The position numbers and the translations under genes are program-made. The notes beneath the pieces are model-generated. The model made no database searches and was not told where the DNA came from. It saw only the letters and a program-made list of their open reading frames with translations. From a virus (lineage: Duplodnaviria; Caudoviricetes), in the IMG/VR virus record IMGVR_UViG_3300032007_000080, positions 3,210-67,209 of that record: DNA of 64,000 nt; one strand, written 5' to 3'. This document shows positions 1 to 64,000 of this stretch, piece by piece; position 1 is the first letter of the stretch; each line of letters starts with the position of its first letter.

Positions 1-251
1 ATTTTATGTCTTAATTCCAAATCTTTTCTATCACAAGTTAGATACACAACTAATGTGTCTTTGTTAGCCTCCAATAATTTATTTGTAAATTCTGTACTCA
101 TAAATCTATTGAATACTTCTGCATACGCAATTGTACTCATAAGGCCTCTACTACTAACTGGTATCATACGACCAGACATATAATCAACATAACTTACTAA
201 TGTATCTTTACCTGTACGGTCTAGTCCTTCAATTTCTACTCTAGCTATCAT
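1..251 (-). CDS. dNMP/thymidylate kinase-family protein, 5' part (runs off the window edge)
   Basis: Not in ORF track; hand translation MIARVEIEGLDRTGKDTLVSYVDY... has the TMK-type P-loop EGxDxxGKxT; RBS GAGGTG upstream. Confidence 0.75.
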   Translation of the reverse strand, partial: MIARVEIEGLDRTGKDTLVSYVDYMSGRMIPVSSRGLMSTIAYAEVFNRFMSTEFTNKLLEANKDTLVVYLTCDRKDLELRHK

Positions 252-447
252 ATTTTCACCTCATTTCTTTTCAAAAAATTTTTATATATTCATTATATAT
301 CATATTTTTAATAAAAAGTAAACAAATTGGATTAAAAATGGACTATATTTCAAAATGGTAGAAAAAAGGTTGAATTTATGAAAAATCTTAATTACTAGGT
401 TCAATTCTGGGAGATTTTAAAAATCTTTTAATATAATTTCATTATGA

Positions 448-484
448 AAAAAATAGAGAGAACCAGGATAAACCTGGTCTCTCG
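448..484 (-). terminator. Intrinsic terminator after the tail operon
   Basis: Minus strand GAGAGACCAGG-TTTAT-CCTGGTTCTCTC followed by a T-run. Confidence 0.7.
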
Positions 485-577
485 TGTTTCTCAAAGTCTA
501 TCCCCGTAAGACTTTGGAGATTTATATTTTAAATCAAGTCTTTTTTAATCAACTTGTCCCACATTTCATCAACATAA

Positions 578-928
578 CTATCCCCGGCCTAATTCATTAT
601 ACTTTGCCTTCTGTTCGTGGAGAATATGTTTTTCTTCCACAGTTGGTACATACCCATTTTCTATACGGCTAAGCATACTAACTAATTGGTCTTTGTAATA
701 TCTTAAATGATGTTCTTCCATAAAACATTTTAATTCTCTATCGGCTTTTTCACTTTCTTGTTTCATATTGTCCAATTTACTATCTATTGACTTAACTAAA
801 TCATCACTTTTGTTTCTTTTGGTGTTAGCTCTAACTTGGATTATAATTCCAATTAGAGTGAATAATGGAGTAACGATTAAACCAATCTGTGCTATCAATG
901 CCATAACATAAGGGTTTCCATTTTCCAA
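578..928 (-). CDS. Small membrane protein (holin-like/hypothetical); likely TTG start at 928
   Basis: N-terminal TM segment (ALIAQIGLIVTPLFTLIGIII) then charged coiled coil; AGGAGG RBS before TTG. Confidence 0.55.
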   Translation of the reverse strand: MENGNPYVMALIAQIGLIVTPLFTLIGIIIQVRANTKRNKSDDLVKSIDSKLDNMKQESEKADRELKCFMEEHHLRYYKDQLVSMLSRIENGYVPTVEEKHILHEQKAKYNELGRG

Positions 929-947
929 TGTATTATTCCTCCTTTCA

Positions 948-1211
948 CTAATACTCTTGTGACAGAATATTCTGTACATCAATTTCTGTATTTAGTGAAG
1001 TAGTTCTAAATGTATATATTGGATTATCGTTATCGTCTCTCGAAAAAGCAGTGCATACGCCCATCGTGCCATCGGTATCAAAAGCCATAAAACCTAAGTC
1101 TACTTCACCTGAAACAGCATTTAATACAGAAGGGTCCGTAATATTTAGAGTTTCTCCAATAACTCTTGGAAATTTAGTTGGTGAACTAAGCACTCCAATA
1201 TTATTACTCAT
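948..1211 (-). CDS. Hypothetical protein at the end of the tail operon
   Basis: ORF with GGAGG RBS, overlapping the stop of the upstream gene. Confidence 0.6.
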   Translation of the reverse strand: MSNNIGVLSSPTKFPRVIGETLNITDPSVLNAVSGEVDLGFMAFDTDGTMGVCTAFSRDDNDNPIYTFRTTSLNTEIDVQNILSQEY

Positions 1212-4200
1212 ATACATCGCCTCCTTTTTGAATTTTGGTCATTCTACTAACTCTAACAGTTGCCTGATTTACATCTGTTACAACGTATAGATGACCTAAA
1301 CTATCAGTTATGATAAAACCTATACCAATAGTTCCAGATATTATAGTTATATCTGTTATATTTATTATATCACTAGCTTTAAAACTAATCAACCCATAAC
1401 CGACGTTATTTCTATCTGTTTCATTTGCATAAGTAGCTGTCAATGTTTTTGGAGAGTTTGTAGTAGTTATTGTTGTAGTTGGGTCATAAATACTTCCAAT
1501 GCCAGACGTATCTCCTACCCATTTTACGAAGTTCTTTCCTTGAATTGTATTGGCTGTGATATGAAGTGTTGTATTTGGTGCGAAATATTCTCCGCCTTCA
1601 ACAATTACACCACTATTTACTGTTAATTTATATGATGTTGTATAATTAGCTGTTAACGTAATTGCTCTTTCTGGCATTCTAACTTCTTGTGGATATTCAC
1701 TTGTACCAGGATTTAATACGTCAAATACACCACCATCAAATAATGATATATAAGCTACATCACCAGTCCATCTAGTAAATGTATATCGTTCTCCATTTAC
1801 TACAGGTGGTATAAAGAATACGCTAACTTTTTTATCTTTATAGTATTGACCAGATACTCCGCCATTATTTACCGTGAATGTATATGTTTGTTTTAATTGA
1901 GTTCGTGCTGTTAAATGTACATCAAAATCGGCCATAACTATACTAGATATTGGTTTTATAACATTAGTAACTAACGCTGTTTCTGCATCTGTATCTCCTA
2001 CCCATTCACTAAAATAGCTTTCTTCTGGTACATAATTAACTTTAATTTCTACTTCAGTACCTTCTTCATATTCTCCATCTGTACCCCAAACTTCTGTGAT
2101 TTCGTGAGTATCTGGGTCTTCTGTTCTTGATATTAAACATTGAGCTATATTTGTTGGAGACATATATAAATGGTATCTCAAAGTCCAGTCTAATGGTTTA
2201 TATTCATCTTCACTTATTGTTATATTTCTTGTAGGCATGTGAACTACTTGAGGTATCTCATAAGTTCCACCATAATATCTCTGTCTTGGAGTACCAACAG
2301 TTAAATATTGATAATCTCCTAACCAACGATAGAATTTTAAACCTTCTGGAGGTTCTGTACAATAAAATTCTTGTGTACCACCAGCTGGAATATGATATAC
2401 GTCGTGTGTACCATCAATTCTATTTATGGTAAACTCATAAGTTGTCTCTGGGTCTGGTATATAATATGTAGCCCTAACTGTTATATCGTGAGTAACATTT
2501 CTTAAATATGTAGTTTCTGCTAGTGGTTGATACACGTCATTGTTATCACCTACCAAAACTTCCCATTGTAAGAATTGGTATCCCTCAGGCGCAGGTTTCA
2601 TTTGGATAGTTGGTTGACTATTTCTTAATACTACACCACTTGTAACCCATTGTCCGTTTATTTGAATATAACCATTTTGAACAGTAACATTAAATGATGG
2701 TATCAATTTATATGTAGCTCTAACTGTTGAGTCTTGTGAATGTGCATATACTGAAGTAGATTGTGATAATGGATTTCCTAAAGTAGCATCACCACTATCT
2801 ATTACCCATCTGTCAAATTCATATCCGCTTGGAGCAGGATTAGCTGCGATTTGTCTTGAATAACCTTCAATTATATTATATGTATTTGTTCCACTATTGG
2901 TTATTACTGTTATAGCTCTATAATTATAATTTGCTGTAACTGTACCATTACCTCTACCTAATTTAACTGTTGTTGTACGTGATGTAGTGCTTCCAATACT
3001 ATATAAATTTGAGTATGTCCAATGTGAAAAATCTCCACTATCTGCAGTAATAGATACAGCTTGACGTTCTTTGTAATCACCAGAACCACTACCATTATTT
3101 ACTGTTAAATGATATGTTTCTTTTGCTCTGTATACTACTTCAATAGTTGTATTTCTTGATACATAAAATCCGTATGATGTAGATGTACTAACTTGTGTAC
3201 CATCTTTATTCCAACCAACTAATAAATAATCTCCAACTTCTTCATTGGTAGAAGAACTCCAATAATCACCAGATAATACTTGCGATGTAGTTGTTTGTCC
3301 ACCATTATTTCTATTTATCAATGTTACAGTGTAAGTTTCATAATATTCGTATCTAGCCTCAACAACTCTATTACTTGTTCCAACATTAAATGTATATGTC
3401 GTAGATGTACTTAATTGTGTAGAACCTTCATACCATCCAACAAATCTATAATTTCCAACAACTGAATTTGTTGTAACTCTGTAATAATGATTTCTTACAA
3501 CTTGAACAGTATTTGATGTATCGGCATTATTTACATTTTGAATAGTCAAACTAATCAATGGAGCATAATGACCTGTAATTACTGCGTTTCCATCTCCAAC
3601 TGTAAATGTATTATTTTGATTTCCAATACCATCACTACCAATACCACCTAAACCTTCAACAGACCAATAATCTATACCTTGTGAATTATCTGGAGGTGTA
3701 GGTACTAATGTATAACTTGATGATTGCATTAAATTACTTGCCTTATTTACATCTTCACCATTAACTCTAATTTTACCATTTATTACTTGAACATTATTAT
3801 ATGAATATCTATAACTATAGTTAGCTCTAAATGAAATGTTATAATCTCTCATTTTAAAACTTTGACTAGAACTATAAATATCTTCCAAATAACTTGTATC
3901 ACCTGACCAGTTATCAAATCCATAATGGTCTGGTACATCTGCTGAAATATATACATCATCTCCATAATTATATAAACCTGAACCTGAACCATTTGTTACA
4001 TTAACTGTATGTTGTCCTGCGTTTACATAAAATGGGTTTAAGTTTACATCACAATCTGGCATACTTAACCAAACAGTTGATGGGTCTAAATCTGCAGTTG
4101 ATATATTTTCTAATGCAGCTTGTGTTCCTTCCCAATGATGGAACGCTTTACCAGTAGAAGCACGATTTGCAATAATCATTATATTATCTCCAGCGTAGAA

Positions 4201-4971
4201 TATACCAGTAGTTGGTCCTGATTCTGCGTGGTCATCTCCATTTGGAGAAATATAAGCATTTGTAAGTGTTAATCTTCTAGGATAAGCCGTTCTAAAATTA
4301 GCAGTTAATTCTACATTATGATATTGACCTTCAAATGTTGCGTTTTGTGTATTTATATCTGGTCTAACAAACGCTAAGTCATCTACATTTCCACTCCAAG
4401 CTGTAAATAGTTTATATTGGGAGTCTGGTTCTGGTGGAACTCCAACTATGTGAGCTATTTCTGTTTCAGCGATATATGCTTGACTAGCGTTTATCGTTTC
4501 TGTTGAACCATCTAATCTTTCAATAGTTGTAATCATACCATCGTGTAATGTTAATACAAAATAATCTATTGGCAAGTCTGGTTGATTATGCATAATATCT
4601 AACGCTCTTTCAATATCATTGGCTAAACTAAAATTTATTTGTGTTGCTATTTTTAACGTTGGTAAGTCTTCAAAAATCATTGGATTAGATAATTCCATTA
4701 AAGCCATAACATTATGAATTATACGTCTCATATCTGTAGTCGTTGGAATATCATCACCATTCCAATTAGTTTTACAAGTTATTTGAGGCATAACTCTTAT
4801 TATTCTATGTTCTAACATATATTCTGCACAATACGCTGTGTTATTTTCAATTCTGTTTAAATCTATCGCGTTATAACATCCTTTTGGATTTTCCATAGTT
4901 GGGTCATATTGTACATCTTGAATATCTGAGTAATTTCTATCATAAATAGGTGTAATCCATTCATTAACCAA
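1204..4971 (-). CDS. Large minor tail/host-attachment protein with many InlB B-repeat-like (Flg_new-type) beta-sandwich repeats
   Basis: Recurrent units such as V(T/N)NGSGSGxY...V(T/S)I(T/S)A...FxxWxGD...MP...LTAxY; located after the baseplate-type gene. Confidence 0.7.
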   Translation of the reverse strand: MVNEWITPIYDRNYSDIQDVQYDPTMENPKGCYNAIDLNRIENNTAYCAEYMLEHRIIRVMPQITCKTNWNGDDIPTTTDMRRIIHNVMALMELSNPMIFEDLPTLKIATQINFSLANDIERALDIMHNQPDLPIDYFVLTLHDGMITTIERLDGSTETINASQAYIAETEIAHIVGVPPEPDSQYKLFTAWSGNVDDLAFVRPDINTQNATFEGQYHNVELTANFRTAYPRRLTLTNAYISPNGDDHAESGPTTGIFYAGDNIMIIANRASTGKAFHHWEGTQAALENISTADLDPSTVWLSMPDCDVNLNPFYVNAGQHTVNVTNGSGSGLYNYGDDVYISADVPDHYGFDNWSGDTSYLEDIYSSSQSFKMRDYNISFRANYSYRYSYNNVQVINGKIRVNGEDVNKASNLMQSSSYTLVPTPPDNSQGIDYWSVEGLGGIGSDGIGNQNNTFTVGDGNAVITGHYAPLISLTIQNVNNADTSNTVQVVRNHYYRVTTNSVVGNYRFVGWYEGSTQLSTSTTYTFNVGTSNRVVEARYEYYETYTVTLINRNNGGQTTTSQVLSGDYWSSSTNEEVGDYLLVGWNKDGTQVSTSTSYGFYVSRNTTIEVVYRAKETYHLTVNNGSGSGDYKERQAVSITADSGDFSHWTYSNLYSIGSTTSRTTTVKLGRGNGTVTANYNYRAITVITNSGTNTYNIIEGYSRQIAANPAPSGYEFDRWVIDSGDATLGNPLSQSTSVYAHSQDSTVRATYKLIPSFNVTVQNGYIQINGQWVTSGVVLRNSQPTIQMKPAPEGYQFLQWEVLVGDNNDVYQPLAETTYLRNVTHDITVRATYYIPDPETTYEFTINRIDGTHDVYHIPAGGTQEFYCTEPPEGLKFYRWLGDYQYLTVGTPRQRYYGGTYEIPQVVHMPTRNITISEDEYKPLDWTLRYHLYMSPTNIAQCLISRTEDPDTHEITEVWGTDGEYEEGTEVEIKVNYVPEESYFSEWVGDTDAETALVTNVIKPISSIVMADFDVHLTARTQLKQTYTFTVNNGGVSGQYYKDKKVSVFFIPPVVNGERYTFTRWTGDVAYISLFDGGVFDVLNPGTSEYPQEVRMPERAITLTANYTTSYKLTVNSGVIVEGGEYFAPNTTLHITANTIQGKNFVKWVGDTSGIGSIYDPTTTITTTNSPKTLTATYANETDRNNVGYGLISFKASDIINITDITIISGTIGIGFIITDSLGHLYVVTDVNQATVRVSRMTKIQKGGDVYE

Positions 4972-7042
4972 GTGAAATCACCTCCATATCTCCTGCCCAA
5001 GTACCATCAAAAGTCCAATGATTTTGAAGTATATATACAGGCATTCTTTCTGTAAATTGTGTTTGTATAATTCCATAATCTCCTGCGTCTACAAGAGGTT
5101 CTCCTCTAGTTGTTAATTTATATTTGAATTTCTTTTGGTACCATTTTAAATATTTCTTTTTAATTAAATCTGTATCTTTTACAGTACCATTAGCATTCCA
5201 ACTTTTCATATCATTTCGCATAAGTTGTGTATCTAACACTAATGTACTAGATGTAACACTTCTTTCTTGTTTACGAGTAGTTATTATTGGATAACCATAA
5301 ATTGCAACATGTACAGTTTCACCTTCGCTTAAACCACTAACTTGAATTAAACCGTTTCTAGTATATAATTCTACACTTTGTACAGATGCGTTTGTAGTTT
5401 CTCCTTCTTCAATAACTAAACTTGCACCAGTTGGTGAACATTCTTGATATGATACATCATTATATATCGCAGATACATCAATTTTTGTAATCTCTTTTAC
5501 GCCTTCACTTCGGTCTTGATAGCTTTGATATTTTGGTAATGACAAATCTTCTAATCTTTCTATACTATCTAATTGTTCTGCATCTGGAATAGCCTCAAAG
5601 TCAGAGTAATTCCACTCAAATTGATGTGTAAATGTTTCAGGTTTTGTAATATCTAAATTAGCGAATTTAATTTTACCATTATCTTTTATCAATATCGTAG
5701 CTCCAATACTAAATGCAAGTAATTGAATAATCTCTCTACAAGAAGCGTTTGGTAACACAGTTCCAATTTGATAATCTCTATAACTTGTATCAGACCATTG
5801 TTCGTATGGAACTCCATTAGTTGGAACTTTTATACCATCACTTGACCATTCAATAACGCTATCATCTAGTCCTTGGAATACTAATAATTGATGTACAATT
5901 TCTCCAACAGTTCTATCTTCTCCATTAAAATATTCGTGTGTAAATATTTCTTCCATACTGTCTAATACAGAACCACATTCAAATGTAGCTGTTTCATCTC
6001 CATTAGCATATACACTCATAAGTCTTAATTCTTTCCAATCGTCCCAAGCGATTTCTACACTGCCATCTTCATTATTTACTTTTGGATAAGCATTTGGAAC
6101 CAATACTCTTGTATGATGTTGGTATTCTACAATTGGATTGCCATCTTCATCATAAGTAGGTTCTCCTGTTTCGGGGTCTAATACTGGTACTTCTTCAATA
6201 TAATCTTCTACCATATCTTCCATTACAACATTACCATTATCATCATATTCATAACCTGCTACATTATAACCATTTCTAAATTGAACTCTAGTTTGTTTAT
6301 CCAATGAAATGTATCCATTATCTGGATTATCTACATCGTATAAATGACTATAATTGTTTAAGTCAAATTTAAAAGTTCTTGATGGTAATGTATCACAAGC
6401 GTATGATGTTTTATCCATAAAGTCTGCATGAACTAACTCATCTTGGTTTATATAAATCATTTTTCCAAATAATACAGTGGACAACCTTATTCTCCTGTGA
6501 CCTACTCTAGTACCCACAAATTCAATTTCTAATCGTGTAACATTATCTAAGTTTAATTCAAAAACGACAGATGGTAGAGTTTCCACATCTTCCGTATCTG
6601 TCGTAAATGTATCTAATAATGTATCTCCACTATAAGCATGTAAATTTATTGTAATTGGGTAACCAGTAGGCACAGCAGGATTTAACATAAGTGAGAAAAA
6701 TTCCACTGTAGAAGAATTTGCTAGATTAACAACTACTCTTGGATTTGTTTCAAAATCTCCATTTTCATCGGACATAGAATTTGATATATAACCAGGAGTA
6801 TATGTTCCTTCCAAAATATTTGGAAATAAACCATTTAATAACCATAAGTTTTCTTCTAATGTAGCGATTGTTTGTGATGTATATTGTTTAATATCTTTTA
6901 TAGCGTCTATATTACAATATGATAATTTATCACTTGAGCTAACACTAGAAATTTGAATATTTGTATCTGGTATATACATCATAATTTCCATATAACCTTC
7001 TTGTCTAAGTCTAGCTTTCAAATGTTCTTCTGTTAAATCCAT
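4964..7042 (-). CDS. Minor tail/baseplate hub (Tal-like) protein
   Basis: 692 aa; synteny after TMP and the Dit-like gene. Confidence 0.6.
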   Translation of the reverse strand: MDLTEEHLKARLRQEGYMEIMMYIPDTNIQISSVSSSDKLSYCNIDAIKDIKQYTSQTIATLEENLWLLNGLFPNILEGTYTPGYISNSMSDENGDFETNPRVVVNLANSSTVEFFSLMLNPAVPTGYPITINLHAYSGDTLLDTFTTDTEDVETLPSVVFELNLDNVTRLEIEFVGTRVGHRRIRLSTVLFGKMIYINQDELVHADFMDKTSYACDTLPSRTFKFDLNNYSHLYDVDNPDNGYISLDKQTRVQFRNGYNVAGYEYDDNGNVVMEDMVEDYIEEVPVLDPETGEPTYDEDGNPIVEYQHHTRVLVPNAYPKVNNEDGSVEIAWDDWKELRLMSVYANGDETATFECGSVLDSMEEIFTHEYFNGEDRTVGEIVHQLLVFQGLDDSVIEWSSDGIKVPTNGVPYEQWSDTSYRDYQIGTVLPNASCREIIQLLAFSIGATILIKDNGKIKFANLDITKPETFTHQFEWNYSDFEAIPDAEQLDSIERLEDLSLPKYQSYQDRSEGVKEITKIDVSAIYNDVSYQECSPTGASLVIEEGETTNASVQSVELYTRNGLIQVSGLSEGETVHVAIYGYPIITTRKQERSVTSSTLVLDTQLMRNDMKSWNANGTVKDTDLIKKKYLKWYQKKFKYKLTTRGEPLVDAGDYGIIQTQFTERMPVYILQNHWTFDGTWAGDMEVISLG

Positions 7043-7125
7043 TTTTGCCTCCTTTCTAATTATACCTTAATATATAATTATGTCTATTTGTTTTTTGGTC
7101 ATGTAAATAGATAGGTTAGTGGTAA

Positions 7126-7626
7126 TCAAAAACCTTTGTCTATTAAGTTACATTTAACATTTTTATACCACGTAGGTCGTTTAATATACATACCACCTAC
7201 ATTAACTGTCTCCCATTCACAAGGAGTAGCTTCAAAATCTCCCCAATAATAACTTCGTTTTCTCCAACATTCATCTTCATCGTCCCAGTATGATAATTCA
7301 CAATCAAATTTTGCAATTTGTTTCTTTAACCATTGTACTGATTTACGAGAAAGATATGGCCAAGTTAAACTGTCAAATTTATTTAATCTTCTATTGATTT
7401 TTTGAGATATAACTCGGCCATTTGCATCTCTGGTTGAACGAACTAATTGTTCGGATTTTTCAACATAATCTCTCGCGGGGTTATTAACAGTATTGTACGT
7501 TTGACCGTGATATGTTTCTGTCCAATATCTACCTTGTGGGTCTTGCCATAAGAATTTACTACCATTTATTAAGAATAATGGAGCAAATGCGTTTTCTTTG
7601 AAAAACATACTCATCTGTGTACTCAT
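7126..7626 (-). CDS. Distal tail (Dit-like) protein
   Basis: 166 aa directly after the tape measure gene. Confidence 0.55.
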   Translation of the reverse strand: MSTQMSMFFKENAFAPLFLINGSKFLWQDPQGRYWTETYHGQTYNTVNNPARDYVEKSEQLVRSTRDANGRVISQKINRRLNKFDSLTWPYLSRKSVQWLKKQIAKFDCELSYWDDEDECWRKRSYYWGDFEATPCEWETVNVGGMYIKRPTWYKNVKCNLIDKGF

Positions 7627-7635
7627 AATAACCTC

Positions 7636-10600
7636 CTATCTAGCATATTGCTTTTGGCTTAATATACCATTACTTACTTTATTACTAGCTCTTTCTACTG
7701 TAGCGACTAAATCTGCACCTCTTTGTACAAATTCACCATTTATTTTAATACCTTGAGCTACCATACTTTGTAATTCTCTAACTTGATTTACGAGATTTCT
7801 AATTTCTTCATTAGTTCTATTTGTAGCTGTATTATCAAGAGATACTGGTTTATTATATTTAGCAGGTATAATTGCTTCACCTTTGTGTACATACGCTAAT
7901 TGGTCGTTTGGTACATAATTTGTACCTACATCATAACTTGGGTGTTTCTTTTGGAACTCATCATATTCTTCGTCTGTTTTGAAACCTTTACCAGAGAAGA
8001 AATTACCAAATCTTTGACCTGTGTCAGATGCAAAACCTTTTATACCTTCCCAAGCAGATTTTACTCCTTCTCCAATTTTTGAGAAGAAACCTTTAGCACC
8101 TTCCCATGCATTTTTAGCTCCATCAACAATAGAATTTTTAATATTATTCCAAGCTGTAGATGCATTAGTTTTTAAAGTGTTCCAACTATTAGATAAATTA
8201 GTTTTAATTTCATCAAATTTATTTTTAACGTTTGTAGCGATTTCACTAACTTTTTGACCAATTGCTGAATTTTTAATGTTATTCCAAGTTTCACTAGCTT
8301 TATTTTTGATATTATCCCAAGTTTCAGCAGCTTTTGTTTTTAAGTTCTCCCATTTTTCTTGTACTTTAGTTTTAAGTTCTTCAACCTTACCGCCTACTGT
8401 TTCTTTAATATTTCCCCAAATTTCGCTAGCTTTGGTTTGAACATTATCCCAAACTTCTCCGGCCTTAGTTTTAATGTTTTCCCATTTTTCACTTAAATTG
8501 GTTTTTAGGGTTTCTACTTTTTCTCCAACTGTAGTTTTTACAGTTTCCCATGCTTCACCAGCTTTAGTTTTAATTTCTTCCCATTTTTCACCAACTTTAG
8601 TAGCGATTTCTGCTACCTTTTGTCCTATAGCACTTTCTTTTATAGCATCCCAAGCAGTTATAGCTTCAATTTCAATAGATTTCCAAATATTACCAGCTGT
8701 AGTTTTCATACCGTCCCAAATATTACCTGCTGTAGTAGCGATGCCTTGACCAATTTCACCTAATTTGGTTCCAACACCACCCCAAAATTTACCCCAGCCT
8801 TCTTTGAAATCTTCCCATTTCTTACCAGCGTTAATTTTGAATTTTTCCCAGTCAGAATAATATTGTTCTGCACCTTGTTGTACACCTTCTCGCATATCTT
8901 CTGGTATTTGTGATAGAAATACTTCACGTTCATCTTTACTTAACGTAGCATATACTTGTGATAATCTATCTTGCATTTCTTCACTTGAATATACACCTTT
9001 ATTTGTAGCATCTTGCATACTAGCGATAAATTCACTATAATCTCCACTTTCTTTTGCTTTATCTTTAAGTATAGCGTTTTCATAGTCTGTTTGTTGTTTT
9101 AAAGCATCAGCTGTATTTTTTACACAGTCTTGATAATTCTCATAAGCTTTTACCAATAACTTTTGTTCAGTAGTTAAATCACCATATTTAATAGTTCCAT
9201 TTTCTACTTGTTTATATAATGCTTCACCAGATTGTCCTGTAGCTTGTTCCATACCTTTTAAATCTTGTAAAGCTTGATATTCATTACCTAAAGCTGTATT
9301 GTATTGTTCTGTAGCCCATTTCAAATCATCTGCAGAAACTTTTAATTTGCTAAAGTCTCCACCCATATCACCGAAAAACCTTGATACTTTACCAACAACA
9401 GTACCACCAAGAAATCCAACTAATGCTCCTACACCAGCACCAATAGCTGTACCAATACCAGGGCATATAGCTGTACCAACAGCAGCACCAATCGCTAATC
9501 CATAACCAGTACCAGCCTTCTTACTTTCTTTTTCTACCATATCAAAGTCACCGTGTGTAGCAGCCGTTATTGCATTAGCTGTACCAGAAATACCTAAAGC
9601 GATACCTCCTACTACTGCAACACCTACTGCAGCTCCTGTCTCAGCCGTTAAACCTAAACTAGCACCTAACGCTGATGCTCCAATTTTAGCTCCTGCTATA
9701 CCACCAAGAATACCTCCACCGATACCAATTGCAGCATCACCTTTATCCGCTGTTTTATTTCTTTCTTTTGGTGTCATCTGGTTCCATTTTTGTGCTAATT
9801 TTATATCTTGGAAAATACCATATAATGTAGTAGCTAAGCCTATGGCTATACCTAAACCAGTCAATAGATTACTTAATGATAATCCTTTTAGTAATCCACC
9901 AAAGTTTTTACCCCAGTCTGTTAATTGTCCAAAGAATTTAGCTAATTTGTAACCTGCCCAAGCAGCAACTAACCATTTCCAATGGTCTATAATCCATTGA
10001 AATACATTTTTTACACCTTCCCAAGCTTTTGCAACCTTATCAGCCATACCTTCCCAGAATTTAACTTGTTCGTCTGATAATGGTTCCATTTTAAAGTTTC
10101 CACTATCAAATATTGTATCGGTATTTTCTCCTACATTGTGTAATTCATCAAAACTAGCAGTTATCTGGTCTAACATTGCTTTATTCTTTTTCCAATCTTT
10201 GCTATCAAATAAATCTACACCAGCGAATTTCTTTGTGAATATATTTGCTACTTGTGCTACTTTTAATAAAAATTGTGCAAATTTTTCAAATAATGGTTCA
10301 AACGCAGTAACAAGATTATATTTAATCATTTCAAACGTATTTTTAAGTTGTTTATTTTCAACTCTGTCTAACCAAGAGTTCCAACCTTTAGTAAATAAAT
10401 TCAAAGGGTTAATCATATTAGCGATAGTGTTACGAATTTGTGTTAAAATTCTTTTACCTAATCTAGTAATAGCATTATTACGTTTAAATATTTGCCAGAA
10501 TTTTGTAGCTTTTGAATTTATTTGGTCCCATAATCCATTTTCTTTTTGCATATCATCAGAACGGAAATTTTCTTTTAACGGATTGGTTTGCATATCTTCA

Positions 10601-12075
10601 TTTAATAATTGCCATTGATTTCTTAATTCAGCTAGTTCACCATTTAATAATTTCCAACGTTTTTCTAATTCAGCAGATGTACCATTCGCTAATTTTATAT
10701 TCTTTTCTACGTCTTTCATTTCCTTTTCTGTATCGGCGATTTTTTGTTCTACATCTTGAATATTACTTTCGTTCATTGGAACTACATTTCTTAATGTATC
10801 ATCTAACTCTAATTTCTTCTTTCTAGCTGACTCCAATTGGTCTTCTAAATCTTTAATATAACCAGAACTTACTGTACCAGTAACTTTATTTGATAAAGTG
10901 TCTTGTAAATTCATTAACGTATTTTTACCACCAGCGAAATAATTTTCTGCATTATTTCTGTTATATGATTTACCATCAGCTGTATTTATTTCAGCTCTCT
11001 TTTTCCATAAAGCTGTCATTTTGTCTAATTGTTTTTTATTTACGTCTGTGTAAATCTCTATCTTATTTTTTCTAGTACTTAATTCTCTAATTTTATCGTC
11101 TAATGTTTCTACAGCTTTTTCAGCACCTTTTAATTCAATAAGTTCTTCTGCAGTTAAATCTCTAACTTTAGTATCTCGTATATCTTTTAATTCGCTAATA
11201 GTACCTAAATAACCAGCATATTGTTGTTGTGAAAATTCTAATTGATTTTTAACATCATCTAATTGTTCTAATTGGTCTTTCATACTGTCATTTATCGTTT
11301 TTCTTAATTCTCTGTACATTTTATCTGTACCAGTATTATTGAAATGACCAATTGCAACTCTTGTTAATTGTTCAGTTTTTGAGTAAATTCTATTACTCGT
11401 ATCTGTTATTTGCTTTTGAGCTTGTTCTCCACTAATATCTACTTTCTTATAACGCTCAATTTTAGCTCTTAACTTGTCCATCGCTGTCATTACAGTATTG
11501 ATTTGTGCTACAACTTTTTCTTCATCTGGTAACATTTTCATTTCAAGTTTTTGTTGTGATAATTCTTCTTTTTGTTTACGAAGTTCTTCCAATTGAGTAT
11601 TTAAGTCATCAATAACTTGTGCTTGTTCAGCATACGCTTTTGATGTTTGGCCCATTAAACTTTCGTCTGAAAAGTTATTATCTTCAATATCTTTCGTACC
11701 CATCAAGTTCTTTAATGTTTTATATTGTTCTTGTCTAGCTTGAATAGCACGAAGTTTTGTATGTTCAAAAGCTTTGTCTAACTGTTTAAATTTATTTCTA
11801 TCACCAAACACATAATTCGCTAAACCTTTTATAGGATTTGTCGCACCTAATAAACCTTTTCCAGTCATCTTTTTCTGTAAATGTTCAAATGTTTTTAGCG
11901 AGTCTTTCATATCTTTGTCTAAATGCTTAAAATTGGCTTTAGCAGAAAATCTTAAAGTTCGCTCTTCTGGAACTTTTCCAATTTCGCGTTTAACTTTACC
12001 GATTGTACTACTAAAGCCTTTTCCTATTTGAGCATCAAACTCAATACCATATTTCATATTATCATTATCGTCCAA
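7636..12075 (-). CDS. Tape measure protein
   Basis: 1479 aa; N-terminal coiled coil, Gly/Ala-rich hydrophobic middle, 11-aa Trp-periodic repeats, C-terminal SYDVGTNYVPNDQLAYVHKGEAIIP motif. Confidence 0.92.
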   Translation of the reverse strand: MDDNDNMKYGIEFDAQIGKGFSSTIGKVKREIGKVPEERTLRFSAKANFKHLDKDMKDSLKTFEHLQKKMTGKGLLGATNPIKGLANYVFGDRNKFKQLDKAFEHTKLRAIQARQEQYKTLKNLMGTKDIEDNNFSDESLMGQTSKAYAEQAQVIDDLNTQLEELRKQKEELSQQKLEMKMLPDEEKVVAQINTVMTAMDKLRAKIERYKKVDISGEQAQKQITDTSNRIYSKTEQLTRVAIGHFNNTGTDKMYRELRKTINDSMKDQLEQLDDVKNQLEFSQQQYAGYLGTISELKDIRDTKVRDLTAEELIELKGAEKAVETLDDKIRELSTRKNKIEIYTDVNKKQLDKMTALWKKRAEINTADGKSYNRNNAENYFAGGKNTLMNLQDTLSNKVTGTVSSGYIKDLEDQLESARKKKLELDDTLRNVVPMNESNIQDVEQKIADTEKEMKDVEKNIKLANGTSAELEKRWKLLNGELAELRNQWQLLNEDMQTNPLKENFRSDDMQKENGLWDQINSKATKFWQIFKRNNAITRLGKRILTQIRNTIANMINPLNLFTKGWNSWLDRVENKQLKNTFEMIKYNLVTAFEPLFEKFAQFLLKVAQVANIFTKKFAGVDLFDSKDWKKNKAMLDQITASFDELHNVGENTDTIFDSGNFKMEPLSDEQVKFWEGMADKVAKAWEGVKNVFQWIIDHWKWLVAAWAGYKLAKFFGQLTDWGKNFGGLLKGLSLSNLLTGLGIAIGLATTLYGIFQDIKLAQKWNQMTPKERNKTADKGDAAIGIGGGILGGIAGAKIGASALGASLGLTAETGAAVGVAVVGGIALGISGTANAITAATHGDFDMVEKESKKAGTGYGLAIGAAVGTAICPGIGTAIGAGVGALVGFLGGTVVGKVSRFFGDMGGDFSKLKVSADDLKWATEQYNTALGNEYQALQDLKGMEQATGQSGEALYKQVENGTIKYGDLTTEQKLLVKAYENYQDCVKNTADALKQQTDYENAILKDKAKESGDYSEFIASMQDATNKGVYSSEEMQDRLSQVYATLSKDEREVFLSQIPEDMREGVQQGAEQYYSDWEKFKINAGKKWEDFKEGWGKFWGGVGTKLGEIGQGIATTAGNIWDGMKTTAGNIWKSIEIEAITAWDAIKESAIGQKVAEIATKVGEKWEEIKTKAGEAWETVKTTVGEKVETLKTNLSEKWENIKTKAGEVWDNVQTKASEIWGNIKETVGGKVEELKTKVQEKWENLKTKAAETWDNIKNKASETWNNIKNSAIGQKVSEIATNVKNKFDEIKTNLSNSWNTLKTNASTAWNNIKNSIVDGAKNAWEGAKGFFSKIGEGVKSAWEGIKGFASDTGQRFGNFFSGKGFKTDEEYDEFQKKHPSYDVGTNYVPNDQLAYVHKGEAIIPAKYNKPVSLDNTATNRTNEEIRNLVNQVRELQSMVAQGIKINGEFVQRGADLVATVERASNKVSNGILSQKQYAR

Positions 12076-12087
12076 TTAAGCCACCTC

Positions 12088-12444
12088 CTATCTGTAATTT
12101 TTATTATTGACTTGTTCTTGTACATTTTGTACGAACATGTCCTTAAATTCAGGTGGTAATTTTTCAAGAGGTACTCCTTGTTGTTTTTCAAATAACTCAG
12201 GTATAGCTTTCTCCACTTTACCAGGAAATTCTTTACTCATAGCTGCACGAGACATTGTACCTTGTCTCCAAAGTTCATACGCTAAACCTTCTCGTTTATA
12301 CTTGAGTATGAATAATAATTCCTTACAAGAATAATTATATAATTCTTCTAACCCAAAACCTAATCTTGTTAGTTCACAATATAAATCGTGTACAAAATGA
12401 AATCCAGCTAATGGGTCATATTCATACTCTTCTAGTCGTTTTTT
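12088..12444 (-). CDS. Tail assembly chaperone -1 frameshift extension (GT-like); missed by the ORF track
   Basis: Open -1 frame from the slippery site A AAA AAC (12444-12438) to TAG at 12090-12088; KRLEEYEYDPLAGFHFVHDLYCELTRLG...NKNYR. Confidence 0.8.
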   Translation of the reverse strand, partial: KKRLEEYEYDPLAGFHFVHDLYCELTRLGFGLEELYNYSCKELLFILKYKREGLAYELWRQGTMSRAAMSKEFPGKVEKAIPELFEKQQGVPLEKLPPEFKDMFVQNVQEQVNNKNYR

Positions 12445-12773
12445 AGTTCTTCAACGCTCATATCCTTTGCTTCGTTTACGTCTTGTGGTTTTAATATGCC
12501 TGATTTAACAGCTAATTGCTGTAATAAATCATTACCCAATTCTACAAGGGTATACTTAGTTAATAATAAATCCATTACATCATCTGCGTTGCCAGCTAAT
12601 TCTTTATTTGATAAAGCCTCCCAGAAAATTCTTTGCATAGAAGTAAAAGATAAGTCTTGGAATATCTCAAAAATATTTTTACCATATACTTTTTCTAATG
12701 TCACAATAACTTGTGATTTTAATTTAAAATGAAGCTCTTTGTCTCCAATTGTAACAATTAACTCATTATCCAT
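12432..12773 (-). CDS. Tail assembly chaperone (G-like)
   Basis: Between major tail and TMP genes; ends in a slippery sequence. Confidence 0.85.
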   Translation of the reverse strand: MDNELIVTIGDKELHFKLKSQVIVTLEKVYGKNIFEIFQDLSFTSMQRIFWEALSNKELAGNADDVMDLLLTKYTLVELGNDLLQQLAVKSGILKPQDVNEAKDMSVEELKND

Positions 12774-12873
12774 AATAAAATTCCTCCAATATAATATAAT
12801 TTATCACTCTAAAACCTGTGGAGAAAACCAGGGAAACCTGTGATAGATGGTGTACAGCCGGTTTATTGATTTA

Positions 12874-13353
12874 CTAATTACCAGCTGGTGTAACAGCAGG
12901 AACAGTAACAGTTATTTTTGATTTTAAGCTGTGATACATTGTAAATTTCTCAATAGCACTTTGTTCGTCAGCATTGAATTGAAGCTTAGCAATAGCGTCA
13001 TATTCAAATGTAACTTTTGATGCTTTTGTAAGTTTCCAATGTGCAACAGTTTTATTATCAACAAGATTTTTGATATATGTTAAGTTATGTTCAACAGCTT
13101 TACCATCTTTATCTGTTTGAGCGATTAACGCCATCATATTAAATTCATAACTTAATACATTTGATGGTTGTAATCCTAATACATTTGTTTCATACTCTGT
13201 ATTATCAAGAGTAGTACTATCAATAGTATTTGGTTCCCCACCAAAATCTGGAGTACTTGCTAAACCATATAATCTAACATAATCTCCAGAACCAACTTTA
13301 ACCTCCAATTTTGTGCCCATAGTGGCGATTTGGATTTTTGCATCTGGGTCCAT
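12874..13353 (-). CDS. Major tail (tube) protein
   Basis: PDFGGEPNTIDSTTLD motif typical of siphovirus tube proteins; synteny. Confidence 0.85.
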   Translation of the reverse strand: MDPDAKIQIATMGTKLEVKVGSGDYVRLYGLASTPDFGGEPNTIDSTTLDNTEYETNVLGLQPSNVLSYEFNMMALIAQTDKDGKAVEHNLTYIKNLVDNKTVAHWKLTKASKVTFEYDAIAKLQFNADEQSAIEKFTMYHSLKSKITVTVPAVTPAGN

Positions 13354-13446
13354 ACTAATACCTCCTTTTATAATTTTTCAATAATGATATTATATTCTTT
13401 AAAATTTAAAATCTCCCAGGTTTGAACGTCGTTCCTCCATTTTTGA

Positions 13447-13827
13447 TTACTTTAATAAACCATCAAGATAATCATATCTAACTGAACCGGTAATAAGAAC
13501 TTTTCTAACAGTAGTATCTAATGTAGTAATATCGTTTGTTGACACAAGAAAACGTAGTTCCTCCAATTTATCTACAATCTTATCTGTGAAAGCATCTAAA
13601 TCGGACAATGAACCACCTTTTGTAGATAAATAACCAGTTAATACTCGCATTTCGTTTTTATTGGAGTAATCCAAATTATGACGATTTCCGATAGTATTTA
13701 ATCTGTAACCAAAATAATACTTACCTTCTTCTATCATATCGTCTCCAACAATAACTCCACACTCAAGGTCGCCTATCTCATTTAATTTATCTTGTATCAT
13801 TATACGAAAACCATTAGTTTTGTTCAT
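13447..13827 (-). CDS. Tail terminator/completion protein
   Basis: Size and position before the major tail gene. Confidence 0.55.
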   Translation of the reverse strand: MNKTNGFRIMIQDKLNEIGDLECGVIVGDDMIEEGKYYFGYRLNTIGNRHNLDYSNKNEMRVLTGYLSTKGGSLSDLDAFTDKIVDKLEELRFLVSTNDITTLDTTVRKVLITGSVRYDYLDGLLK

Positions 13828-13839
13828 TACATACCTCCA

Positions 13840-14277
13840 TCATTTTTTGACTTCCGATTTGAACCATTCCAATATTCTTTCCCTACAATTTATAGGGTAT
13901 TGTTCCATAGCCTCTTCAATTTCAGCTACTTGAGCTTCTCTTTTTGGATGTGTAGATAAATAATCCATAACCTCAGGGTTAGTTTCATCATCATATTGAC
14001 TTTCGCCAGGTTCCAAATTTGGGTCCAAATTTATATGTTGACCTCTATCATAACCAACTCTACCAGAATAACCTGTAGGTGTTTCAGTTATATACGCATA
14101 ATGACTTTGTAATAATCCACCAAATCTTACTGGTGTCTCACTTAACATTACACCTTCAACTTTTCCAACCTCTTCGGACATAATCTGTAACATTGGTTGG
14201 TCAGCAATTTGTTCCATTCGCTCTAAATGGTCCATCTTCTTCCAAAATGATTTGTTCCATCTTGCCTGTCTAGCCAT
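13840..14277 (-). CDS. HK97 gp10-like tail-completion protein
   Basis: TPVRFGGLLQSH resembles the gp10 PVxTGxLxxS motif; synteny. Confidence 0.55.
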   Translation of the reverse strand: MARQARWNKSFWKKMDHLERMEQIADQPMLQIMSEEVGKVEGVMLSETPVRFGGLLQSHYAYITETPTGYSGRVGYDRGQHINLDPNLEPGESQYDDETNPEVMDYLSTHPKREAQVAEIEEAMEQYPINCRERILEWFKSEVKK

Positions 14278-14281
14278 AGGA

Positions 14282-14614
14282 TTACCTCCATTTCATTTCA
14301 AGCCATCTTGGATTTACTTTCAAAATATTGTAATAATTACCATTATATTTTATAACATAATTACTTACATTATCTTGTTTATTTCTAACCTTAGTGATTA
14401 AAAACTTTTCTAATTCATTATGTAATGTACTTACACGATGAATTTTATCAACATCTGCACCATAGGTCGCTACTGCAACTCTATCATTTGTCAAATATTG
14501 AATAAGAGCCTGATAGGGTGTTCCCTCATCATAACTATCGGTACGTTCCCCATCAGGCAGTGTAACTTTTACAATTTTATGTAAAATTATTTCTTCTAGC
14601 CTGGTGAGTTTCAT
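14282..14614 (-). CDS. Head closure/head-tail adaptor
   Basis: 110 aa; IKYNGNYYNILKV C-terminal pattern; synteny. Confidence 0.6.
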   Translation of the reverse strand: MKLTRLEEIILHKIVKVTLPDGERTDSYDEGTPYQALIQYLTNDRVAVATYGADVDKIHRVSTLHNELEKFLITKVRNKQDNVSNYVIKYNGNYYNILKVNPRWLEMKWR

Positions 14615-14958
14615 TATATAACATACCTCTTTCCGTGACGTACGATTTCTTCTTGAAGGTAATGGTGCCAGTCTATGAAATAATTTGCTTGTCCAAGTTC
14701 ATCTTGTCTCGTTTGACTTTCTACACCACGATTTTGATACCAAATTATTGCAACATCTACAACAATTGATTTTAAATCTGTTATAGTAGTTTCAAACATA
14801 CGATTAGACACAGATAAAGCTTCGTCAGCTATTATTTGAATTTGACTTTTCAAAATATTTTCATCGTCGTCTTTATATACAGGTCCTAAAATGTTTTTTA
14901 CTTTAGTAAAAACATCTAACACATCTGTATCTTTAACGATTGGCACCACGTCACTCAT
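14614..14958 (-). CDS. Head-tail connector (gp6/gp15-like)
   Basis: AIIWYQNRGVE motif; directly after the MCP gene. Confidence 0.7.
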   Translation of the reverse strand: MSDVVPIVKDTDVLDVFTKVKNILGPVYKDDDENILKSQIQIIADEALSVSNRMFETTITDLKSIVVDVAIIWYQNRGVESQTRQDELGQANYFIDWHHYLQEEIVRHGKRYVI

Positions 14959-14977
14959 AATTTACCTCCAATTTTTA

Positions 14978-15874
14978 TTATTCTGCAATATTGAAAGCTA
15001 TTGCAGCAGTTCTATTATTTAAAATAAATACATCACTGTATTCTTTTTCATAATAGATGTAATCACCTTTTGTTCCAGCTGCTGGAGCTTCAACACCAAC
15101 GAAAGAATATTTAGATGGTGTGATTATAGCAGATGGGTGAACTAAGAACATATTTACTTGTTTAGCACCATCAGCAACTTCATAACCTACGTTATTGAAA
15201 TTGTAAGCAGATTTCATAAGTACTGATGGAACTGTATTTAAGTAAACTTCGTCTAATCTATCAACTATTCTATTGATAGCTCCGTTGTTGTTATCAACAG
15301 GACGTCTTAATCCAATTTGAGATGCATTTTTTAATAGAGTTTTAACTGCTGGAGTAACATATAGTATTCTTCCAGAGAAAGGAACTAATGCTTCGTCCAT
15401 AGCCTCCATCATAGCATCAAATACGTTTAATACATTATCAACTGTTAAAGCTGTTGTATTAGGTGTACCACCTTGTGCTGACCAATCTGCAAATATTTTT
15501 GAGATTGTATAAGCATCTTTTTCAGGGAATTTTTGAGTTTCATTAAATACCTTTGTAGCATTTTGAATTGTTAATACCATATTAGTATCATCAACATCTG
15601 CTGGGTCTAATGAAGTACTCCATTCTCTATAAAATTGCATTGTTTTGTCTTCGTATGTATCATCTACATTTCTTTGGAAGACACCGTCAATAGCATCACG
15701 GTTAACATTCTTTCTACCAGTTACACTAATAGATGGAATGTGAATAGTTTTGGCATTTAAGAAAGTATAAATAGAGTTGTTTGCTACATTATATAACTCA
15801 CCAAAGTTTAACACATTTGGGTAAGCTTGTGCTAACGCTCTCTCATACTTTTCAGCATAATTAACAGCTGCCAT
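14978..15874 (-). CDS. Major capsid protein (true start likely 15874, MAAVNYAEKY)
   Basis: AKTIHIPSISVTGRKNVNR and size typical of Firmicutes HK97-fold capsids; AAGGAGG RBS. Confidence 0.85.
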   Translation of the reverse strand: MAAVNYAEKYERALAQAYPNVLNFGELYNVANNSIYTFLNAKTIHIPSISVTGRKNVNRDAIDGVFQRNVDDTYEDKTMQFYREWSTSLDPADVDDTNMVLTIQNATKVFNETQKFPEKDAYTISKIFADWSAQGGTPNTTALTVDNVLNVFDAMMEAMDEALVPFSGRILYVTPAVKTLLKNASQIGLRRPVDNNNGAINRIVDRLDEVYLNTVPSVLMKSAYNFNNVGYEVADGAKQVNMFLVHPSAIITPSKYSFVGVEAPAAGTKGDYIYYEKEYSDVFILNNRTAAIAFNIAE

Positions 15875-16057
15875 AACAAATCCCTCCTTATAAAAATATT
15901 TTAAGTCCGTAGTAAACGGAAATGGGTTTACTACATAACTTTTTACATTATATAGAAATATTACCCATCCCATTTACTACGGACTTATGAAAGTGAGTGT
16001 TTATTTATTCCCTATACATAACACCGTGTCCCCAGGACATATCTATTTCTTAATTAT

Positions 16058-16086
16058 ATTGTATAATAAGTAAACAAATATGTCAA
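16058..16086 (-). promoter_or_regulatory. sigmaA-type promoter for the capsid/tail operon
   Basis: TTGACA-17 nt-TACAAT. Confidence 0.75.
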
Positions 16087-16114
16087 GAAATAAAATGAAA
16101 TTTTTTAAATTATT

Positions 16115-16474
16115 TTATTTTACTTTCCATACATCCCATAGTTCTCTATCTCTGCAATCAAATGTATCATATACAACTCCATCAATAACTGTAGTTATAT
16201 GATTTGGCATAGTGACCAAATAAGTTCCAATAATACATCTTTCTGTAAAATCTCCAACAGTTTCACCTGGATATGTAGATATTCGATTATATCTATAATC
16301 TAATAAAGGTTCCACAAAATTAACATCATCTAACAGAATACCATTGTTCTTTGCTATTCGACTTAAATCATCATAGGTTTCACTCCAACTTTTATCTTCT
16401 GCTGTAGAGATAGCTCGTATTACGCAGTCATTTACAAAATTATTATGCTCGTTAGCGTTATAATATTTATACAT
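16115..16474 (-). CDS. Hypothetical protein, possible papain-like/C39-type cysteine peptidase
   Basis: NDCVIRAIS ... NHITTVIDG ... D arrangement (Cys-His-Asp). Confidence 0.45.
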   Translation of the reverse strand: MYKYYNANEHNNFVNDCVIRAISTAEDKSWSETYDDLSRIAKNNGILLDDVNFVEPLLDYRYNRISTYPGETVGDFTERCIIGTYLVTMPNHITTVIDGVVYDTFDCRDRELWDVWKVK

Positions 16475-17004
16475 TAAGCCTCACTCATTTGACTTATTTT
16501 TCTTAAATGTTTCTTGATTATTTGTTTAGCCTCAGGAGACTCTGTTTCTCTTATCATTTTTTGAGCGAAATCTGTAAATAACCTCATAGTATCTTCTAAT
16601 GCTTTCATACCTTCTTGACCAGCTCCATAATTACCTCTACTATAAGCAGACATACTTTCCGAATAAGCTCCATAACTATCTCTCATATCGTTTAACATTT
16701 CTTCACCAACATCGTGTCTACCATATTTTTCTCTGCCATATCTACCATATCTTCCATAATTCCCATACTCTCCATCAGAGTATTCACCATAGTTACCATA
16801 ATTACCATATCTCATTTTTAATACCTCCTTCTTACAATTCCAATAGTCAATATTTTCTAAATCTTTGTCAATATCAACCAATTTATATATTGTATCTAAG
16901 TCATCTTTGTCTAATTCATCATTAGAAAATTGACTTAATTCTTTGATTACGAGTTCTTTTATATTATCTGGGTAACATAATTCTTCTTTCTTTTCTTCCT
17001 CCAT
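16474..17004 (-). CDS. Hypothetical protein with a Gly/Tyr/Arg low-complexity core
   Basis: RYGNYGNYGEYSDGEYGNYGRYGRYGREKYGR. Confidence 0.65.
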   Translation of the reverse strand: MEEEKKEELCYPDNIKELVIKELSQFSNDELDKDDLDTIYKLVDIDKDLENIDYWNCKKEVLKMRYGNYGNYGEYSDGEYGNYGRYGRYGREKYGRHDVGEEMLNDMRDSYGAYSESMSAYSRGNYGAGQEGMKALEDTMRLFTDFAQKMIRETESPEAKQIIKKHLRKISQMSEA

Positions 17005-17015
17005 ATAATCACCTC

Positions 17016-17486
17016 CTATGCTATTTTCTTAATTATTAAGTTAGCATTAACTATAATAGGAGTTTGTGTATCTATTCCTGTAGTCGTTAAATCAACTAAA
17101 TTAGGGAAACTAGGTACACTTGAAATAGTTAATGTTGTACTAGCTCTGCAACATACTCTTATAATTTTAGTAAAACTTAAATTTTCTACATCTCCTGCAG
17201 CAGTTATAGTTGAGGCAACCATAGAACCAGGTACCAATACACCATCTTCATATAAACCTAGAGCTACTATACCTGGAGTAGCAGAACTAACATTTGCGTT
17301 TAATATAATCTCATAGTAACCACCATCCAATAATTGATATAATGGAGAACCTTGTGTATGAGATAACCATCCATTACAACAATTAGCACTTCTAGTTCTA
17401 ACATCATCAGCTGTAAAAGTAACAGATGAGGTATTATTAGTTAATATTACAGGTAATTCTTGTACACTTTCTATCATAACCACCAT
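17016..17486 (-). CDS. Hypothetical beta-rich protein (BclA C-terminal/C1q-like fold suspected)
   Basis: GYYEIILNANVS...GIVALGLYEDG pattern; RBS AGAAAGGA before MVVM. Confidence 0.5.
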   Translation of the reverse strand: MVVMIESVQELPVILTNNTSSVTFTADDVRTRSANCCNGWLSHTQGSPLYQLLDGGYYEIILNANVSSATPGIVALGLYEDGVLVPGSMVASTITAAGDVENLSFTKIIRVCCRASTTLTISSVPSFPNLVDLTTTGIDTQTPIIVNANLIIKKIA

Positions 17487-17579
17487 TTCCTTTCTATAAA
17501 ATAAGAAGATAGACAACTTGCCTATCTTCTATATAATTAGCAAGTTCTCGTATTCGAGCGTCCTGTAATCAGGTTTTGC

Positions 17580-18467
17580 TTAAAAATTTCCATTACATCC
17601 ACATCCGCATCCATTATTGTTGCAAGTGAATATTGGAGTTCTTCCATAAACTGGAGTTGTTGGAACTGGACAACTATTTAATCTATTATATAAGGCGTCA
17701 ACTTCATTGCTAAATCCTTGAGAGATGAATGCGTTTTGAGCTGTTTGACTAGCTCTTAAATCAGCCATTTGTAATTGACCTTGAAGTTCTGCTATTCTAT
17801 CATTTTTAGCTTCAACTTGAGCTTTAACACCATCTAATTCTAATTGACACAATTTATCAAGTATAGCTTGTGTATTAGATGTAGCATTAGTGATAATATC
17901 TCTTGTATTATTAGCGTCAGCAAATCTAGTCGCGTTACCTTCGTTTTGAATTATATTTTGTGTTTGACAATTAGCTAATCTATTTTCACAACAACAATCA
18001 GCAAATTGTGAACTGATTTGATTAAATCCTTGTAGCATAGCTGTTTGATTTGCAAAGTTTTGGTTCATATTTGCCATTTGTCTTGCGTTAGCAGAACTTT
18101 CTGCGTTAGCAAATCCAGAATTTATTGTTTGATTTACCCCAGCAAATCCATTACATAATTGAGTACTTACATTTTGAACTCCATTAGAAATATCATTTAA
18201 TTGATTTCCTAATTGTAATGTATTAAATCCATTATTTGTGTTTTGCATAATTTCTTTTTGTCCATTAGATAACCAAGGATACATATTGTCTCCTCCGAAA
18301 CCTCCACCAAAGCCACCAAAACCATTGTTCCAGCCACCCATCGCGAAGATTAGAAATAAGATTATCCACCAAGCGCCATCTCCACCAAAGCCATTACTGA
18401 AACCATTGTTTCTGTCTTGAATTAGAGCTACGTCAGAGGCAGATAAACCACCATTTTCATAGTTCAT
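17580..18467 (-). CDS. Hypothetical protein: Gly-rich hydrophobic N-terminus, Asn/Gln-rich coiled coil, Cys-rich tail
   Basis: GGDGAWWIILFLIFAMGGWNNGFGG...ADCCCENR...CNNNGCGCGC. Confidence 0.7.
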   Translation of the reverse strand: MNYENGGLSASDVALIQDRNNGFSNGFGGDGAWWIILFLIFAMGGWNNGFGGFGGGFGGDNMYPWLSNGQKEIMQNTNNGFNTLQLGNQLNDISNGVQNVSTQLCNGFAGVNQTINSGFANAESSANARQMANMNQNFANQTAMLQGFNQISSQFADCCCENRLANCQTQNIIQNEGNATRFADANNTRDIITNATSNTQAILDKLCQLELDGVKAQVEAKNDRIAELQGQLQMADLRASQTAQNAFISQGFSNEVDALYNRLNSCPVPTTPVYGRTPIFTCNNNGCGCGCNGNF

Positions 18468-18514
18468 AAATTTACCTCCTTTTTTAAAATATTTATATTA
18501 TTTGCAAATAATAA

Positions 18515-18736
18515 CTATTGTAATGTGTTTTTGAATTTACTAAATTCAGTATCAAAATCTAAACCTCTTTGTTTACAGATATTTCTAGCAAAATTCTCAA
18601 CACCTTTTGTATCTCCATTTTGAGCCATTCCAATAACATTACTCAAAATCGGATTACGGATATTCATTTGTTGTAATATACCTTTTGGAGTAAAACCTTT
18701 CATCATATATTGTTTTATTACATTTACAGGGTTCAT
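18515..18736 (-). CDS. Hypothetical protein (cassette member)
   Basis: 73-aa ORF coupled to the upstream gene. Confidence 0.65.
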   Translation of the reverse strand: MNPVNVIKQYMMKGFTPKGILQQMNIRNPILSNVIGMAQNGDTKGVENFARNICKQRGLDFDTEFSKFKNTLQ

Positions 18737-18738
18737 AA

Positions 18739-19185
18739 CTATTTCTCCTTTTTATACTTTATGTCATCTGTAATATCTTCTAACTTTCGTTTTAATGTTT
18801 TTATATCTTCTTTAATATCTTTGATGTCCTTACTATTTACATCTTTTAATTGTTTTTCCAAATCACTTTCTGTAACATATTTAGGTTTGTTTTCTTCCGG
18901 TTCATTAGATATTGGTTTGTAAATAATTACTTTACTAGTACCATCTTGTTGTAATTGTTTAGTTATTATAGCACTATTATCTGTTAATGGAAAATAACTT
19001 ACACTACCATCATAAGGAATATCAGCGGCTTTTACAACATCTAAACTATCCACTACCTTACCTTGTAGGGCAGTTGTCTGTGGTTTATATGTAGGCTGAT
19101 TTTGTCTTTGTTGTAATTGTTGATTATAATTAGGATATGGGTTGTACATACCATATTGATTATACATATTATAAGGTTCAAACAT
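18739..19185 (-). CDS. Hypothetical protein with a Tyr/Asn/Gln-rich N-terminus (first cassette gene)
   Basis: GGAGG RBS; MFEPYNMYNQYGMYNPYPNYNQQLQQ. Confidence 0.7.
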   Translation of the reverse strand: MFEPYNMYNQYGMYNPYPNYNQQLQQRQNQPTYKPQTTALQGKVVDSLDVVKAADIPYDGSVSYFPLTDNSAIITKQLQQDGTSKVIIYKPISNEPEENKPKYVTESDLEKQLKDVNSKDIKDIKEDIKTLKRKLEDITDDIKYKKEK

Positions 19186-19263
19186 AATCTTACCTCCTAT
19201 CTTTTATTAGTTATATTATATAAAAATAAAAAATATTTGGTTATTCTGACTGTAAACAAAAAA

Positions 19264-19300
19264 TTGACAAAAAAAAATATAGGGTTAATTCCCTATATTC
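19264..19300 (-). terminator. Intrinsic terminator closing the agr-like operon
   Basis: AATATAGGG-AATTAA-CCCTATATT hairpin overlapping the stop codon, then a long T-run on the minus strand. Confidence 0.7.
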
Positions 19301-19865
19301 CACAGTATAATCTAATAGCAAATGCAATTTTATCGAGTTGTTCTACAATTCTAGGATTGTCCATATCCAATAATTCCGACATCTCATTAAATGTTTTGCC
19401 ATCTTTAAATCTATACTTGTAAATTAAATATTCTAAATTGTTTCTCCTCTTAATCTTACTTTCAAATTCTAATAACTTATCATCAAGTTCATTATATTTT
19501 ATATAGTCTATAATATCTTGATATTTGCTAGGTTCATCATAATTTTTCCATAAATACATATCATATATGTTAGACTTACCAGTCATTATGAAAGCAGCAA
19601 ATATTGCAAATGTAATTGATACTACTAAATCTACTTTCAATAATACAAATAAACTTAACATTATTAGAGCACTCCACACTAAACATCTGTACCAAGTTTT
19701 GAAATGAAGTGACTTACCAAATAAACCTCTTGCAATCATAAATGTTAACATTACTAAAATGATATAATTGATGGGTAGTTTCAACAATATACCCATCAGA
19801 GCTATAATTATTGTTTCTGCTATGTTGAAGATAAGACTAGGAAGAATTTTCCTAAATTTTTCCAT
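19293..19865 (-). CDS. AgrB-like membrane cysteine peptidase fused to a C-terminal sigma-70 region-4-like HTH
   Basis: TM segments with R-GLF-G-KSL-H-FKTWYR-C (His...Cys at +7, as in S. aureus AgrB H77/C84); C-terminal EYLIYKYRFKDGKTFNEMSELLDMDNPRIVEQL. Confidence 0.65.
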   Translation of the reverse strand: MEKFRKILPSLIFNIAETIIIALMGILLKLPINYIILVMLTFMIARGLFGKSLHFKTWYRCLVWSALIMLSLFVLLKVDLVVSITFAIFAAFIMTGKSNIYDMYLWKNYDEPSKYQDIIDYIKYNELDDKLLEFESKIKRRNNLEYLIYKYRFKDGKTFNEMSELLDMDNPRIVEQLDKIAFAIRLYCGI

Positions 19866-19868
19866 ATC

Positions 19869-19922
19869 TTATTCTCCTTCTTCAACATCAAACAATAGAA
19901 ACCAACTTCTCCAAGGTTTCAT
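19869..19922 (-). CDS. 17-aa AgrD-like peptide MKPWRSWFLLFDVEEGE (below the ORF-track cutoff)
   Basis: Strong GGAGGTG RBS overlapping the upstream stop; aromatic core followed by an acidic DVEEGE tail. Confidence 0.6.
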   Translation of the reverse strand: MKPWRSWFLLFDVEEGE

Positions 19923-19928
19923 AGTAAA

Positions 19929-20477
19929 TCACCTCCAACTCATATAAAATAATATAGAATTGTTTATTATAAAAAACATTATATTGAACAAAACTAAATT
20001 TATACATCTAAATGTAATTGATTTCATAGGTTTTGGTATTTTATCATTTCTATTCCAAAATTTCTTATGCATATTTTGTATTTTATATAATTTGTTTCTA
20101 ATAAAATACAATATTATAAATAACATAATTTTAGCTAATATATTACAAATAATAATGTCTTTTATTGTTACAGCAACTATTATATAACTAATCGTAGATA
20201 TAATTATCATCAATATACTCGCTATACCTAATGTGAATATATCTGTTATTTGTGATTTCTCGTGATATAATAATCTTAATATCATATAAGTTATAATAAA
20301 ATATGATATGTGAGACCAGATAGTCACAGGAGTAAAATTAAATAATAAAATATATTCTATTATCATTAAAATTGTAAATAATATCTGTTTCTTATCTAGT
20401 CTCTTTGTAAATATCATAAATAATGCAAAATATATTGCTTCTGGAATTTGACCTAATAACAATTGTAAAACATCCAC
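19929..20477 (-). CDS. Polytopic membrane protein resembling the sensor domain of AgrC-type kinases (no kinase domain)
   Basis: About 5-6 hydrophobic segments, 182 aa, first gene of the agr-like operon; family call rests mainly on topology and context. Confidence 0.45.
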   Translation of the reverse strand: MDVLQLLLGQIPEAIYFALFMIFTKRLDKKQILFTILMIIEYILLFNFTPVTIWSHISYFIITYMILRLLYHEKSQITDIFTLGIASILMIIISTISYIIVAVTIKDIIICNILAKIMLFIILYFIRNKLYKIQNMHKKFWNRNDKIPKPMKSITFRCINLVLFNIMFFIINNSILFYMSWR

Positions 20478-20498
20478 TTTCTTTTTCTCCTTTATAAT

Positions 20499-20527
20499 AT
20501 TATATCATAAAGAATTATGAAAGTAAA
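20499..20527 (-). promoter_or_regulatory. Promoter of the agr-like operon
   Basis: TTTACT-17 nt-TATAAT with an extended -10 TG. Confidence 0.65.
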
Positions 20528-20547
20528 CAAATTCGTTAATTATTATT

Positions 20548-22368
20548 TTAATAACCTGTTGTCCAACCTGCATTTACAAAATCTTGATAATTACTTAATG
20601 TTTTACAAATATTCGCTTGTTCTTCTGTTAAACCTATACGCTTTAAAGTTTTATTAGAAGTTATTTTTACAGCATTTGTACACATTGCTAATATATTGTT
20701 TAAACTTTCATTGTTTAAACTTGAACAACTACTAAACATATAACCCATATTAGTCACATTACTTGTATTTAATAAAGGTATTGTTGTTAAACTTGAACAA
20801 CCACTAAACATATAAACCATATTAGTCACATTACTTGTATTTAATAAAGGTGTTCCATCTGTTTTACTTGGTATAGTTATTATATTCTTATCAATATCTT
20901 TATCTTGGTCTGTTAATATTCTTGGTTGCATATTATTATATTGTACTTGAATTTTGGCATATACTTCGGCATTTACATCTGTAAATGAATTACTTACACT
21001 TGTTGTTAATGTTCCATTTTCTACACCATTTTTACCATAAAATGTTTTTTCATATACATAATCTGGTGTTGCATTTAATTGTGATTTTGCTATAGAATAT
21101 TTATAATAAGGTACATAGTTTATCAAATCATCTATAAAATAACTTGTACGAGTATTACCATTTAAAGGTAATATATCATAATAAACAGAACATCTAAAAC
21201 CATTATTGCTGTCCATTATAATAGGTAAACAATTCATAGTAATATTTGAATTATAATACCATTTATAACCATCATAAGTACTGCCTACTTCATTAAAAGT
21301 CACAGTTTGGGTGTTAATAATAGTATAAGTGTCTAAGTCTAATTCATTAAATATAAGAGAAGGAATATTATCACCATTATGTCTCAAAGCCAAACTATAT
21401 GTCTTAGCACTTGTTTCAATTACTCCCAAAGCATATCCATCTTCATAACCAGTTTTAATGGTTCTTTCTATAATATAATATTTATTATTAAACTTTCCTA
21501 TACAATATCTATCCCCATTCATACTATCAAATAAATAATTTTCGGCTAAATTAATAAATTCAGCATAATCTATAATAGTATTGTCATAATCATAAGGTAC
21601 ACGAGATGTGTCATCAGCCCCATCTACAATAGGTAATTGAAAATATTTATCTTTAAATTCAGTGTATTCATATAACCCATCAAAATAATTTCCACCTATT
21701 TTCATAAAGTTTCCAATTACATTATTGAATGGACCACCCATGCTTGTCCATTTAATGGTTGTACCAAATTCTTGTAGTTCTTCTCCACCATCAGTTCTTG
21801 TATATGTTATTCCATCTTGTGAAGTATATTCTACTCTTATTTGACTACTTTCACCCCAACCATCAAATCTAAACCTTGATGATGACATATCTACATTCCC
21901 ATCAAACATTACACTGTGGTCTACTGCTCTAAATCTTCCATAAACGTTACCTGTAAACGCTTCGTCTAACACTACTGTATTTGGGAATATACAACTACTA
22001 AATTCATTTTCTTCTGTTACTGGCTGTATTTCTTCTCTGTAAACTACTGCTAAATCTCCTTCTTTTGCAGTTGTATCAGCTCGCATTTCTTCTATAGTTT
22101 TAAACAGTTTTACATCTCCTCCAGTTTGAGGTACGTTAACACTAATTACTACTTGGTCCATTGCATCATAACCAGTATCAGGTAATTGTGTATAATTACC
22201 ATTAGTTGTTATACTAATGGATTTCGTTTGATAGTTACCAGCAGTTTCTATCTCCATTATTTTACTATCAAACTCTGCTGCGGGGATACTTGTATTATCC
22301 CCGAGCTTTGTTTTGATAGCTGTGGCAACATCATTTAAAAAATTCGTTAAATTATTTATTCTCGCCAT
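20548..22368 (-). CDS. Putative tail fibre/receptor-binding protein with BspA/DUF285-like LRR repeats (paralog A)
   Basis: N-terminal NLTNFLNDVATAIKTKLG; repeats PLLNTSNVTNMxYMFSxCSSL; C-terminal AGWTTGY. Confidence 0.6.
   Translation of the reverse strand: MARINNLTNFLNDVATAIKTKLGDNTSIPAAEFDSKIMEIETAGNYQTKSISITTNGNYTQLPDTGYDAMDQVVISVNVPQTGGDVKLFKTIEEMRADTTAKEGDLAVVYREEIQPVTEENEFSSCIFPNTVVLDEAFTGNVYGRFRAVDHSVMFDGNVDMSSSRFRFDGWGESSQIRVEYTSQDGITYTRTDGGEELQEFGTTIKWTSMGGPFNNVIGNFMKIGGNYFDGLYEYTEFKDKYFQLPIVDGADDTSRVPYDYDNTIIDYAEFINLAENYLFDSMNGDRYCIGKFNNKYYIIERTIKTGYEDGYALGVIETSAKTYSLALRHNGDNIPSLIFNELDLDTYTIINTQTVTFNEVGSTYDGYKWYYNSNITMNCLPIIMDSNNGFRCSVYYDILPLNGNTRTSYFIDDLINYVPYYKYSIAKSQLNATPDYVYEKTFYGKNGVENGTLTTSVSNSFTDVNAEVYAKIQVQYNNMQPRILTDQDKDIDKNIITIPSKTDGTPLLNTSNVTNMVYMFSGCSSLTTIPLLNTSNVTNMGYMFSSCSSLNNESLNNILAMCTNAVKITSNKTLKRIGLTEEQANICKTLSNYQDFVNAGWTTGY
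20716..20850. repeat. 72-bp tandem duplication (24-aa LRR-like unit)
   Basis: Two near-identical copies starting at 20716 and 20788. Confidence 0.85.
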
Positions 22369-22386
22369 TAGTTATCACTCCCCTTT

Positions 22387-23805
22387 CTAATATCCAGTAG
22401 TCCATCCAGCATCTAAAAATGTTTGATAATTTGTTAAACTTTGACAAGTAGTTGCCTCTGCGGATGTTATTCCTAAATATCTTAATGTTTTTGTACCAGT
22501 ATAAGATGTAGCATTTGCACACATTAACAATATACTATTCAAAGAATTATCATCTAAATTAGGACAATAACTTCCATAACTTCCAAATAATTCAGCCATT
22601 GTGGTAACTTTTGATGTGTCTATTGTACTAGGAAAAACAATAGTCGTTAAATGTTTGCAACCCCAAAACATGGTAGCCAAGCTTGTGATATTACTAAAAT
22701 CTAAATTGCTCAAATCACATGTTACTAAATTAGTGCAACTATCAAACATACTTGTTACATCTTTAACATGTGACGTATCGAATATGTTTGATAATTTATA
22801 ATATGTAACATCAGTATCATGATAATATAATTTTGATAAATCTAATAATTTATTTTTTTGAGCTTCAATTAATGTAAAATCATCATTTTCTTTTAAATAT
22901 AAATCTGATTGATAAGATTTTGTTCTCAAAAATTTAGAAACCTCATCATACCAACCACCTGTATTACTATACTTAAATGATGTAACAAATTTAACAGTAT
23001 CTCCTGTTATAGTTCCGACATTTCCTGGAATTGTAAATGTAGTTCTATTATATGTAATTCCATTAGTGCTAGTATATTTTATATAACTCGGATTTATAAA
23101 ATTAAATTGTGTTCTATTACCATAAGCAGATACAGTACTATTATTATCAGTACGTCTAAATGATGTACTAAATGAAGAAGTTATTGGAGTTTGCATAACA
23201 ATTTGTTCTGGAAAAACTAATTCATCAAATATAGAAGCAGTATTAATCTCATTTAATATTTCTGTTAAAACTATTGATTGAACTCCATTCTGTATTTTGG
23301 TTGATTGTTCCATTTCTGATACTGAACCAAAAAAATATAATTTATTAGGATCTTCTATATATGTACCAGTTATTTTATTACCATTTACATAAGCAGTTTT
23401 ACCTTCTGTAATATCACTTGATGTAGCTGTAGCGTCTGATGTATCAATGGTTGGTACATTTATAGTTAAATCAATGCTAGAAAATCCATCATACCCTGTT
23501 TCTGGGCTTAAAACTATATGAGTATTTTGTGTAAATTCATAATTTTTAGTTTGTAATGCTGGTATTGGTACTTGAACATTTATCAATATACTAGATAATG
23601 CGTCATACCCTGTATCAGGCGTTATAGTTTGACTTCCATTAGTTGTAATATTTACAGATTTAGCTTGATATGTTCCAACAGTTTCAATTTCTCCAATTTT
23701 TGTGTCAAATTGACTTGCTGGTATATCTGTCTGGTCACCTAATTTAGCTTTTATTGCTGCAGCTACATCGGTTAAAAAATTAGTTAAATTACTTGTATCA
23801 GCCAT
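22387..23805 (-). CDS. Putative tail fibre/receptor-binding protein with BspA/DUF285-like repeats (paralog B)
   Basis: Shares N- and C-terminal motifs with 20548..22368; DTSHVKDVTSMFDSC and DFSNITSLATMFWGC repeats. Confidence 0.6.
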   Translation of the reverse strand: MADTSNLTNFLTDVAAAIKAKLGDQTDIPASQFDTKIGEIETVGTYQAKSVNITTNGSQTITPDTGYDALSSILINVQVPIPALQTKNYEFTQNTHIVLSPETGYDGFSSIDLTINVPTIDTSDATATSSDITEGKTAYVNGNKITGTYIEDPNKLYFFGSVSEMEQSTKIQNGVQSIVLTEILNEINTASIFDELVFPEQIVMQTPITSSFSTSFRRTDNNSTVSAYGNRTQFNFINPSYIKYTSTNGITYNRTTFTIPGNVGTITGDTVKFVTSFKYSNTGGWYDEVSKFLRTKSYQSDLYLKENDDFTLIEAQKNKLLDLSKLYYHDTDVTYYKLSNIFDTSHVKDVTSMFDSCTNLVTCDLSNLDFSNITSLATMFWGCKHLTTIVFPSTIDTSKVTTMAELFGSYGSYCPNLDDNSLNSILLMCANATSYTGTKTLRYLGITSAEATTCQSLTNYQTFLDAGWTTGY

Positions 23806-24302
23806 TAATATTCACCTCCTAATACTTGAGTTATTTTTTCTTGTATCTGGTCATCTGTATATTTTTTAGCTTCATTAAATTTATTATCAGTATAGGCCTT
23901 TGCAGAATTTAATGCAGCCATTATAGCCTCATTCATTTGTTCTGTTGTAGAATATTTTGACAAATCAAATTGTACCATACCAATAGGGTCCCATTTTGAG
24001 CCAGTCCACAAATACTCAATTAAGTTATCACCATCAACCAATAAATATATTTTGTTAGTTTGACCACTAGATGGTAATTCTTCTACAACAATAAATAATT
24101 CGGTGTCTATTGCTCCACTAATAAGTTCCAATAATGTAGAATAACTGCCATCAGGATTTAACCATTTATTTGGTAATGATGCCTTGTTCTCATATTCAGG
24201 AACAGCATTTTGTACAACATTACCTAGTAAATCTGTGGTAGAACCATCTTCATTATATGACTTATTTGGTAGAGACATTTTTAAATCATAATCTGTAGCC
24301 AT
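23805..24302 (-). CDS. Hypothetical structural/fibre-associated protein
   Basis: FIVVEELPSSGQTNKIYLL...EYLWTGSKWDPIG motif common in phage fibre proteins. Confidence 0.5.
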   Translation of the reverse strand: MATDYDLKMSLPNKSYNEDGSTTDLLGNVVQNAVPEYENKASLPNKWLNPDGSYSTLLELISGAIDTELFIVVEELPSSGQTNKIYLLVDGDNLIEYLWTGSKWDPIGMVQFDLSKYSTTEQMNEAIMAALNSAKAYTDNKFNEAKKYTDDQIQEKITQVLGGEY

Positions 24303-24441
24303 TTAACTCTCCTTTCTATTATCTTAAAAATTGGACGAATAAAGATAACATTGTGATTTAGAATGTTTCTCCTCATTCGTCCTCTCATTAGACAATAATA
24401 TATTCTAATAGTATTTTATAATATAATGTTTACATTGTCAA

Positions 24442-25413
24442 TTAGTAAGCTCGAACTAATGAACAATATTTTAAGTTTACCCATCCACTAGGTGTTCTAG
24501 CCCAGTCACCAGAAATTTCATAAGTATCAAATCTCGTACCATTTTTATACGTTTTAACTATTCCATAACTTGTACCAGGACCTTTACGAACATTTAAACC
24601 TGATGGAGTATTTACTACATATAAACCAAGTTTAAATCCAGATGTTGTCCCAGTAGATTTTTTGTCAGTATAATCTAATGAAATCCAACCAGCTCCAGAT
24701 TTTAATTTACCCCATAGAGTAGCTCCAGGACCTTGACTTTCTTTAACTATCGTATATGTTCCTTTATCTTTAATTGAACTAGTTATACCATAGTTTGTAC
24801 CAGGACCTTGTCTAATATTAAGAACATCAGCTGTAACTTTAACCGTATAATTAGTTTCAGTTGTTCCTTGATATGGTGTATTATCTCCAGAAGTGTCTTT
24901 ACCATCTAATTTGTCATTTATTGCTTTTGCTAATTCATTAAATCTACCTTGTAAATATGGACCAGGGCAATTTGTATTAGCAAACATATTATGTCTAGTC
25001 AAAGAACCACTAGGTTGAGAATTGTATTCCATTCTAAAACCGTGTCTTTTACAAACATCTACACCAAGTTTAATTAAAGCATTCCAAGCTTTGTCTGAAA
25101 TTTCCCAATTAGGACCTAATGTACTATTTGCAACTTCTACAGTTATCGCTTGAAAATCATTAGTTCTATTTGAACTTGTCCAAGCCCTATTGTTTTCGTC
25201 AACATTTCCAACTATTTCACCATCATAACCAATACAATAATTAGCAGATGCGTTTCTTGATGAGGCTTGAAATAATCTTGCACATTGAGTCCCTGTTAAT
25301 TTACCAGCCATGTGGTGAGGAGTGAATTTACAAATTTTGTAACCATTTCTACCTTTAGTGTAATTTGAACTATCAGCTAGAACGGTTTGAGATATTAAAC
25401 TACTAAATCCCAT
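24442..25413 (-). CDS. Endolysin: N-acetylmuramoyl-L-alanine amidase (Amidase_2) plus two SH3b domains
   Basis: TPHHMAG, ASANYCIG, RAWTS, HNMFANTNCPG; LNIRQGPGTNY and LNVRKGPGTSY SH3b repeats. Confidence 0.9.
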   Translation of the reverse strand: MGFSSLISQTVLADSSNYTKGRNGYKICKFTPHHMAGKLTGTQCARLFQASSRNASANYCIGYDGEIVGNVDENNRAWTSSNRTNDFQAITVEVANSTLGPNWEISDKAWNALIKLGVDVCKRHGFRMEYNSQPSGSLTRHNMFANTNCPGPYLQGRFNELAKAINDKLDGKDTSGDNTPYQGTTETNYTVKVTADVLNIRQGPGTNYGITSSIKDKGTYTIVKESQGPGATLWGKLKSGAGWISLDYTDKKSTGTTSGFKLGLYVVNTPSGLNVRKGPGTSYGIVKTYKNGTRFDTYEISGDWARTPSGWVNLKYCSLVRAY

Positions 25414-25487
25414 TATTCTTCTCCTCCTTCATTATTTGAAAGTTCTGCCTCCATCTCAGGAGTTAATTCTACATTCTCGTCTTCCAT
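25413..25487 (-). CDS. 24-aa acidic peptide MEDENVELTPEMEAELSNNEGGEE coupled to the endolysin
   Basis: GGAGG RBS; TAATG stop/start overlap with the amidase. Confidence 0.55.
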   Translation of the reverse strand: MEDENVELTPEMEAELSNNEGGEE

Positions 25488-25488
25488 A

Positions 25489-25770
25489 TTATTGTCCTCC
25501 TTTCAAAAGGCCTTTCCCTACCTCATAGATACCAATAGAAGTACCTAAAAGTATGAACATGTTAATGATACCAGATACTATACCGGCAAAATCAAATTGT
25601 CCAACATAGACAATTCTAAGTACACCAACTATTATAGAAAATACCAATGCTAACCATTTAGTATCTAATTTCTCTGGTAAATATTTTTTGAAAATTTGTG
25701 TAAGTAATGTGATTATAAGTGAACATCCCCCAATTGTACCTAAAATTTCAATACTAATAAATTCGTTCAT
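25489..25770 (-). CDS. Holin
   Basis: 93 aa with three TM segments, upstream of the endolysin. Confidence 0.8.
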   Translation of the reverse strand: MNEFISIEILGTIGGCSLIITLLTQIFKKYLPEKLDTKWLALVFSIIVGVLRIVYVGQFDFAGIVSGIINMFILLGTSIGIYEVGKGLLKGGQ

Positions 25771-25771
25771 A

Positions 25772-26083
25772 CTAATCCTCCTTTACTTTCTCCAAATATG
25801 CTCCATTTTGTCTAATAATCAAGCCTTCTGGACCAACACAACTGTACATATCGTCGCCTATAATTCCCATAACAGTAAGTACTATACCTTCTGGGATTGT
25901 AACATTGTCCATATCCACAGTCTCTGTAGTTGTTACCTTATCTCCAATTTTAAATTTGGCAGGTTCTACAGTAGTACCCATAGGAGTATGTTTTACTTGC
26001 ATCGCCTCTATTTTAACTTCTCCAGCCACTGGGTCTTTTTCATAGTCAGTCATATCAATATATTGTTTCTTATTTTTAATCAT
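25772..26083 (-). CDS. Hypothetical protein
   Basis: ORF with GGAGGT RBS. Confidence 0.6.
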   Translation of the reverse strand: MIKNKKQYIDMTDYEKDPVAGEVKIEAMQVKHTPMGTTVEPAKFKIGDKVTTTETVDMDNVTIPEGIVLTVMGIIGDDMYSCVGPEGLIIRQNGAYLEKVKED

Positions 26084-26101
26084 ATTAGGTACCTCCTTTC
26101 T

Positions 26102-26470
26102 TTAAATTTTATCTACATCTGTAGGTTGAACAGTAAAGCAATGAGTTAAACATTCAATAACTAACATGCCATCAACTCTAACAGATAATATTCTGTAATT
26201 ATAACCTTTTAAACCAGCGTGTATTCTTCTTCCTAAAAGGTCAAATTTCACATCAGGTTTTAATCTAACTGTATCACCAGGTTCAAAATTTTCAACTTTT
26301 TCTTCTTCGATAGATAAATTATTCATTTCTTCTTTTTGTTCTTCACCTGGTTCAACCTGGTTCTCCTGGTTATCATCAGGATTTATAATTTCTTCTAATA
26401 ATTCTTCTTGAACTTTTGGTGTCTCCTGAGATAGAGTTTCATTAACGTCTAAAGTCTTTCTTCTTCCCAT
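26102..26470 (-). CDS. Hypothetical protein
   Basis: ORF; likely start MGRRK with GGAGG RBS. Confidence 0.6.
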   Translation of the reverse strand: MGRRKTLDVNETLSQETPKVQEELLEEIINPDDNQENQVEPGEEQKEEMNNLSIEEEKVENFEPGDTVRLKPDVKFDLLGRRIHAGLKGYNYRILSVRVDGMLVIECLTHCFTVQPTDVDKI

Positions 26471-26633
26471 AGTCAATATCCTCCCTTCCAATAATTTTCT
26501 TTCTCCTCAAAGACCTACAAGAATAACATCTTCTAGGTAATGAGAAACCTTTTTCTTTATACCATAATTGTTCCTTTTCATCAATATTAAAAAATTCTCC
26601 ACACTCTTTACATCTTTGTTTTATTATTTCCAT
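26442..26633 (-). CDS. Zinc-ribbon protein (zf-trcl-like)
   Basis: CKECGEFF...EQLWYKEKGFSLPRRCYSCR. Confidence 0.75.
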   Translation of the reverse strand: MEIIKQRCKECGEFFNIDEKEQLWYKEKGFSLPRRCYSCRSLRRKKIIGREDIDYGKKKDFRR

Positions 26634-26645
26634 AATAACTCCTTT

Positions 26646-27155
26646 CTATTTTCTGTATAATGCATTTTTTGTAGTTATTATTGTTCCATTAGGTGTTATA
26701 ACCAATCTAGCGTTAGATGCTATACCATAAGCGTATGGACAATCGTGACCTACAACATTACATTTTACAAAATTTGAACTTTCTTTATAATCGTCATAAT
26801 CTACATCAACATAAAGGTCATTTTTTGAACGTAATTCAGTATTCATAAAAATTTCTTCTAGCTTTTGTGTAGTATTTAACGAATTTAGATTTATCTTACT
26901 AGCATCTTGACCAGTTTGATATAAAATGTCTTGTGATAACTCTTGTAAAACTTTTGATACTTCTGCTGTAGGATTTTTCTTATTTGCTTCATTTAAAACA
27001 TTATATTTATCAACATTATTCTTAATAGACATAAATTCTTCTGGAGTATATAACTCATTAAATTTTAATGTAGCTAAATATTGATTTGTTTCTCCATCAA
27101 AGTTTTGGTTATTAAGATATGTTTGAACCTTCAAATTTTCCAATATGTTTAACAT
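26646..27155 (-). CDS. Hypothetical protein
   Basis: ORF with GGAGG RBS. Confidence 0.6.
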   Translation of the reverse strand: MLNILENLKVQTYLNNQNFDGETNQYLATLKFNELYTPEEFMSIKNNVDKYNVLNEANKKNPTAEVSKVLQELSQDILYQTGQDASKINLNSLNTTQKLEEIFMNTELRSKNDLYVDVDYDDYKESSNFVKCNVVGHDCPYAYGIASNARLVITPNGTIITTKNALYRK

Positions 27156-27164
27156 ATTAACCTC

Positions 27165-27764
27165 CTATTTTTGGACAGGTTTTTTGCTTTGGAAATTGAA
27201 ATCAAAGTCGATACCATCTCCACCTTTTCCACCTTTATTTCCAAGTACTTTTTCATCAACATCTTTTAGTCTTTCATTAACTGCTTTATTAACTCTTTCT
27301 TGTAATTTTTCATTTATACCATCAATTCTATCTTGGAATGTATCAGGTAATGTAGATATATCAACGAATTCAAGAATTGCATCTCTGTCGTAACCTTTTT
27401 CTTTAATATATTTATCAACAGCTTTTTCTCTATCATTTATTGCATTTTTCTTTTCTGCCTCAGCTAATTTTTGATTTATTTTGTCTATTTCTCTTTTATA
27501 TTTTTCAGCCTCAGTTAATTTTGCCATTTCCTCAGCTTCTTTTTGTTTAGCATCTATGTCCTCTTGAATTGCTTTTCTAATTTCTTCTTCCCTACCAGCT
27601 AATGCTGCCTCCAATTTTTTATTTACCTCTGCATCTATGTCGGCTTTATTCTTTTCTAATGCTTTTGCTATCTTTTTATCAAAAGCAGCTTGATATTCAC
27701 CATCTTCTGCTAATATAGCATCTAAATCTAATTCTTCTCCGTTTTCATTTTTAAATTTTGCCAT
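27165..27764 (-). CDS. Capsid scaffolding protein (DUF4355-like)
   Basis: Highly charged E/K/A coiled coil (AEEMAKLTEAEKYKRE...VNKAVNERLK). Confidence 0.75.
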   Translation of the reverse strand: MAKFKNENGEELDLDAILAEDGEYQAAFDKKIAKALEKNKADIDAEVNKKLEAALAGREEEIRKAIQEDIDAKQKEAEEMAKLTEAEKYKREIDKINQKLAEAEKKNAINDREKAVDKYIKEKGYDRDAILEFVDISTLPDTFQDRIDGINEKLQERVNKAVNERLKDVDEKVLGNKGGKGGDGIDFDFNFQSKKPVQK

Positions 27765-28711
27765 CTTAAATTTTCTCCTTTCCTAAAAATTTCCGTGTTT
27801 CCCTCGGAAATTGGTGGTTGTTGCTGATTAAATGTACACCCAGCAGCACCCTTATGTCCTCCACCACCAAATACTTTAGCAGCGTAAGAACAATCAATAT
27901 CTTCCTTATTAGAATAGAAAGATACTACCCATTGTCTTCCATTAAAACATTCTGTAATACATACATCAACCTCGTCAATGGTTTCTCCAAAATATACTGA
28001 ACTAGCACATCCAATATTAAGTACTGCTACGTTAATATCACGTTCTGTATTAAATAACCATCCACTCAACATTCTTTTAAACATGTACTTTTCTCTAAAA
28101 TGAGAAGCCCAACTATCTCTAAATTCTGTGTATGTTCTACCTGTTTCAATGTAGTCGTCAATTAAATCTGGATTATTTACCATCTCGTCAATTAGTGGAA
28201 TAGATAACTGATTAGCTAAAGCCATATTTAATAACTCAGCCTCTTTTCTAACTGGACTATCTAATTTCCAACAGTCCCAAGCATCAACTAATTGTAACCA
28301 ATATGGTAACATTTCAACTAATTGGTCATAAGCCATTCTATCGACTTCGCTTTGTGTGACATTTGCTTCAAAAAATAAATAGGCTAGAGCAGCACCACAG
28401 AACCTCGTACTACGAATACCATTTAATTCTAACTCCTGGTCATCTTTGTAACGATTTATTGCTGTGATATGATGGTCTAACCAAATTACTTGACCGAAAG
28501 TACCTACTTTTTCTAATAATTCGTGATATTGTTCATTTGTGAAAGAATAATCTGTAATAATCACTCTATCACCTTCACTAATGTTAGAAAAATCTGGGTC
28601 TCGGTCATAATTGAAGTGTTCAATGTCACAGTTTTCTTCACCGAAATGTTGTTGTACTACATAAGCAGCACTATAACCATCCAAATCATTATGTGTAAGA
28701 ATATGTACCAT
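27728..28711 (-). CDS. DHH/DHHA1 phosphoesterase
   Basis: HNDLDG, ITDYS, WLDHH and GGGGHKGAAG motifs. Confidence 0.88.
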   Translation of the reverse strand: MVHILTHNDLDGYSAAYVVQQHFGEENCDIEHFNYDRDPDFSNISEGDRVIITDYSFTNEQYHELLEKVGTFGQVIWLDHHITAINRYKDDQELELNGIRSTRFCGAALAYLFFEANVTQSEVDRMAYDQLVEMLPYWLQLVDAWDCWKLDSPVRKEAELLNMALANQLSIPLIDEMVNNPDLIDDYIETGRTYTEFRDSWASHFREKYMFKRMLSGWLFNTERDINVAVLNIGCASSVYFGETIDEVDVCITECFNGRQWVVSFYSNKEDIDCSYAAKVFGGGGHKGAAGCTFNQQQPPISEGNTEIFRKGENLRWQNLKMKTEKN

Positions 28712-28974
28712 TTTAGCACTCCTTTCTATTAAAATTTATGACTGATGTAAAACAACGAAACTCTCACCAGTTGATGTAAAAGGTACCGGGCCACTTCTCG
28801 TACCAACTCTATCCCGGTTTCTCATACCTAATACAGAGTTTTTTGAAAGCTAGTGTTGGTAAGTTACTGCTTTCTATTACTGTAGTTGATTTGTCATACC
28901 TGCACTTGTATAACGAAGGGCCATTTTCTTAACCAACCAAAATGACTTAAAGGTAGTTCCAATATATAGGAACC

Positions 28975-29049
28975 TGGTGACCTATAATGGAGTTGAACCA
29001 TTCCCTCGTGCGTGAAAGGCACGTGACTTTACCGATTGTCCAATAGGCC
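28975..29049 (-). tRNA. tRNA-Glu(UUC)
   Basis: GGCCTAT...CGTGC-CT TTC AC-GCACG...GGTTCAACTCC...ATAGGTC-ACCA cloverleaf with encoded CCA. Confidence 0.9.
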
Positions 29050-29054
29050 ATATA

Positions 29055-29130
29055 TGGTCCGAGAAGAGAGATTTGAACTCCCGACCTGGTGGTCCCAAAC
29101 CATCCGCGCTACCAACTGCGCTATTCTCGG
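29055..29130 (-). tRNA. tRNA-Pro(UGG)
   Basis: CCGAGAA-TAGCGCAGTTGGTAGCGC...TT TGG GA...GTTCAAATC...TTCTCGG-ACCA. Confidence 0.9.
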
Positions 29131-29242
29131 ATGAGTTGCCCAGGTTTTAAGGATAACCTGAGTCGGAACCTTATAGAATATGACAGCCAAAGTATATTCT
29201 ATTTTCATTATATACCAAAGTAAACTAAATGTAAACAGTTTT

Positions 29243-29785
29243 TCATAACATTTTTACATCATCACTAATTATTTCTCCCTCAGGAGATAATAACTTAACG
29301 TGTTGTTCTAAATGACATCTACAATTCCAATGTGTAGTAAATTGTGATGTGTTTTCCAATATTCTACCATCTAATGCTCTACATTTAGGACAACATCCTG
29401 GTTCTGCAACCCAAACAAAATATATTTCTACTCTATTTAAGTCCATATCATATACAGGATTTTCTTCTGTATAATCACTTAATTCGCTTAATATTTCTCT
29501 CGTAGAATTTATTATTCGCTCTTGTTCTAGTTTACATAAATAATGAATTGCTTTTTCAATATTTTTCTTAAATAATCGTGGGTCATATTTTTCGTACTCA
29601 TAATAGTTATTTACATATCTCATTGTAGGAGAATTTATATAATAATACCAAACATCATATAAATCCTCAATAATGCCTCCTTGATGAGCCTCCAATAATG
29701 GTTCTTTAAATCTCTGTAATAGTTCAGGTATCTCTTCCCAAACAACTTGCATAAATTCATCAAACACCCAAGTACTATTTTCCAC
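29243..29785 (-). CDS. Minor head protein (SPP1 gp7/Mu F-like); probable GTG start at 29785
   Basis: WVAEPGCCPKCRALDG...HWNCRC zinc motif; follows the portal gene. Confidence 0.75.
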   Translation of the reverse strand: MENSTWVFDEFMQVVWEEIPELLQRFKEPLLEAHQGGIIEDLYDVWYYYINSPTMRYVNNYYEYEKYDPRLFKKNIEKAIHYLCKLEQERIINSTREILSELSDYTEENPVYDMDLNRVEIYFVWVAEPGCCPKCRALDGRILENTSQFTTHWNCRCHLEQHVKLLSPEGEIISDDVKML

Positions 29786-31514
29786 GATTTTCAGTTCCGA
29801 TAGGAGAGCTAATGCTCTTAGTAGATTGAACTGTCTTTGCGTTCTCACGGTTAATATTAGTTTGAATGTTCTCTGGATTTTTTGATTGTAATTTTCTATT
29901 AGCTCTGATGACATCGGTATCTGTGTCTCCAGCTCCTTTAGTATCGGTTTTATCTCCTTCTTGAGGGTTGTCTCCATTTGGGTTATTAGCGTTTCCAAAT
30001 CTTTCCAAATTAGCATTCATTTCACTCTCCTTCCTTTGACTTTCAGTTTCATAATCGTAACCTAATTTTTCTAGGATAGTTTCTTCACTCAATATACCGT
30101 CTAATCTTAACATCTGGTCTATTGTTTCATCTGTCATTGATGGTAAGTTAGTAGAAATTGTTATTCTAATATTGTTTACATCATAATGTGTTTTCGCTTT
30201 AGTATTTATTCTTTCTAGGAACATTCTAAATCTTTGTCTAATTAGAACTTCCATACCTTCACGAAGATTAGATGTAACAATATTCATAATATAGAACTTT
30301 CTATCTATTGCAGATGCGTTTAAATCTGCTGAATTGAATGCTAAATCTGTAGTATTTGGAATACCAGCTAATTGGAATATTGTATCTACATAGAATTTCA
30401 ACATTGTAGTAACATCATTAGCCTCAACTGGTTTAATTAACCAATCTGCATCTCCACCCTCTTGAACATAGAAAGTTTTACCAGCCAATATGGCGTTATC
30501 TTCTATAACTCTTGCAGGATTTAATACCATTTTAGGATTTGAAGCACTTTCAGGTTTTGTATCGTCAAAATTCTCATTTGGAATAGTTATAGGATTTTGT
30601 GGTCTATAACCAGCTATCTTCATTTTACAATCTTCTGCATTATATTTATAAGTATCTTTTACATTATTTAATAATATCTCATAAGCCTGAATTATACTTT
30701 CTACCTTATCTAAAATAGAGAATTGACTTTCGTAAACCACAACAGGAACTTCATTCCACTCATGTGATATGCCTTTCTGTTCTTCTTTTTTAAGTATTTC
30801 CTTATTTTGTTCTTTCATTTTATCTTCACGAGAGTATACCTCAATTTTCTTCGGTAAATATACACGGTATAAAAATCTTTTAGCTGAATTTTTTTCTTCT
30901 TGCTGAAACGCTTGAACTACAGCCATAAGTTTAGGTTTTACATCATCTGTCCAAACAGCAACAGTATTTAAAGCGTCTAGGAAATAATACTGATACCCGC
31001 TCTCTTTTGTGTCAATAACTCTCTCATAACAAGAACCATATAGTAACATATCTCTAAATAGTGTAGTTAATTCAGTCTGGTCCATATTATTTTTTGTAAT
31101 TGTATCAACAATATATCTCAATTCTTGTGCCTCATTAGCAGTAATACCTTGCCTGTCGAACACTAACTTATTTATTTTTGTTTGTATATCATTAGTTGCG
31201 TCAACATCATAATCTACATTACCAGATAAGTAACCAGCAGCTAAGTCAACAATAAATTTCTCCAATAGTATTTGTAAGTGTTTAGAAGACGAAGTAGCTA
31301 TACCATTTTCAGTTTCTATTACTGTAGCTTCAGTAGATATTTGAGAATTAGTATATTGTGAAGATATTGTTTCAAAGTCTATTCCACGGGAATATCTTAA
31401 CCATAAGTTTCTTCTTTTACATAAGACTTTTTCAACTTCTGTAAAAATTCTAAATTTTTCAGTATCAGTAAGTTTATCCCAAGGATTGTAAGCGATAATT
31501 CTTTCTTTGAACAT
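29775..31514 (-). CDS. Portal protein (SPP1 gp6-like)
   Basis: IVDLAAGYLSGN, LYGSCYE, PNTTDLAF..NASA, ISTNLP, SEETILEKLG. Confidence 0.88.
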   Translation of the reverse strand: MFKERIIAYNPWDKLTDTEKFRIFTEVEKVLCKRRNLWLRYSRGIDFETISSQYTNSQISTEATVIETENGIATSSSKHLQILLEKFIVDLAAGYLSGNVDYDVDATNDIQTKINKLVFDRQGITANEAQELRYIVDTITKNNMDQTELTTLFRDMLLYGSCYERVIDTKESGYQYYFLDALNTVAVWTDDVKPKLMAVVQAFQQEEKNSAKRFLYRVYLPKKIEVYSREDKMKEQNKEILKKEEQKGISHEWNEVPVVVYESQFSILDKVESIIQAYEILLNNVKDTYKYNAEDCKMKIAGYRPQNPITIPNENFDDTKPESASNPKMVLNPARVIEDNAILAGKTFYVQEGGDADWLIKPVEANDVTTMLKFYVDTIFQLAGIPNTTDLAFNSADLNASAIDRKFYIMNIVTSNLREGMEVLIRQRFRMFLERINTKAKTHYDVNNIRITISTNLPSMTDETIDQMLRLDGILSEETILEKLGYDYETESQRKESEMNANLERFGNANNPNGDNPQEGDKTDTKGAGDTDTDVIRANRKLQSKNPENIQTNINRENAKTVQSTKSISSPIGTENRGK

Positions 31515-31552
31515 ATTATTTGCCTCCTTTTTATTTTATAATATCATAAAGT

Positions 31553-31774
31553 TTACTTTTTATCAATGGGAAATTCTAAAATTTGTCCAGGTTTGTTCAT
31601 CGGATACGGATGCTCTTTATCACACTGTGGATGCTCATCTAGCCTGGTCTCCATTATTTGACCAGTTCCAATTGTGTAACCCTGTTCTTGACAGTTGGGA
31701 CAATACAACTGTTTCAACCATACTTTCTCGTTCCAAGTACCAATGTAGCGATACCCGCATCGTATACATATCAA
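31553..31774 (-). CDS. Small Cys-rich (zinc-ribbon-like) protein
   Basis: CIRC...CPNC; GGAGG RBS. Confidence 0.55.
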   Translation of the reverse strand: MICIRCGYRYIGTWNEKVWLKQLYCPNCQEQGYTIGTGQIMETRLDEHPQCDKEHPYPMNKPGQILEFPIDKK

Positions 31775-31847
31775 TTCGCCAGTTAAATGTGGTTACATAC
31801 AATCTATATCAACTACTTTATCCATACACAGAAAGCCTCCTTTCTAA

Positions 31848-33125
31848 TTAGCGGTTGCCAACCACTCTTCCTTTGCTAGATGCAAATGTTTGTAAATTGT
31901 TCCAATACTCTTCAGTAGCATATCTACAACTATCTATTGTGTGGTCATCACCATCAGGTATTTTAGTTGTAACATTACCAAATTTATCTCTTTCATACTC
32001 AGCTGATGTAAATTCTCTCCATACATTAGGACATCTAGCTGGGTCAATGAATATGTGATTTAACTCTTGTAACCATTTTATACCAAGTTCACGAGAATTA
32101 GCACCTTTTTTAGCTGGCCAACAATATAGACCGGCCTCATTTAATTCCTGTATAACCCTTTTATCAATATCACAAGTTATAGGCCCATAAGAATGCCATT
32201 TTTGTGTAACCATATTATAAATCTGTCGTGCTGATAGACGATAGTCATACCCCTCATTTAGACAATATAAGTCATTATGTGTTTTGTCATAATACCAGTC
32301 AGTATATGCTGTAGGGTCAGGTGCAAATCCAAAGTCAAGACCACGAAGAATATTATCAAAGAAACTGTGTTCTCCATCTGGCTCATAAGTGTAACGATAA
32401 ATATTCGGGAACATAATAGCATCGGGGTCTCCAGGTTGACCAAGTATTGCATGTGCAAATTCTTTGGGTCTGTTTATTCGCATATCATTTATCTCGTACC
32501 AAATCTCATCTGGAATTATGCTCGGTGGTAAGTCATATACCGAAGTATGCTGATAATAATAGTTCTTTCTGGTTCCCCATTCAACATTTAGTGGATGTTC
32601 AGCACTGAATGGCGTATTGAATGTATAGAAAACCTTAAATTCTGCACCATTACGAAATAGTGATAGTAAGACCTGACGAATAGACTTGTCATCAACAAAC
32701 TCATCAGCTTCCTCAAACCAAATATACGCAAAGTATGATTTTACCAATTTTATAGACTTAATCTTCCTAAAGTCATCTGGCTGGTTTAACATAGCAAACT
32801 GTATGACCTGATTTGAGTTCTTCCTAACGATACGTAGTGGGTTATATTTGGGTTTGAACTCATCTTCTACACCCAAGTCATATATGGCGTTTATAATTTC
32901 ATTAAACACAGAACCCTGTAATGTATTTCCAAATCGTCTGAAACATATCGCTGACCTATCTTTATGCATAAGTAGAGATAGAACAATATATCTCGCGACT
33001 TCAGTGGATTTACCAGAATAACGACCGCCTCTCAAATAGATACGTGACGGTTTGAATGTAGGCTGATGTAGACCATAATAACACGGTAATATTAACTTAT
33101 TTAACGGTTGTTGTATTATGGCCAT
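31848..33125 (-). CDS. terL: Terminase large subunit (PBSX-type)
   Basis: Walker A GGRYSGKS, WFEEA Walker B, GLDFGFAPDP and DGDDHTIDSCRYA nuclease motifs. Confidence 0.93.
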   Translation of the reverse strand: MAIIQQPLNKLILPCYYGLHQPTFKPSRIYLRGGRYSGKSTEVARYIVLSLLMHKDRSAICFRRFGNTLQGSVFNEIINAIYDLGVEDEFKPKYNPLRIVRKNSNQVIQFAMLNQPDDFRKIKSIKLVKSYFAYIWFEEADEFVDDKSIRQVLLSLFRNGAEFKVFYTFNTPFSAEHPLNVEWGTRKNYYYQHTSVYDLPPSIIPDEIWYEINDMRINRPKEFAHAILGQPGDPDAIMFPNIYRYTYEPDGEHSFFDNILRGLDFGFAPDPTAYTDWYYDKTHNDLYCLNEGYDYRLSARQIYNMVTQKWHSYGPITCDIDKRVIQELNEAGLYCWPAKKGANSRELGIKWLQELNHIFIDPARCPNVWREFTSAEYERDKFGNVTTKIPDGDDHTIDSCRYATEEYWNNLQTFASSKGRVVGNR

Positions 33126-33160
33126 AACATCACCGCATTCGCGTGTATACAAGTCATTGT

Positions 33161-33712
33161 CTACACCTCCTCTTTCATATTCAATGAGTAATGACCTTCT
33201 GGTGGTGCTTCAGGTGCATCCAAATTTGGTTTCGGAATAGTTCCATCTGGAAGTGTTAGGTTGTTAATGAACTGAATTGTAGCTTTGTTATCATTATCAT
33301 CAGCACCTTCTTGTAACATTTTGATTGCTTGTATTCTTTCTGTGAACGATGGTTCTATTGTAACCGGTTCTCCATTTTTGAAATCCCAATCTTGTCTAGT
33401 TAATTTGCCTTGAGCGATTTGCTCCAATATTGTTCGTAAATCGCCTTTTGTTAGATGACGTTTAGGTTCATAATATTGACGACATTTATTTAGTACATTC
33501 ATTACATCTGGGTCATTTAATAAAACATACTGGTCTTGTGTATATTCAAAGTCTGTTGTGTCATCAAAGTCAGACTTTTTCCACATATCCAATATGTCTG
33601 CAACTATTTTTAAATCTTCCGGGTTTTCATCTGTAAAACCCATCTCTATAAATGTTTGTTTTACCAAATCCAATGAGTTCTCTGGTATTGGTAGGTTTTC
33701 ATCTTTCTCCAT
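33161..33712 (-). CDS. terS: Terminase small subunit
   Basis: Directly upstream of terL; ...TERIQAIKML pattern. Confidence 0.65.
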   Translation of the reverse strand: MEKDENLPIPENSLDLVKQTFIEMGFTDENPEDLKIVADILDMWKKSDFDDTTDFEYTQDQYVLLNDPDVMNVLNKCRQYYEPKRHLTKGDLRTILEQIAQGKLTRQDWDFKNGEPVTIEPSFTERIQAIKMLQEGADDNDNKATIQFINNLTLPDGTIPKPNLDAPEAPPEGHYSLNMKEEV

Positions 33713-33968
33713 AATAATCTACCTCCTCTATTTGTATTATAAAACGAAAGTTAACAGATGTCAATGGTCCTGGAGAGATTTACCACGCAGGTGTAGAAAC
33801 GGCCCCGGTGTATTTTACGGCGGCGTATGTTTACTTTGTCCGGCGGATTTTGACGTGTGTGTAGAGGTGGACTAAATACGGTTTCGAGAGATTTTGAGAT
33901 ATTTCATAAAATAAAAAAAAATCTATTCGAGAGAATAAGAATAGATTTTCAATTTTTCAATTATTTGA

Positions 33969-34385
33969 TTATTTTATATAATTTTCTTCTATATCTAATA
34001 TAATATATTTTAAATCTTTAATAAATATAAAATTAGATATTTTTTCGATATATTCTAATATTGAGATTTGATTTTCTTGATTATATTTTCTATATTCTTC
34101 TTGAATAAATATATTATAGAAAAATGATTTTTCATCTTTTCGAATAATTATATATTTATTCTCAATTTCTAATATTTCAATATCTTCTATTTGATATATT
34201 TTAAAATTTTTGATTTCTTCTATATCATTATATCTTGATTTGATTTCATATTTTTCTTTTGATTTTTCTAATTTCTCAATTATTTTTGAGATTTCTTGAT
34301 TTTTCATATAATTATATTTTATATGATATTCTCTTTTTGATTTTTGATTTTTGATTTCTTCTAAAAATTTCATTGATTTTTTCAT
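33969..34385 (-). CDS. Hypothetical, extremely AT-rich Lys/Glu/Ile-rich protein
   Basis: Preceded by the repeated early promoter (TTGATT...TGATATAAT) and an RBS-like sequence. Confidence 0.5.
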   Translation of the reverse strand: MKKSMKFLEEIKNQKSKREYHIKYNYMKNQEISKIIEKLEKSKEKYEIKSRYNDIEEIKNFKIYQIEDIEILEIENKYIIIRKDEKSFFYNIFIQEEYRKYNQENQISILEYIEKISNFIFIKDLKYIILDIEENYIK

Positions 34386-34855
34386 TTTTCATCATCTCTT
34401 TCTTATTTATATTTGATAGAGATTTTTCTCTCTCTTTTCTCTATCTATAATTATATTATATCATAAATATAAAATAAAATCAACCTTTTTTTGAAAATTT
34501 TTTCAATTTTTTTTCAATTTTTTCATAGAACAAGTGTTCGATCGGTTTTTTATTTTTCGATTTTTTCTCACCCCGACCGCTCCGCCTTTTTGCTCCTGCA
34601 TACGCCCCGGACAAATAGTACAGACAAACGTCCGCAACGCCTTTACAACTTCCGCACCGAAAAGATTACGTCGGCCCCACCCACAAAAAGATTACCGATA
34701 TAACTGCCCCTACTGTGGCCGGCCCCGATTACTGCCCCTACTGCTACAGGCTCGGACAAATTGTAACGGCCCCTATCCTAACATCTGTTCTCTAATTTAC
34801 ATAAAAAAGATAGGCCATCTCTGACCTACCTTCCAAATAATTGAAAATTGAAAAT

Positions 34856-35263
34856 CTATTTGCTTGTTGTTTCAGTTTTTGTTTCTTTTGCTTTTTGAGC
34901 TTCTTTAGCTTTTCTTTTCTCTACTTGCTCAATTGTGTCGATGTATTCTGGTATTGTTTTACCATCAAAGGCTATATTATTTTGTTTGAACTCTTCTATG
35001 TAGTGTTTTAAATCATACCCATTAGCTTTCTCATCAGTAGCTATTCTTGATAACCAAACTACTTCACCGATTGTTCTAGCTTTTCTTACATTTGATAAGA
35101 ATGCTGTGTAACCTTCATTAAATGTGATTACATATTCCTTTCCTTCTTTGATAACTTTCTTGATACTTTTTTCGTATCCTTTCACCTTTGAAAAACATCT
35201 GTCTACCATTTCTTGTGTTACATCTTCTTTTGTAATTGCATTTTTTTCGTTTAATTCTTTCAT
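34856..35263 (-). CDS. Hypothetical protein
   Basis: GGAGGAG RBS. Confidence 0.65.
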   Translation of the reverse strand: MKELNEKNAITKEDVTQEMVDRCFSKVKGYEKSIKKVIKEGKEYVITFNEGYTAFLSNVRKARTIGEVVWLSRIATDEKANGYDLKHYIEEFKQNNIAFDGKTIPEYIDTIEQVEKRKAKEAQKAKETKTETTSK

Positions 35264-35366
35264 ATTAAACTCCTCCTTTTATTAAATTTCTTTGTGGATG
35301 CCTCCACTATATATTATCCCTTTCGGGTTAATACCATAACCAACGGAACCTCCGGAAACCTCCGGA

Positions 35367-35528
35367 CTATTTCCATCTTTTGATTTCCCACTCATAATTG
35401 TCCTCATCATAATTCATCTGTGAACATGGATAATCTTCTATTAGTTCAATTAGTCTTTCTTTAATTGTATCAAAATCATCTGCCTCATATATTTCTCCGT
35501 CTATCATATTTTTTATTTTGTACTTCAT
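35367..35528 (-). CDS. Hypothetical 53-aa protein (not in ORF track)
   Basis: MKYKIKNMIDGEIYEADD...; GAGGT RBS and promoter cassette. Confidence 0.55.
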   Translation of the reverse strand: MKYKIKNMIDGEIYEADDFDTIKERLIELIEDYPCSQMNYDEDNYEWEIKRWK

Positions 35529-35610
35529 ATCGTTACCTCATTTCTTTCTTTATTTTATATTTATTTTATAATTATATTGTATCATATATTTATTGAAAAG
35601 TCAACCTTTT

Positions 35611-35943
35611 TTATAAATTTATTTGTCCAACTTCTTTAATTTGTGGATAAGTATCTCTCCAATAACATTTAACCTCAACCTTCTTTATTCCATCAAACTT
35701 ATTATCATTAAAGTATCTTTCCAATTCCATCATAAATGTATAAAATTCATATTCACCAAAATCTTCTTGTGTTACCCATTCCAATTTATATGTGTCACCA
35801 TCCAATTCACCATTCCAATTTTTACATCTCATACAATCTGCAAATTCTTCTTCGTTGACCATATCCTTTCTCCACTCTGGGTATCTGTCTCCTCTAAATT
35901 TTGGACCATTAATTTTAATCATTTCTGTGTACCTCTCTTTCAT
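35611..35943 (-). CDS. Hypothetical protein
   Basis: Preceded by a promoter cassette. Confidence 0.65.
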   Translation of the reverse strand: MKERYTEMIKINGPKFRGDRYPEWRKDMVNEEEFADCMRCKNWNGELDGDTYKLEWVTQEDFGEYEFYTFMMELERYFNDNKFDGIKKVEVKCYWRDTYPQIKEVGQINL

Positions 35944-36594
35944 TTCTTTCTTTATAATTATATTGTATCATAAATTTAAAATAAAATCAACCTTTTTTCA
36001 AAACTTTCTCCAATATTTGTTCCCACTTTCTAATTTCCTCCGTGCTCGGAGAAAAAGTAACAACTTGTTGCACGAAAAAATGTTTCGTAAAAAGTCTTGA
36101 AAAGATTACGGCATCTGACTTGTATAGATTTCATATTCACTTTTTTACTCCTATTTTACCGATTTTTAATAATTTTACCAATAATTTTACCGATAAATAT
36201 AAAATAAATTATATCTCTCCAAGTATAGACAGGGGAAGAGATACAGGACTTATATTTATTTTATATTTTTATTTTTTATTGTAAAAATGGTAAAAAAGTA
36301 AAATTATTTTTTAATCAAACGTAAGAAAAAAAAAATCGAAAATTTGAGAAATCGTTTTTATACAGGATTTAAAAAAGTCGATACAATTTTACCCGGTCTC
36401 TGAAAGTCTCTCCCTGTCTCATTTCTTCGGTAAAATTATTAAATTTTGATTTTTTACCATAAAGTTTGTAGATACGACAAATAGCAGTCATTGAATTTAT
36501 TTTTACGACCGCTTGATATAATATATTCTCGGAACCACCAGTAAATGGAGCTTGCGAAACTTATCGGAGTTTTCCATTACCTTGATTTACCATT

Positions 36595-36645
36595 TCTCAC
36601 ACTTTTAATCTCACACTTTTAATCTCACACTTTTAATCTCACACT
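36595..36645. repeat. 14-bp tandem repeat TCTCACACTTTTAA (3 copies plus a partial), iteron-like
   Basis: Units start at 36595, 36609, 36623 and 36637. Confidence 0.85.
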
Positions 36646-36919
36646 ATATTGGTTTAAAGAGATATTGGAGTGTGAGTAACCAATACCTCACAAACCATAC
36701 TAAGTAATCTGGATATCTGGTTCCCTAGATTTAATTTCGTTCCCGTGTATTTCAACCGGTACTATCCCCCAGGATTTCTCCCTTGCTTCAACAATATACC
36801 CTTGATATTATCGCTCTACTATATTGATGTGGGTCCACTAGATTGTACGCACCTTTTTGATTACCTATATATATTATATCAAACATATTCACTTATGTCA
36901 ATTAGTATTTTTAATTTAG

Positions 36920-37774
36920 TTAATCCAAATCATAGCTTAAACTCTTATATTCGCCTTGATAAAATAGCACCCTTTCACCCAAATCTTTGCAACTATCACC
37001 GAGAATTATTCGCCTTTCCACATTATTTACTACTCTTAATCCAATTCTAGTTGGAATATTTGCTCTCAATTGTCCTGATAATATGGTAGCATCAGGTCTC
37101 TGTGTGCCTAACATCAGATGTATTCCAGATGCCCTTCCTAGAGTAGCTAATTTAACTAGGTAATATTCCATCATACCTCGAGAACCCAAATTGGTCTTGG
37201 CTCTATCACTATATATTAAATCTGCTAACTCATCTATTACCAACACAATTCTCTTACTTCCCCAAATTGGAGACTCATAACACATATCATCTGCATCAGC
37301 TCTCATATTATCTTCGGCATTTATTATTTGTTGGAATATTCCCGATACTTCAGGATTATCACCATAGAGTTCTTTTAACTTTTCTTGGATTTCTTTAATT
37401 TTATTATCTCTATCTGTACTCATTTCTCTTCCTGACACTCCCTCAAGCATAACACTTGACCAGTCCACATAATTTCTTGATTTAAGGTACTTATACCTCT
37501 CCCTCATTTCTTTTTCAAGACTACCTAATAATCTCAATACTCTTGGCCAATCATTGTCTATCTTCATTATTAAGTTATCTTCACCGACCATACATTGGTA
37601 ATCGACACATTTTGGGTCCACAATAACCACTCGACACTCATCACTCCTGAATATGTCTCGTAACATGTGTTTCAATAAATATGACTTACCAGACCCAGTA
37701 GAACCACCAATTAAGATATGTGGACATTTACATAAATCTATCTTTGTAAACTTATCAACACTTACTTCTATCAT
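36920..37774 (-). CDS. Stand-alone FtsK/SpoIIIE-domain ATPase
   Basis: HILIGGSTGSGKS, VDPKCVD, VIDELADL, GRASGIHLMLGTQRP; no TM domain. Confidence 0.9.
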   Translation of the reverse strand: MIEVSVDKFTKIDLCKCPHILIGGSTGSGKSYLLKHMLRDIFRSDECRVVIVDPKCVDYQCMVGEDNLIMKIDNDWPRVLRLLGSLEKEMRERYKYLKSRNYVDWSSVMLEGVSGREMSTDRDNKIKEIQEKLKELYGDNPEVSGIFQQIINAEDNMRADADDMCYESPIWGSKRIVLVIDELADLIYSDRAKTNLGSRGMMEYYLVKLATLGRASGIHLMLGTQRPDATILSGQLRANIPTRIGLRVVNNVERRIILGDSCKDLGERVLFYQGEYKSLSYDLD

Positions 37775-37784
37775 TGCTTCATTT

Positions 37785-37853
37785 CCTTTCTTCATTTTTA
37801 ATTTATTTTATATTTATATAGTATCATATATTGTAAATAAATTCAACCTTTTT
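37785..37853 (-). promoter_or_regulatory. Representative copy of the repeated early promoter/leader cassette
   Basis: AAGG-TTGAAT-17 nt-TACTAT (extended TG) then ATAAATATAAAATAAATTAA and RBS; about 12 related copies in the window. Confidence 0.8.
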
Positions 37854-37873
37854 TGATACAAAAGAGGCGAGAT

Positions 37874-38167
37874 TTAATCTTCGCCTTCTATTTCTTCAAT
37901 ATTATGTGGCATATCTTCCCACTCATTTAATTCATATAAATATTTTAAATATTGTCCATAACTCATTGGAACTAATTGATTTCTTCCATATCTGTCAAAC
38001 CACACTTTTCCCTCTGACACATATAATTCAAATTCCTTATGTGGACCATACACAGCTATGTGGAAATCATCTCCATCAAGCCATTCTAACTTATCTGTTA
38101 TTCTTTCATTTAGGAACTTTTTTAATTCAATAAATTTCATAATTTTGTACCTCTTTTCTTTCTTCAT
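37874..38167 (-). CDS. Hypothetical protein
   Basis: Preceded by a promoter cassette. Confidence 0.6.
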   Translation of the reverse strand: MKKEKRYKIMKFIELKKFLNERITDKLEWLDGDDFHIAVYGPHKEFELYVSEGKVWFDRYGRNQLVPMSYGQYLKYLYELNEWEDMPHNIEEIEGED

Positions 38168-38408
38168 TTAATTTATTTTATATTTATATAGTATCATATT
38201 TTGTTCCTGAAATCAACCATTTTGTTAACTTTCTTGCATTTATTGAGATAATTGCTTCGCAAAATCACATTTCATATAATTTTCATATTATAATTATATT
38301 TTATTGTATCTCCAGGAATCACCAGGTTATCCCAGGTTCTTCCCAAATATTCTCATAATATAATTTTATATATAGATTATACGAGTCATTATTTCATAAA
38401 CCTGGTTC

Positions 38409-38663
38409 CTAGACCCAGTCTTCTATATCTTTACCAATATCAGGCATTATTTCATCTAACTCCTCATCACTATACCCAGTTTCAAACATTAAATCTTCCA
38501 GACACTCTTCGTAATCATCTTTAATTGGAGTAGGACATGTATACCCCACATATCTCTTTGCCTTTTTCTTTCTTAATCTATCAGCCTCTCTTTTTTGTGA
38601 CCATCCCCATTCAGCCATTCCTAGACCAAATCCGAACATTAATCCACTTATTATTTCTAACAT
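38409..38663 (-). CDS. Hypothetical protein with an N-terminal hydrophobic segment
   Basis: GAGGT RBS plus promoter cassette. Confidence 0.6.
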   Translation of the reverse strand: MLEIISGLMFGFGLGMAEWGWSQKREADRLRKKKAKRYVGYTCPTPIKDDYEECLEDLMFETGYSDEELDEIMPDIGKDIEDWV

Positions 38664-38895
38664 ATTGACCTCACCTCTTTAATTTATTTTTAATTTATTT
38701 TATATTTATATAGTATCATAAAAAGTTAATTTTGTCAATAAAAATAGAACAAAGATGTGAAATTTTAGTCCACATCTTCTTCATTTTCGGTTTTATTGTA
38801 TTTTAGTTCTTTAATTTTATATACTGTTTTACATATTATAAGAACGATAATTATAGGTGAACTAAAAAATATTACTAATCCTAAATCTAATAACA

Positions 38896-39144
38896 TTATT
38901 CTTCACCACCCTTATTATCACATACATCCTCATCTGAGTCACCATCCATATCTATAAATGTCATTTTAGTTAAATAGTATTCTTGGTCCATATCTTTTTC
39001 ATAATACATATAACATTTAACAAATATAATTTCATTTAACCAAATATCTATACTATCTCCAGAGTCTTGTTCCACTGAGTGTAAGTGTTTCCACTTAGGA
39101 CTCTCCATAATTTTTGTTCTCATTTTTTCTAATCCTGTTTCCAT
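38896..39144 (-). CDS. Hypothetical protein
   Basis: Coupled ORF. Confidence 0.55.
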   Translation of the reverse strand: METGLEKMRTKIMESPKWKHLHSVEQDSGDSIDIWLNEIIFVKCYMYYEKDMDQEYYLTKMTFIDMDGDSDEDVCDNKGGEE

Positions 39145-39557
39145 AATTCCCTCTCTTTCTCTACACTATCAATTACACTATCAGGTAGTTTTTCTCTTTC
39201 TGGTTGATGGTCATTTATATCTCGTAGCATACTAATTAAATCATATTCGTGTTGTTCTGGCCAATCTATAAATTCCCTATCAACTATTTTCCAATTCTCT
39301 ATTATATAAACTCCATTATCTCCATTATCTTTGTCTAATCTTTCATATTTGTCAATTCCTATTGATAATTCACCACCGAAATAATTACCGATAATTTGAC
39401 ATAATCTAGCCCATCCATAATTATCTCTTTCTGGTGTGCGATAACCTTTTAATTCACAATATTTTAAGAAAGCCTCAACACTATCTCTTCCTCCATTCCA
39501 ATGAAGATATACTCCTATATCTTTACTTCTTGTTGTTATAACAGCTCTATTTCCCAT
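39129..39557 (-). CDS. Hypothetical phage protein
   Basis: MGNRAVIT...GVYLHWNGG motif; GGAGG RBS. Confidence 0.65.
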   Translation of the reverse strand: MGNRAVITTRSKDIGVYLHWNGGRDSVEAFLKYCELKGYRTPERDNYGWARLCQIIGNYFGGELSIGIDKYERLDKDNGDNGVYIIENWKIVDREFIDWPEQHEYDLISMLRDINDHQPEREKLPDSVIDSVEKERELWKQD

Positions 39558-39827
39558 TTCTAATTTCCTCCTTTTCTTGTTCTGTTAATACCTCATCACA
39601 CATTTCACAAAATTCTTGATTAGTATCATTTGTATTAAATATTGCACTACAGTGTATACATTCTTTATTTACCATTTTTAATTTCCTCCATTTCTTTTTT
39701 AACTTTCATAATTTTCTCGTGTAACTCTCTATCATATCTGTAATCTTCTGCACTCCAATGGTCTATCATTTGTACTATAAATTCTTTATGTTCTAATTCT
39801 TCGAGTTCTTTTTCAAGTTTTGCTAAT

Positions 39828-40043
39828 CTACTCATCTTGAACATCTCCTTCCATTATTTTATACCATACTTTCTTTCCATCATCATAAGTTATTATGCCA
39901 TCTTTATATGATATTCTGTCTATATCTTCTCTTATTGTTTTTGTTATTTGGTTATTTATATATTGTTCTGCATTATCTTTATTATGAAATATTTTTGCTT
40001 CAGGTTTTTCTGCTATTTTAACTACTACATACATTATAACCAT
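39828..40043 (-). CDS. Hypothetical protein
   Basis: ORF with RBS. Confidence 0.55.
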   Translation of the reverse strand: MVIMYVVVKIAEKPEAKIFHNKDNAEQYINNQITKTIREDIDRISYKDGIITYDDGKKVWYKIMEGDVQDE

Positions 40044-40234
40044 ACCTCCTCTTGATTAGTTTCATATAATAAATCCATAACCTCATCTTCTGTTAACCCT
40101 AATTCTTCCATTAAAAATTCAATATTCTCGTCCATTTCAATTCTCCTTTCATTTCTTAATTTATTTTATATTTATATAGTATCATACTTTTTCATTATTG
40201 TCAACTAATTATGAAAACTTATAGGAGAGGTATC

Positions 40235-40579
40235 TTAAATTAGGTACCTCATTCTATGTTTTATATAATCATTATGTGCCTTAATATCTTCTTCGTTATT
40301 TGTACACTTATGGTCTTGTGTCATCATTATTTCGTAATCTGGATTTAAGTATATAATTTCATTTGGGTTCCACTGAATAATTATTTCGCCAGTGTTTTTA
40401 TCTATTAATGTGTCCTCAGATAAATAATCGTCAATGGATTCGTACCAAGATAATGGACTTATTGGAGTTTGAATATTTAATGTGTTATTTCTAAATTTTG
40501 ATAGTGTTAAAACGTAGTCTCCTCTCCCTTTCTTCTTTCTTAAATTATAATTCGTATGTGTGTAATCTTGATAATTCAT
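40235..40579 (-). CDS. Hypothetical protein
   Basis: Promoter cassette plus GAGGT RBS. Confidence 0.6.
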   Translation of the reverse strand: MNYQDYTHTNYNLRKKKGRGDYVLTLSKFRNNTLNIQTPISPLSWYESIDDYLSEDTLIDKNTGEIIIQWNPNEIIYLNPDYEIMMTQDHKCTNNEEDIKAHNDYIKHRMRYLI

Positions 40580-40671
40580 AATCGTTACCTCTCTTTCATT
40601 TTTATATTTATTTTATATTTATATAGTATCATATATTTGTATTATTGTCAACCATTTATGAAAACTTGAGG

Positions 40672-40935
40672 CTAATTAAATAACCTCAAGTCAATATCTT
40701 CAAAGACAGAAGTTAATGTCTTATTATTATATGTTGTATATTGAATTATTAGTTTTTCATCACTTATGTGTAGTATTTTATAATATTCATTACTTTTGGC
40801 TATTTCAAATAACATAGAGGCCATCTCGTGAATAATTCTGTTTTTATTTTTTGTTATAAAAGCATAAGCCCTATCAGGATATTCTAACATAATGTCTTGA
40901 TTATCATAAAAAGTTCTTAATCTCATAATCGTCAC
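40672..40935 (-). CDS. Hypothetical protein
   Basis: Promoter cassette plus GAGGTG RBS. Confidence 0.6.
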   Translation of the reverse strand: MTIMRLRTFYDNQDIMLEYPDRAYAFITKNKNRIIHEMASMLFEIAKSNEYYKILHISDEKLIIQYTTYNNKTLTSVFEDIDLRLFN

Positions 40936-41293
40936 CTCTCTTTCATTTTTATATTTATTTTATATTTATATTATATATTATTTTGTTACCAAAGTAAACC
41001 TTTTTGTTTAAATTAGTGTAAATTGTTTGATTTTCTTATATAATATGAAAACACTTGAAAAATGGATTACCAGGTTCTCCATAGAGGACTTTTTATTTCT
41101 TCTTAATATAATATCATATCTCAAAATATCCAGTTTTATCCACCTATTTGTCTTGTAGCCTACATTTGCTGTCACAAAGAGCCTGCATTTACATGCTCGG
41201 AGAAAATTTTAAATTTTGATTTTCAAAAAATAAAAATAAAAAAGAGCTGAAAAAGATTTCCAGCTCTTTAATTACATATTTAACTTTGCAAAA

Positions 41294-41587
41294 TTAAATT
41301 TTATTATTTTCCAAAAAGTATTTCACATCTTCCACAGATTTTGCTATACAGAAATACCCACCAGACTTTTTAATTTGGATACCGTGTGCTATCTGGAGAG
41401 TACTAGCTTCATTATCTCCATCTTTACATTCTATACCAACAAATTTACCATTTATACAACAGATTATATCAGGTATACCAGCTCTCATAAATATCTCGCC
41501 GTGTACCTTAAAACAATATCCACCAATACTCCTAATATAATCTTGGATTTGTTTTTGAACTTTGGTTTCATTTTGTTTCTTATACAT
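41294..41587 (-). CDS. VRR-NUC domain nuclease (Holliday junction resolvase-like)
   Basis: AGIPDIICCINGKFVGIECK...STLQ. Confidence 0.85.
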   Translation of the reverse strand: MYKKQNETKVQKQIQDYIRSIGGYCFKVHGEIFMRAGIPDIICCINGKFVGIECKDGDNEASTLQIAHGIQIKKSGGYFCIAKSVEDVKYFLENNKI

Positions 41588-41590
41588 ATT

Positions 41591-43555
41591 TTATGGCTCC
41601 GTGTATTTATAACAATTAAATTTAGCTCCACCAACACTCATTACTTTCTTTGTCATACTTGCTGGTAAAGTCTTTCCAAAATTTCTGGTAAATGTTTTTG
41701 GCAATTCTGGTTTGATACTCATATCTTCACACCATTTTTTATAGTTAGAATAGATTTCATCAGTTGTTCTACCATCTAAATATCTGCATAATCCTGTAAC
41801 TCCACGATATTCTTCCACCATATATTGGAAAAATGATTGTATTGGGTCTTGATTTTCTGCAATAAAATCTTGTTCTAATTCATCTTGTTTTTCTAATCTA
41901 TGAAGATGTCCTACCTTAACTGCATTTCGATATGCAAAAACCGACGCCGTAAGCAAATATCTTAAATTATTTGCGTCCGCACATATCTTTTGATACAGCA
42001 AAATATCTAATTTGTCTGGGTCTAATTGCATATTGAATGGTACAAATACTAACCTACGTATCATACCTTTTGTTGTATCATTTATTCTTGGGATTTCATT
42101 ACAACACATAACAAATTGAGAATTTGGTTTCCATTTTATAGATTGTTTAAATTTTCTATGAACTTCAATAGAAGAACCTTGTGTTAATGTTTTTAATAAA
42201 CCTGTTTCTTTTAATGTGGTTATTCCAACATCATCTGTTACATTACATACTCCTCCAACAACTTGTTCTAACGCAAACTTATCATTGATACCTAATATAT
42301 TTGCATGTGTCATTTTATCTCCCATAATTCTATCAATTAAATCTAGTAATAAAGACTTACCATTAGCTCCATTACCATACCATATAAAAATTTTACCAAA
42401 TGATTTACTTGGTGACAACATACAACCCACGGATTCGAGTATAACTTTCTTAATATCTGGATTACCGCAACTTATTTCGTCTAAAAATGACACCATTCTA
42501 CCATCAAAACTATCAAATTCTTCTTGTGTCATTATTTCAAAAGGGTAATAAATATCAGTGTAAACTGTTCTCGTATTAGGCTTTATATCGTCTTTCCAAA
42601 AGGATACTAGATTTCTTCCACATAAAACATATTCATCGTTCCTATCATATTGGTATTTAGCCTTATTATCGTTCAACATAACGTTCACTTGATTTATCAC
42701 CTCTTCCATTTGCCATATACTCATATTTTTTGAGGCGTATTTCTGTTGCATATATGCTTTTAATGAATTTTCGTCAGTACTATATCTATCTATTCTATTG
42801 TCATAAAAAGCTAAAAAATCACCTCCAATTATACAGCCCCAATAATTTATTAAATCTTCTGCTTGTTTTATTATTGTTATTTTATCTTCACCTAATTCCA
42901 AATTGTCCCATTCTTCAGGTCTAATAGCAGTATTAAGTTCTTCTTGTTCTAGTGGACTAGTTAATACATAACTATTTATCATATCACACATAACAGTGTA
43001 TTCTTCATAACTAAATCCAGCTTTCTTCGCTTTAATCATTAGTTGGCTATGAAATAAATTATTTCTACCACCAGTTTGGTCTTTTGTTAAATCTTCTTGG
43101 TCTTTCTTTTTCTCTATAACATATAACCATCTTGGTGCGTAATCTAAATCATCTTCACTATCTGTATTGATTAGGACTTCTTCTCTGGTAACACCATCTA
43201 TTCTAATGGACTGATATGATTGTTTTGTTTCTTTTGTTCCACAAGCTTTAACATCACATTTCAAACCAATCCAATTAAACTCTTTTATATGGTCTTTTGC
43301 TTGATTAAGAGTTGTCTTAAACATAAAATGGAGACCTTTTGTTGTTTTTAACATTTTACATTTAAGACTTGATGCCATAATTAGTTTATGTATTATACTA
43401 ATATATGGTTGTTCATCAAAATCAAATACTATGTAGCCAGGAGGTACTATTCTACCATAATCATCTTTAAATGATGGATTTGTTACTTGTTCTAATGTGT
43501 AAGTATTTTTATCTAATCTTTTCTTTCCACTAGTTTTTACATATAAATATTCCAT
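41591..43555 (-). CDS. Primase-helicase, D5/P4 family
   Basis: N-terminal DFDE/KGLH primase motifs, GGRNN PriCT-like segment, SF3 Walker A GNGANGKS. Confidence 0.88.
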   Translation of the reverse strand: MEYLYVKTSGKKRLDKNTYTLEQVTNPSFKDDYGRIVPPGYIVFDFDEQPYISIIHKLIMASSLKCKMLKTTKGLHFMFKTTLNQAKDHIKEFNWIGLKCDVKACGTKETKQSYQSIRIDGVTREEVLINTDSEDDLDYAPRWLYVIEKKKDQEDLTKDQTGGRNNLFHSQLMIKAKKAGFSYEEYTVMCDMINSYVLTSPLEQEELNTAIRPEEWDNLELGEDKITIIKQAEDLINYWGCIIGGDFLAFYDNRIDRYSTDENSLKAYMQQKYASKNMSIWQMEEVINQVNVMLNDNKAKYQYDRNDEYVLCGRNLVSFWKDDIKPNTRTVYTDIYYPFEIMTQEEFDSFDGRMVSFLDEISCGNPDIKKVILESVGCMLSPSKSFGKIFIWYGNGANGKSLLLDLIDRIMGDKMTHANILGINDKFALEQVVGGVCNVTDDVGITTLKETGLLKTLTQGSSIEVHRKFKQSIKWKPNSQFVMCCNEIPRINDTTKGMIRRLVFVPFNMQLDPDKLDILLYQKICADANNLRYLLTASVFAYRNAVKVGHLHRLEKQDELEQDFIAENQDPIQSFFQYMVEEYRGVTGLCRYLDGRTTDEIYSNYKKWCEDMSIKPELPKTFTRNFGKTLPASMTKKVMSVGGAKFNCYKYTEP

Positions 43556-43568
43556 TTAATGACACCTC

Positions 43569-43928
43569 CTATTCTTTTTCCCTCCTAACCAGTATTTTAT
43601 CAAAAGGGTCTTTTATATTTCTTTTCCTAATCGCATTTAACATTGCAACTACTGTACGCATACGTAAACCCCTATGATTTTTTGATGTTTCACTAAAAGC
43701 CATAGTGAACATAGCTTTACTGATACCTAATTCATTTGGAATATCAAAATTATGAAAACCACTAATGTCTAACATACACTTTAATTCATTTAAGTTTACG
43801 TAATCACTTGAGTTTATCAATTCTATATCTTCTTGTGTTAATTCAATTTCTTCATCTGTTAAGTGTAATTTCTTTCGTATTCTAGGTTCTATCGCAAAGA
43901 TGTCCATCCATATTAAATCATTTTCCAT
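43569..43928 (-). CDS. Hypothetical protein (possible HTH)
   Basis: Coupled between the GT genes and primase. Confidence 0.55.
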   Translation of the reverse strand: MENDLIWMDIFAIEPRIRKKLHLTDEEIELTQEDIELINSSDYVNLNELKCMLDISGFHNFDIPNELGISKAMFTMAFSETSKNHRGLRMRTVVAMLNAIRKRNIKDPFDKILVRREKE

Positions 43929-43929
43929 T

Positions 43930-44724
43930 TTAATCTGCCTCCTTCATTAACTGAATATACTGGTCTATCACAGATTTTGTCCATTTGTATATTTCTAATT
44001 GTGGTTCTAAATCATAAACATGCGCATCCATATCTGTTCTAACATTACCCCACAATTCTTTTATACTCCAATACAGATGTTGACCTATTCCTGATGTTTT
44101 CATATCTAGGAACTCTTTAATGCTGTCATAATCGTTCCATTTACCTTCAAATAATGATGGTAACCAATAAATACATAATTCTTTTGGGTACCTCCTCATC
44201 ATAAGGTTTATATATTTTTGTGAATTGAATAAATAACTGTGTCCAATATATCTGTCATCATAATTACATAACATATCTGCAAAAAATCTATCTGCTTCTA
44301 CAGGGTCTGAACACATCATCATACAATTACAAATCATATTTTTATCTTCCCTAGGGTATAATACTGAATAACCTTCTTGTATCATAGTATCCCATAATTC
44401 TGTAAATGGTTTCCAGAATATAATGTCTGTATCAAAATATATACCACCGAATTTATTCAAATACCATAATCTTAAATAATCACTTTGGTGTGCTACATTA
44501 TCTGTTATACTTTCTACGTGTTTTATTAAATCATCTGGTATACGTTCTACTTTAGTTATTGTCCTATCCAAGAAAGATAAATGTAATTCGTGATTTGTAT
44601 ATATTGTGATTTGTTTTTTATTCGCAACCTGCGCTGATGCTATACATATTTCTTCTAAAAATGGCATTGCATCCCAATCTTTTTTGGTTAGCCATATAGT
44701 AAATAAATGGTCTCTAGGTTCCAT
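43930..44724 (-). CDS. Glycosyltransferase, GT32/DXD sugar-binding family (paralog 2)
   Basis: AHQSDYLRLWYLNKFGGIYFDTD. Confidence 0.85.
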   Translation of the reverse strand: MEPRDHLFTIWLTKKDWDAMPFLEEICIASAQVANKKQITIYTNHELHLSFLDRTITKVERIPDDLIKHVESITDNVAHQSDYLRLWYLNKFGGIYFDTDIIFWKPFTELWDTMIQEGYSVLYPREDKNMICNCMMMCSDPVEADRFFADMLCNYDDRYIGHSYLFNSQKYINLMMRRYPKELCIYWLPSLFEGKWNDYDSIKEFLDMKTSGIGQHLYWSIKELWGNVRTDMDAHVYDLEPQLEIYKWTKSVIDQYIQLMKEAD

Positions 44725-45641
44725 TACTTTTCTTCCTTTCTAAATTGGTCTAAATATTGTTCTCCATACAATTTACTTAAAATTGGAGTTAATATTTTAT
44801 CTTTTAACAAATCTCTTGTTTCTGCATTAACCATCAAGTCAATATATTTTTCTACGCAGTCTTTTAAATGTCTACATAACCAAGATGGGTGTTTATCGTC
44901 CATAAATTCTAAATCTAATTTATCACGAGCTTCTCTCCATTTAGGATTTGTATTATATAGATGTATACCATAACCTCTTAATGGACATTCTTCTTCAAAT
45001 AACATATTCAAATCTCCATTTGGACCATCTTCCCAATTTGGAAAGAACATACCTTCTTGTAATGGTAATACTTGAACTATATCTCTGTGTTTTCTATTTA
45101 ATAAATATAAATACTTGATACTGTTAAATGTATATGATGTTTTAACATAATGTTTTCTGTAATTTTCCAACAAATCTTCAAAATACATTTTACCCATATC
45201 TGTTAATCTAGCCATAAATGCATTACATATTCTATTTGTATATTCATAAGCCATCATAACCGACGCATTTGAACCATCTACTAATTCTTCAATAGATGAA
45301 TAACACAATAAATCTGTATCTACATATATTCCACCACGGTCTTTTAATATTGTGTATCTAATATAATCACTTCTTTGTGCAAATCTCATACCTTCCGGTG
45401 TTTCATCAGTTATTATATTTTTAGCCTCATCAAATAAACCTGGGAACTCATCTTCTATTATTCTAACTTCTGTTGTATCTCTTGAAAGTAGATTAAAACA
45501 AAATTTTGGATTATCAGTATATAACACTACTTTAAATGTTGGGTTCATAACTTGCCAAGTAGCTAAACATACTTCATAAATATATGGCATACTAATTGTG
45601 CCTGGTTTACATAACCATATACCAAAAATTTCTCTATTCAT
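44724..45641 (-). CDS. Glycosyltransferase, GT32/DXD sugar-binding family (paralog 1)
   Basis: AQRSDYIRYTILKDRGGIYVDTD. Confidence 0.85.
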   Translation of the reverse strand: MNREIFGIWLCKPGTISMPYIYEVCLATWQVMNPTFKVVLYTDNPKFCFNLLSRDTTEVRIIEDEFPGLFDEAKNIITDETPEGMRFAQRSDYIRYTILKDRGGIYVDTDLLCYSSIEELVDGSNASVMMAYEYTNRICNAFMARLTDMGKMYFEDLLENYRKHYVKTSYTFNSIKYLYLLNRKHRDIVQVLPLQEGMFFPNWEDGPNGDLNMLFEEECPLRGYGIHLYNTNPKWREARDKLDLEFMDDKHPSWLCRHLKDCVEKYIDLMVNAETRDLLKDKILTPILSKLYGEQYLDQFRKEEK

Positions 45642-46162
45642 TATCTAGCACCTCCAATAATCATTTGACTAATAACTTTTTCTTGTTCCATAATTCTCTT
45701 TTGTATATCTTGTTTTATCTCACAAATAATTGGAGATGTATTACCTAATTCAATTTCTCTATCAACATACGCATTAACACTTAAACTATCTCCTAATTTA
45801 ACTATTGCACCAGCTAATGATGGGTTTTCCTTATCTTCTAATTCGTCCCATAATTCAGCTACTGAGCTAGGTAATTCTTCGTGTACATATTTTTTTTCTA
45901 ATTTATCACAAAGTTGTTTTAACTCAGGATTTTCATATTTTACATCGTGAGGTAAATCACTTGTAAATACTTCCCCAATATCGTGTATTATTGCCATAGC
46001 TATTGCTTTATTTCTTGTTTCTTTTAATATATGATATTTTTCTGCTATCTCAAAACAATAATATGCTACACTATAACTATGTTGTGCTAAATCTTCATTT
46101 TTAATTCTGTTTCTATTTGCATATCTAATTATTCCATGCATTCTCATTGGGTCAAATTTCAT
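45641..46162 (-). CDS. HD-domain 5'-deoxynucleotidase (YfbR/DatZ-like)
   Basis: RY...EDLAQHSYSVA...IIHDIGEVFTSDLP...KLGD. Confidence 0.85.
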   Translation of the reverse strand: MKFDPMRMHGIIRYANRNRIKNEDLAQHSYSVAYYCFEIAEKYHILKETRNKAIAMAIIHDIGEVFTSDLPHDVKYENPELKQLCDKLEKKYVHEELPSSVAELWDELEDKENPSLAGAIVKLGDSLSVNAYVDREIELGNTSPIICEIKQDIQKRIMEQEKVISQMIIGGAR

Positions 46163-46173
46163 TAAAATCCCTC

Positions 46174-46623
46174 CTAATCTACTTTGAAATTAAAATATTC
46201 ATCTGCGTTTGGTAATATTCCATTTTCTAAATAATCACTTAATTCGGTCCAATTTTGAATTACATTACCATCACACGCCATAGCTAACATTAAATTAACA
46301 TGCTCACTATCGTGAATTTTATCGTTCCAAAATAGAACTACTGGAATGTTTCTACTTAAAGCATAACCAATTTCAACTGATGTACCAGTATCTCTAAATG
46401 ATATGTTTGCAAATAGATATTTACTATGTTTTATAGCCTCTAAATCAGCTAAAAATACATTATACATATCTTTCTTTGTTGCGTTTTCTGGTAATGTACC
46501 TGCATCTAATCTTGGAGAAAAACATTTTTTACCGTGTAACTTAAACATATCTTCAATTTTTTCTTGCATATTTAATTGGTCATCATTAAAAAATGGACCT
46601 GCTAAATAATAATCATATATCAT
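46174..46623 (-). CDS. Nucleoside 2-deoxyribosyltransferase/nucleotide N-glycosidase family protein
   Basis: YYLAGPFF...FSP...DLEAIK...DTGTSVEIGYA. Confidence 0.85.
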   Translation of the reverse strand: MIYDYYLAGPFFNDDQLNMQEKIEDMFKLHGKKCFSPRLDAGTLPENATKKDMYNVFLADLEAIKHSKYLFANISFRDTGTSVEIGYALSRNIPVVLFWNDKIHDSEHVNLMLAMACDGNVIQNWTELSDYLENGILPNADEYFNFKVD

Positions 46624-46741
46624 ATAAATTTATCTCCTTTCTATTCCAGGATAATCCAGGATAATCCAGGTTCAATTTTATATTTCTATCTATGAAATTA
46701 TATTATAATGATATAAAATCAAACCTGGTCAAACCTAGTAA

Positions 46742-47710
46742 TTATTTGTCTTTTTTATAATAGTCCACAGTTTTTATTCTATTTTTAGCTACTAATGGAC
46801 TTTCACTATCATAAGTAGTTGGTAATTCCTCACCATTCTTTTCTTTTTCTAACCAGCGTTCTATCATTTCCTTTTCACCTAGGAATAATAACTCTGGTTT
46901 CTCTTTGTATATCTTTTCAAGTTCTAATTTCCAACTAGATTTTCTCCAATCATTATGAGCACATTCATCGTGTACATAATTATCTGGTAAACTAAATCTC
47001 TCAAAGTCATTATTATAAGTATGGTCTCTTGTATAAGCTTTCTTATTATCTGCAAATGTTAATAACCAATTCCATAACTTTTTACTTAATGGGTCTTTGA
47101 TTTTTTCAACTTCTTTTTTAAGTTCTAATAACATTAGTCTGTAAATATAGTTTATTTCATCTGCAAAATTATTCTCTGTTCTGCTATTACAACTTCTCAT
47201 AAAATTAAATATTGGAGCATTATAACATATTGATATTGTTTGAGAATGTAAACCAATATATCTACTTTCCATGTATGGTACTTCTGCCTCACACATTTCA
47301 ATATATACTTCTTCTAACATTTTTTGAGCTTTGTCTATTTTTTCCATCCATTTTTTGTTATCATAAATTACTGCTGGTATAACAAAATCTTGTGTTAATG
47401 GTCTTACATCTCCTGATGCACTACAAAAGAAACCACGTTCTCTTGTTAATTGAGCTAAACATATTCTACTGATATTATTTATTTGGAAAGATACTGAAGT
47501 ACCTTCAAATGCATATTTTGGAAACGTTTTACCATTGATTATTTCGTCAACTATTTTAATACATCTAGGGTCTTCTGGATTATATTGGTCAATACCTTCG
47601 TAGAACTCTCCAATATTACCGAACATAACACATTGTCTACCTAAATCTTCTCCAACGAAGTTTAATAATCTAACGTTTATATCTTCATAACCTCTGTGAT
47701 ATTTTGCCAT
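46742..47710 (-). CDS. Divergent ThyX-like (flavin-dependent thymidylate synthase family) protein
   Basis: SFQINNISRICLAQLTRERG resembles the ThyX F.I.GISR..SHQLxRHR motif, but with substitutions. Confidence 0.65.
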   Translation of the reverse strand: MAKYHRGYEDINVRLLNFVGEDLGRQCVMFGNIGEFYEGIDQYNPEDPRCIKIVDEIINGKTFPKYAFEGTSVSFQINNISRICLAQLTRERGFFCSASGDVRPLTQDFVIPAVIYDNKKWMEKIDKAQKMLEEVYIEMCEAEVPYMESRYIGLHSQTISICYNAPIFNFMRSCNSRTENNFADEINYIYRLMLLELKKEVEKIKDPLSKKLWNWLLTFADNKKAYTRDHTYNNDFERFSLPDNYVHDECAHNDWRKSSWKLELEKIYKEKPELLFLGEKEMIERWLEKEKNGEELPTTYDSESPLVAKNRIKTVDYYKKDK

Positions 47711-47711
47711 A

Positions 47712-49592
47712 TTATTGCTCCCTTCCTAATTTTACTTGTACTCTTCTCCAATCTTCTTCAAGACTATAATTTTTACCTTTTGTTCTTTCACTAGTTTCTA
47801 ATGTAAAATCACAAATTTTTCTTTTGATTTCATTTTCGTACCATTCCAAGTCTAAATCATCAAGAACATCACTAACATGTACTCCACGAATATCATTATT
47901 ATTTATCCAGCAATGTTCTGGTAAACTTTCAACATTGTCCCAAGTATCTTTACCATTCTTCATTTTCTTAACTTTACCATATTTTTCTTTATTCTTCGCT
48001 GCGAATACACGATTACATCTATTCGGAGTAGGTATAATTTCTCCATCTACCTCATAAGCACACGCTTTATACATACCACCGATTTTCTTTACCATTTGGA
48101 ATTTCCATAATAACCAATCTGTACCATATATTGTTTCGTGTGGGTCTTTATTATAAAGAAGATAATCAACTATACCAACATCTAAAATATCAAGATTTCG
48201 TCTACATTGGAATAGACCGTGTTCGTCATTATACCTTTGAGCAACATACGCTCCACGAGGTGTAACTCCACCATCTTCTCTTTCAAAAACATAATTATTT
48301 ACATCTTTTTGAAATATCTTTTTACCAATAGTTTTCTCCAATATTAGACCTGTCTTATCTTCCCATCTTTTTATTTCTCTATCACAAGCCTCTTTATCGT
48401 GAGGTATTATGAATATACCATCTGTATTACTTTGAATTAAAGTCATATATGGTTCAAGTTTTTCAATTAAGTCTATCAATAATAATTGACCTGTAATACA
48501 CATCCAATTGTTATTTCTTTCATCGTAAAGTTTTGAAAATTTAGCTTTCATAGCTCCTGATACTGTATTAACAACTAATTTTAAACCATAAGGCATAGCT
48601 TTTTCAACAGCTGTCAATTCATCTCCACGTCCTTCTGCTAAATATGTGTTAACCTTCTTTTTTATGGCTAATCTTTTTGCAACTATTTTAGGAAAATTCT
48701 CTGGATGTTTCATAGCTCTACTACACAAATTAAAGTTAATCATCATATTTGGATAGTATGAACCAACATCTACATCCCATATTTCACCTTCATAATGATA
48801 TTTTGTTCTAGCTCCGTGAAGACCACCAATCGCTATTGTGTGTTCTACTCCTGCGATATTTATTTTCAACTTATTTTTATAATCTAATTTATCACAGTCT
48901 GTAAACATCTCTAACGCTTTATGATACTCTGGGTTATTTATTTCTACTGGCGCAATAGATGGGTCATAAGGTGCTTGTTTATCTTTAAAATCACTATATT
49001 GACCTTCCAATATTTCACCTGTAACCTTTTGATTAGTAGCACTTATCATAGATTTTGGTAATTTATACTCAGCAATTAGTGCCATTCTAATTTTAATACT
49101 TTCTTTTTGTTCTATCATTTCTTGCCAAGTAGAATATAAATCGTGTCTATTATATTTTTCTGTAAGTTCTCTTTCTTCTTTTGTTAATTTTCTATCTAAA
49201 TTAAAGTCAACCTCTGTTTCACAAATCTCTAATCCTAGAAAACCTTCGGCCTCTTTTAATGAATACATAACTTTATCTAATAGGATGTCCCAATCGTATA
49301 ATGTAATTTTATTTAATTTATTATTGCGTATAATTTCTCTACCATTTCTACCACCGATTATTTGGTCTGAATAATCTTTTACTTTTTCTGGTGAATTACC
49401 TAACAATATCAATTTATATAAGATACTATCATAAGAACCAGAATTATGACCACACCAAATATCTTCTTTGTGTTTCTCATAATCTTCTTTGATTTTATCT
49501 AAATCTTCGTTCCAATATTGTAGATAATTTTGACCATCATATATTCCAACTAAATAATCGTGAGCGAATATTTCTAAGTCGTATGTTCTCAT
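47712..49592 (-). CDS. DNA polymerase, family B
   Basis: Exo YDLE and HNSGSYD; DVGSYYPNM; KLVVNTVSG; QSNTDG. Confidence 0.9.
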   Translation of the reverse strand: MRTYDLEIFAHDYLVGIYDGQNYLQYWNEDLDKIKEDYEKHKEDIWCGHNSGSYDSILYKLILLGNSPEKVKDYSDQIIGGRNGREIIRNNKLNKITLYDWDILLDKVMYSLKEAEGFLGLEICETEVDFNLDRKLTKEERELTEKYNRHDLYSTWQEMIEQKESIKIRMALIAEYKLPKSMISATNQKVTGEILEGQYSDFKDKQAPYDPSIAPVEINNPEYHKALEMFTDCDKLDYKNKLKINIAGVEHTIAIGGLHGARTKYHYEGEIWDVDVGSYYPNMMINFNLCSRAMKHPENFPKIVAKRLAIKKKVNTYLAEGRGDELTAVEKAMPYGLKLVVNTVSGAMKAKFSKLYDERNNNWMCITGQLLLIDLIEKLEPYMTLIQSNTDGIFIIPHDKEACDREIKRWEDKTGLILEKTIGKKIFQKDVNNYVFEREDGGVTPRGAYVAQRYNDEHGLFQCRRNLDILDVGIVDYLLYNKDPHETIYGTDWLLWKFQMVKKIGGMYKACAYEVDGEIIPTPNRCNRVFAAKNKEKYGKVKKMKNGKDTWDNVESLPEHCWINNNDIRGVHVSDVLDDLDLEWYENEIKRKICDFTLETSERTKGKNYSLEEDWRRVQVKLGREQ

Positions 49593-49666
49593 TTTATATC
49601 TCCTCTCCTTAAAGTTAACATAAAATATAACAAAAATAGGGAAACAATAAAGTCTCCCTAAATGTA

Positions 49667-50110
49667 TTATTTGTTGACATCTCTATATGATTTATTTTGG
49701 AAACCTGATTTGCTTGTTTCTAATACTAATGTTAATGTAGTACCTTCTAATTTTTCTAATTGTTCTACATATCCTGGAATATCAATAGCATCTAAACCTA
49801 ATTCTCTTAATTTTGTAACAGTTCTTGCGATTGCTTGTTTAGTTTTTGCTAAATCTCCATCTTTATTTGCTAACATTAGATAATCCCAAACATGTCCTGT
49901 TTGACCTTCTAAACCAAATTCTACTTTAATCATAGGTACATTAGTTTGTTTTGAATGTGTGAACTCAGCAGCTATAACTTCTGCAGAATATTCACCATCT
50001 GGAATATCTGGAAAATCTCCACCTACGTTTTCTTCTAGTTTTTCATTTCCACCTATATCTTGGAAAATACTATCTAATTCTTGTAAATCTTTTAAATCGT
50101 CTTTGTCCAT
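49667..50110 (-). CDS. DUF669-type single-stranded DNA-binding protein
   Basis: DIPDGEYSAEV...SKQTNVPMIKVEF. Confidence 0.7.
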   Translation of the reverse strand: MDKDDLKDLQELDSIFQDIGGNEKLEENVGGDFPDIPDGEYSAEVIAAEFTHSKQTNVPMIKVEFGLEGQTGHVWDYLMLANKDGDLAKTKQAIARTVTKLRELGLDAIDIPGYVEQLEKLEGTTLTLVLETSKSGFQNKSYRDVNK

Positions 50111-50130
50111 TATAAATTCCTCCTATTAAA

Positions 50131-50781
50131 TTATTTTTTAGTTTCAGGTTTCTTCATATTATTTAAGAAAGCCTCTTTACTATTGTCTATCTCTGTTGAA
50201 ATTAGTGGTATTCTTGTTCCACCAAATTCTTCGTCAAGATGTTTGATGTGTAACTTATATTGGTTTCCAACTTTTTCATCTGGTACAATAACAGCTCTCA
50301 TAACAATAGTCATTAAACCATTCATTTTGTCTTTTAACACTTTTTCAAATCCTGGCTCAAATTTAGTGATTTCTCTACCAAATTTGTTTTTCTCAATTAT
50401 TACTTCTTCGTGTGAAATGAATATTACATTATCACATAAATTAGCAAGAGATACTATTTGTTCCCATAAAAAGCCTCTCAACATTGAATAACCTTTAAAA
50501 GCTATTTCACTTTCGTGAGAAACTTTATTGTCTGAGTACCATTTGAATTTCAAATAATCTAGTAGATATTCTGTTGTATCAATAACTAACCATTTAGGAT
50601 TAGCTTTTCTAATCTCTTGCACAGCTTTATCTAAATCTTGATAATTTTTAATTCTGTAAATATCTTCTGCTGGAAATAGATATTCAGCGTTACCATCAGT
50701 AGACAATATTTTAGCACCCTCGAATTGACTAGCGAATGTAGTTTTTCCATTAAAGGGTGCTCCGTAAATCCATATTCTCAT
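50131..50781 (-). CDS. AAA_24/Sak4-like ATPase (recombinase/annealase)
   Basis: IWIYGAPFNGKTTFA; LVIDT; FISHE. Confidence 0.8.
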   Translation of the reverse strand: MRIWIYGAPFNGKTTFASQFEGAKILSTDGNAEYLFPAEDIYRIKNYQDLDKAVQEIRKANPKWLVIDTTEYLLDYLKFKWYSDNKVSHESEIAFKGYSMLRGFLWEQIVSLANLCDNVIFISHEEVIIEKNKFGREITKFEPGFEKVLKDKMNGLMTIVMRAVIVPDEKVGNQYKLHIKHLDEEFGGTRIPLISTEIDNSKEAFLNNMKKPETKK

Positions 50782-50914
50782 ACTTTTTCCTCCTTTCTTA
50801 CTCAACTTTCAATTATTCTATTTCTTTATAGAATAAAATTATTATATATTAAAAAAATCCAAAAGTAAACCTTTTAATTCAATTTTTGTTTACTTTTGGA
50901 TTAGTTTTTGTTTT

Positions 50915-51265
50915 CTACTCATCTTCTTCAAATAATGAACCTTCGTCGTGTTCGTCTGATATAAGTTGGATACTTTGATATAAAATATCGTTTCTCCAAT
51001 CTTTAGGGAACATCTCTAACATGTGTGCGATTGCTTCTTCTACTGCATTTCTTATTTCTTCTGTGTCGCATTTATTAACCTCTATACCACAACCAACTCT
51101 ACTGCATTTAATTGTTAATATTGGCTCGTTCATAAATTTATGAGCTTTTTTGACTACATCATCAAATGATTTAGCACTAAACCCGTGTATTTCTGCGTTT
51201 TCACCAAATATTTCGTGTAATTTTTCTTTTAATTCTTCCATTTTTTCTTCAATATCTGGGTCCAT
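50915..51265 (-). CDS. Hypothetical protein
   Basis: Coupled ORF. Confidence 0.6.
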   Translation of the reverse strand: MDPDIEEKMEELKEKLHEIFGENAEIHGFSAKSFDDVVKKAHKFMNEPILTIKCSRVGCGIEVNKCDTEEIRNAVEEAIAHMLEMFPKDWRNDILYQSIQLISDEHDEGSLFEEDE

Positions 51266-51266
51266 T

Positions 51267-51524
51267 TTATTTAACCTCCAATTTTAATTTGATACAAGTT
51301 CTATTTATTCCATCAATGTCAATTTCTTTAAATGATGGGTTTATAACTATTTCATAACCACTAGCAATTAAAAATGATTTTGCGATTATTATAGATTTAA
51401 TTCCTTGATTAATAGCTCCTGCGCCTACACATTGTAATTCTACAGGTTCATCTTGTTTTACCAAACCAGCTATACAACCAGCTATTGAATTTGGATTTGA
51501 TTTACTTGAAACTTTTAATATCAT
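51267..51524 (-). CDS. spoVS: Stage V sporulation protein S
   Basis: LKVSSKSNPNSIAGCIAG...VELQCVGAGAINQGIKSIIIAKSFL...PSFKEIDIDG..RT. Confidence 0.9.
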   Translation of the reverse strand: MILKVSSKSNPNSIAGCIAGLVKQDEPVELQCVGAGAINQGIKSIIIAKSFLIASGYEIVINPSFKEIDIDGINRTCIKLKLEVK

Positions 51525-51543
51525 ATTTCTACCTCCTAATATT

Positions 51544-51948
51544 TTAAATACTTGTTTTGATAGTGGCTTTAACTTTAGTTTGTTTCAACATCTTCTTATA
51601 TATTTCCGGATGTTCTTCTTCTAACTTTTTGCTATCCACGGTATTTCTAATATATGAATTTGTGTATGTGAATGTTAAACCATCTCTACCAACAGTTTTT
51701 CCCTCCATTTCTGGGTGTTCTTCAAACATTTTAAGTAATTTTTCTTTAATGTCAGCTTCTGTTTTTGCTAAATTATCTTGTAATTTTTTAATCTTTTTGT
51801 AATCTTTTACAAATTCTTCTGGGATAATTCCTAATACAAAATTATCTACAGCCTCTTGTGTACTTAAATCTTCGACCAATACATCTTTTACTGTTTCTTT
51901 TGTTTGAACATTTAATTGTTCTGCGTTTACTAATTCTTTCTTTGCCAT
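51544..51948 (-). CDS. Hypothetical protein (coiled coil; VDSKKLEEEHPEIY motif)
   Basis: Promoter cassette upstream. Confidence 0.6.
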   Translation of the reverse strand: MAKKELVNAEQLNVQTKETVKDVLVEDLSTQEAVDNFVLGIIPEEFVKDYKKIKKLQDNLAKTEADIKEKLLKMFEEHPEMEGKTVGRDGLTFTYTNSYIRNTVDSKKLEEEHPEIYKKMLKQTKVKATIKTSI

Positions 51949-52167
51949 AATTATTACCTTCTTTCTTAATTTATTTTATATTTATATTATATCATAAAGT
52001 ATTCATAAAGTAAACATTTTTATTTATTTAGTTTTAATTGTTTTTCTAGCCATTCTTTATGTGTTTTATAAAATGAACATTTTTCTTTAGTACAATATAA
52101 ATCTTTTAGAGCAGTACAATTATGATTTTTATACGCAAAACAATCTGTTTTTACAGTTGATTCGCTC

Positions 52168-52527
52168 TTACTCACTTAATTCACCTTCCTTTCTTTCTAC
52201 TCTTTCTACGACGCTATCAAAATAATCGTCTAACTCTCTGTACTCTAATTCTTCAATTAACGCAATATAAATTGGAGTTTCAATAATCCAACTCAATGGG
52301 TCTTTTTTAACTAAATAGTTAATATCATCTTTTGGTACTAATAATTTGTCATTCATATTATCTACAACAAACATTTCATAATTTAGTTTAAATTCTCCAG
52401 CTCTACGTCTTAACATTAGTAAAGTGTTTATAATATGAGAATTAGCCATTTTTTCAATAGTGTTACCATTCCACTTCTTATCTTCATATAAGAAATGAAT
52501 ATCTCTGTCTATGCCATCTTCGTACAT
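52168..52527 (-). CDS. Hypothetical protein
   Basis: ORF with RBS. Confidence 0.6.
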   Translation of the reverse strand: MYEDGIDRDIHFLYEDKKWNGNTIEKMANSHIINTLLMLRRRAGEFKLNYEMFVVDNMNDKLLVPKDDINYLVKKDPLSWIIETPIYIALIEELEYRELDDYFDSVVERVERKEGELSE

Positions 52528-52871
52528 TATATCTTCACCTCCTTAGCTTGATTATCTAACCATTGCATAATATTTGGAGCGATAGTTTCTGGAATTGATA
52601 CCCAATCTCCATCTTTTTCCAATACTATCATAACGTTGCCTAATATAGTTTGTCCTACAACCATATCTGTTATTATATTTAATTCTGGTGGGTTAGCTTT
52701 TATTTTAGCCTCCTCATCACATAATAACCAAAAATCTAACATAATTGGTACAGCTTGAACTATTCCATTTTCAGGGTCATCTGGTATCAATTTTCTTCTT
52801 ATGTCGTCAAAATCTTCACAGTCAACTATTATTGGGTGTTCTCCTGGTCTTTTCATTATATATTTATTCAT
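52527..52871 (-). CDS. DUF3846-like protein
   Basis: LLCDEEAKIK..PELN...ILGNVMIV. Confidence 0.55.
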   Translation of the reverse strand: MNKYIMKRPGEHPIIVDCEDFDDIRRKLIPDDPENGIVQAVPIMLDFWLLCDEEAKIKANPPELNIITDMVVGQTILGNVMIVLEKDGDWVSIPETIAPNIMQWLDNQAKEVKI

Positions 52872-52888
52872 AACACTCACTTTCCTTT

Positions 52889-53158
52889 CTAAAACCAATA
52901 TTCTTGTTCAGTAACTAAATCTACTAATTGAATTTGGCCTTTTTTGTTTTGAAATCCACAAGCATAACATTTAACTGTATTACCCATAAATTCTTGTAAC
53001 GCTTTAACATTATTTGGTTTAGTTTCTTCCCATATTTGTGTTCTATCTTCATTATAAATAAGGACTGATGGAGGACCAAATATGGCTGTTTGCATTTTAT
53101 ATACTTCTAATGGTATAAATTTATTCTTCACTTTGTAAAAATTCTTTTCGTAAAGCAT
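52889..53158 (-). CDS. Hypothetical protein
   Basis: Coupled ORF. Confidence 0.5.
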   Translation of the reverse strand: MLYEKNFYKVKNKFIPLEVYKMQTAIFGPPSVLIYNEDRTQIWEETKPNNVKALQEFMGNTVKCYACGFQNKKGQIQLVDLVTEQEYWF

Positions 53159-53408
53159 CTTGTTCTTCCGCCTTTCTTTTCCAGAAATTGTCCATATTCT
53201 TTTTAACTGCTGTAGAATGCGCTTTTCTGTACTTTTTATAATAATCATTTTTACATAACCTAATTTCATCTTCGGTTACATCATCTTTTTGTAATTGTTC
53301 TCTGGTATATTTTACCCAATAATTATCACTTGCTTTTTTATATTTATCTTTATTCTTTTTGTATCTTTCTTTAAAATAAGCTTGTTTAGCTTCTTTACTT
53401 TTATACAT
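53121..53408 (-). CDS. Hypothetical basic protein
   Basis: GGAGGT RBS before MYKSK. Confidence 0.55.
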   Translation of the reverse strand: MYKSKEAKQAYFKERYKKNKDKYKKASDNYWVKYTREQLQKDDVTEDEIRLCKNDYYKKYRKAHSTAVKKNMDNFWKRKAEEQDALRKEFLQSEE

Positions 53409-53421
53409 AATCTTACCTCCT

Positions 53422-53646
53422 TTATTGTGGAGTCCAATTCTTTCCTTTACACCACATAAATTCATCTGTTGGACACCAATCTTCTAATACGAATTCAAAA
53501 TTTTCATCGCAATAGCTATCTCCTTCACTGTGATACATACAATTACCACAATTAAAACAATCTCCACGGGTTATTTTCGTCTTTCTTATTTGTGGTTTTC
53601 CTATTGGTGTTGTTCGGTTTTTCTTTGACACGGTTTTCACCTCCAT
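53422..53646 (-). CDS. Small Cys-rich hypothetical protein
   Basis: CFNCGNC...C...C...C. Confidence 0.5.
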   Translation of the reverse strand: MEVKTVSKKNRTTPIGKPQIRKTKITRGDCFNCGNCMYHSEGDSYCDENFEFVLEDWCPTDEFMWCKGKNWTPQ

Positions 53647-53803
53647 CTAGTTTTTGTAATAGGGAATTTAAGTATTGTTCTTCCTCTTTATAAGAAAGAC
53701 CAAATTTTTTAGCAAATTCTATTTTAAGTTGTAATTCATTTATTTGTTCACATAATAACTGGTATGATTTGCCATTTTTTCTACCACCTAATCTAATATA
53801 CAT
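53552..53803 (-). CDS. Hypothetical protein
   Basis: GGAGGT RBS. Confidence 0.5.
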   Translation of the reverse strand: MYIRLGGRKNGKSYQLLCEQINELQLKIEFAKKFGLSYKEEEQYLNSLLQKLDGGENRVKEKPNNTNRKTTNKKDENNPWRLF

Positions 53804-53815
53804 AGTTATTACCTC

Positions 53816-54013
53816 CTAATATACATCAACATATTCCATAATAATAGTTAATGCTTCTTCATAAGATTTTGCTTCTCCATCTTGCGTAATTCTTCTTGTC
53901 ATTTCATTAGCTTGCATAATCTGACCATTCTTTTTTAATGTTCTGCTAGCTATTCCAATTAGATTAAAGATGTTTCCATCTTCTCCAACTAATTTACACT
54001 TTGGCTTGTCCAT
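53816..54013 (-). CDS. Hypothetical phage protein
   Basis: KLVGEDGNIFNLIG motif; promoter cassette. Confidence 0.65.
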   Translation of the reverse strand: MDKPKCKLVGEDGNIFNLIGIASRTLKKNGQIMQANEMTRRITQDGEAKSYEEALTIIMEYVDVY

Positions 54014-54210
54014 TTATCTTATCACCTTCTTTCAATTTATTTTTAATTTATTATATATTTATTATAATATACTTTTTAAAAAATGTAAACCATTTTTTAA
54101 ACTTTTGGTTTAATTTATGGTATTTTTAGATATGATATTATATTAAAGAAAAATAAAAATAGAACCTGGTTGAACCTCGTGATGAGTTTTTTGACCAAGT
54201 TCTATGATTT

Positions 54211-54492
54211 TTATTGATTTTCTAAAATGTCTTTACTTTTTAAATTAGCATCAATACCTTCAAAATTACAGTCTAATTGGATGTTTCCATTATCTTCATA
54301 TTTGGAGATTAACCTTCTATAACACTTTAGCGAGTTAATCAACATTACTCTTTGGTTATATGGACTAGCTGTAAATCTTTCATAACAAGATGGACATAAT
54401 TGCATACTATCTTTCCATATTAAATTACCTCCATCTGGTTCGTCCTTAGTAAAACATAAACTACACCTTTTGTACACTGTCGACCTGCTCAT
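54211..54492 (-). CDS. Hypothetical protein (zinc-finger-like)
   Basis: CSLC...CPSC. Confidence 0.55.
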   Translation of the reverse strand: MSRSTVYKRCSLCFTKDEPDGGNLIWKDSMQLCPSCYERFTASPYNQRVMLINSLKCYRRLISKYEDNGNIQLDCNFEGIDANLKSKDILENQ

Positions 54493-54493
54493 T

Positions 54494-54760
54494 TTATTCC
54501 TCCTTTTTAATACCTAAATGTTCTTCAATTTTATCAAGTCTATTATCTTGTTTAACTATCATATCTAACATTTGACCTTCAAATTTTAATTGTTTATCTA
54601 TTTGAGCTATCCAACTTTCTGTTGATTTCCATTCTTTTCTAGTGTTTTTTAAGTCAATAATTGTTATTATGATAAATATTAACATTAATGTGCATTGTAA
54701 ACCTACTAAAAAACCTTGTATAACTAATCTAGCTACTTCAGGATTATTTGTTATTTCCAT
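54494..54760 (-). CDS. Small membrane protein
   Basis: One TM segment followed by a coiled coil. Confidence 0.6.
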   Translation of the reverse strand: MEITNNPEVARLVIQGFLVGLQCTLMLIFIIITIIDLKNTRKEWKSTESWIAQIDKQLKFEGQMLDMIVKQDNRLDKIEEHLGIKKEE

Positions 54761-54763
54761 ATT

Positions 54764-55501
54764 TTACACCTCCTCCAATTTAGATTTCATTTCTTTTTCA
54801 AAGTTTTCTTCATCTTCCATAAAGATTATAAAGTATTTGACTTCTTCTAATACGTTTTCGTATTCTTCATTTGTAAGTTTATTTTGGATTTCCCTAGTTC
54901 TAATTTCTTTTTTAGGGTCATCTTCCAAACTATCTAAAAATGTAAGGTACATACCAGTTAGATGTCTATATATTTCTCCATCTTCCCAATCGTCCATAAG
55001 TCCACACATTTTCTCGTTTTCATCAATGTAAGCATCAACATAAGCTTCTCTACAAGCATCTGATGTAACTCCTACTTCGTCTAAAAATTCATTTGCATAT
55101 TTTCTTAATCTATAACGCTCTTCTCCTCGTTGGTCTTCCATTTCCTTATAAAAATCTGTTTCTCTTATATAGTAACATCTTTCTACTGATACCATAACGC
55201 TTAATATAGTGCTATTTATTTGACGTTTTAAGAATGTTAAATCTTCAATTTTTAACGAACAGTCAATATAATTTGTACAATAGTTATCATTGTGTTCGCT
55301 TTCTAAATTGTGTGAATAAACTTTAATTTGAAAACGTATTTTTTCGTCTTGTGTTTGTATTGAATAAATTTGTAGAGTACATTCAATATCTTTATAAGCA
55401 AATAATGTCCACTCTTTCTTCCATAACTCTGGGTTTAAATAATTCTTAATAAGAAAAGAATAATCAACTTTAAATATTTTAATTGTTGGTAATTCGTTCA
55501 T
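54764..55501 (-). CDS. Hypothetical protein
   Basis: 245-aa ORF. Confidence 0.65.
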   Translation of the reverse strand: MNELPTIKIFKVDYSFLIKNYLNPELWKKEWTLFAYKDIECTLQIYSIQTQDEKIRFQIKVYSHNLESEHNDNYCTNYIDCSLKIEDLTFLKRQINSTILSVMVSVERCYYIRETDFYKEMEDQRGEERYRLRKYANEFLDEVGVTSDACREAYVDAYIDENEKMCGLMDDWEDGEIYRHLTGMYLTFLDSLEDDPKKEIRTREIQNKLTNEEYENVLEEVKYFIIFMEDEENFEKEMKSKLEEV

Positions 55502-55502
55502 T

Positions 55503-55877
55503 TTATAACTCTCCTTTAAATAATATTTTTAACCTTTCTTTTAATGTACATTTTCTATTATATGGTACATAAGGTTCTATTTCTTTTGTTTTTAAGTATC
55601 TATATTCTTGTTCTATAATTGGTATTGTTTCCATTCTGCATTTTAAAACAGAATTTGGAGTATAAGGCATACCATCTAATTCTTCAACTCTAATATGGAG
55701 ACCTACCTCTAAATTAGTGTGTAATCCAATTTGTTTAATTAAATTTAGGTAGGCTCCAAAATATAATTTATGAATACTTTGGTTTAATCTATCTGGTACA
55801 ATTTCAGTTGTATTTTGATAAATGTTACCACCATTGATTATTTGTTTTTCTTCTCGCTGTCTTGGTTTCCACGCCAT
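55503..55877 (-). CDS. Hypothetical protein
   Basis: ORF with RBS. Confidence 0.55.
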   Translation of the reverse strand: MAWKPRQREEKQIINGGNIYQNTTEIVPDRLNQSIHKLYFGAYLNLIKQIGLHTNLEVGLHIRVEELDGMPYTPNSVLKCRMETIPIIEQEYRYLKTKEIEPYVPYNRKCTLKERLKILFKGEL

Positions 55878-56140
55878 TTTTCTAATACCTCACTTTCCAA
55901 TTCGTCATCACAGACTACATAACCTAAATTATCTTCTGCGTGACCATAAAAATATCTGTGTTTTTTCCATGTATCGTGTATATCTGGTCGTCTATCAATA
56001 AAATTCCAGCAAGCCCAATTATCTGTATGTAGTATATCTTCTCGTGTTAATTCTCTATCAATAACAATTTTTTTACCACCTAATCCTCTATATTTAACAC
56101 TAGGTTTTATAATTTTAGTCACCATAGGTATTATTTGCAT
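55838..56140 (-). CDS. Hypothetical protein
   Basis: ORF with GGAGGT RBS. Confidence 0.55.
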   Translation of the reverse strand: MQIIPMVTKIIKPSVKYRGLGGKKIVIDRELTREDILHTDNWACWNFIDRRPDIHDTWKKHRYFYGHAEDNLGYVVCDDELESEVLEKWRGNQDSEKKNK

Positions 56141-56152
56141 AATTCAAACCTC

Positions 56153-56734
56153 CTACTTTAGTTTATTTTTGTACCAATTTATTCTTTGATATACGGCTGA
56201 TTTTGTAGGTACACCATATTCAGCCATAGTTTCTTCTATTCCGTGTGTTTCATAATAATTTATAAATGCTTGCATCTCTACTGGGCCAGACACCCTTCTT
56301 CCTTTATTCTTTTTAGTTTTTTCTTCTAATCGTTCTTCTGTGGTCATCTTTTTCATTGTATTACCTAATAAATGATTTGGAATATCAACCAAACCTAACG
56401 CTGCTTTTAAACATTCATCAATTTCTTTCATTATATTTTCATCTAACATACCCATAAAATTTTCTAATAGATTTTTGTTTATAGTTATAATATCTTCTGC
56501 TAATACCATACTATCTTCTCTAGGATTTAAACTCATTATGTAATGTGTTGGTTGGTCTGGTCTTTTCTCGGTATTTGTTGTACAAGGAACAATAGTAACA
56601 TTATTAGATAAACAATTAGCTACGTTATTAGATACAATAATAACTGGACGTCTTCCACTCTGTAAATTTGGATTTGTGTCATATCTTGGAATATTTGCCC
56701 AGTATACCATACCTCTAGCATATTTTGTAAACAT
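56153..56734 (-). CDS. PemK/MazF-family endoribonuclease with a C-terminal extension
   Basis: RGMVYWAN...QSGRRPVIIVSNNVAN...TIVPCTT...VLAEDIITINK. Confidence 0.85.
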   Translation of the reverse strand: MFTKYARGMVYWANIPRYDTNPNLQSGRRPVIIVSNNVANCLSNNVTIVPCTTNTEKRPDQPTHYIMSLNPREDSMVLAEDIITINKNLLENFMGMLDENIMKEIDECLKAALGLVDIPNHLLGNTMKKMTTEERLEEKTKKNKGRRVSGPVEMQAFINYYETHGIEETMAEYGVPTKSAVYQRINWYKNKLK

Positions 56735-56840
56735 ATTCTCACCTCTCTTTCTTCTTTATTTTATATTTATAATATATCATAAAAATATACAAAAGTAAAC
56801 AAAAAGGTTAATTTTAGTTAACCTTCTTGTCATAATAAGA

Positions 56841-57500
56841 TTATTTGTGATCGCAACGAAAATAGTGTTTATACAGGTATAATAAACTTTCTCCTAACTT
56901 TTCATCTATTGGAAATCTAAACCAACGATATTGATATTTTGTTATTTGTAAACATCTTAATTGTGTAATCTTCGCTGCTAATTCTGGATACTGTTCTCTT
57001 AATAAGAAATAATATAATGTTAATTGACATTGCGTTCTAAACTCATCTAAACTTGATGATGTTTTCCAATCTACTAATGCATAATATGGCTCATCTTCAG
57101 GTCCATCTGGTCCTTTGTTTTGGAATTTACCAATAAAGTCTATAACACCTTTACAAGCTAATTCTTCACTTATTATTTTTACCTCTACTCCAATTTTTTC
57201 TACAATATCACATCTTTCTGCCATCCATTGTTCAAACCAATATTTGTAAATATCGTGTTCTAAACCTACTTCTAATTCTTCTGTTTCTCCTTTTAAGAAA
57301 TGTTCTATTGCCTCGTGAACAGCTTTACCTCTTCTAGCTGCGTTTTCTAATACTGATGGTGGTATATTTGCGTAATGACCACCTTCATCTGTAGCTCCTC
57401 CTATTACAGCGTTTACTACATTATTGGTTCCTCTTAGTTTACAACCAAAAAATTCCTCATCACTGATTTCCTTAAAATTATACATTTGATACCTCCTCAT
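56841..57500 (-). CDS. PD-(D/E)XK nuclease (RecB/Cas4-like)
   Basis: RGKAVHEAIE...E...GVIDFIG...DWKTS...QLTLY. Confidence 0.8.
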   Translation of the reverse strand: MRRYQMYNFKEISDEEFFGCKLRGTNNVVNAVIGGATDEGGHYANIPPSVLENAARRGKAVHEAIEHFLKGETEELEVGLEHDIYKYWFEQWMAERCDIVEKIGVEVKIISEELACKGVIDFIGKFQNKGPDGPEDEPYYALVDWKTSSSLDEFRTQCQLTLYYFLLREQYPELAAKITQLRCLQITKYQYRWFRFPIDEKLGESLLYLYKHYFRCDHK

Positions 57501-57678
57501 CGTATGTTATCATAGCTGCATAAGATGGTCTAGTTCCTTCACCCATAACTACAGCTGTATGTTGGAATTGAACTCCGATTATTACATAACCTTTTTTATT
57601 TAACTCAAACAATTCGTTATTAACTAAACTTTCTAGTCCAATATCATTGTTTGATTGTAATACTTTAATCTGTACCAT
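57478..57678 (-). CDS. Hypothetical protein
   Basis: GGAGGT RBS. Confidence 0.55.
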   Translation of the reverse strand: MVQIKVLQSNNDIGLESLVNNELFELNKKGYVIIGVQFQHTAVVMGEGTRPSYAAMITYDEEVSNV

Positions 57679-57687
57679 TATTACCTC

Positions 57688-57972
57688 CTAAATATTGTTT
57701 TTATCTTCTTTTATTTCAAAATGAAATTTGTTTATGAACATGTTTACCAGGTTCATTATAGGAGAACTTTTATGTTTATTATATATAATTATTATATTAT
57801 CAATGTATTTCTCCAAATTTATCTCCTCAAAATCAATTATGCATTTATCTGGTATAAATTTTGTTGCAAAATCATATATAATTGCTTTTTCTCCTTCTGG
57901 TAATTTTGGAATATCATTACAAATATTATATATTTGTTTTTCGTACTTATTTTCTGGTGGTTTAGTTATCAT
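57688..57972 (-). CDS. Hypothetical protein
   Basis: GGAGGT RBS. Confidence 0.5.
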   Translation of the reverse strand: MITKPPENKYEKQIYNICNDIPKLPEGEKAIIYDFATKFIPDKCIIDFEEINLEKYIDNIIIIYNKHKSSPIMNLVNMFINKFHFEIKEDKNNI

Positions 57973-57984
57973 AATTAGTACCTC

Positions 57985-58545
57985 CTATATTATCCCCATT
58001 TTCGCCGCTAATTTTAATAGCATTTCTGGATTATTTTGTATTTCTGCTTCTAATTCTTTTTGTCCTTTTGGTGTAGCTGACATGTATAACCAGCGTAATT
58101 CTTCATCTGTTAATGGCATACCTATATCTTCATGCAATTTCTTTGCTGCTTCCATATCTTCTTCAATATGGTTTGGTCGGAAACCAACTAAAATAGATGG
58201 TGGTATAGGGAAATTTCCATCAACTGGTCTCCATATATGTAATGTATATTCATTATTGTTTATATAATTATCTGCTTTTGGGTGTAATTGGAAACATTCT
58301 TCATCGTCGTAGAAAAATAATTCTTTCATTTCTTGCATACATTCCCAAGATGGTATTTTATTTTTATGAGAAACACTTAAATGTTCCCATCCTTTTATTC
58401 TTGTGATAGATACTAAGCATTTATCACTAGCTTTATTAGACCTAACTTCTAATTTTAATTTTGATACGGTGTCTGTTTCTACATTTTTATAAACTTTTAA
58501 TACTCTTCTGTCTTGTAATATTTCGTCAAATTTCCTCACTTTCAA
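57985..58545 (-). CDS. Hypothetical phage protein
   Basis: WEHLSVS...IPSWECM..KELFF...YINNNEYTLHIWRP. Confidence 0.65.
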   Translation of the reverse strand: MKVRKFDEILQDRRVLKVYKNVETDTVSKLKLEVRSNKASDKCLVSITRIKGWEHLSVSHKNKIPSWECMQEMKELFFYDDEECFQLHPKADNYINNNEYTLHIWRPVDGNFPIPPSILVGFRPNHIEEDMEAAKKLHEDIGMPLTDEELRWLYMSATPKGQKELEAEIQNNPEMLLKLAAKMGII

Positions 58546-58963
58546 TTCCTCCTATATTGGTTTCTTCACTTATTAAACCGCTTAATTTTGTAAGATATTC
58601 ATTTCGCTCTTGTAATTTACTAATTTTTTCACTAGCTAATTGTAATTCACGTCTTAAGTATTCAATATACTGTTCTTGTGGAAACATATCACCAGGTTTT
58701 AGATTTATATGTTCCTGAGCAGCATATCTTGTTAGTCCTAAATTTATGATATGTCGTAATTTACCTTCTGGTATTATTTTTGCAGCTATACACTCACCTT
58801 GATGTTGTTTAGTTTTAACATATTCTTCTATTATATTCATAGTGTGTTCGTCTTCTTCTTGTACTATTTGTGTATATAATTGATGTGTTATACTAGCAAT
58901 AAAATCATCACTATTAGGACTTTTTTCAAAATTAACGTTAGGGTTTATGTTTTTAAAATCCAT
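58526..58963 (-). CDS. Hypothetical protein
   Basis: ORF. Confidence 0.55.
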   Translation of the reverse strand: MDFKNINPNVNFEKSPNSDDFIASITHQLYTQIVQEEDEHTMNIIEEYVKTKQHQGECIAAKIIPEGKLRHIINLGLTRYAAQEHINLKPGDMFPQEQYIEYLRRELQLASEKISKLQERNEYLTKLSGLISEETNIGGIESEEI

Positions 58964-58964
58964 A

Positions 58965-59162
58965 TTACTCTCCTTTCTTCATATTTTGTTCTTTTTGGAG
59001 ATACTCAAATTCATTCTTTAAAACATTAGCATCGTGAATAATTGGTTCTAATTTTGACATTAAATATTTGCCATCTTGATAATCACTAAGTAATTCTGTG
59101 TTAATAGCGTATAAATAATCTCTAATAGAATGTACGATACTTAAACATCTTTGATTGTTCAT
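58965..59162 (-). CDS. Hypothetical protein
   Basis: ORF with RBS. Confidence 0.55.
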   Translation of the reverse strand: MNNQRCLSIVHSIRDYLYAINTELLSDYQDGKYLMSKLEPIIHDANVLKNEFEYLQKEQNMKKGE

Positions 59163-59237
59163 TTTCCCTCTCCTTTCCTATAAATTTAAAATAAATTTAT
59201 ATTATTTATTATATAATAAATTGAAAACAAAGTAAAC

Positions 59238-59459
59238 CTATCTGTATATTTTATGGTACAATTCTATAATTTCTTGTTGAAGTTCTACGCGTTCTTCCAA
59301 ATATTGATAGTATTCTTGTTCCTCTTTATCTATAATATCGCCAATATAGGCAAAACGCCAGCATATCGCTAGCGCTACCAAATTTAATGTAATCATAAAT
59401 TTAACTAATATTCCCCAAGTAACTGGTTTATTCCACCACTTCATAAGGTTCCTCCTCAA
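59238..59459 (-). CDS. Small membrane protein
   Basis: One TM segment. Confidence 0.5.
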   Translation of the reverse strand: MRRNLMKWWNKPVTWGILVKFMITLNLVALAICWRFAYIGDIIDKEEQEYYQYLEERVELQQEIIELYHKIYR

Positions 59460-59826
59460 AAACTATTTTCATTTCATTTATAATATATTTACATATAACA
59501 TCTAAGTTAGGTTCTAATTGCCACCAAATATCGTGTTTAGCCCATTTAGCTTCGTCTTTATTATCAAACAAATCAGCTATAATAACTTCGTGTTCAGCTT
59601 TACTCCAATAATGATACATCAATTCACCTTTTAACCATTCTTTAAATGTTTCATAATTATAAACTGGTTTCCAATTGTCTTTTCTACCTTTTTTAATCTT
59701 TTTAGCTATTTCTTCTGCTGATGGAAGAACATTGGTAAATACTAATTTATGACTATTCCAATCATATCTAAATGCCATATATTTTAAATTAACATTTTTT
59801 ACTTTCATAATTACCTGCTTTCTCAA
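59428..59826 (-). CDS. Hypothetical protein
   Basis: ORF. Confidence 0.55.
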   Translation of the reverse strand: MRKQVIMKVKNVNLKYMAFRYDWNSHKLVFTNVLPSAEEIAKKIKKGRKDNWKPVYNYETFKEWLKGELMYHYWSKAEHEVIIADLFDNKDEAKWAKHDIWWQLEPNLDVICKYIINEMKIVFEEEPYEVVE

Positions 59827-59860
59827 TGGCTGTCATACTCACAGGTTCTTCAAACCACAT

Positions 59861-60280
59861 TCAAACTCCAGTAGAACCAAATCCACCTTGTCTTTCTCTA
59901 TTTTTAACTAAATCTAGTCCCATAGTTTTGTATTCACATAAAATAGCTTGCGCAATTCTATCTCCAATACTAACTTCAAAGTCCCAATCATTAGTGTTAT
60001 AAAGAATTACTCCAATTTCATTTGGAAAATAATCAGCATCGATTGTTCCAGGTGTGTTTAAAACAGTGATACCTTGTTTTAATGCGAGTCCACTTCTTGG
60101 AACTATTGCAAGATATTCATTTTCTTCCATTGAACAAGTAATTCCTGTTTTTACTAACGCATGTCCATGCGCTGGAATAACTACATCTTCTGCTGCAGTT
60201 AAATCATAACCTGCAGAAAATTGTGTACCTCTTTGAGGTAATGGCCCTTCATAAGGCTTAACATGTACAAAATTTGACAT
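59861..60280 (-). CDS. dut: Trimeric dUTPase
   Basis: AGYDL, IVPRSG, PGTIDADY, RIAQ and RQGGFGSTG motifs. Confidence 0.95.
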   Translation of the reverse strand: MSNFVHVKPYEGPLPQRGTQFSAGYDLTAAEDVVIPAHGHALVKTGITCSMEENEYLAIVPRSGLALKQGITVLNTPGTIDADYFPNEIGVILYNTNDWDFEVSIGDRIAQAILCEYKTMGLDLVKNRERQGGFGSTGV

Positions 60281-60281
60281 A

Positions 60282-60671
60282 TTATCTAGCTCCTTTCTTT
60301 TTTGGAGTGTAAATTGTTCCACCCCATTCTTCAATTTGTTTTACAAAATTAGTGTATGAAACACCGGCAAAAATATAATTATTATCTTTTGTAATCCAAG
60401 GTACTCTGTGATTATTTATATCTTCTACGGAATATCTTGAATTATCTACATTACTGCAAGGCATTTCCCAACCCCAAGGCAATTCAAAAAATACTTCTTT
60501 TAATTGAATTTGGTGTGGTTGATGTTCTGTATCATACCATTCATCGTATGGTGTACCTGCATTATGTTCATAAGGTCTATCGTTCCAATCATCTCCCCAT
60601 TGATGTTCCCAATCACTTGTAAAATATGCTTTTGGTTCATCAGGGTCAACGTAACATAATTTATATACCAT
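60282..60671 (-). CDS. Hypothetical protein
   Basis: QWGDDWNDRPYEHNAG motif. Confidence 0.6.
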   Translation of the reverse strand: MVYKLCYVDPDEPKAYFTSDWEHQWGDDWNDRPYEHNAGTPYDEWYDTEHQPHQIQLKEVFFELPWGWEMPCSNVDNSRYSVEDINNHRVPWITKDNNYIFAGVSYTNFVKQIEEWGGTIYTPKKKGAR

Positions 60672-60833
60672 CTTCTTTAACTCCTTTCAAAGTTTCCTCT
60701 AACGAATCGTTCATAATTTTGGCTGTCTTTTTCGCTGTTCTTATCATCTCTATATAATCCCAAATTTTTGTTAAGTTTAATATAATCTGTGTAGTTAATA
60801 ACACAACGAATAAAATCAAGATTATCGTCCACA

Positions 60834-61334
60834 TTATTCTTTTACCTCCAATCTGTCTAATAGTATTTTTAATTCTTCTTTGGAAACGTTAGGTTCCATA
60901 GCTCTTTCTAAAAGTATATTTATAAATTCTTTTGCGTTTTGATTTGCTTTTTGATATTTACCTTCTTTTTCACGGAAGATTTTTGAATAATCACAAGGAG
61001 TAAATTTAATACCATCTTCCTCCATTTGTTGTTTATAGTCATCTGGTTTATATTCTCCTTTTCTAAACAAATCAACACTTACATATAAATCGTCCATAAA
61101 TGACGCTAATTCATCGTGTGTTAAATGTACATCTTCGTTATAATGTAAAGTATACCAAATCGCTATTAAAAAATTGGATACTGAGTTTTCAATTTCGTCT
61201 TGATACGCTTTTTCAAAATCTTTTCTAATAAGATTATATAACATATTTTCGTGATAATCCAACCATCTAGTCATTTCTTCTTTACTATAACCTTTGATAC
61301 GTCTATAATCTTCTCTACTCAACATCTTTCCCAT
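60834..61334 (-). CDS. Hypothetical protein
   Basis: ORF. Confidence 0.6.
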   Translation of the reverse strand: MGKMLSREDYRRIKGYSKEEMTRWLDYHENMLYNLIRKDFEKAYQDEIENSVSNFLIAIWYTLHYNEDVHLTHDELASFMDDLYVSVDLFRKGEYKPDDYKQQMEEDGIKFTPCDYSKIFREKEGKYQKANQNAKEFINILLERAMEPNVSKEELKILLDRLEVKE

Positions 61335-61545
61335 AAGTATCCTCCTTCATTTTCATAGCAAATTCTAACATTGCTTTGGAAACGTCTTCTCTACTTGAGT
61401 TGGATACATACAACATTTTTCTATCATTAGCATCTCCAAATTCGTATGCTAATAATGTGAAGCCCATACCTTCTGGTAGATTATTCTTTATTTCCTTCGC
61501 AATTAACTGTAATTTCTTGCTCGCCATCTTCTCCCTCTCCGTCAC
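61315..61545 (-). CDS. Hypothetical protein
   Basis: ORF. Confidence 0.5.
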   Translation of the reverse strand: MTEREKMASKKLQLIAKEIKNNLPEGMGFTLLAYEFGDANDRKMLYVSNSSREDVSKAMLEFAMKMKEDTYGKDVE

Positions 61546-61750
61546 TATAAGTCACCTCACTTTCTTCAATATTTTTTTCGTGTATCTTATATAATACATA
61601 CGCTACTTGTTTCATTATATCACTAGCACTTCTAAACCATTCTGCATTTTCAGGTGTATCTTTTATCACGTTTTTAAACTCTACAGTTTCTTCAGTACAA
61701 CCTTCTTTTTTAGTGATATAAATTTCAATACATTTTCTTTTTTCTTCCAT
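61481..61750 (-). CDS. Hypothetical protein
   Basis: ORF. Confidence 0.5.
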   Translation of the reverse strand: MEEKRKCIEIYITKKEGCTEETVEFKNVIKDTPENAEWFRSASDIMKQVAYVLYKIHEKNIEESEVTYSDGEGEDGEQEITVNCEGNKE

Positions 61751-61885
61751 TATTCTTTACCTCCGTTTTCGTGAACTTGAACAGCTAAAACTTTTAAAGT
61801 TTCATTGATTTCACTTAAATTTTCATTTAACTTTTTCATTTCTTTAATCATAGTTTGATAAAATTCGTTTTCTATTACTGTCATT

Positions 61886-62383
61886 TTAATAACCTCCTAT
61901 CAACATATTATCTGTCCATTCTTTTGGGTTAATTTCTAGTATTTGGAATTGTTTTACTCTACATACTATTTTATCTATTCCAGAATTTACTATCAATTTT
62001 TTACAAATATGACAAGGATTTGGATTAGGTACATAATTCCAATTACCATCTAAATCCATACATTCTTTACCAACTAAATATAATGTAGAACCTTTAGTTT
62101 CTCCATTAGCAAATAATATAGCATTCATTTCTGCATGTACAGCTATACATTGTTCATAACCTTCACCTCGGCCAAGATTATTCTTTTTACGATATTCATA
62201 AAGTCTACAAAATCCATTTTCATAACAATCTGTACAACCTCTTGGTGCCCCATTAAAACCAGTAGATAATATTTGGTCATCTTTAACTAGAACTGCTCCC
62301 CAATGTTTATTCATACAAGTACTTCTAGTTAATACCACTTCTGCAATATCTAAATAATAAACATCTTTGTTAATTCTGCTCAT
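61886..62383 (-). CDS. dCMP deaminase
   Basis: RSTC...GAVLVKD...TGFNG, HAEMNA and PCHIC zinc motifs. Confidence 0.92.
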   Translation of the reverse strand: MSRINKDVYYLDIAEVVLTRSTCMNKHWGAVLVKDDQILSTGFNGAPRGCTDCYENGFCRLYEYRKKNNLGRGEGYEQCIAVHAEMNAILFANGETKGSTLYLVGKECMDLDGNWNYVPNPNPCHICKKLIVNSGIDKIVCRVKQFQILEINPKEWTDNMLIGGY

Positions 62384-62891
62384 TTAATTGCCTCCTTATC
62401 TTTGTAAATTCTATTCCTTCTGCCATCATAGCAGCTCTAATTCTATCAGCTCTACTATATTTTGATGGAACAGCTTTTGGTGGTACTAATGTTTCTGGCG
62501 GAAATATTCTGTTTTTCTGTACAAATGCTAAATAAAAAATATCTAATTCTTTATGCCAAGCAGCTTTATATGTAGGATATTCCATTTCAAATTGGATAAA
62601 TTCAGCATCTGTCATATCACACCAAATCCAATTTCTTTTTCGCATTTGACGATAAATTTGTCTATTTCCACATATTTTGTAAATGACTTGATGTAATAAA
62701 TTACTTTCCATTTCATCTTTATAATATAAATCACGTCGAACCAGTTTCTCCGTATTTATACTTTCGGGGTTAATATTATATTTTATCAATAATTTATTTA
62801 ATCGTTCCTCTGCTCTTTTTCTTTCATTTTCATTACCACGTTCATCTTCCGATAAAGCTTTTAACTTTTTAAGTAATTCCTCTTTATTCAT
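62370..62891 (-). CDS. DUF2786-like protein
   Basis: LLKKLKALSED...NERKRAEERLNKLLIKYN. Confidence 0.55.
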   Translation of the reverse strand: MNKEELLKKLKALSEDERGNENERKRAEERLNKLLIKYNINPESINTEKLVRRDLYYKDEMESNLLHQVIYKICGNRQIYRQMRKRNWIWCDMTDAEFIQFEMEYPTYKAAWHKELDIFYLAFVQKNRIFPPETLVPPKAVPSKYSRADRIRAAMMAEGIEFTKIRRQLNEQN

Positions 62892-62900
62892 ATTGACCTC

Positions 62901-63209
62901 CTATCTGTGTTTTTCATACCAGTTCATAGCAATTCTTTCAAGTGTTCTACTTATCTTCTTATTATAAATATCTTGAATTTTTGACAAATCGCAATTATAA
63001 TATAGCATAAGTTGAGATAATACAACTAATACATCAGCGCATTCATCTTCTACATCTTCTTTTTTCTTTGTATAACAAGCGTTTGCCAATTCTCCAACTT
63101 CTTCATTTAACTTCATAATTTCAGTTTCTACACCAAAATATTTAGTTATCGCCTTCAATTTTTCCTCGTTCGGTTTCACTATGTTTTCCAAAACTAATTT
63201 CACCTCCAT
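62901..63209 (-). CDS. MazG-like nucleotide pyrophosphohydrolase
   Basis: KLNEEVGEL...VEDECADVLVVLSQL. Confidence 0.75.
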   Translation of the reverse strand: MEVKLVLENIVKPNEEKLKAITKYFGVETEIMKLNEEVGELANACYTKKKEDVEDECADVLVVLSQLMLYYNCDLSKIQDIYNKKISRTLERIAMNWYEKHR

Positions 63210-63408
63210 ATTGTTCTCTTACAGCTTTTTCATAATCACTCATAGCTATCGTAGTAGATGTAAAGGTAGTAGAATTTTCAATTTTATTGCAGTTATAACA
63301 TTCTGGTTGAGTAGGACTATATACTCGGCCACATATTGGACAAATCCATCCATAATTAAATCCTCTCGTTTGATAGAACATAGTTTTACCTGTAGTTCCA
63401 TTATTCAT
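63142..63408 (-). CDS. Small Cys-rich hypothetical protein
   Basis: GWICPICGRVYSP...CYNC. Confidence 0.5.
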   Translation of the reverse strand: MNNGTTGKTMFYQTRGFNYGWICPICGRVYSPTQPECYNCNKIENSTTFTSTTIAMSDYEKAVREQYGGEISFGKHSETERGKIEGDN

Positions 63409-63889
63409 TTTTAAGTCTCCTTTCCATTTCTTTGTATCGTTTCATACCTTCACTTATTTTTCTCTTACGTTCTTCACTAAGTGGTTTACCTAAACAATGT
63501 TTACCTAATTTAGCTTTTACTTCTGGTTTGGACATTCCTTTCTTTACACCATCGCTTACATGTTTCTTTTGTTCGTCTGTTAAATGTCTACCTCTAGTTT
63601 TAGCTGTTTGTAATGTATCTTGTTCTTTGTCGTGATAATTACCAATCAAGCCTACTATTGGATAACCTTGTTTTCGTAGTTCTTTTTGTAAATATATTTC
63701 ATAAGATTTAGCCTCTTCTGCTGTATTAAACCATTTTATTATTTCTATTTGTACATCTTTTCGCCTATCTTTTACGTATTCTAGCCATCGTCTTTTCCTA
63801 GAATATAAATTATATGCTCGTTCTTTTGAACCATAACCTATATAAAATGGTATATTATCTAATTTATGAACATATACACATTTAATCAT
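63401..63889 (-). mobile_element. Free-standing GIY-YIG homing endonuclease with NUMOD3-like repeats
   Basis: CVYVH...PFYIGYG...R; GRHLTDEQKKHVS and GKPLSEERKRKIS. Confidence 0.8.
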
Positions 63890-64000
63890 AACTTACATCT
63901 TTACCTTCTTCCCTAAGTCTAATATAAACAGGAAACCTTAAACTAAGTGAACCATCTTTATTTTGTGTCTGTTCAAACGCTTGAACCTCAATAACTCTAC
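63882..64000 (-). CDS. ATP-dependent DNA ligase, C-terminal end (partial)
   Basis: Hand translation RVIEVQAFEQTQNKDGSLSLRFPVYIRLREEGKDVSYD contains ligase motif VI SLRFP. Confidence 0.8.
   Translation of the reverse strand, partial: RVIEVQAFEQTQNKDGSLSLRFPVYIRLREEGKDVSYD

Follow-up and report, generated by a model that had tools for sequence, protein, structure and literature searches.

In agr quorum sensing, canonical AgrB is a six-helix protein of ~190 aa whose C-terminal helices and Lys-rich loop are needed for AIP formation, and AgrD carries an N-terminal amphipathic leader, a Cys or Ser five residues ahead of the cleavage site, and a charged C-terminal tail. AgrB-family enzymes can also make a lactone via a Ser hydroxyl, as in the FsrB/FsrD-GBAP system of Enterococcus faecalis and the Ser-lactone AIP of S. 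intermedius, both of which employ full-length enzymes, leader-bearing precursors, and a kinase/regulator pair. Among phages, phiCDHM1 encodes a full-length AgrB, a 37-aa AgrD, and a 453-aa AgrC. A membrane signal can also act on a promoter kinase-free, through regulators of the ToxR/CadC type and BcrR of Enterococcus, in which a DNA-binding domain, an N-terminal HTH, is fused to membrane helices; these have no peptidase core, and to our knowledge none of them processes its own ligand.

The locus described here lies in a 64,000-nt stretch of IMG/VR record IMGVR_UViG_3300032007_000080 (the window, which refers to this whole stretch) from an uncultured cattle-gut phage. It is a three-gene cassette: gene A encodes a membrane protein, a short ORF encodes a peptide of 17 residues, and gene C encodes a shortened AgrB joined to a DNA-binding domain. 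Every element listed in the original prediction was found, all on the minus strand:

20499..20527, minus strand: cassette promoter, TTTACT, 17-nt spacer, and TG-extended TATAAT, from a consensus scan
19929..20477, minus strand: gene A, 182-aa ORF with a GTG start and AAGGAG 9 nt upstream
19870..19923, minus strand: 17-codon ORF for a candidate mini AgrD-like precursor, Ser6 at 19906-19908
19293..19865, minus strand: gene C, 190-aa ORF with R46-x3-G50-x3-H54-x6-C61
19274..19301, minus strand: intrinsic terminator at the cassette end, an 11-bp stem followed by a T run

The cassette promoter has the best score on the minus strand in the consensus scan, and similar TTTAC/TTGAC promoters precede the first gene at many related loci. 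Because promoter-like sites are frequent in AT-rich DNA (34 were found here, at 30% GC, vs 26 expected), it is plausible rather than proven. The 17-codon ORF has a strong ribosome-binding site, GGAGGTGA, that overlaps the gene A stop codon, and its own stop lies 3 nt ahead of the gene C ATG. The terminator (19301..19274) is the sole one found in 18400-21000, where 0.3 would be expected. The gene order, with a small ORF in the corresponding slot, is shared by each of the 34 IMG/VR loci at which the 190-aa protein was found, and it also occurs at further metagenome and MAG loci. It is clear from this recurrence that the arrangement is beyond chance, and the three-gene synteny and peptide variation that the original prediction proposed to look for in phage loci are both seen. 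Two IMG/VR scans queried with distant members of the family gave no match. Rfam matched none of the structured-looking elements at related loci, and the only Rfam-type RNAs in the window are two tRNAs.

Gene C divides into three parts:

19581..19865, minus strand: residues 1-95, predicted four-helix AgrB catalytic core, H54 at 19704-19706 and C61 at 19683-19685
19521..19580, minus strand: residues 96-115, conserved linker from the alignment, with D102, W106, K114, and Y115 invariant among 20 relatives
19296..19520, minus strand: residues 116-190, predicted cytoplasmic sigma-70 region-4-type HTH, from fold comparison

Sequence comparison identifies the N-terminal half as AgrB-type, its His/Cys pair being conserved. 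Pfam AgrB (PF04647) matches residues 10-94 at 26.1 bits (cut-off 23), covering profile positions 28-111 of 185, and a second profile search gave 28.6 bits. The same profile is matched by 44 of 82 diverse relatives, the best at 5e-10, and hhalign against four canonical AgrB proteins returned a probability of 91.8% (E 7e-7), with 79% in a further comparison. Proteolysis by S. aureus AgrB requires R70, G75, H77, and C84 (PMC10196373), with which R46, G50, H54, and C61 of gene C are aligned by hhalign on the canonical motif. Among the 82 relatives, at 18-70% identity, H54 and C61 are the sole invariant columns, so the pair holds at the point on which the original prediction had said it could fall; in a set of 20 relatives, R46 is also invariant and G50 is at least 90% conserved. 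As in canonical agr, gene C is a predicted membrane cysteine peptidase with R...G...H-x6-C at the cytoplasmic face. Unlike canonical AgrB, it keeps only the central four helices (pLDDT 95.5 in the AF2 model), with the N-terminal ~30 residues and last two helices missing, so that the full six-helix architecture is absent and the core is followed by the linker (pLDDT 78-89) and the HTH; the hhalign alignment to phiCDHM1 AgrB likewise stops at residue 133 of 197. Since only about half of AgrB is present (positions 28-111 of 185), full AgrB chemistry is not assured for gene C. A sequence search found no solved AgrB structure, and PHROGs and NCBIfam contained no match for gene C.

The fusion of this core to a sigma-4 HTH is a further difference from canonical agr. 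The modelled C-terminal half has a sigma-70 region-4 fold, aligning with region 4 of SigG1, SigF, BldN, and SigW at VIA-align Z 8.4-8.8 and rmsd 1.3-2.5 A over 57-65 residues (SigG1, Z 8.8, 1.8 A, 65 residues; SigF, Z 8.6, 1.3 A, 57 residues), and its Foldseek matches are sigma factors almost without exception. Sigma70_r4 or r4_2 is detected in 12 of the 82 relatives (best 9e-7), the window protein itself falling below the Pfam cut-off. Pfam, hhalign, and fold comparison therefore agree with the proposal that the 190-aa protein is an AgrB fused to a sigma-4 HTH. The HTH has fold and family matches in common with small phage sigma-70 region-4 regulators (Sigma70_r4/DUF1492, ~65-100 aa), and cassette-less relatives carry a free 64-78-aa sigma-4-like protein of this kind in the cassette slot, ahead of the head genes. 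In contrast to these free regulators, the cassette HTH would be tethered to the membrane by the peptidase core, and it is co-inherited with the peptide gene and a six-helix protein. The fusion is kept over 159 clusters at 50% identity, which argues for functional coupling of the AgrB and HTH domains. In joining a DNA-binding domain to membrane helices, gene C resembles the ToxR/CadC/BcrR one-component regulators, although in those the HTH is N-terminal and there is no peptidase core.

The peptide has Ser6 as putative ring nucleophile, and its last six residues form an acidic tail ending in Gly-Glu. A small ORF is present, with a ribosome-binding site, at all 34 IMG/VR loci, and a small ORF is also present at further loci, covering every related locus for which upstream DNA was available. 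The 44 distinct peptides all end in Gly-Glu, and 43 have Asp or Glu at -3; Ser occupies -12 in 39, the rest being one with Cys, one with Thr, and three with Ser at -11 and a tail shorter by one residue. Over 52 distinct coding sequences, the codon at the putative nucleophile position is Ser AGY in 35, Ser TCN in 14, Cys in 2, and Thr in 1, the Cys and Thr codons being single-step intermediates between the two Ser codon families, and conserved peptide positions show synonymous codon variation. These patterns indicate that the ORF is real and under strong protein-level selection, and they support the AgrD-like peptide of the original prediction: the product is a conserved substrate candidate that has an acidic tail and Ser, Cys, or Thr at the putative nucleophile position. 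As in canonical agr, a short putative precursor adjoins the enzyme, with a Ser/Cys position ahead of an acidic C-terminal tail, and enzyme and peptide co-diverge: peptide-core distance tracks that of gene A (Mantel r=0.74) and of the AgrB helices (r=0.72), not that of the HTH (r=0.14). The Ser-dependent FsrB/GBAP and S. intermedius systems offer a precedent for Ser as the nucleophile, although the cassette differs from both in enzyme length, in its leaderless precursor, and in having no kinase/regulator pair. Unlike canonical AgrD, including that of three MAGs discussed below, the cassette precursors (14-20 residues) have neither an amphipathic leader nor a proline-containing (Pro-x-x-Pro) tail and are encoded upstream of the enzyme, and the putative ring has six residues vs the usual five. 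In a distant branch (L037 and L130), the Trp-rich peptides have a basic tail and lack Ser, Cys, and Thr altogether, while the enzyme keeps its His/Cys; therefore, cyclisation cannot be universal.

Gene A is predicted to have six helices (AF2 model, pLDDT 85.9). It has ~1,400 homologues, all of that size and none with a Pfam domain, and conservation is higher on its predicted cytoplasmic side than on the outer one (entropy 1.43 vs 2.10 bits, p=8e-8). There was no match in Pfam, NCBIfam, or PHROG; a protein atlas returned unnamed viral clusters only, and fold searches returned only weak, unrelated helical matches, the best to Pex3 at Z 8.3. The original prediction had labelled this protein AgrC-like, a label for which we found no family, fold, or profile support: hhalign probability against three AgrC N-terminal domains was below 1%, although such tests are weak for so divergent a domain, none of which was among the solved structures searched. 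There was also no hhalign profile similarity to AgrB, and no kinase-fused form among the longer proteins searched, which is weak evidence. Proteins joining the six helices, AgrB, and the HTH in one chain were likewise not seen among the loci and proteins covered here or in 399 scored genomes. As a guess, gene A could be an exporter or receptor of the peptide.

Immediately behind the cassette terminator, three features mark the start of the head operon:

19239..19252, minus strand: candidate HTH operator (the box), CAGTCAGAATAACC, which overlaps the -35 position of the promoter that follows
19215..19220, minus strand: TATAAT, the -10 of the head-operon promoter downstream, 18 nt past the box, read from the sequence
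18739..19185, minus strand: first downstream structural gene, 148 aa, with weak scaffold-like matches

After the 148-aa gene come a 73-aa gene, a 295-aa gene (phrog_16490), and, at 15973..14978, the gene for the major head protein. The layout of box and -10 is repeated at related loci, where the HTHs fall into five sequence classes, each accompanied by a box of its own, 9-14 nt long, lying over the -35 of the promoter that comes next; class 3, for example, has a box of the AGGAACCCT type. Across loci there are 0 cases of cross-class pairing. The box patterns missed seven same-class loci, at which a same-class box is evident by eye, and at two loci with an unclassed HTH no box was recognised. 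Two comparisons are particularly informative. L032 and L066 have downstream DNA that is 93-96% identical but differ in both HTH and box, whereas L032 and L026 share HTH class and box ahead of unrelated downstream DNA. These natural recombinants indicate that the box travels with the HTH and not with the downstream gene, and the target of the HTH is probably the promoter immediately downstream, a point absent from the original prediction. HTH and box lie within ~100-200 bp of one another, and their co-variation is partly as expected from linkage alone. The window contains a single exact copy of the box, and looser matches are no more frequent than chance. Another motif, TTGTTTAC, present in the cassette promoter and at four other intergenic sites, was considered as an HTH target and rejected, as it looks like an ordinary TTTAC-type -35 of the sort used at related loci. 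At class-1 loci a near-consensus TGACA is present in many boxes, so that the host sigma factor might manage unaided there.

We judge the chances to be about even that the cassette is a self-contained, kinase-free relative of agrBD wired directly to transcription, that is, a peptide-gated, membrane-anchored regulator of late genes. According to this model, the apparent host-type promoter of the cassette would drive gene A, the leaderless 17-residue precursor, and gene C. His54 and Cys61, which the positive-inside rule puts at the cytoplasmic face, would cleave the acidic tail off the peptide and transfer the acyl group onto Ser6 to close a small lactone ring, or a thiolactone where the residue is Cys. 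The HTH, bound to the 14-nt box over a weak -35 just behind the terminator, would control the head/structural operon, most likely as an activator, and the activity of the tethered HTH would be set by the state of the peptide, through either occupancy of the enzyme by substrate or acyl-enzyme within the cell or an exported product that is sensed again, with gene A helping. Expression of the late genes would in this way be tied to a signal carried by the peptide, for example infected-cell density. Because the HTH appears to read the box on the next promoter, peptide processing may directly control the head genes without a kinase relay.

If this model is true, agr-type peptide chemistry can be linked to gene control with no two-component relay in between, and non-lysogenising phages make use of it, so that phage communication would be wider than the arbitrium/RRNPP types and the lysis-lysogeny decision. 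The set of parts would also be very compact and modular: the precursor has 17 residues, the enzyme-regulator 190 aa, and the operator 14 nt, and peptide and operator each come in natural orthogonal variants. A more far-reaching version, which we offer tentatively and consider less probable, is that the peptide-maturing enzyme is itself both membrane receptor and transcription factor, and that, together with its hypervariable six-helix partner, it allows non-lysogenic phages to time their structural genes by a phage-made cyclic peptide, with infected cells communicating. Were this so, a single protein would process, sense, and transcribe, a new layout for signal transduction, and HTH/operator cassettes would be exchangeable alongside blocks of peptide/receptor specificity.

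The same evidence has to be weighed for readings in which the peptide does not gate the head promoter. The cyclic peptide might instead block or trigger a host AgrC, with gene A as exporter and a peptide-blind HTH setting cassette or late-gene levels, which would make the cassette a jammer of host quorum sensing. Non-cognate AIPs inhibit AgrC, no receptor kinase was found in the phage itself, the cassette is preceded by a promoter of apparent host type, and three of five MAGs with a phage contig of this family encode full-length canonical AgrB, AgrD, and a kinase elsewhere. However, binning of phage contigs into MAGs is unreliable, and the bins are scattered from Erysipelotrichaceae to Lachnospiraceae to 'Tenericutes'; moreover, the canonical AgrD cores of those MAGs are unlike the phage peptide. 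As a jammer would also leave the fusion of the enzyme to an HTH with a matched box unexplained, we regard it as unlikely. The combination of a precursor, a modifying enzyme, and a polytopic membrane protein is also the typical layout of a RiPP cluster, and the hydrophobic, Trp/Phe-rich character of the peptide would suit an antimicrobial or membrane-active product, with gene A, which has no catalytic-looking invariant His, Cys, or Ser, providing immunity or export and the HTH being a late activator merely anchored by the enzyme. Killing the neighbours of its host would bring little to a phage without an integrase, and the coupling implied by a fusion kept so widely also speaks against such a product, which we find rather improbable.

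The position of the cassette, in a variable accessory region following the endolysin and PARCEL-repeat genes, raises the question of superinfection exclusion or lysis timing by two polytopic proteins, with the likeness to AgrB a remnant without peptidase function. Cassette-less relatives encode small one-helix proteins in this region, and the cassette itself is accessory, occurring in just 16 of 66 related phages. We consider this reading highly doubtful, though: His54 and Cys61 are the sole invariant residues across 82 diverse members, protein-level selection on the peptide is strong, and the sigma-4 domain and matched box would have no role. The original prediction also raised an arbitrium-like role, and a short peptide and a DNA-binding protein, both phage-encoded, are formally alike in the two cases. 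A lysis-lysogeny switch is nevertheless extremely unlikely, as the 92%-complete record yielded neither integrase nor kinase nor LytTR gene. No resolvase turned up there either, and a 100%-complete 208-kb relative likewise gave no integrase or resolvase; the genes of the phage all run one way, and it has its own DNA polymerase and primase. Of 399 bacterial genomes scored, all from one class, only 2 gave homologues of gene A (a count that leaves out three other weak, partial matches), one of the two being the MAG at the centre of the search, and the box lies on a structural-gene promoter and not at a repressor locus.

Neither AgrC nor AgrA, both part of canonical agr, was detected in this phage, whereas phiCDHM1 does carry an AgrC. 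The 67-kb record gave no HATPase_c_5 or LytTR match, in agreement with the expectation that histidine kinase and AgrA are lacking, and it does not hold a complete agr system (agrBDCA) with AgrC kinase and AgrA LytTR regulator. Searches at both nucleotide and protein level against 50,697 deposited phage genomes returned no match, so the family has escaped study, and we found no paper on this cassette architecture. Two runs labelled metatranscriptomic, with contigs of relatives, are flagged as probably DNA and are uninformative on expression. The family comprises ~1,300 sequence clusters at 90% identity, and the stretch or its close relatives are found in runs from 14 studies, mainly of bovine or sheep gut.

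The viral record is 67 kb long with an estimated completeness of 92%, and no integrase or resolvase was found in it. The window covers 64 kb of this record, has a GC content of 30%, and carries nearly all of its genes on the minus strand. Among the genes identified are those for a DNA polymerase, primase, terminase, portal, endolysin, major head protein, and tape measure. The three-gene cassette is located 3' of the endolysin and two PARCEL/DUF285-repeat proteins and 5' of the head-gene block, with the following layout:

20527..20499, minus: cassette promoter, TTTACT-17-TATAAT with a TG extension
20477..19929, minus: gene A, 182 aa
19923..19870, minus: 17-codon peptide ORF, whose ribosome-binding site, GGAGGTGA, overlaps the gene A stop codon
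19865..19293, minus: gene C, 190 aa, starting 3 nt past the peptide stop codon
19301..19274, minus: terminator, the sole one in the region

Every element of the original prediction, from the promoter through the 182-aa, peptide, and 190-aa ORFs to the terminator, is present as described there. The two PARCEL/DUF285-repeat proteins just upstream (606 and 472 aa; window 20548-23805, minus) are likely receptor-binding proteins, and their repeats, which are typical of surface proteins of Mollicutes, Listeria, and Erysipelotrichia, provide a hint of the host group.

Residues 10-94 of gene C match the Pfam AgrB family above its curated cut-off, although only over profile positions 28-111 of 185. A profile built from 82 diverse relatives aligned with AgrB of the C. 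difficile phage phiCDHM1 at a probability of 79% and with four canonical AgrB proteins at 92% (E 7e-7), with the R...G...H-x6-C motif in register. In S. aureus AgrB, R70, G75, H77, and C84 are required for proteolysis (PMC10196373); the corresponding residues of gene C are R46, G50, H54, and C61, and no column other than H54 and C61 is invariant among the 82 sequences, which are 18-70% identical to the query. In the AF2 model (pLDDT 95.5), four membrane helices are joined by a linker to a C-terminal domain of five helices. Superposition on several sigma factors matched this domain to their region 4, with Z 8.4-8.8 and an rmsd of 1.3-2.5 A over 57-65 residues, and Sigma70_r4 or r4_2 models match 12 of the 82 relatives. 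The previously proposed fusion of AgrB to a sigma-4 HTH is therefore upheld by both the Pfam match and the fold superposition, and we have little doubt that the two domain identities are correct. The positive-inside rule predicts a cytoplasmic location for the N terminus, catalytic loop, and C-terminal domain. The family comprises 159 clusters at 50% identity in a search of 1.84 billion representatives, and about 1,300 clusters of matches at 90%. Among the 150 matches listed of the 159, most are full-length (185-220 aa) and the remainder are shorter fragments, and the contigs that harbor family members commonly reach 60-80 kb.

At each of the 34 IMG/VR loci, a small ORF with a ribosome-binding site is found in this position, and the ORF also occurs where gene C is just 30-38% identical to that of the window. 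Numbered from the C terminus, the 44 distinct peptides have an invariant Glu at -1 and Gly at -2, Asp or Glu at -3 in 43 cases, and Ser (39), Cys (1), or Thr (1) at -12, while the remaining three have a tail shorter by one residue and Ser at -11; another Cys variant is carried at L055/L056. Across 52 distinct coding sequences, the nucleophile is encoded by AGY (35), TCN (14), TGY (2), or ACA (1), and Cys and Thr are precisely the residues through which one Ser codon family can be converted to the other in single steps. The conserved Gly and final Glu use four and two codons, respectively. Sequence comparison thus indicates that selection acts on the ORF at the protein level, favoring a side chain that is nucleophilic and a tail that is acidic, both of which an AgrB substrate requires. 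In contrast to AgrD, however, the peptide has no leader and a putative ring of six residues, and it is missing the proline-containing tail of the canonical AgrD of three MAGs. In a distant branch (related loci L037 and L130), where gene C is about 23% identical and retains the His/Cys pair, the peptides are 14 residues long and Trp-rich, with a Lys/Arg tail and without Ser, Cys, or Thr (L037:3937-4000, L130:3420-3473), so the design with a nucleophile and an acidic tail is not universal. It is highly probable that the peptide is real and functionally linked, and its cleavage or cyclization by gene C is somewhat favored.

Gene A is predicted to form six helices (pLDDT 85.9) and has about 1,400 homologs of the same size. 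No family, fold, or profile match was found for it, including among the AgrC sensor domains and AgrB proteins compared, and the "AgrC-like" label originally attached to this protein is therefore unsupported. It is the most divergent of the three cassette genes (mean pairwise distance 0.57), is far more variable on its predicted outer side than on its cytoplasmic side, and diverges in step with the peptide core (r=0.74) and the AgrB helices (r=0.82). This pattern would fit either a peptide exporter or a receptor, but does not prove either. As separate exporters are reported to be needed for the AgrD thiolactone intermediate in S. aureus (10.64898/2026.09.29.755489, a 2026 preprint), an accessory membrane protein like gene A is plausible. 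At five loci (L025, L027, L032, L017, and L013) the promoter is replaced by a conserved, structured-looking element of ~55 nt about 110 nt 5' of gene A (GGCTAG...CCTAG, then ...CACTCCATT.GT.TTGCC), for which there was no match in Rfam.

The HTH diverges almost independently of the peptide (r=0.14) and of the AgrB helices (r=0.26), implying that it has been exchanged by recombination. At every locus, a promoter with a good -10 lies behind the terminator, and its -35 region is filled by an element, the box, specific to the HTH class:

Window's HTH class, 17 loci: AGTC-n-GA-n-TGACA; in the window, CAGTCAGAATAACC at 19252..19239, minus, 18 nt 5' of TATAAT
Second class, 11 loci: TAGTCGTACTAGA
Third class, 7 loci: AGGAACCCT
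Fourth class, 3-4 loci: ATCCGTTATAGA
Fifth class, 4-5 loci: ACACAGTGTAGA

No locus pairs an HTH class with the box of another. Pattern matching overlooked seven same-class loci, all of which gave the same-class box when read by eye, and no box was recognized at two loci with an unclassed HTH. Within a class the box is kept while terminator hairpins and spacers vary, and it appears to be under selection. L032 and L066 are 93-96% identical from just past the -10 onward, yet differ in both HTH class and box, whereas L026 matches L032 in HTH class and box, with downstream DNA that is unrelated (59-63% identity); these natural recombinants indicate that the box is separable from the gene it precedes. 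The exact box is single copy in the window. Since some co-variation of HTH and box is expected from adjacency alone, we can only infer that the HTH binds the box, which we regard as reasonably probable. No usable -35 remains at promoters with a second-, fourth-, or fifth-class box, making it more likely that the HTH would act as an activator rather than a repressor. At L031 (3535-3803), the class-specific box occurs twice in tandem and a separate -10 follows each copy, which suggests two HTH-dependent promoters in series. Six loci (L032, L066, L109, L017, L133, and L064) have a conserved hairpin-like leader element of the downstream operon (..TTCGCCTATTAG...AATAGGCAAC..) that follows the box promoter and precedes the first gene of the head block, about 80-160 nt past the gene C stop codon. 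This element may function in attenuation or processing; the window has none, and no Rfam match was obtained for L032 and L017, the two loci scanned.

In the best-supported model, the cassette acts as a membrane-anchored regulator of the head operon that is gated by the peptide: the AgrB core would process a co-translated mini-precursor, the HTH would recognize the box of the promoter that follows, and the state of the peptide would set the output, possibly by export and re-sensing with gene A. True cell-to-cell signaling is a more doubtful proposition. Rival explanations are that the cassette jams host quorum sensing, constitutes a RiPP plus immunity pair, serves in superinfection exclusion or lysis timing, or is an arbitrium-like switch. 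In the full text of about 8.4 million papers and preprints, nothing was found on an AgrB-HTH fusion or on the cassette; the nearest published systems are agrDBC of phiCDHM1, which differs in having full-length genes and a kinase, and an AgrB-adjacent family of 44-aa small proteins from gut metagenomes (10.1101/494179).

Of 66 phage contigs with a 295-aa head-region gene in common and sufficient DNA upstream, the cassette is present in 16, and small genes occupy its position in those without it. At least nine of the cassette-less contigs encode a free sigma-4-like protein of 64-78 aa just 5' of the head genes (E 1e-5 to 7e-3). These comparisons suggest that, in a subset of phages, the phage's own structural-promoter activator became part of a fusion with an AgrB core and acquired the peptide gene and gene A as neighbors. 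Among 399 scored bacterial genomes of one class, firm homologs of gene A were found in two, one being the MAG that served as the search center, with three weak, partial matches excluded from this count; such rarity agrees with a non-lysogenic lifestyle. The stretch or its close relatives were detected in runs of 14 studies, mainly bovine or sheep gut metagenomes. The same cassette also occurs in L004, a 208,728-bp IMG/VR record with direct terminal repeats, rated 100% complete. Around the peptide ORF, where ~150 nt were compared, it is identical to the cassette of the 59-kb contig L003; L004 is either a related phage of much greater size or a concatemer produced in assembly.

Elsewhere in the window, a presumed early region (34465-41118, minus) contains about 8-10 repeats of near-identical strong promoters ahead of small genes, each with a GGTTGA-type -35 and a TATGATAC(T/A)AT -10, followed by a common TATAAATATAAAATAAAT leader. 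Two phage tRNA genes, Glu-UUC and Pro-UGG (28975-29130, minus), sit within a 1,063-nt stretch without long ORFs. Another stretch, of 976 nt at 35944-36919, is likewise poor in ORFs.

Follow-up and report, generated by a model that had tools for sequence, protein, structure and literature searches.

A candidate pyrimidine-modification cassette in an uncultured phage: a divergent ThyX-fold protein with two glycosyltransferases

Does a phage that carries two glycosyltransferase (GT) genes in its replication block, next to a divergent relative of thymidylate synthase, decorate its own DNA with sugars? We considered this question for a window of 64,000 nucleotides, the whole stretch of DNA analysed, from an uncultured 67-kb phage of a Gram-positive host, which is AT-rich (GC 30%) and has a family B DNA polymerase (PolB). 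In the first-pass annotation, the locus was taken for a probable hypermodification pathway in which a modified pyrimidine dNMP is made, the nucleotide pool is reshaped and GTs decorate the product. Comparative genomics lends support to this general logic but not to the details borrowed from T4, DatZ and DNPH1.

Layout of the cassette and nucleotide-supply genes

All genes named in that annotation exist on the minus strand, where all features below are located, with the boundaries it had assigned. The block opens with PolB, the first gene of the transcription unit (47712..49592; phrog_1252, E 2.6e-122, and a weak Pfam DNA_pol_B match), continues with genes for a ThyX-like protein, an NDT-family protein, a YfbR-type HD protein, GT_a, GT_b and a conserved 119-aa ORF (43569..43928), and ends with a primase-helicase of the D5/DUF5906 type (41591..43555; PF19263, E 4.9e-15; phrog_864, E 7.9e-68). 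The successive intergenic gaps from PolB to the primase-helicase are 1, 118, 11, -1, -1, 1, and 13 nt, all but the one of 118 nt thus lying between -1 and 13 nt. Every cassette gene is preceded by a GGAGG-type ribosome-binding site, the start of GT_a overlaps the stop codon of the HD gene, and the start of GT_b overlaps that of GT_a. By a consensus scan, a hairpin at 49637..49660, upstream of PolB, is the sole terminator-like site in the region 41400-50300, and it would mark the start of the transcription unit. Given the tight packing and overlaps and the position of this single site, the block from PolB to the primase is one replication-linked operon. The arrangement is not due to chance, as the block, including the tandem GT pair, is retained in two relatives (L081 and L083) whose GTs share only 52–57% identity with those studied here. 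The 119-aa ORF has no match in Pfam, PHROG or NCBIfam, and relatives have an ORF of 118–123 aa at the same position.

Other genes of nucleotide metabolism named in that annotation lie outside the block. Pfam matches bear out the presence of a dUTPase (59861..60334; PF00692, E 2.7e-28) and a dCMP deaminase (61886..62383; PF00383, E 1.2e-15), both for dUMP supply, and of a 102-aa MazG-like NTP pyrophosphohydrolase (62901..63209; PF03819, 28.4 bits, above the cut-off). Among related loci, 19 have a dCMP deaminase homolog no more than 10 kb from the cassette, and 22 have a MazG/dUTPase_2-like gene alongside it. The dNMP kinase that had been placed at 1..251 is the 3' part of a P-loop gene that in whole (L002:3038-3460) encodes 140 aa. 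The gene is thus there, but its thymidylate-kinase signal is only weak (Thymidylate_kin, E 1.6e-4), and its product fails the NCBIfam dTMP-kinase equivalog model by a wide margin. In 49 of 74 related loci, the ThyX-like gene is immediately followed by a gene whose product shares 31% identity (E 2e-24) with this protein; in the phage studied here, the gene lies apart from the cassette.

The ThyX-like, NDT and HD proteins

ThyX is the flavin-dependent thymidylate synthase (EC 2.1.1.148). The 322-aa ThyX-like protein (46742..47710) matches Pfam Thy1 with 41 bits (cut-off 24.8; E 2.1e-10), and its AF2 model (pLDDT 93) finds in Foldseek exclusively ThyX or PolB UMP methylase structures as top matches (E about 4e-8, TM on target about 0.7). 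The protein is accordingly modelled with the ThyX fold. It shares with ThyX the equivalents of M. tuberculosis R95, R172, R199, and S105, whereas it has RER in place of RHR, SGDV in place of SQRY and KTFP..EG in place of HxSxxEH; HAQxEIR is also replaced. Both HxSxxEH histidines, the RHR histidine and conserved second arginine, and the SxRY Arg-Tyr pair are therefore lost, and with them most of the flavin/folate and half of the phosphate-binding signature residues, including two phosphate-binding arginines. Across the family, the nucleotide-binding residues R150 and R177 do not vary, new invariant residues (D184, E185, and N187) have appeared, and a conserved C-terminal extension of about 100 residues has been added. 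The NCBIfam thyX equivalog model is failed (20 bits; cut-off 88). This residue pattern suggests a rebuilt active site and something other than an ordinary thymidylate synthase; the genome has neither a ThyA homolog nor another Thy1 gene. The family is small: 1.84 billion proteins yield only 74 clusters of it at 50% identity, and no close homolog was found in any cultured phage.

The NDT-family protein, a nucleoside 2-deoxyribosyltransferase relative of 149 aa (46174..46623; PF05014, E 2.9e-16), has as its best PDB match the N-deoxyribosyltransferase of B. psychrosaccharolyticus (6evs, E 3.8e-10). It carries the nucleoside-transferase motifs AGPFF and DTGTxxE, the latter being the nucleophile motif and aligned with that of 6evs, and is not of the N-glycosidase type (DNPH1, MilB) to which it had been compared. 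Likewise, the 173-aa HD protein (45641..46162; PF12917, E 1.4e-21), which had been likened to DatZ, is nearer to YfbR-type 5'-deoxynucleotidases, with PDB matches to Lin2634/YfbR at E 1e-8 and, weakly, to DatZ at E 6.7e-5. The Z-genome phages nevertheless offer a precedent, in that an NDT-family protein and an HD protein clear the canonical nucleotide for a base-replacing phage, DmtZ both removing the canonical dNMP and making the modified one (PMC12884076). Here, in contrast, PurZ is absent from the genome, the HD protein resembles YfbR more closely than DatZ, the NDT is of the nucleoside type, and the context points to a pyrimidine rather than a purine.

Conserved core, variable tailoring slot and the glycosyltransferases

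The comparison covered 74 related loci carrying the ThyX-like gene and, for the neighbouring slot, 36 lineages. NDT accompanies the ThyX-like gene in 68/74 loci, HD in 62/74 and the kinase-like gene in 49/74, nearly always directly adjacent, and PolB lies within 10 kb in 25–28 loci. By co-occurrence, NDT, HD, the ThyX-like protein and the small dTMP-kinase-like protein thus form a conserved four-gene core. The GT pair was found in none of the 70 other cassette loci and is confined to this phage lineage, as a lineage-specific add-on. In this respect the gene set proposed in the first-pass annotation needs correction.

The slot directly downstream holds group-transfer enzymes of many kinds in about 20 of the 36 lineages. 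In place of the GT32-like pair, there is a Caps_synth GT in L026 (E 1.6e-34), a TAGT-like GT plus an NAD epimerase in L052 and L040, LicD with choline kinase, nucleotidyltransferase and BCCT transporter (CDP-choline genes) in 6–8 lineages, a SAM methyltransferase in four lineages, and an aldo-keto reductase in four lineages. Pairing of a TAGT-like GT with a sugar epimerase has been described for GTs that act on DNA (bioRxiv 10.1101/2023.12.21.572611). A fixed core with a changing set of tailoring enzymes next to it would support the base-modification reading.

GT_a (44724..45641, 305 aa; PF04488, E 1e-11) and its paralog GT_b (43930..44724, 264 aa; PF04488, E 1.2e-10) are 30% identical (E 2e-28). 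The Pfam family, the DTD motif, kept in GT_b, and the Foldseek matches agree with the earlier assignment of both to the GT-A/DXD type. The AF2 model of GT_a (pLDDT 90) is closest to SetA (Legionella), YeGT (Yersinia), and PaToxG (Photorhabdus), followed by LgtC, glycogenin and LARGE1. Toxin-type retaining GT-A glycosyltransferases of this kind correspond to Pfam Gly_transf_sug, or the CAZy GT32-like class. The common fold and DXD motif make a UDP-sugar donor likely. While SetA, YeGT and PaToxG act on proteins or glycans, GT_a and GT_b are short, soluble, tandem proteins encoded in a phage replication and nucleotide operon. Only 26 homologs of GT_a are known, all within this phage lineage. Against action on DNA stand the acidity of both proteins (pI about 5; 5.1 for GT_a) and the lack of a match between GT_a and the TAGT/JGT family of DNA GTs. 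Since we know of no GT32/DXD member acting on DNA, the known ones acting on glycans, lipids and proteins, such action is here something we infer.

Proposed pathway, precedents and alternatives

Our tentative best reading is that the core yields a 5-substituted deoxyuridine that is then glycosylated by the GTs. Synthesis of some non-canonical pyrimidine by the core is moderately probable; provided it occurs, the GTs quite likely act on that base. dUMP would be supplied by the phage dCMP deaminase, dUTPase and MazG-like enzyme, and the core would channel this pool towards a non-canonical nucleotide, a 5-substituted deoxyuridine, the ThyX-like protein attaching a non-methyl group to C5 of the uracil nucleotide and a dedicated kinase phosphorylating the product. 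HD and NDT together could convert dTMP to thymidine and transfer the deoxyribose of the latter to a different base, depleting the thymidine pool while recycling deoxyribose. PolB would then insert the modified nucleotide where some or all of the thymidines would otherwise stand. With UDP-sugars as donors, GT_a and GT_b would transfer one or two sugar residues to a hydroxyl group of the new base, a step that probably follows replication. As phages with the cassette assemble readily from ordinary metagenomes, complete replacement by a very bulky base is disfavoured.

T4, proposed earlier as the analogue, shares the general logic only. In T-even phages (glucosylated hmC in T4; arabinosyl-5-hydroxycytosine in RB69 and DLP3), a thymidylate-synthase homolog makes a modified dNMP, a cognate small kinase phosphorylates it, its canonical counterpart is eliminated, and DNA GTs decorate the base (PMC13326640). 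Those systems use ThyA-fold enzymes on dCMP and mostly GT-B enzymes, whereas this phage has a ThyX fold, no ThyA and GT-A/DXD enzymes, and its dCMP deaminase and dUTPase suggest that uracil, not cytosine, is the base modified. Closer comparisons are provided by SP-15, YerA41, and Carin-5, in whose DNA thymine is replaced by uracil with glycosylated, dihydroxypentyl-type C5 linkers, the base being made at the nucleotide level (PMC13697223, PMC5977210). Each has a Thy1-derived orphan, NDT and a YfbR-like HD protein, as here, along with dUMP-supply enzymes. Their ThyX derivatives (about 390–430 aa) align with this family at an hhalign probability below 1% and are not detectably related to it beyond the fold; what links these phages to ours is the gene set, not orthology. 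They also differ in their sugar enzymes, in being jumbo-type myoviruses of about 145–222 kb with a PolA-UDG polymerase, compared to 67 kb and PolB here, and in that their genes are dispersed and form no single operon, the exception being the SP-15 NDT, which lies about 1.3 kb from gp130.

The closest cultured relative, likewise a better comparison than T4, is Geobacillus phage GR1 (OK896991, 23.9–29.7 kb), the one cultured phage in which each of the four core genes was found to have a homolog. Its 322-aa ThyX-like protein aligns with ours at an hhalign probability of 98.9% (E 3e-17), its HD protein at 33% identity (E 2e-33), and its P-loop protein at 26% identity to the kinase-like protein (E 5e-13). 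In contrast to this phage, GR1 retains RHR, has a PHP/DnaE-type polymerase, adds a thioredoxin, an RNase H and a nitroreductase-type (flavin-reductase-like) gene, and has a 459-aa GT, unrelated to GT_a, between HD and kinase. The literature found on GR1 deals with its endolysin and with thermophilic phages.

A less probable alternative is ordinary thymidylate supply and salvage, with the ThyX-like protein an unusual yet genuine dUMP methylase, or a helper of one, the kinase a dTMP kinase, HD and NDT rebalancing host-DNA deoxynucleosides towards an A+T-rich genome, and the GTs accessory genes in a permissive slot. The dCMP deaminase, dUTPase, ThyX-type and Tmk-like set is the textbook dTTP route and one that an AT-rich phage would require; the low GC content without another thymidylate synthase implies a real need for dTMP. 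The above-threshold Thy1 score and ThyX fold, the RHR motif and adjoining flavin-reductase-type gene of GR1, and DNA that assembles normally from metagenomes also fit. Yet this alternative has to accommodate the replaced flavin/folate residues and phosphate-binding arginines, the new invariant D184, E185, and N187, and the wide failure of both equivalog models. Moreover, SP-15 encodes a normal ThyX besides its orphan derivative (PMC5977210; our genome search agrees), the recurrent group-transfer enzymes downstream are hard to ascribe to chance, and the GT/HD start–stop overlap keeps its position at 52–57% identity.

We regard as rather improbable that the core makes a modified pyrimidine while the GTs glycosylate a host or phage protein or a cytoplasmic wall-polymer precursor, be it for host takeover or exclusion of other phages. 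The solved structures nearest to GT_a do act on proteins, the Pfam matches (Gly_transf_sug, Caps_synth, TcdA_TcdB) agree with this, giant viruses and phages commonly encode DXD GTs of the same fold that are unconnected with DNA, and the pair is acidic and missing from the other cassette loci. However, the GTs are translationally coupled to HD within the polymerase-to-primase operon and have no signal peptide or membrane segment, the slot of other lineages has the DNA-GT arrangement of TAGT-like GT and epimerase, and GR1 has a GT inside its cassette. Very improbable, finally, is a cassette that reshapes the nucleotide pool and leaves phage DNA unchanged, e.g., to counter dNTP-depleting or poisoning defences or to destroy a toxic host nucleotide, the ThyX-fold protein being a binding or sequestering subunit. 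The apparent loss of flavin-site residues would fit a non-catalytic binder, the HD, NDT and MazG-type enzymes are catabolic, and the dCMP deaminase weakly resembles anti-phage dCTP deaminases; but the strictly conserved pocket with its new acidic and amide residues suggests catalysis, the adjacent dedicated kinase of the 49 loci implies an anabolic product, and tailoring enzymes adjoin the cassette.

Gene order and genomic setting

The virus record, of which the window covers bases 3210–67209, is 67.2 kb long, with a completeness estimate of 92% and a GC content of about 30%, and all of its annotated genes are located on the minus strand. The block between the polymerase and the primase comprises genes for PolB (47712–49592), a ThyX-like protein (46742–47710), an NDT-family protein (46174–46623), a YfbR-like HD protein (45641–46162), two Gly_transf_sug/DXD glycosyltransferases named GT_a (44724–45641) and GT_b (43930–44724), a 119-aa ORF (43569–43928), and a D5-type primase-helicase (41591–43555), all on the minus strand. 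The polymerase, ThyX-like, NDT, HD, glycosyltransferase, and primase genes were thus all found where the first-pass annotation had placed them. The intergenic gaps are, in this order, 1, 118, 11, −1, −1, 1, and 13 nt. PolB is immediately preceded by a terminator-like hairpin, the only one in the region. Promoter-like sites within the block are no commoner than in shuffled sequence, and hence we claim no internal promoter in the 118-nt gap between the ThyX-like and NDT genes.

The dUTPase, the dCMP deaminase, and the MazG-like gene reported earlier are likewise present in the window. The "dNMP kinase" described at the window start is the end of a P-loop gene encoding 140 aa, with only a weak thymidylate-kinase signal. 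In the whole virus record (L002), this kinase-like gene is followed, before the window begins, by genes for an SNF2-type helicase and an ATP-dependent DNA ligase (L002:120-2968) at the record start. In the linear record, these replication genes lie apart from the main block. The Amidase_2 and SH3 domains of the endolysin, the GGAGG-type ribosome-binding sites, and the SpoVS gene of related loci point to a spore-forming member of the Firmicutes as the probable host.

Several other genes deserve mention. A 193-aa protein encoded among the early genes (56153–56734) contains a PemK/MazF-like toxin domain (E 3.6e-18). An FtsK/SpoIIIE-family ATPase (36920–37795; E 8.8e-22) is encoded downstream of the primase block and is retained in L081 and L083, two relatives with the tandem glycosyltransferase pair. 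In the same two relatives, several shorter ORFs with interleaved HNH endonuclease genes (L081:2255-5928 and L083:2785-5921) replace the single 626-aa PolB gene found upstream of the ThyX-like gene in the window phage, suggesting that their polymerase gene has been split by mobile elements. A DHH/DHHA1-like phosphoesterase (27728–28711; weak matches) is encoded between the scaffold and Mu-F/portal genes, and Geobacillus phage GR1 (OK896991) also has a DHH phosphoesterase, adjoining its NDT cluster.

The conserved core

ORF clustering covered 73 viral loci together with GR1, the window, and two relatives of metagenomic origin. Among loci with the ThyX-like gene, 68 of 74 contain NDT and 62 of 74 contain HD, while in 49 of 74 the small gene directly downstream of the ThyX-like gene is a homolog of the kinase-like gene of the window phage (31% identity, E 2e-24). 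The conserved unit therefore consists of four genes, the kinase-like one being simply unlinked from the others in the window phage. Neither GT_a nor GT_b is present in any of the 70 other cassette loci.

The ThyX-like family comprises 415 homologs in a collection of 5.8 billion proteins, all lacking an informative name (a JGI record reads "hypothetical protein"); in a set of 1.84 billion representatives, the family makes up only 74 clusters at 50% identity. The cassette is thus spread over hundreds of uncultured phages. A cultured relative of the whole block was sought by megablast, together with tblastn of the ThyX-like protein, against 50,697 phage records and was rejected, as nothing significant was found; with E values up to 10, tblastn matched only canonical ThyX proteins, covering 30–44% of the query.

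The AlphaFold2 model of the ThyX-like protein (pLDDT 93) has the ThyX fold, and the top Foldseek matches in the PDB are all ThyX or the UMP methylase PolB (E 3e-8 to 2e-7). The protein scores 41.1 bits with Pfam Thy1 (cut-off 24.8) and 20.1 bits with the NCBIfam thyX equivalog (cut-off 87.9). We aligned the family with ThyX of M. tuberculosis and with canonical phage enzymes. In the ThyX signature RHRxxSxxxxSxR(Y), family-wide conservation is limited to the first Arg and the Ser of SxRY: the His of RHR, its conserved second Arg, and the Arg-Tyr of SxRY are replaced, the window protein reading R-E-R...S-G-D-V. Two nucleotide-holding arginines are kept, with R150 and R177 invariant. Both histidines of HxSxxEH are replaced, aligning to K61 and G70 in the comparison with phage enzymes and to T62 and G70 in that with the M. 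tuberculosis protein. The HAQxEIR motif has become an invariant D-E-x-N, and the family, of about 320 residues, has a conserved extra C-terminal region of about 100 residues. The replaced residues bind flavin and folate in ThyX structures; on this ground, we infer that the protein has lost flavin binding.

The NDT protein matches PF05014 at 60.1 bits (cut-off 28.8), and its best structural match is the Bacillus psychrosaccharolyticus NDT. The catalytic Glu of the D-x-G-T-x-x-E motif is present, DTGTSVEIG aligning to DTGTAWELG of PDB 6evs. In dNMP N-glycosidases of the DNPH1/MilB type, the N-terminal phosphate-binding motif is of the G-S-I-R-G-G type and Ser replaces the NDT Asp. The window protein, previously likened to these enzymes, reads YLAGPFFND and RDTGT and is of the nucleoside-transferase type (motif definitions partly after PMC12884076).

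The HD protein matches PF12917 at 77.5 bits (cut-off 25.9), and the alignment with Lin2634 and 1xx7 shows its metal residues H27, H59-D60, and a later Asp. Its score of 55.6 bits is below the equivalog cut-off of 122 bits, and hence its substrate may differ. An earlier comparison with DatZ gave way to one with the 5'-deoxynucleotidases Lin2634 and YfbR, which are the nearest matches, DatZ being matched weakly (E 6.7e-5 over 96 residues). A Z-genome (2-aminoadenine) was considered because PHROG labels this protein "dATP triphosphohydrolase." This reading was rejected for three reasons: PurZ (PF00709) had no match in the genome, similarity to DatZ is weak, and the context speaks for a pyrimidine.

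Glycosyltransferases and the variable slot

The paralogs GT_a and GT_b are both soluble and acidic; they score 45.8 and 42.3 bits with PF04488 (cut-off 23) and carry the DXD motif as DTD. The GT_a model (pLDDT 90) has a retaining-type GT-A fold, and its nearest structures are SetA, YeGT, and PaToxG, which are UDP-sugar protein glycosyltransferases; no T4 glycosyltransferase is among the Foldseek matches listed at ranks 1–50. Only 26 members of the GT_a family are known, all with at least 45% identity and several on contigs of 65–68 kb, and within this lineage the order ThyX-like, NDT, HD, GT, GT, small ORF, primase is retained even at 52–57% glycosyltransferase identity. A search of the genome for the TAGT/JGT-like family (PF20691) found nothing at E ≤ 1, and hhalign of the GT_a family with a TAGT-like neighbor from another lineage gave a probability of 0.2%. 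Kinship with the glycosyltransferase of GR1 was also rejected, the two being unrelated, and in the comparison with the Caps_synth-type enzyme of locus L026, the similarity was confined to the surroundings of the DXD motif (35% probability). Of the many DXD glycosyltransferases that a viral structure library contains for phages and giant viruses, not one has a characterized role on DNA, and hence the library does not discriminate between the readings.

Next to the core lies a slot whose group-transfer system differs from lineage to lineage. The two GT32-like enzymes occupy it here; elsewhere it contains a Caps_synth-type glycosyltransferase (L026; E 1.6e-34), a SAM methyltransferase (four lineages), an aldo-keto reductase (four lineages), LicD with a choline kinase, a nucleotidyltransferase, and a BCCT transporter (6–8 of 36 lineages), or, in GR1, a 459-aa glycosyltransferase between HD and the kinase. 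Known hypermodification pathways are built in this way, with exchangeable transferases beside an unchanging core, and such a layout offers a simple experimental handle. In loci L052 and L040, an NAD-dependent sugar epimerase comes after a TAGT-like glycosyltransferase of sub-threshold score (26 vs. 27.5 bits), a pairing described for DNA glycosyltransferases (bioRxiv 10.1101/2023.12.21.572611).

The lic-like set of the 6–8 other lineages, consisting of a choline/APH-type kinase, a nucleotidyltransferase, a BCCT choline-type transporter, and a LicD phospho-alcohol transferase, is located downstream of the cassette, with the ThyX-like gene on one side and PolB on the other (L024:14178-15146, L027:11424-12332, L025:12087-12854, L045:13011-14822, and L037:13300-14800). 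Its target could be a DNA base, given a decoration of the phosphocholine type, or wall teichoic acid.

Proposed pathway and relation to known modified phages

By combining these assignments, we arrive at a coherent but unproven scheme, in which HD would turn dTMP into thymidine, NDT would pass its deoxyribose to another base, re-phosphorylation would fall to the kinase, and the ThyX-like enzyme would modify C5 of a uracil nucleotide supplied by the dCMP deaminase, the dUTPase, and the MazG-like enzyme. For a double role of this sort in an NDT-family enzyme, DmtZ of Z-genome phages is a published precedent (PMC12884076). Production of a non-canonical 5-substituted deoxyuridine by the core is the probable outcome. 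The full chain, including sugar transfer to the modified base, is proposed more tentatively, its prospects falling a little short of even.

Another explanation is that the core provides an ordinary dTTP supply for an A+T-rich genome, in which neither ThyA (PF00303, searched in the 67-kb record) nor a second Thy1 gene was found; set beside the replaced ThyX residues and the lineage-specific slot, we consider it unlikely. As for the glycosyltransferases, they might act on proteins or wall polymers, in line with their nearest structures. Given these structures and the missing TAGT/JGT match, the argument for a DNA acceptor comes from the operon position, the translational coupling to HD, and the analogy with other lineages; by these, GT_a and GT_b would act on DNA, and a protein or wall target appears improbable.

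In the most extended form of the modified-base reading, a ThyX-fold enzyme devoid of the flavin/folate site would produce an undescribed hydroxyl-bearing 5-substituted deoxyuridine nucleotide, NDT, HD, and the kinase would feed and clear the pool, GT_a and GT_b would then glycosylate the DNA, and sister lineages would add phosphocholine, methyl groups, or other sugars to the same base. Taken in all its parts, this combination is rather doubtful. If true, it would make the two toxin-type GT-A/DXD enzymes the first of their family shown to glycosylate DNA, and uncultured phages would prove to carry an entire family of DNA bases not known so far. Modified bases bear on evasion of restriction and CRISPR, on host range in phage therapy, and on sequencing of phage DNA.

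Hypermodified pyrimidines of T-even, SPO1-type, and ΦW-14-type phages are made by ThyA-based routes, beside which the cassette, if the proposed pathway is correct, would represent a second, ThyX-based one and would also contribute a new class of DNA glycosyltransferase. The first-pass annotation had proposed a ThyX/GT32-based analogue of the T4 system; its observation of the gene block was confirmed and the pathway interpretation is partly supported, but membership in the T4-like hmC pathway was rejected, as that pathway uses a ThyA-fold dNMP hydroxymethylase, while ThyA and any transferase of the GT-B or TAGT type are missing from this genome.

Only 15 of 50,697 cultured phage records match the window NDT, including Carin-5, YerA41, its relative vB_Yru_GN1, Listeria LIS04, and GR1. 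Profile searches identified a Thy1-derived protein, NDT, and a YfbR-like HD protein in SP-15, YerA41, Carin-5, GR1, and the window genome. Among cultured phages, GR1 is the nearest relative, and each of the four core genes has a true homolog there. SP-15, YerA41, and Carin-5 carry glycosylated C5 linkers on uracil; that of SP-15 is labeled from ribose, and its synthesis takes place at the nucleotide level (PMC5977210, PMC13697223). These three share the gene set with the window phage; their Thy1-derived orphans are tied to the ThyX fold by weak Thy1 signals only. Direct orthology of the ThyX-like protein to SP-15 gp130, YerA41 gp081, or the Carin-5 ThyX derivative was rejected, as no similarity was found (hhalign probabilities of 0.1–0.5%). 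The link to these phages is thus a shared tool-kit rather than orthology. If the proposed pathway is correct, the cassette would supply candidate genes for making SP-15-type bases, a biosynthetic problem long without a solution.

In the SP-15 locus, a short-chain dehydrogenase gene (L090:695-1339) ends where the orphan ThyX-like gp130 starts, with a double NDT about 1.3 kb upstream, and the three may form a compact unit for the pentyl side chain. YerA41 gp086 (L079:5989-6525), annotated in GenBank as a "mannosyltransferase," is an NDT-family protein (PF05014, E 4.9e-15) with 28% identity to the window NDT.
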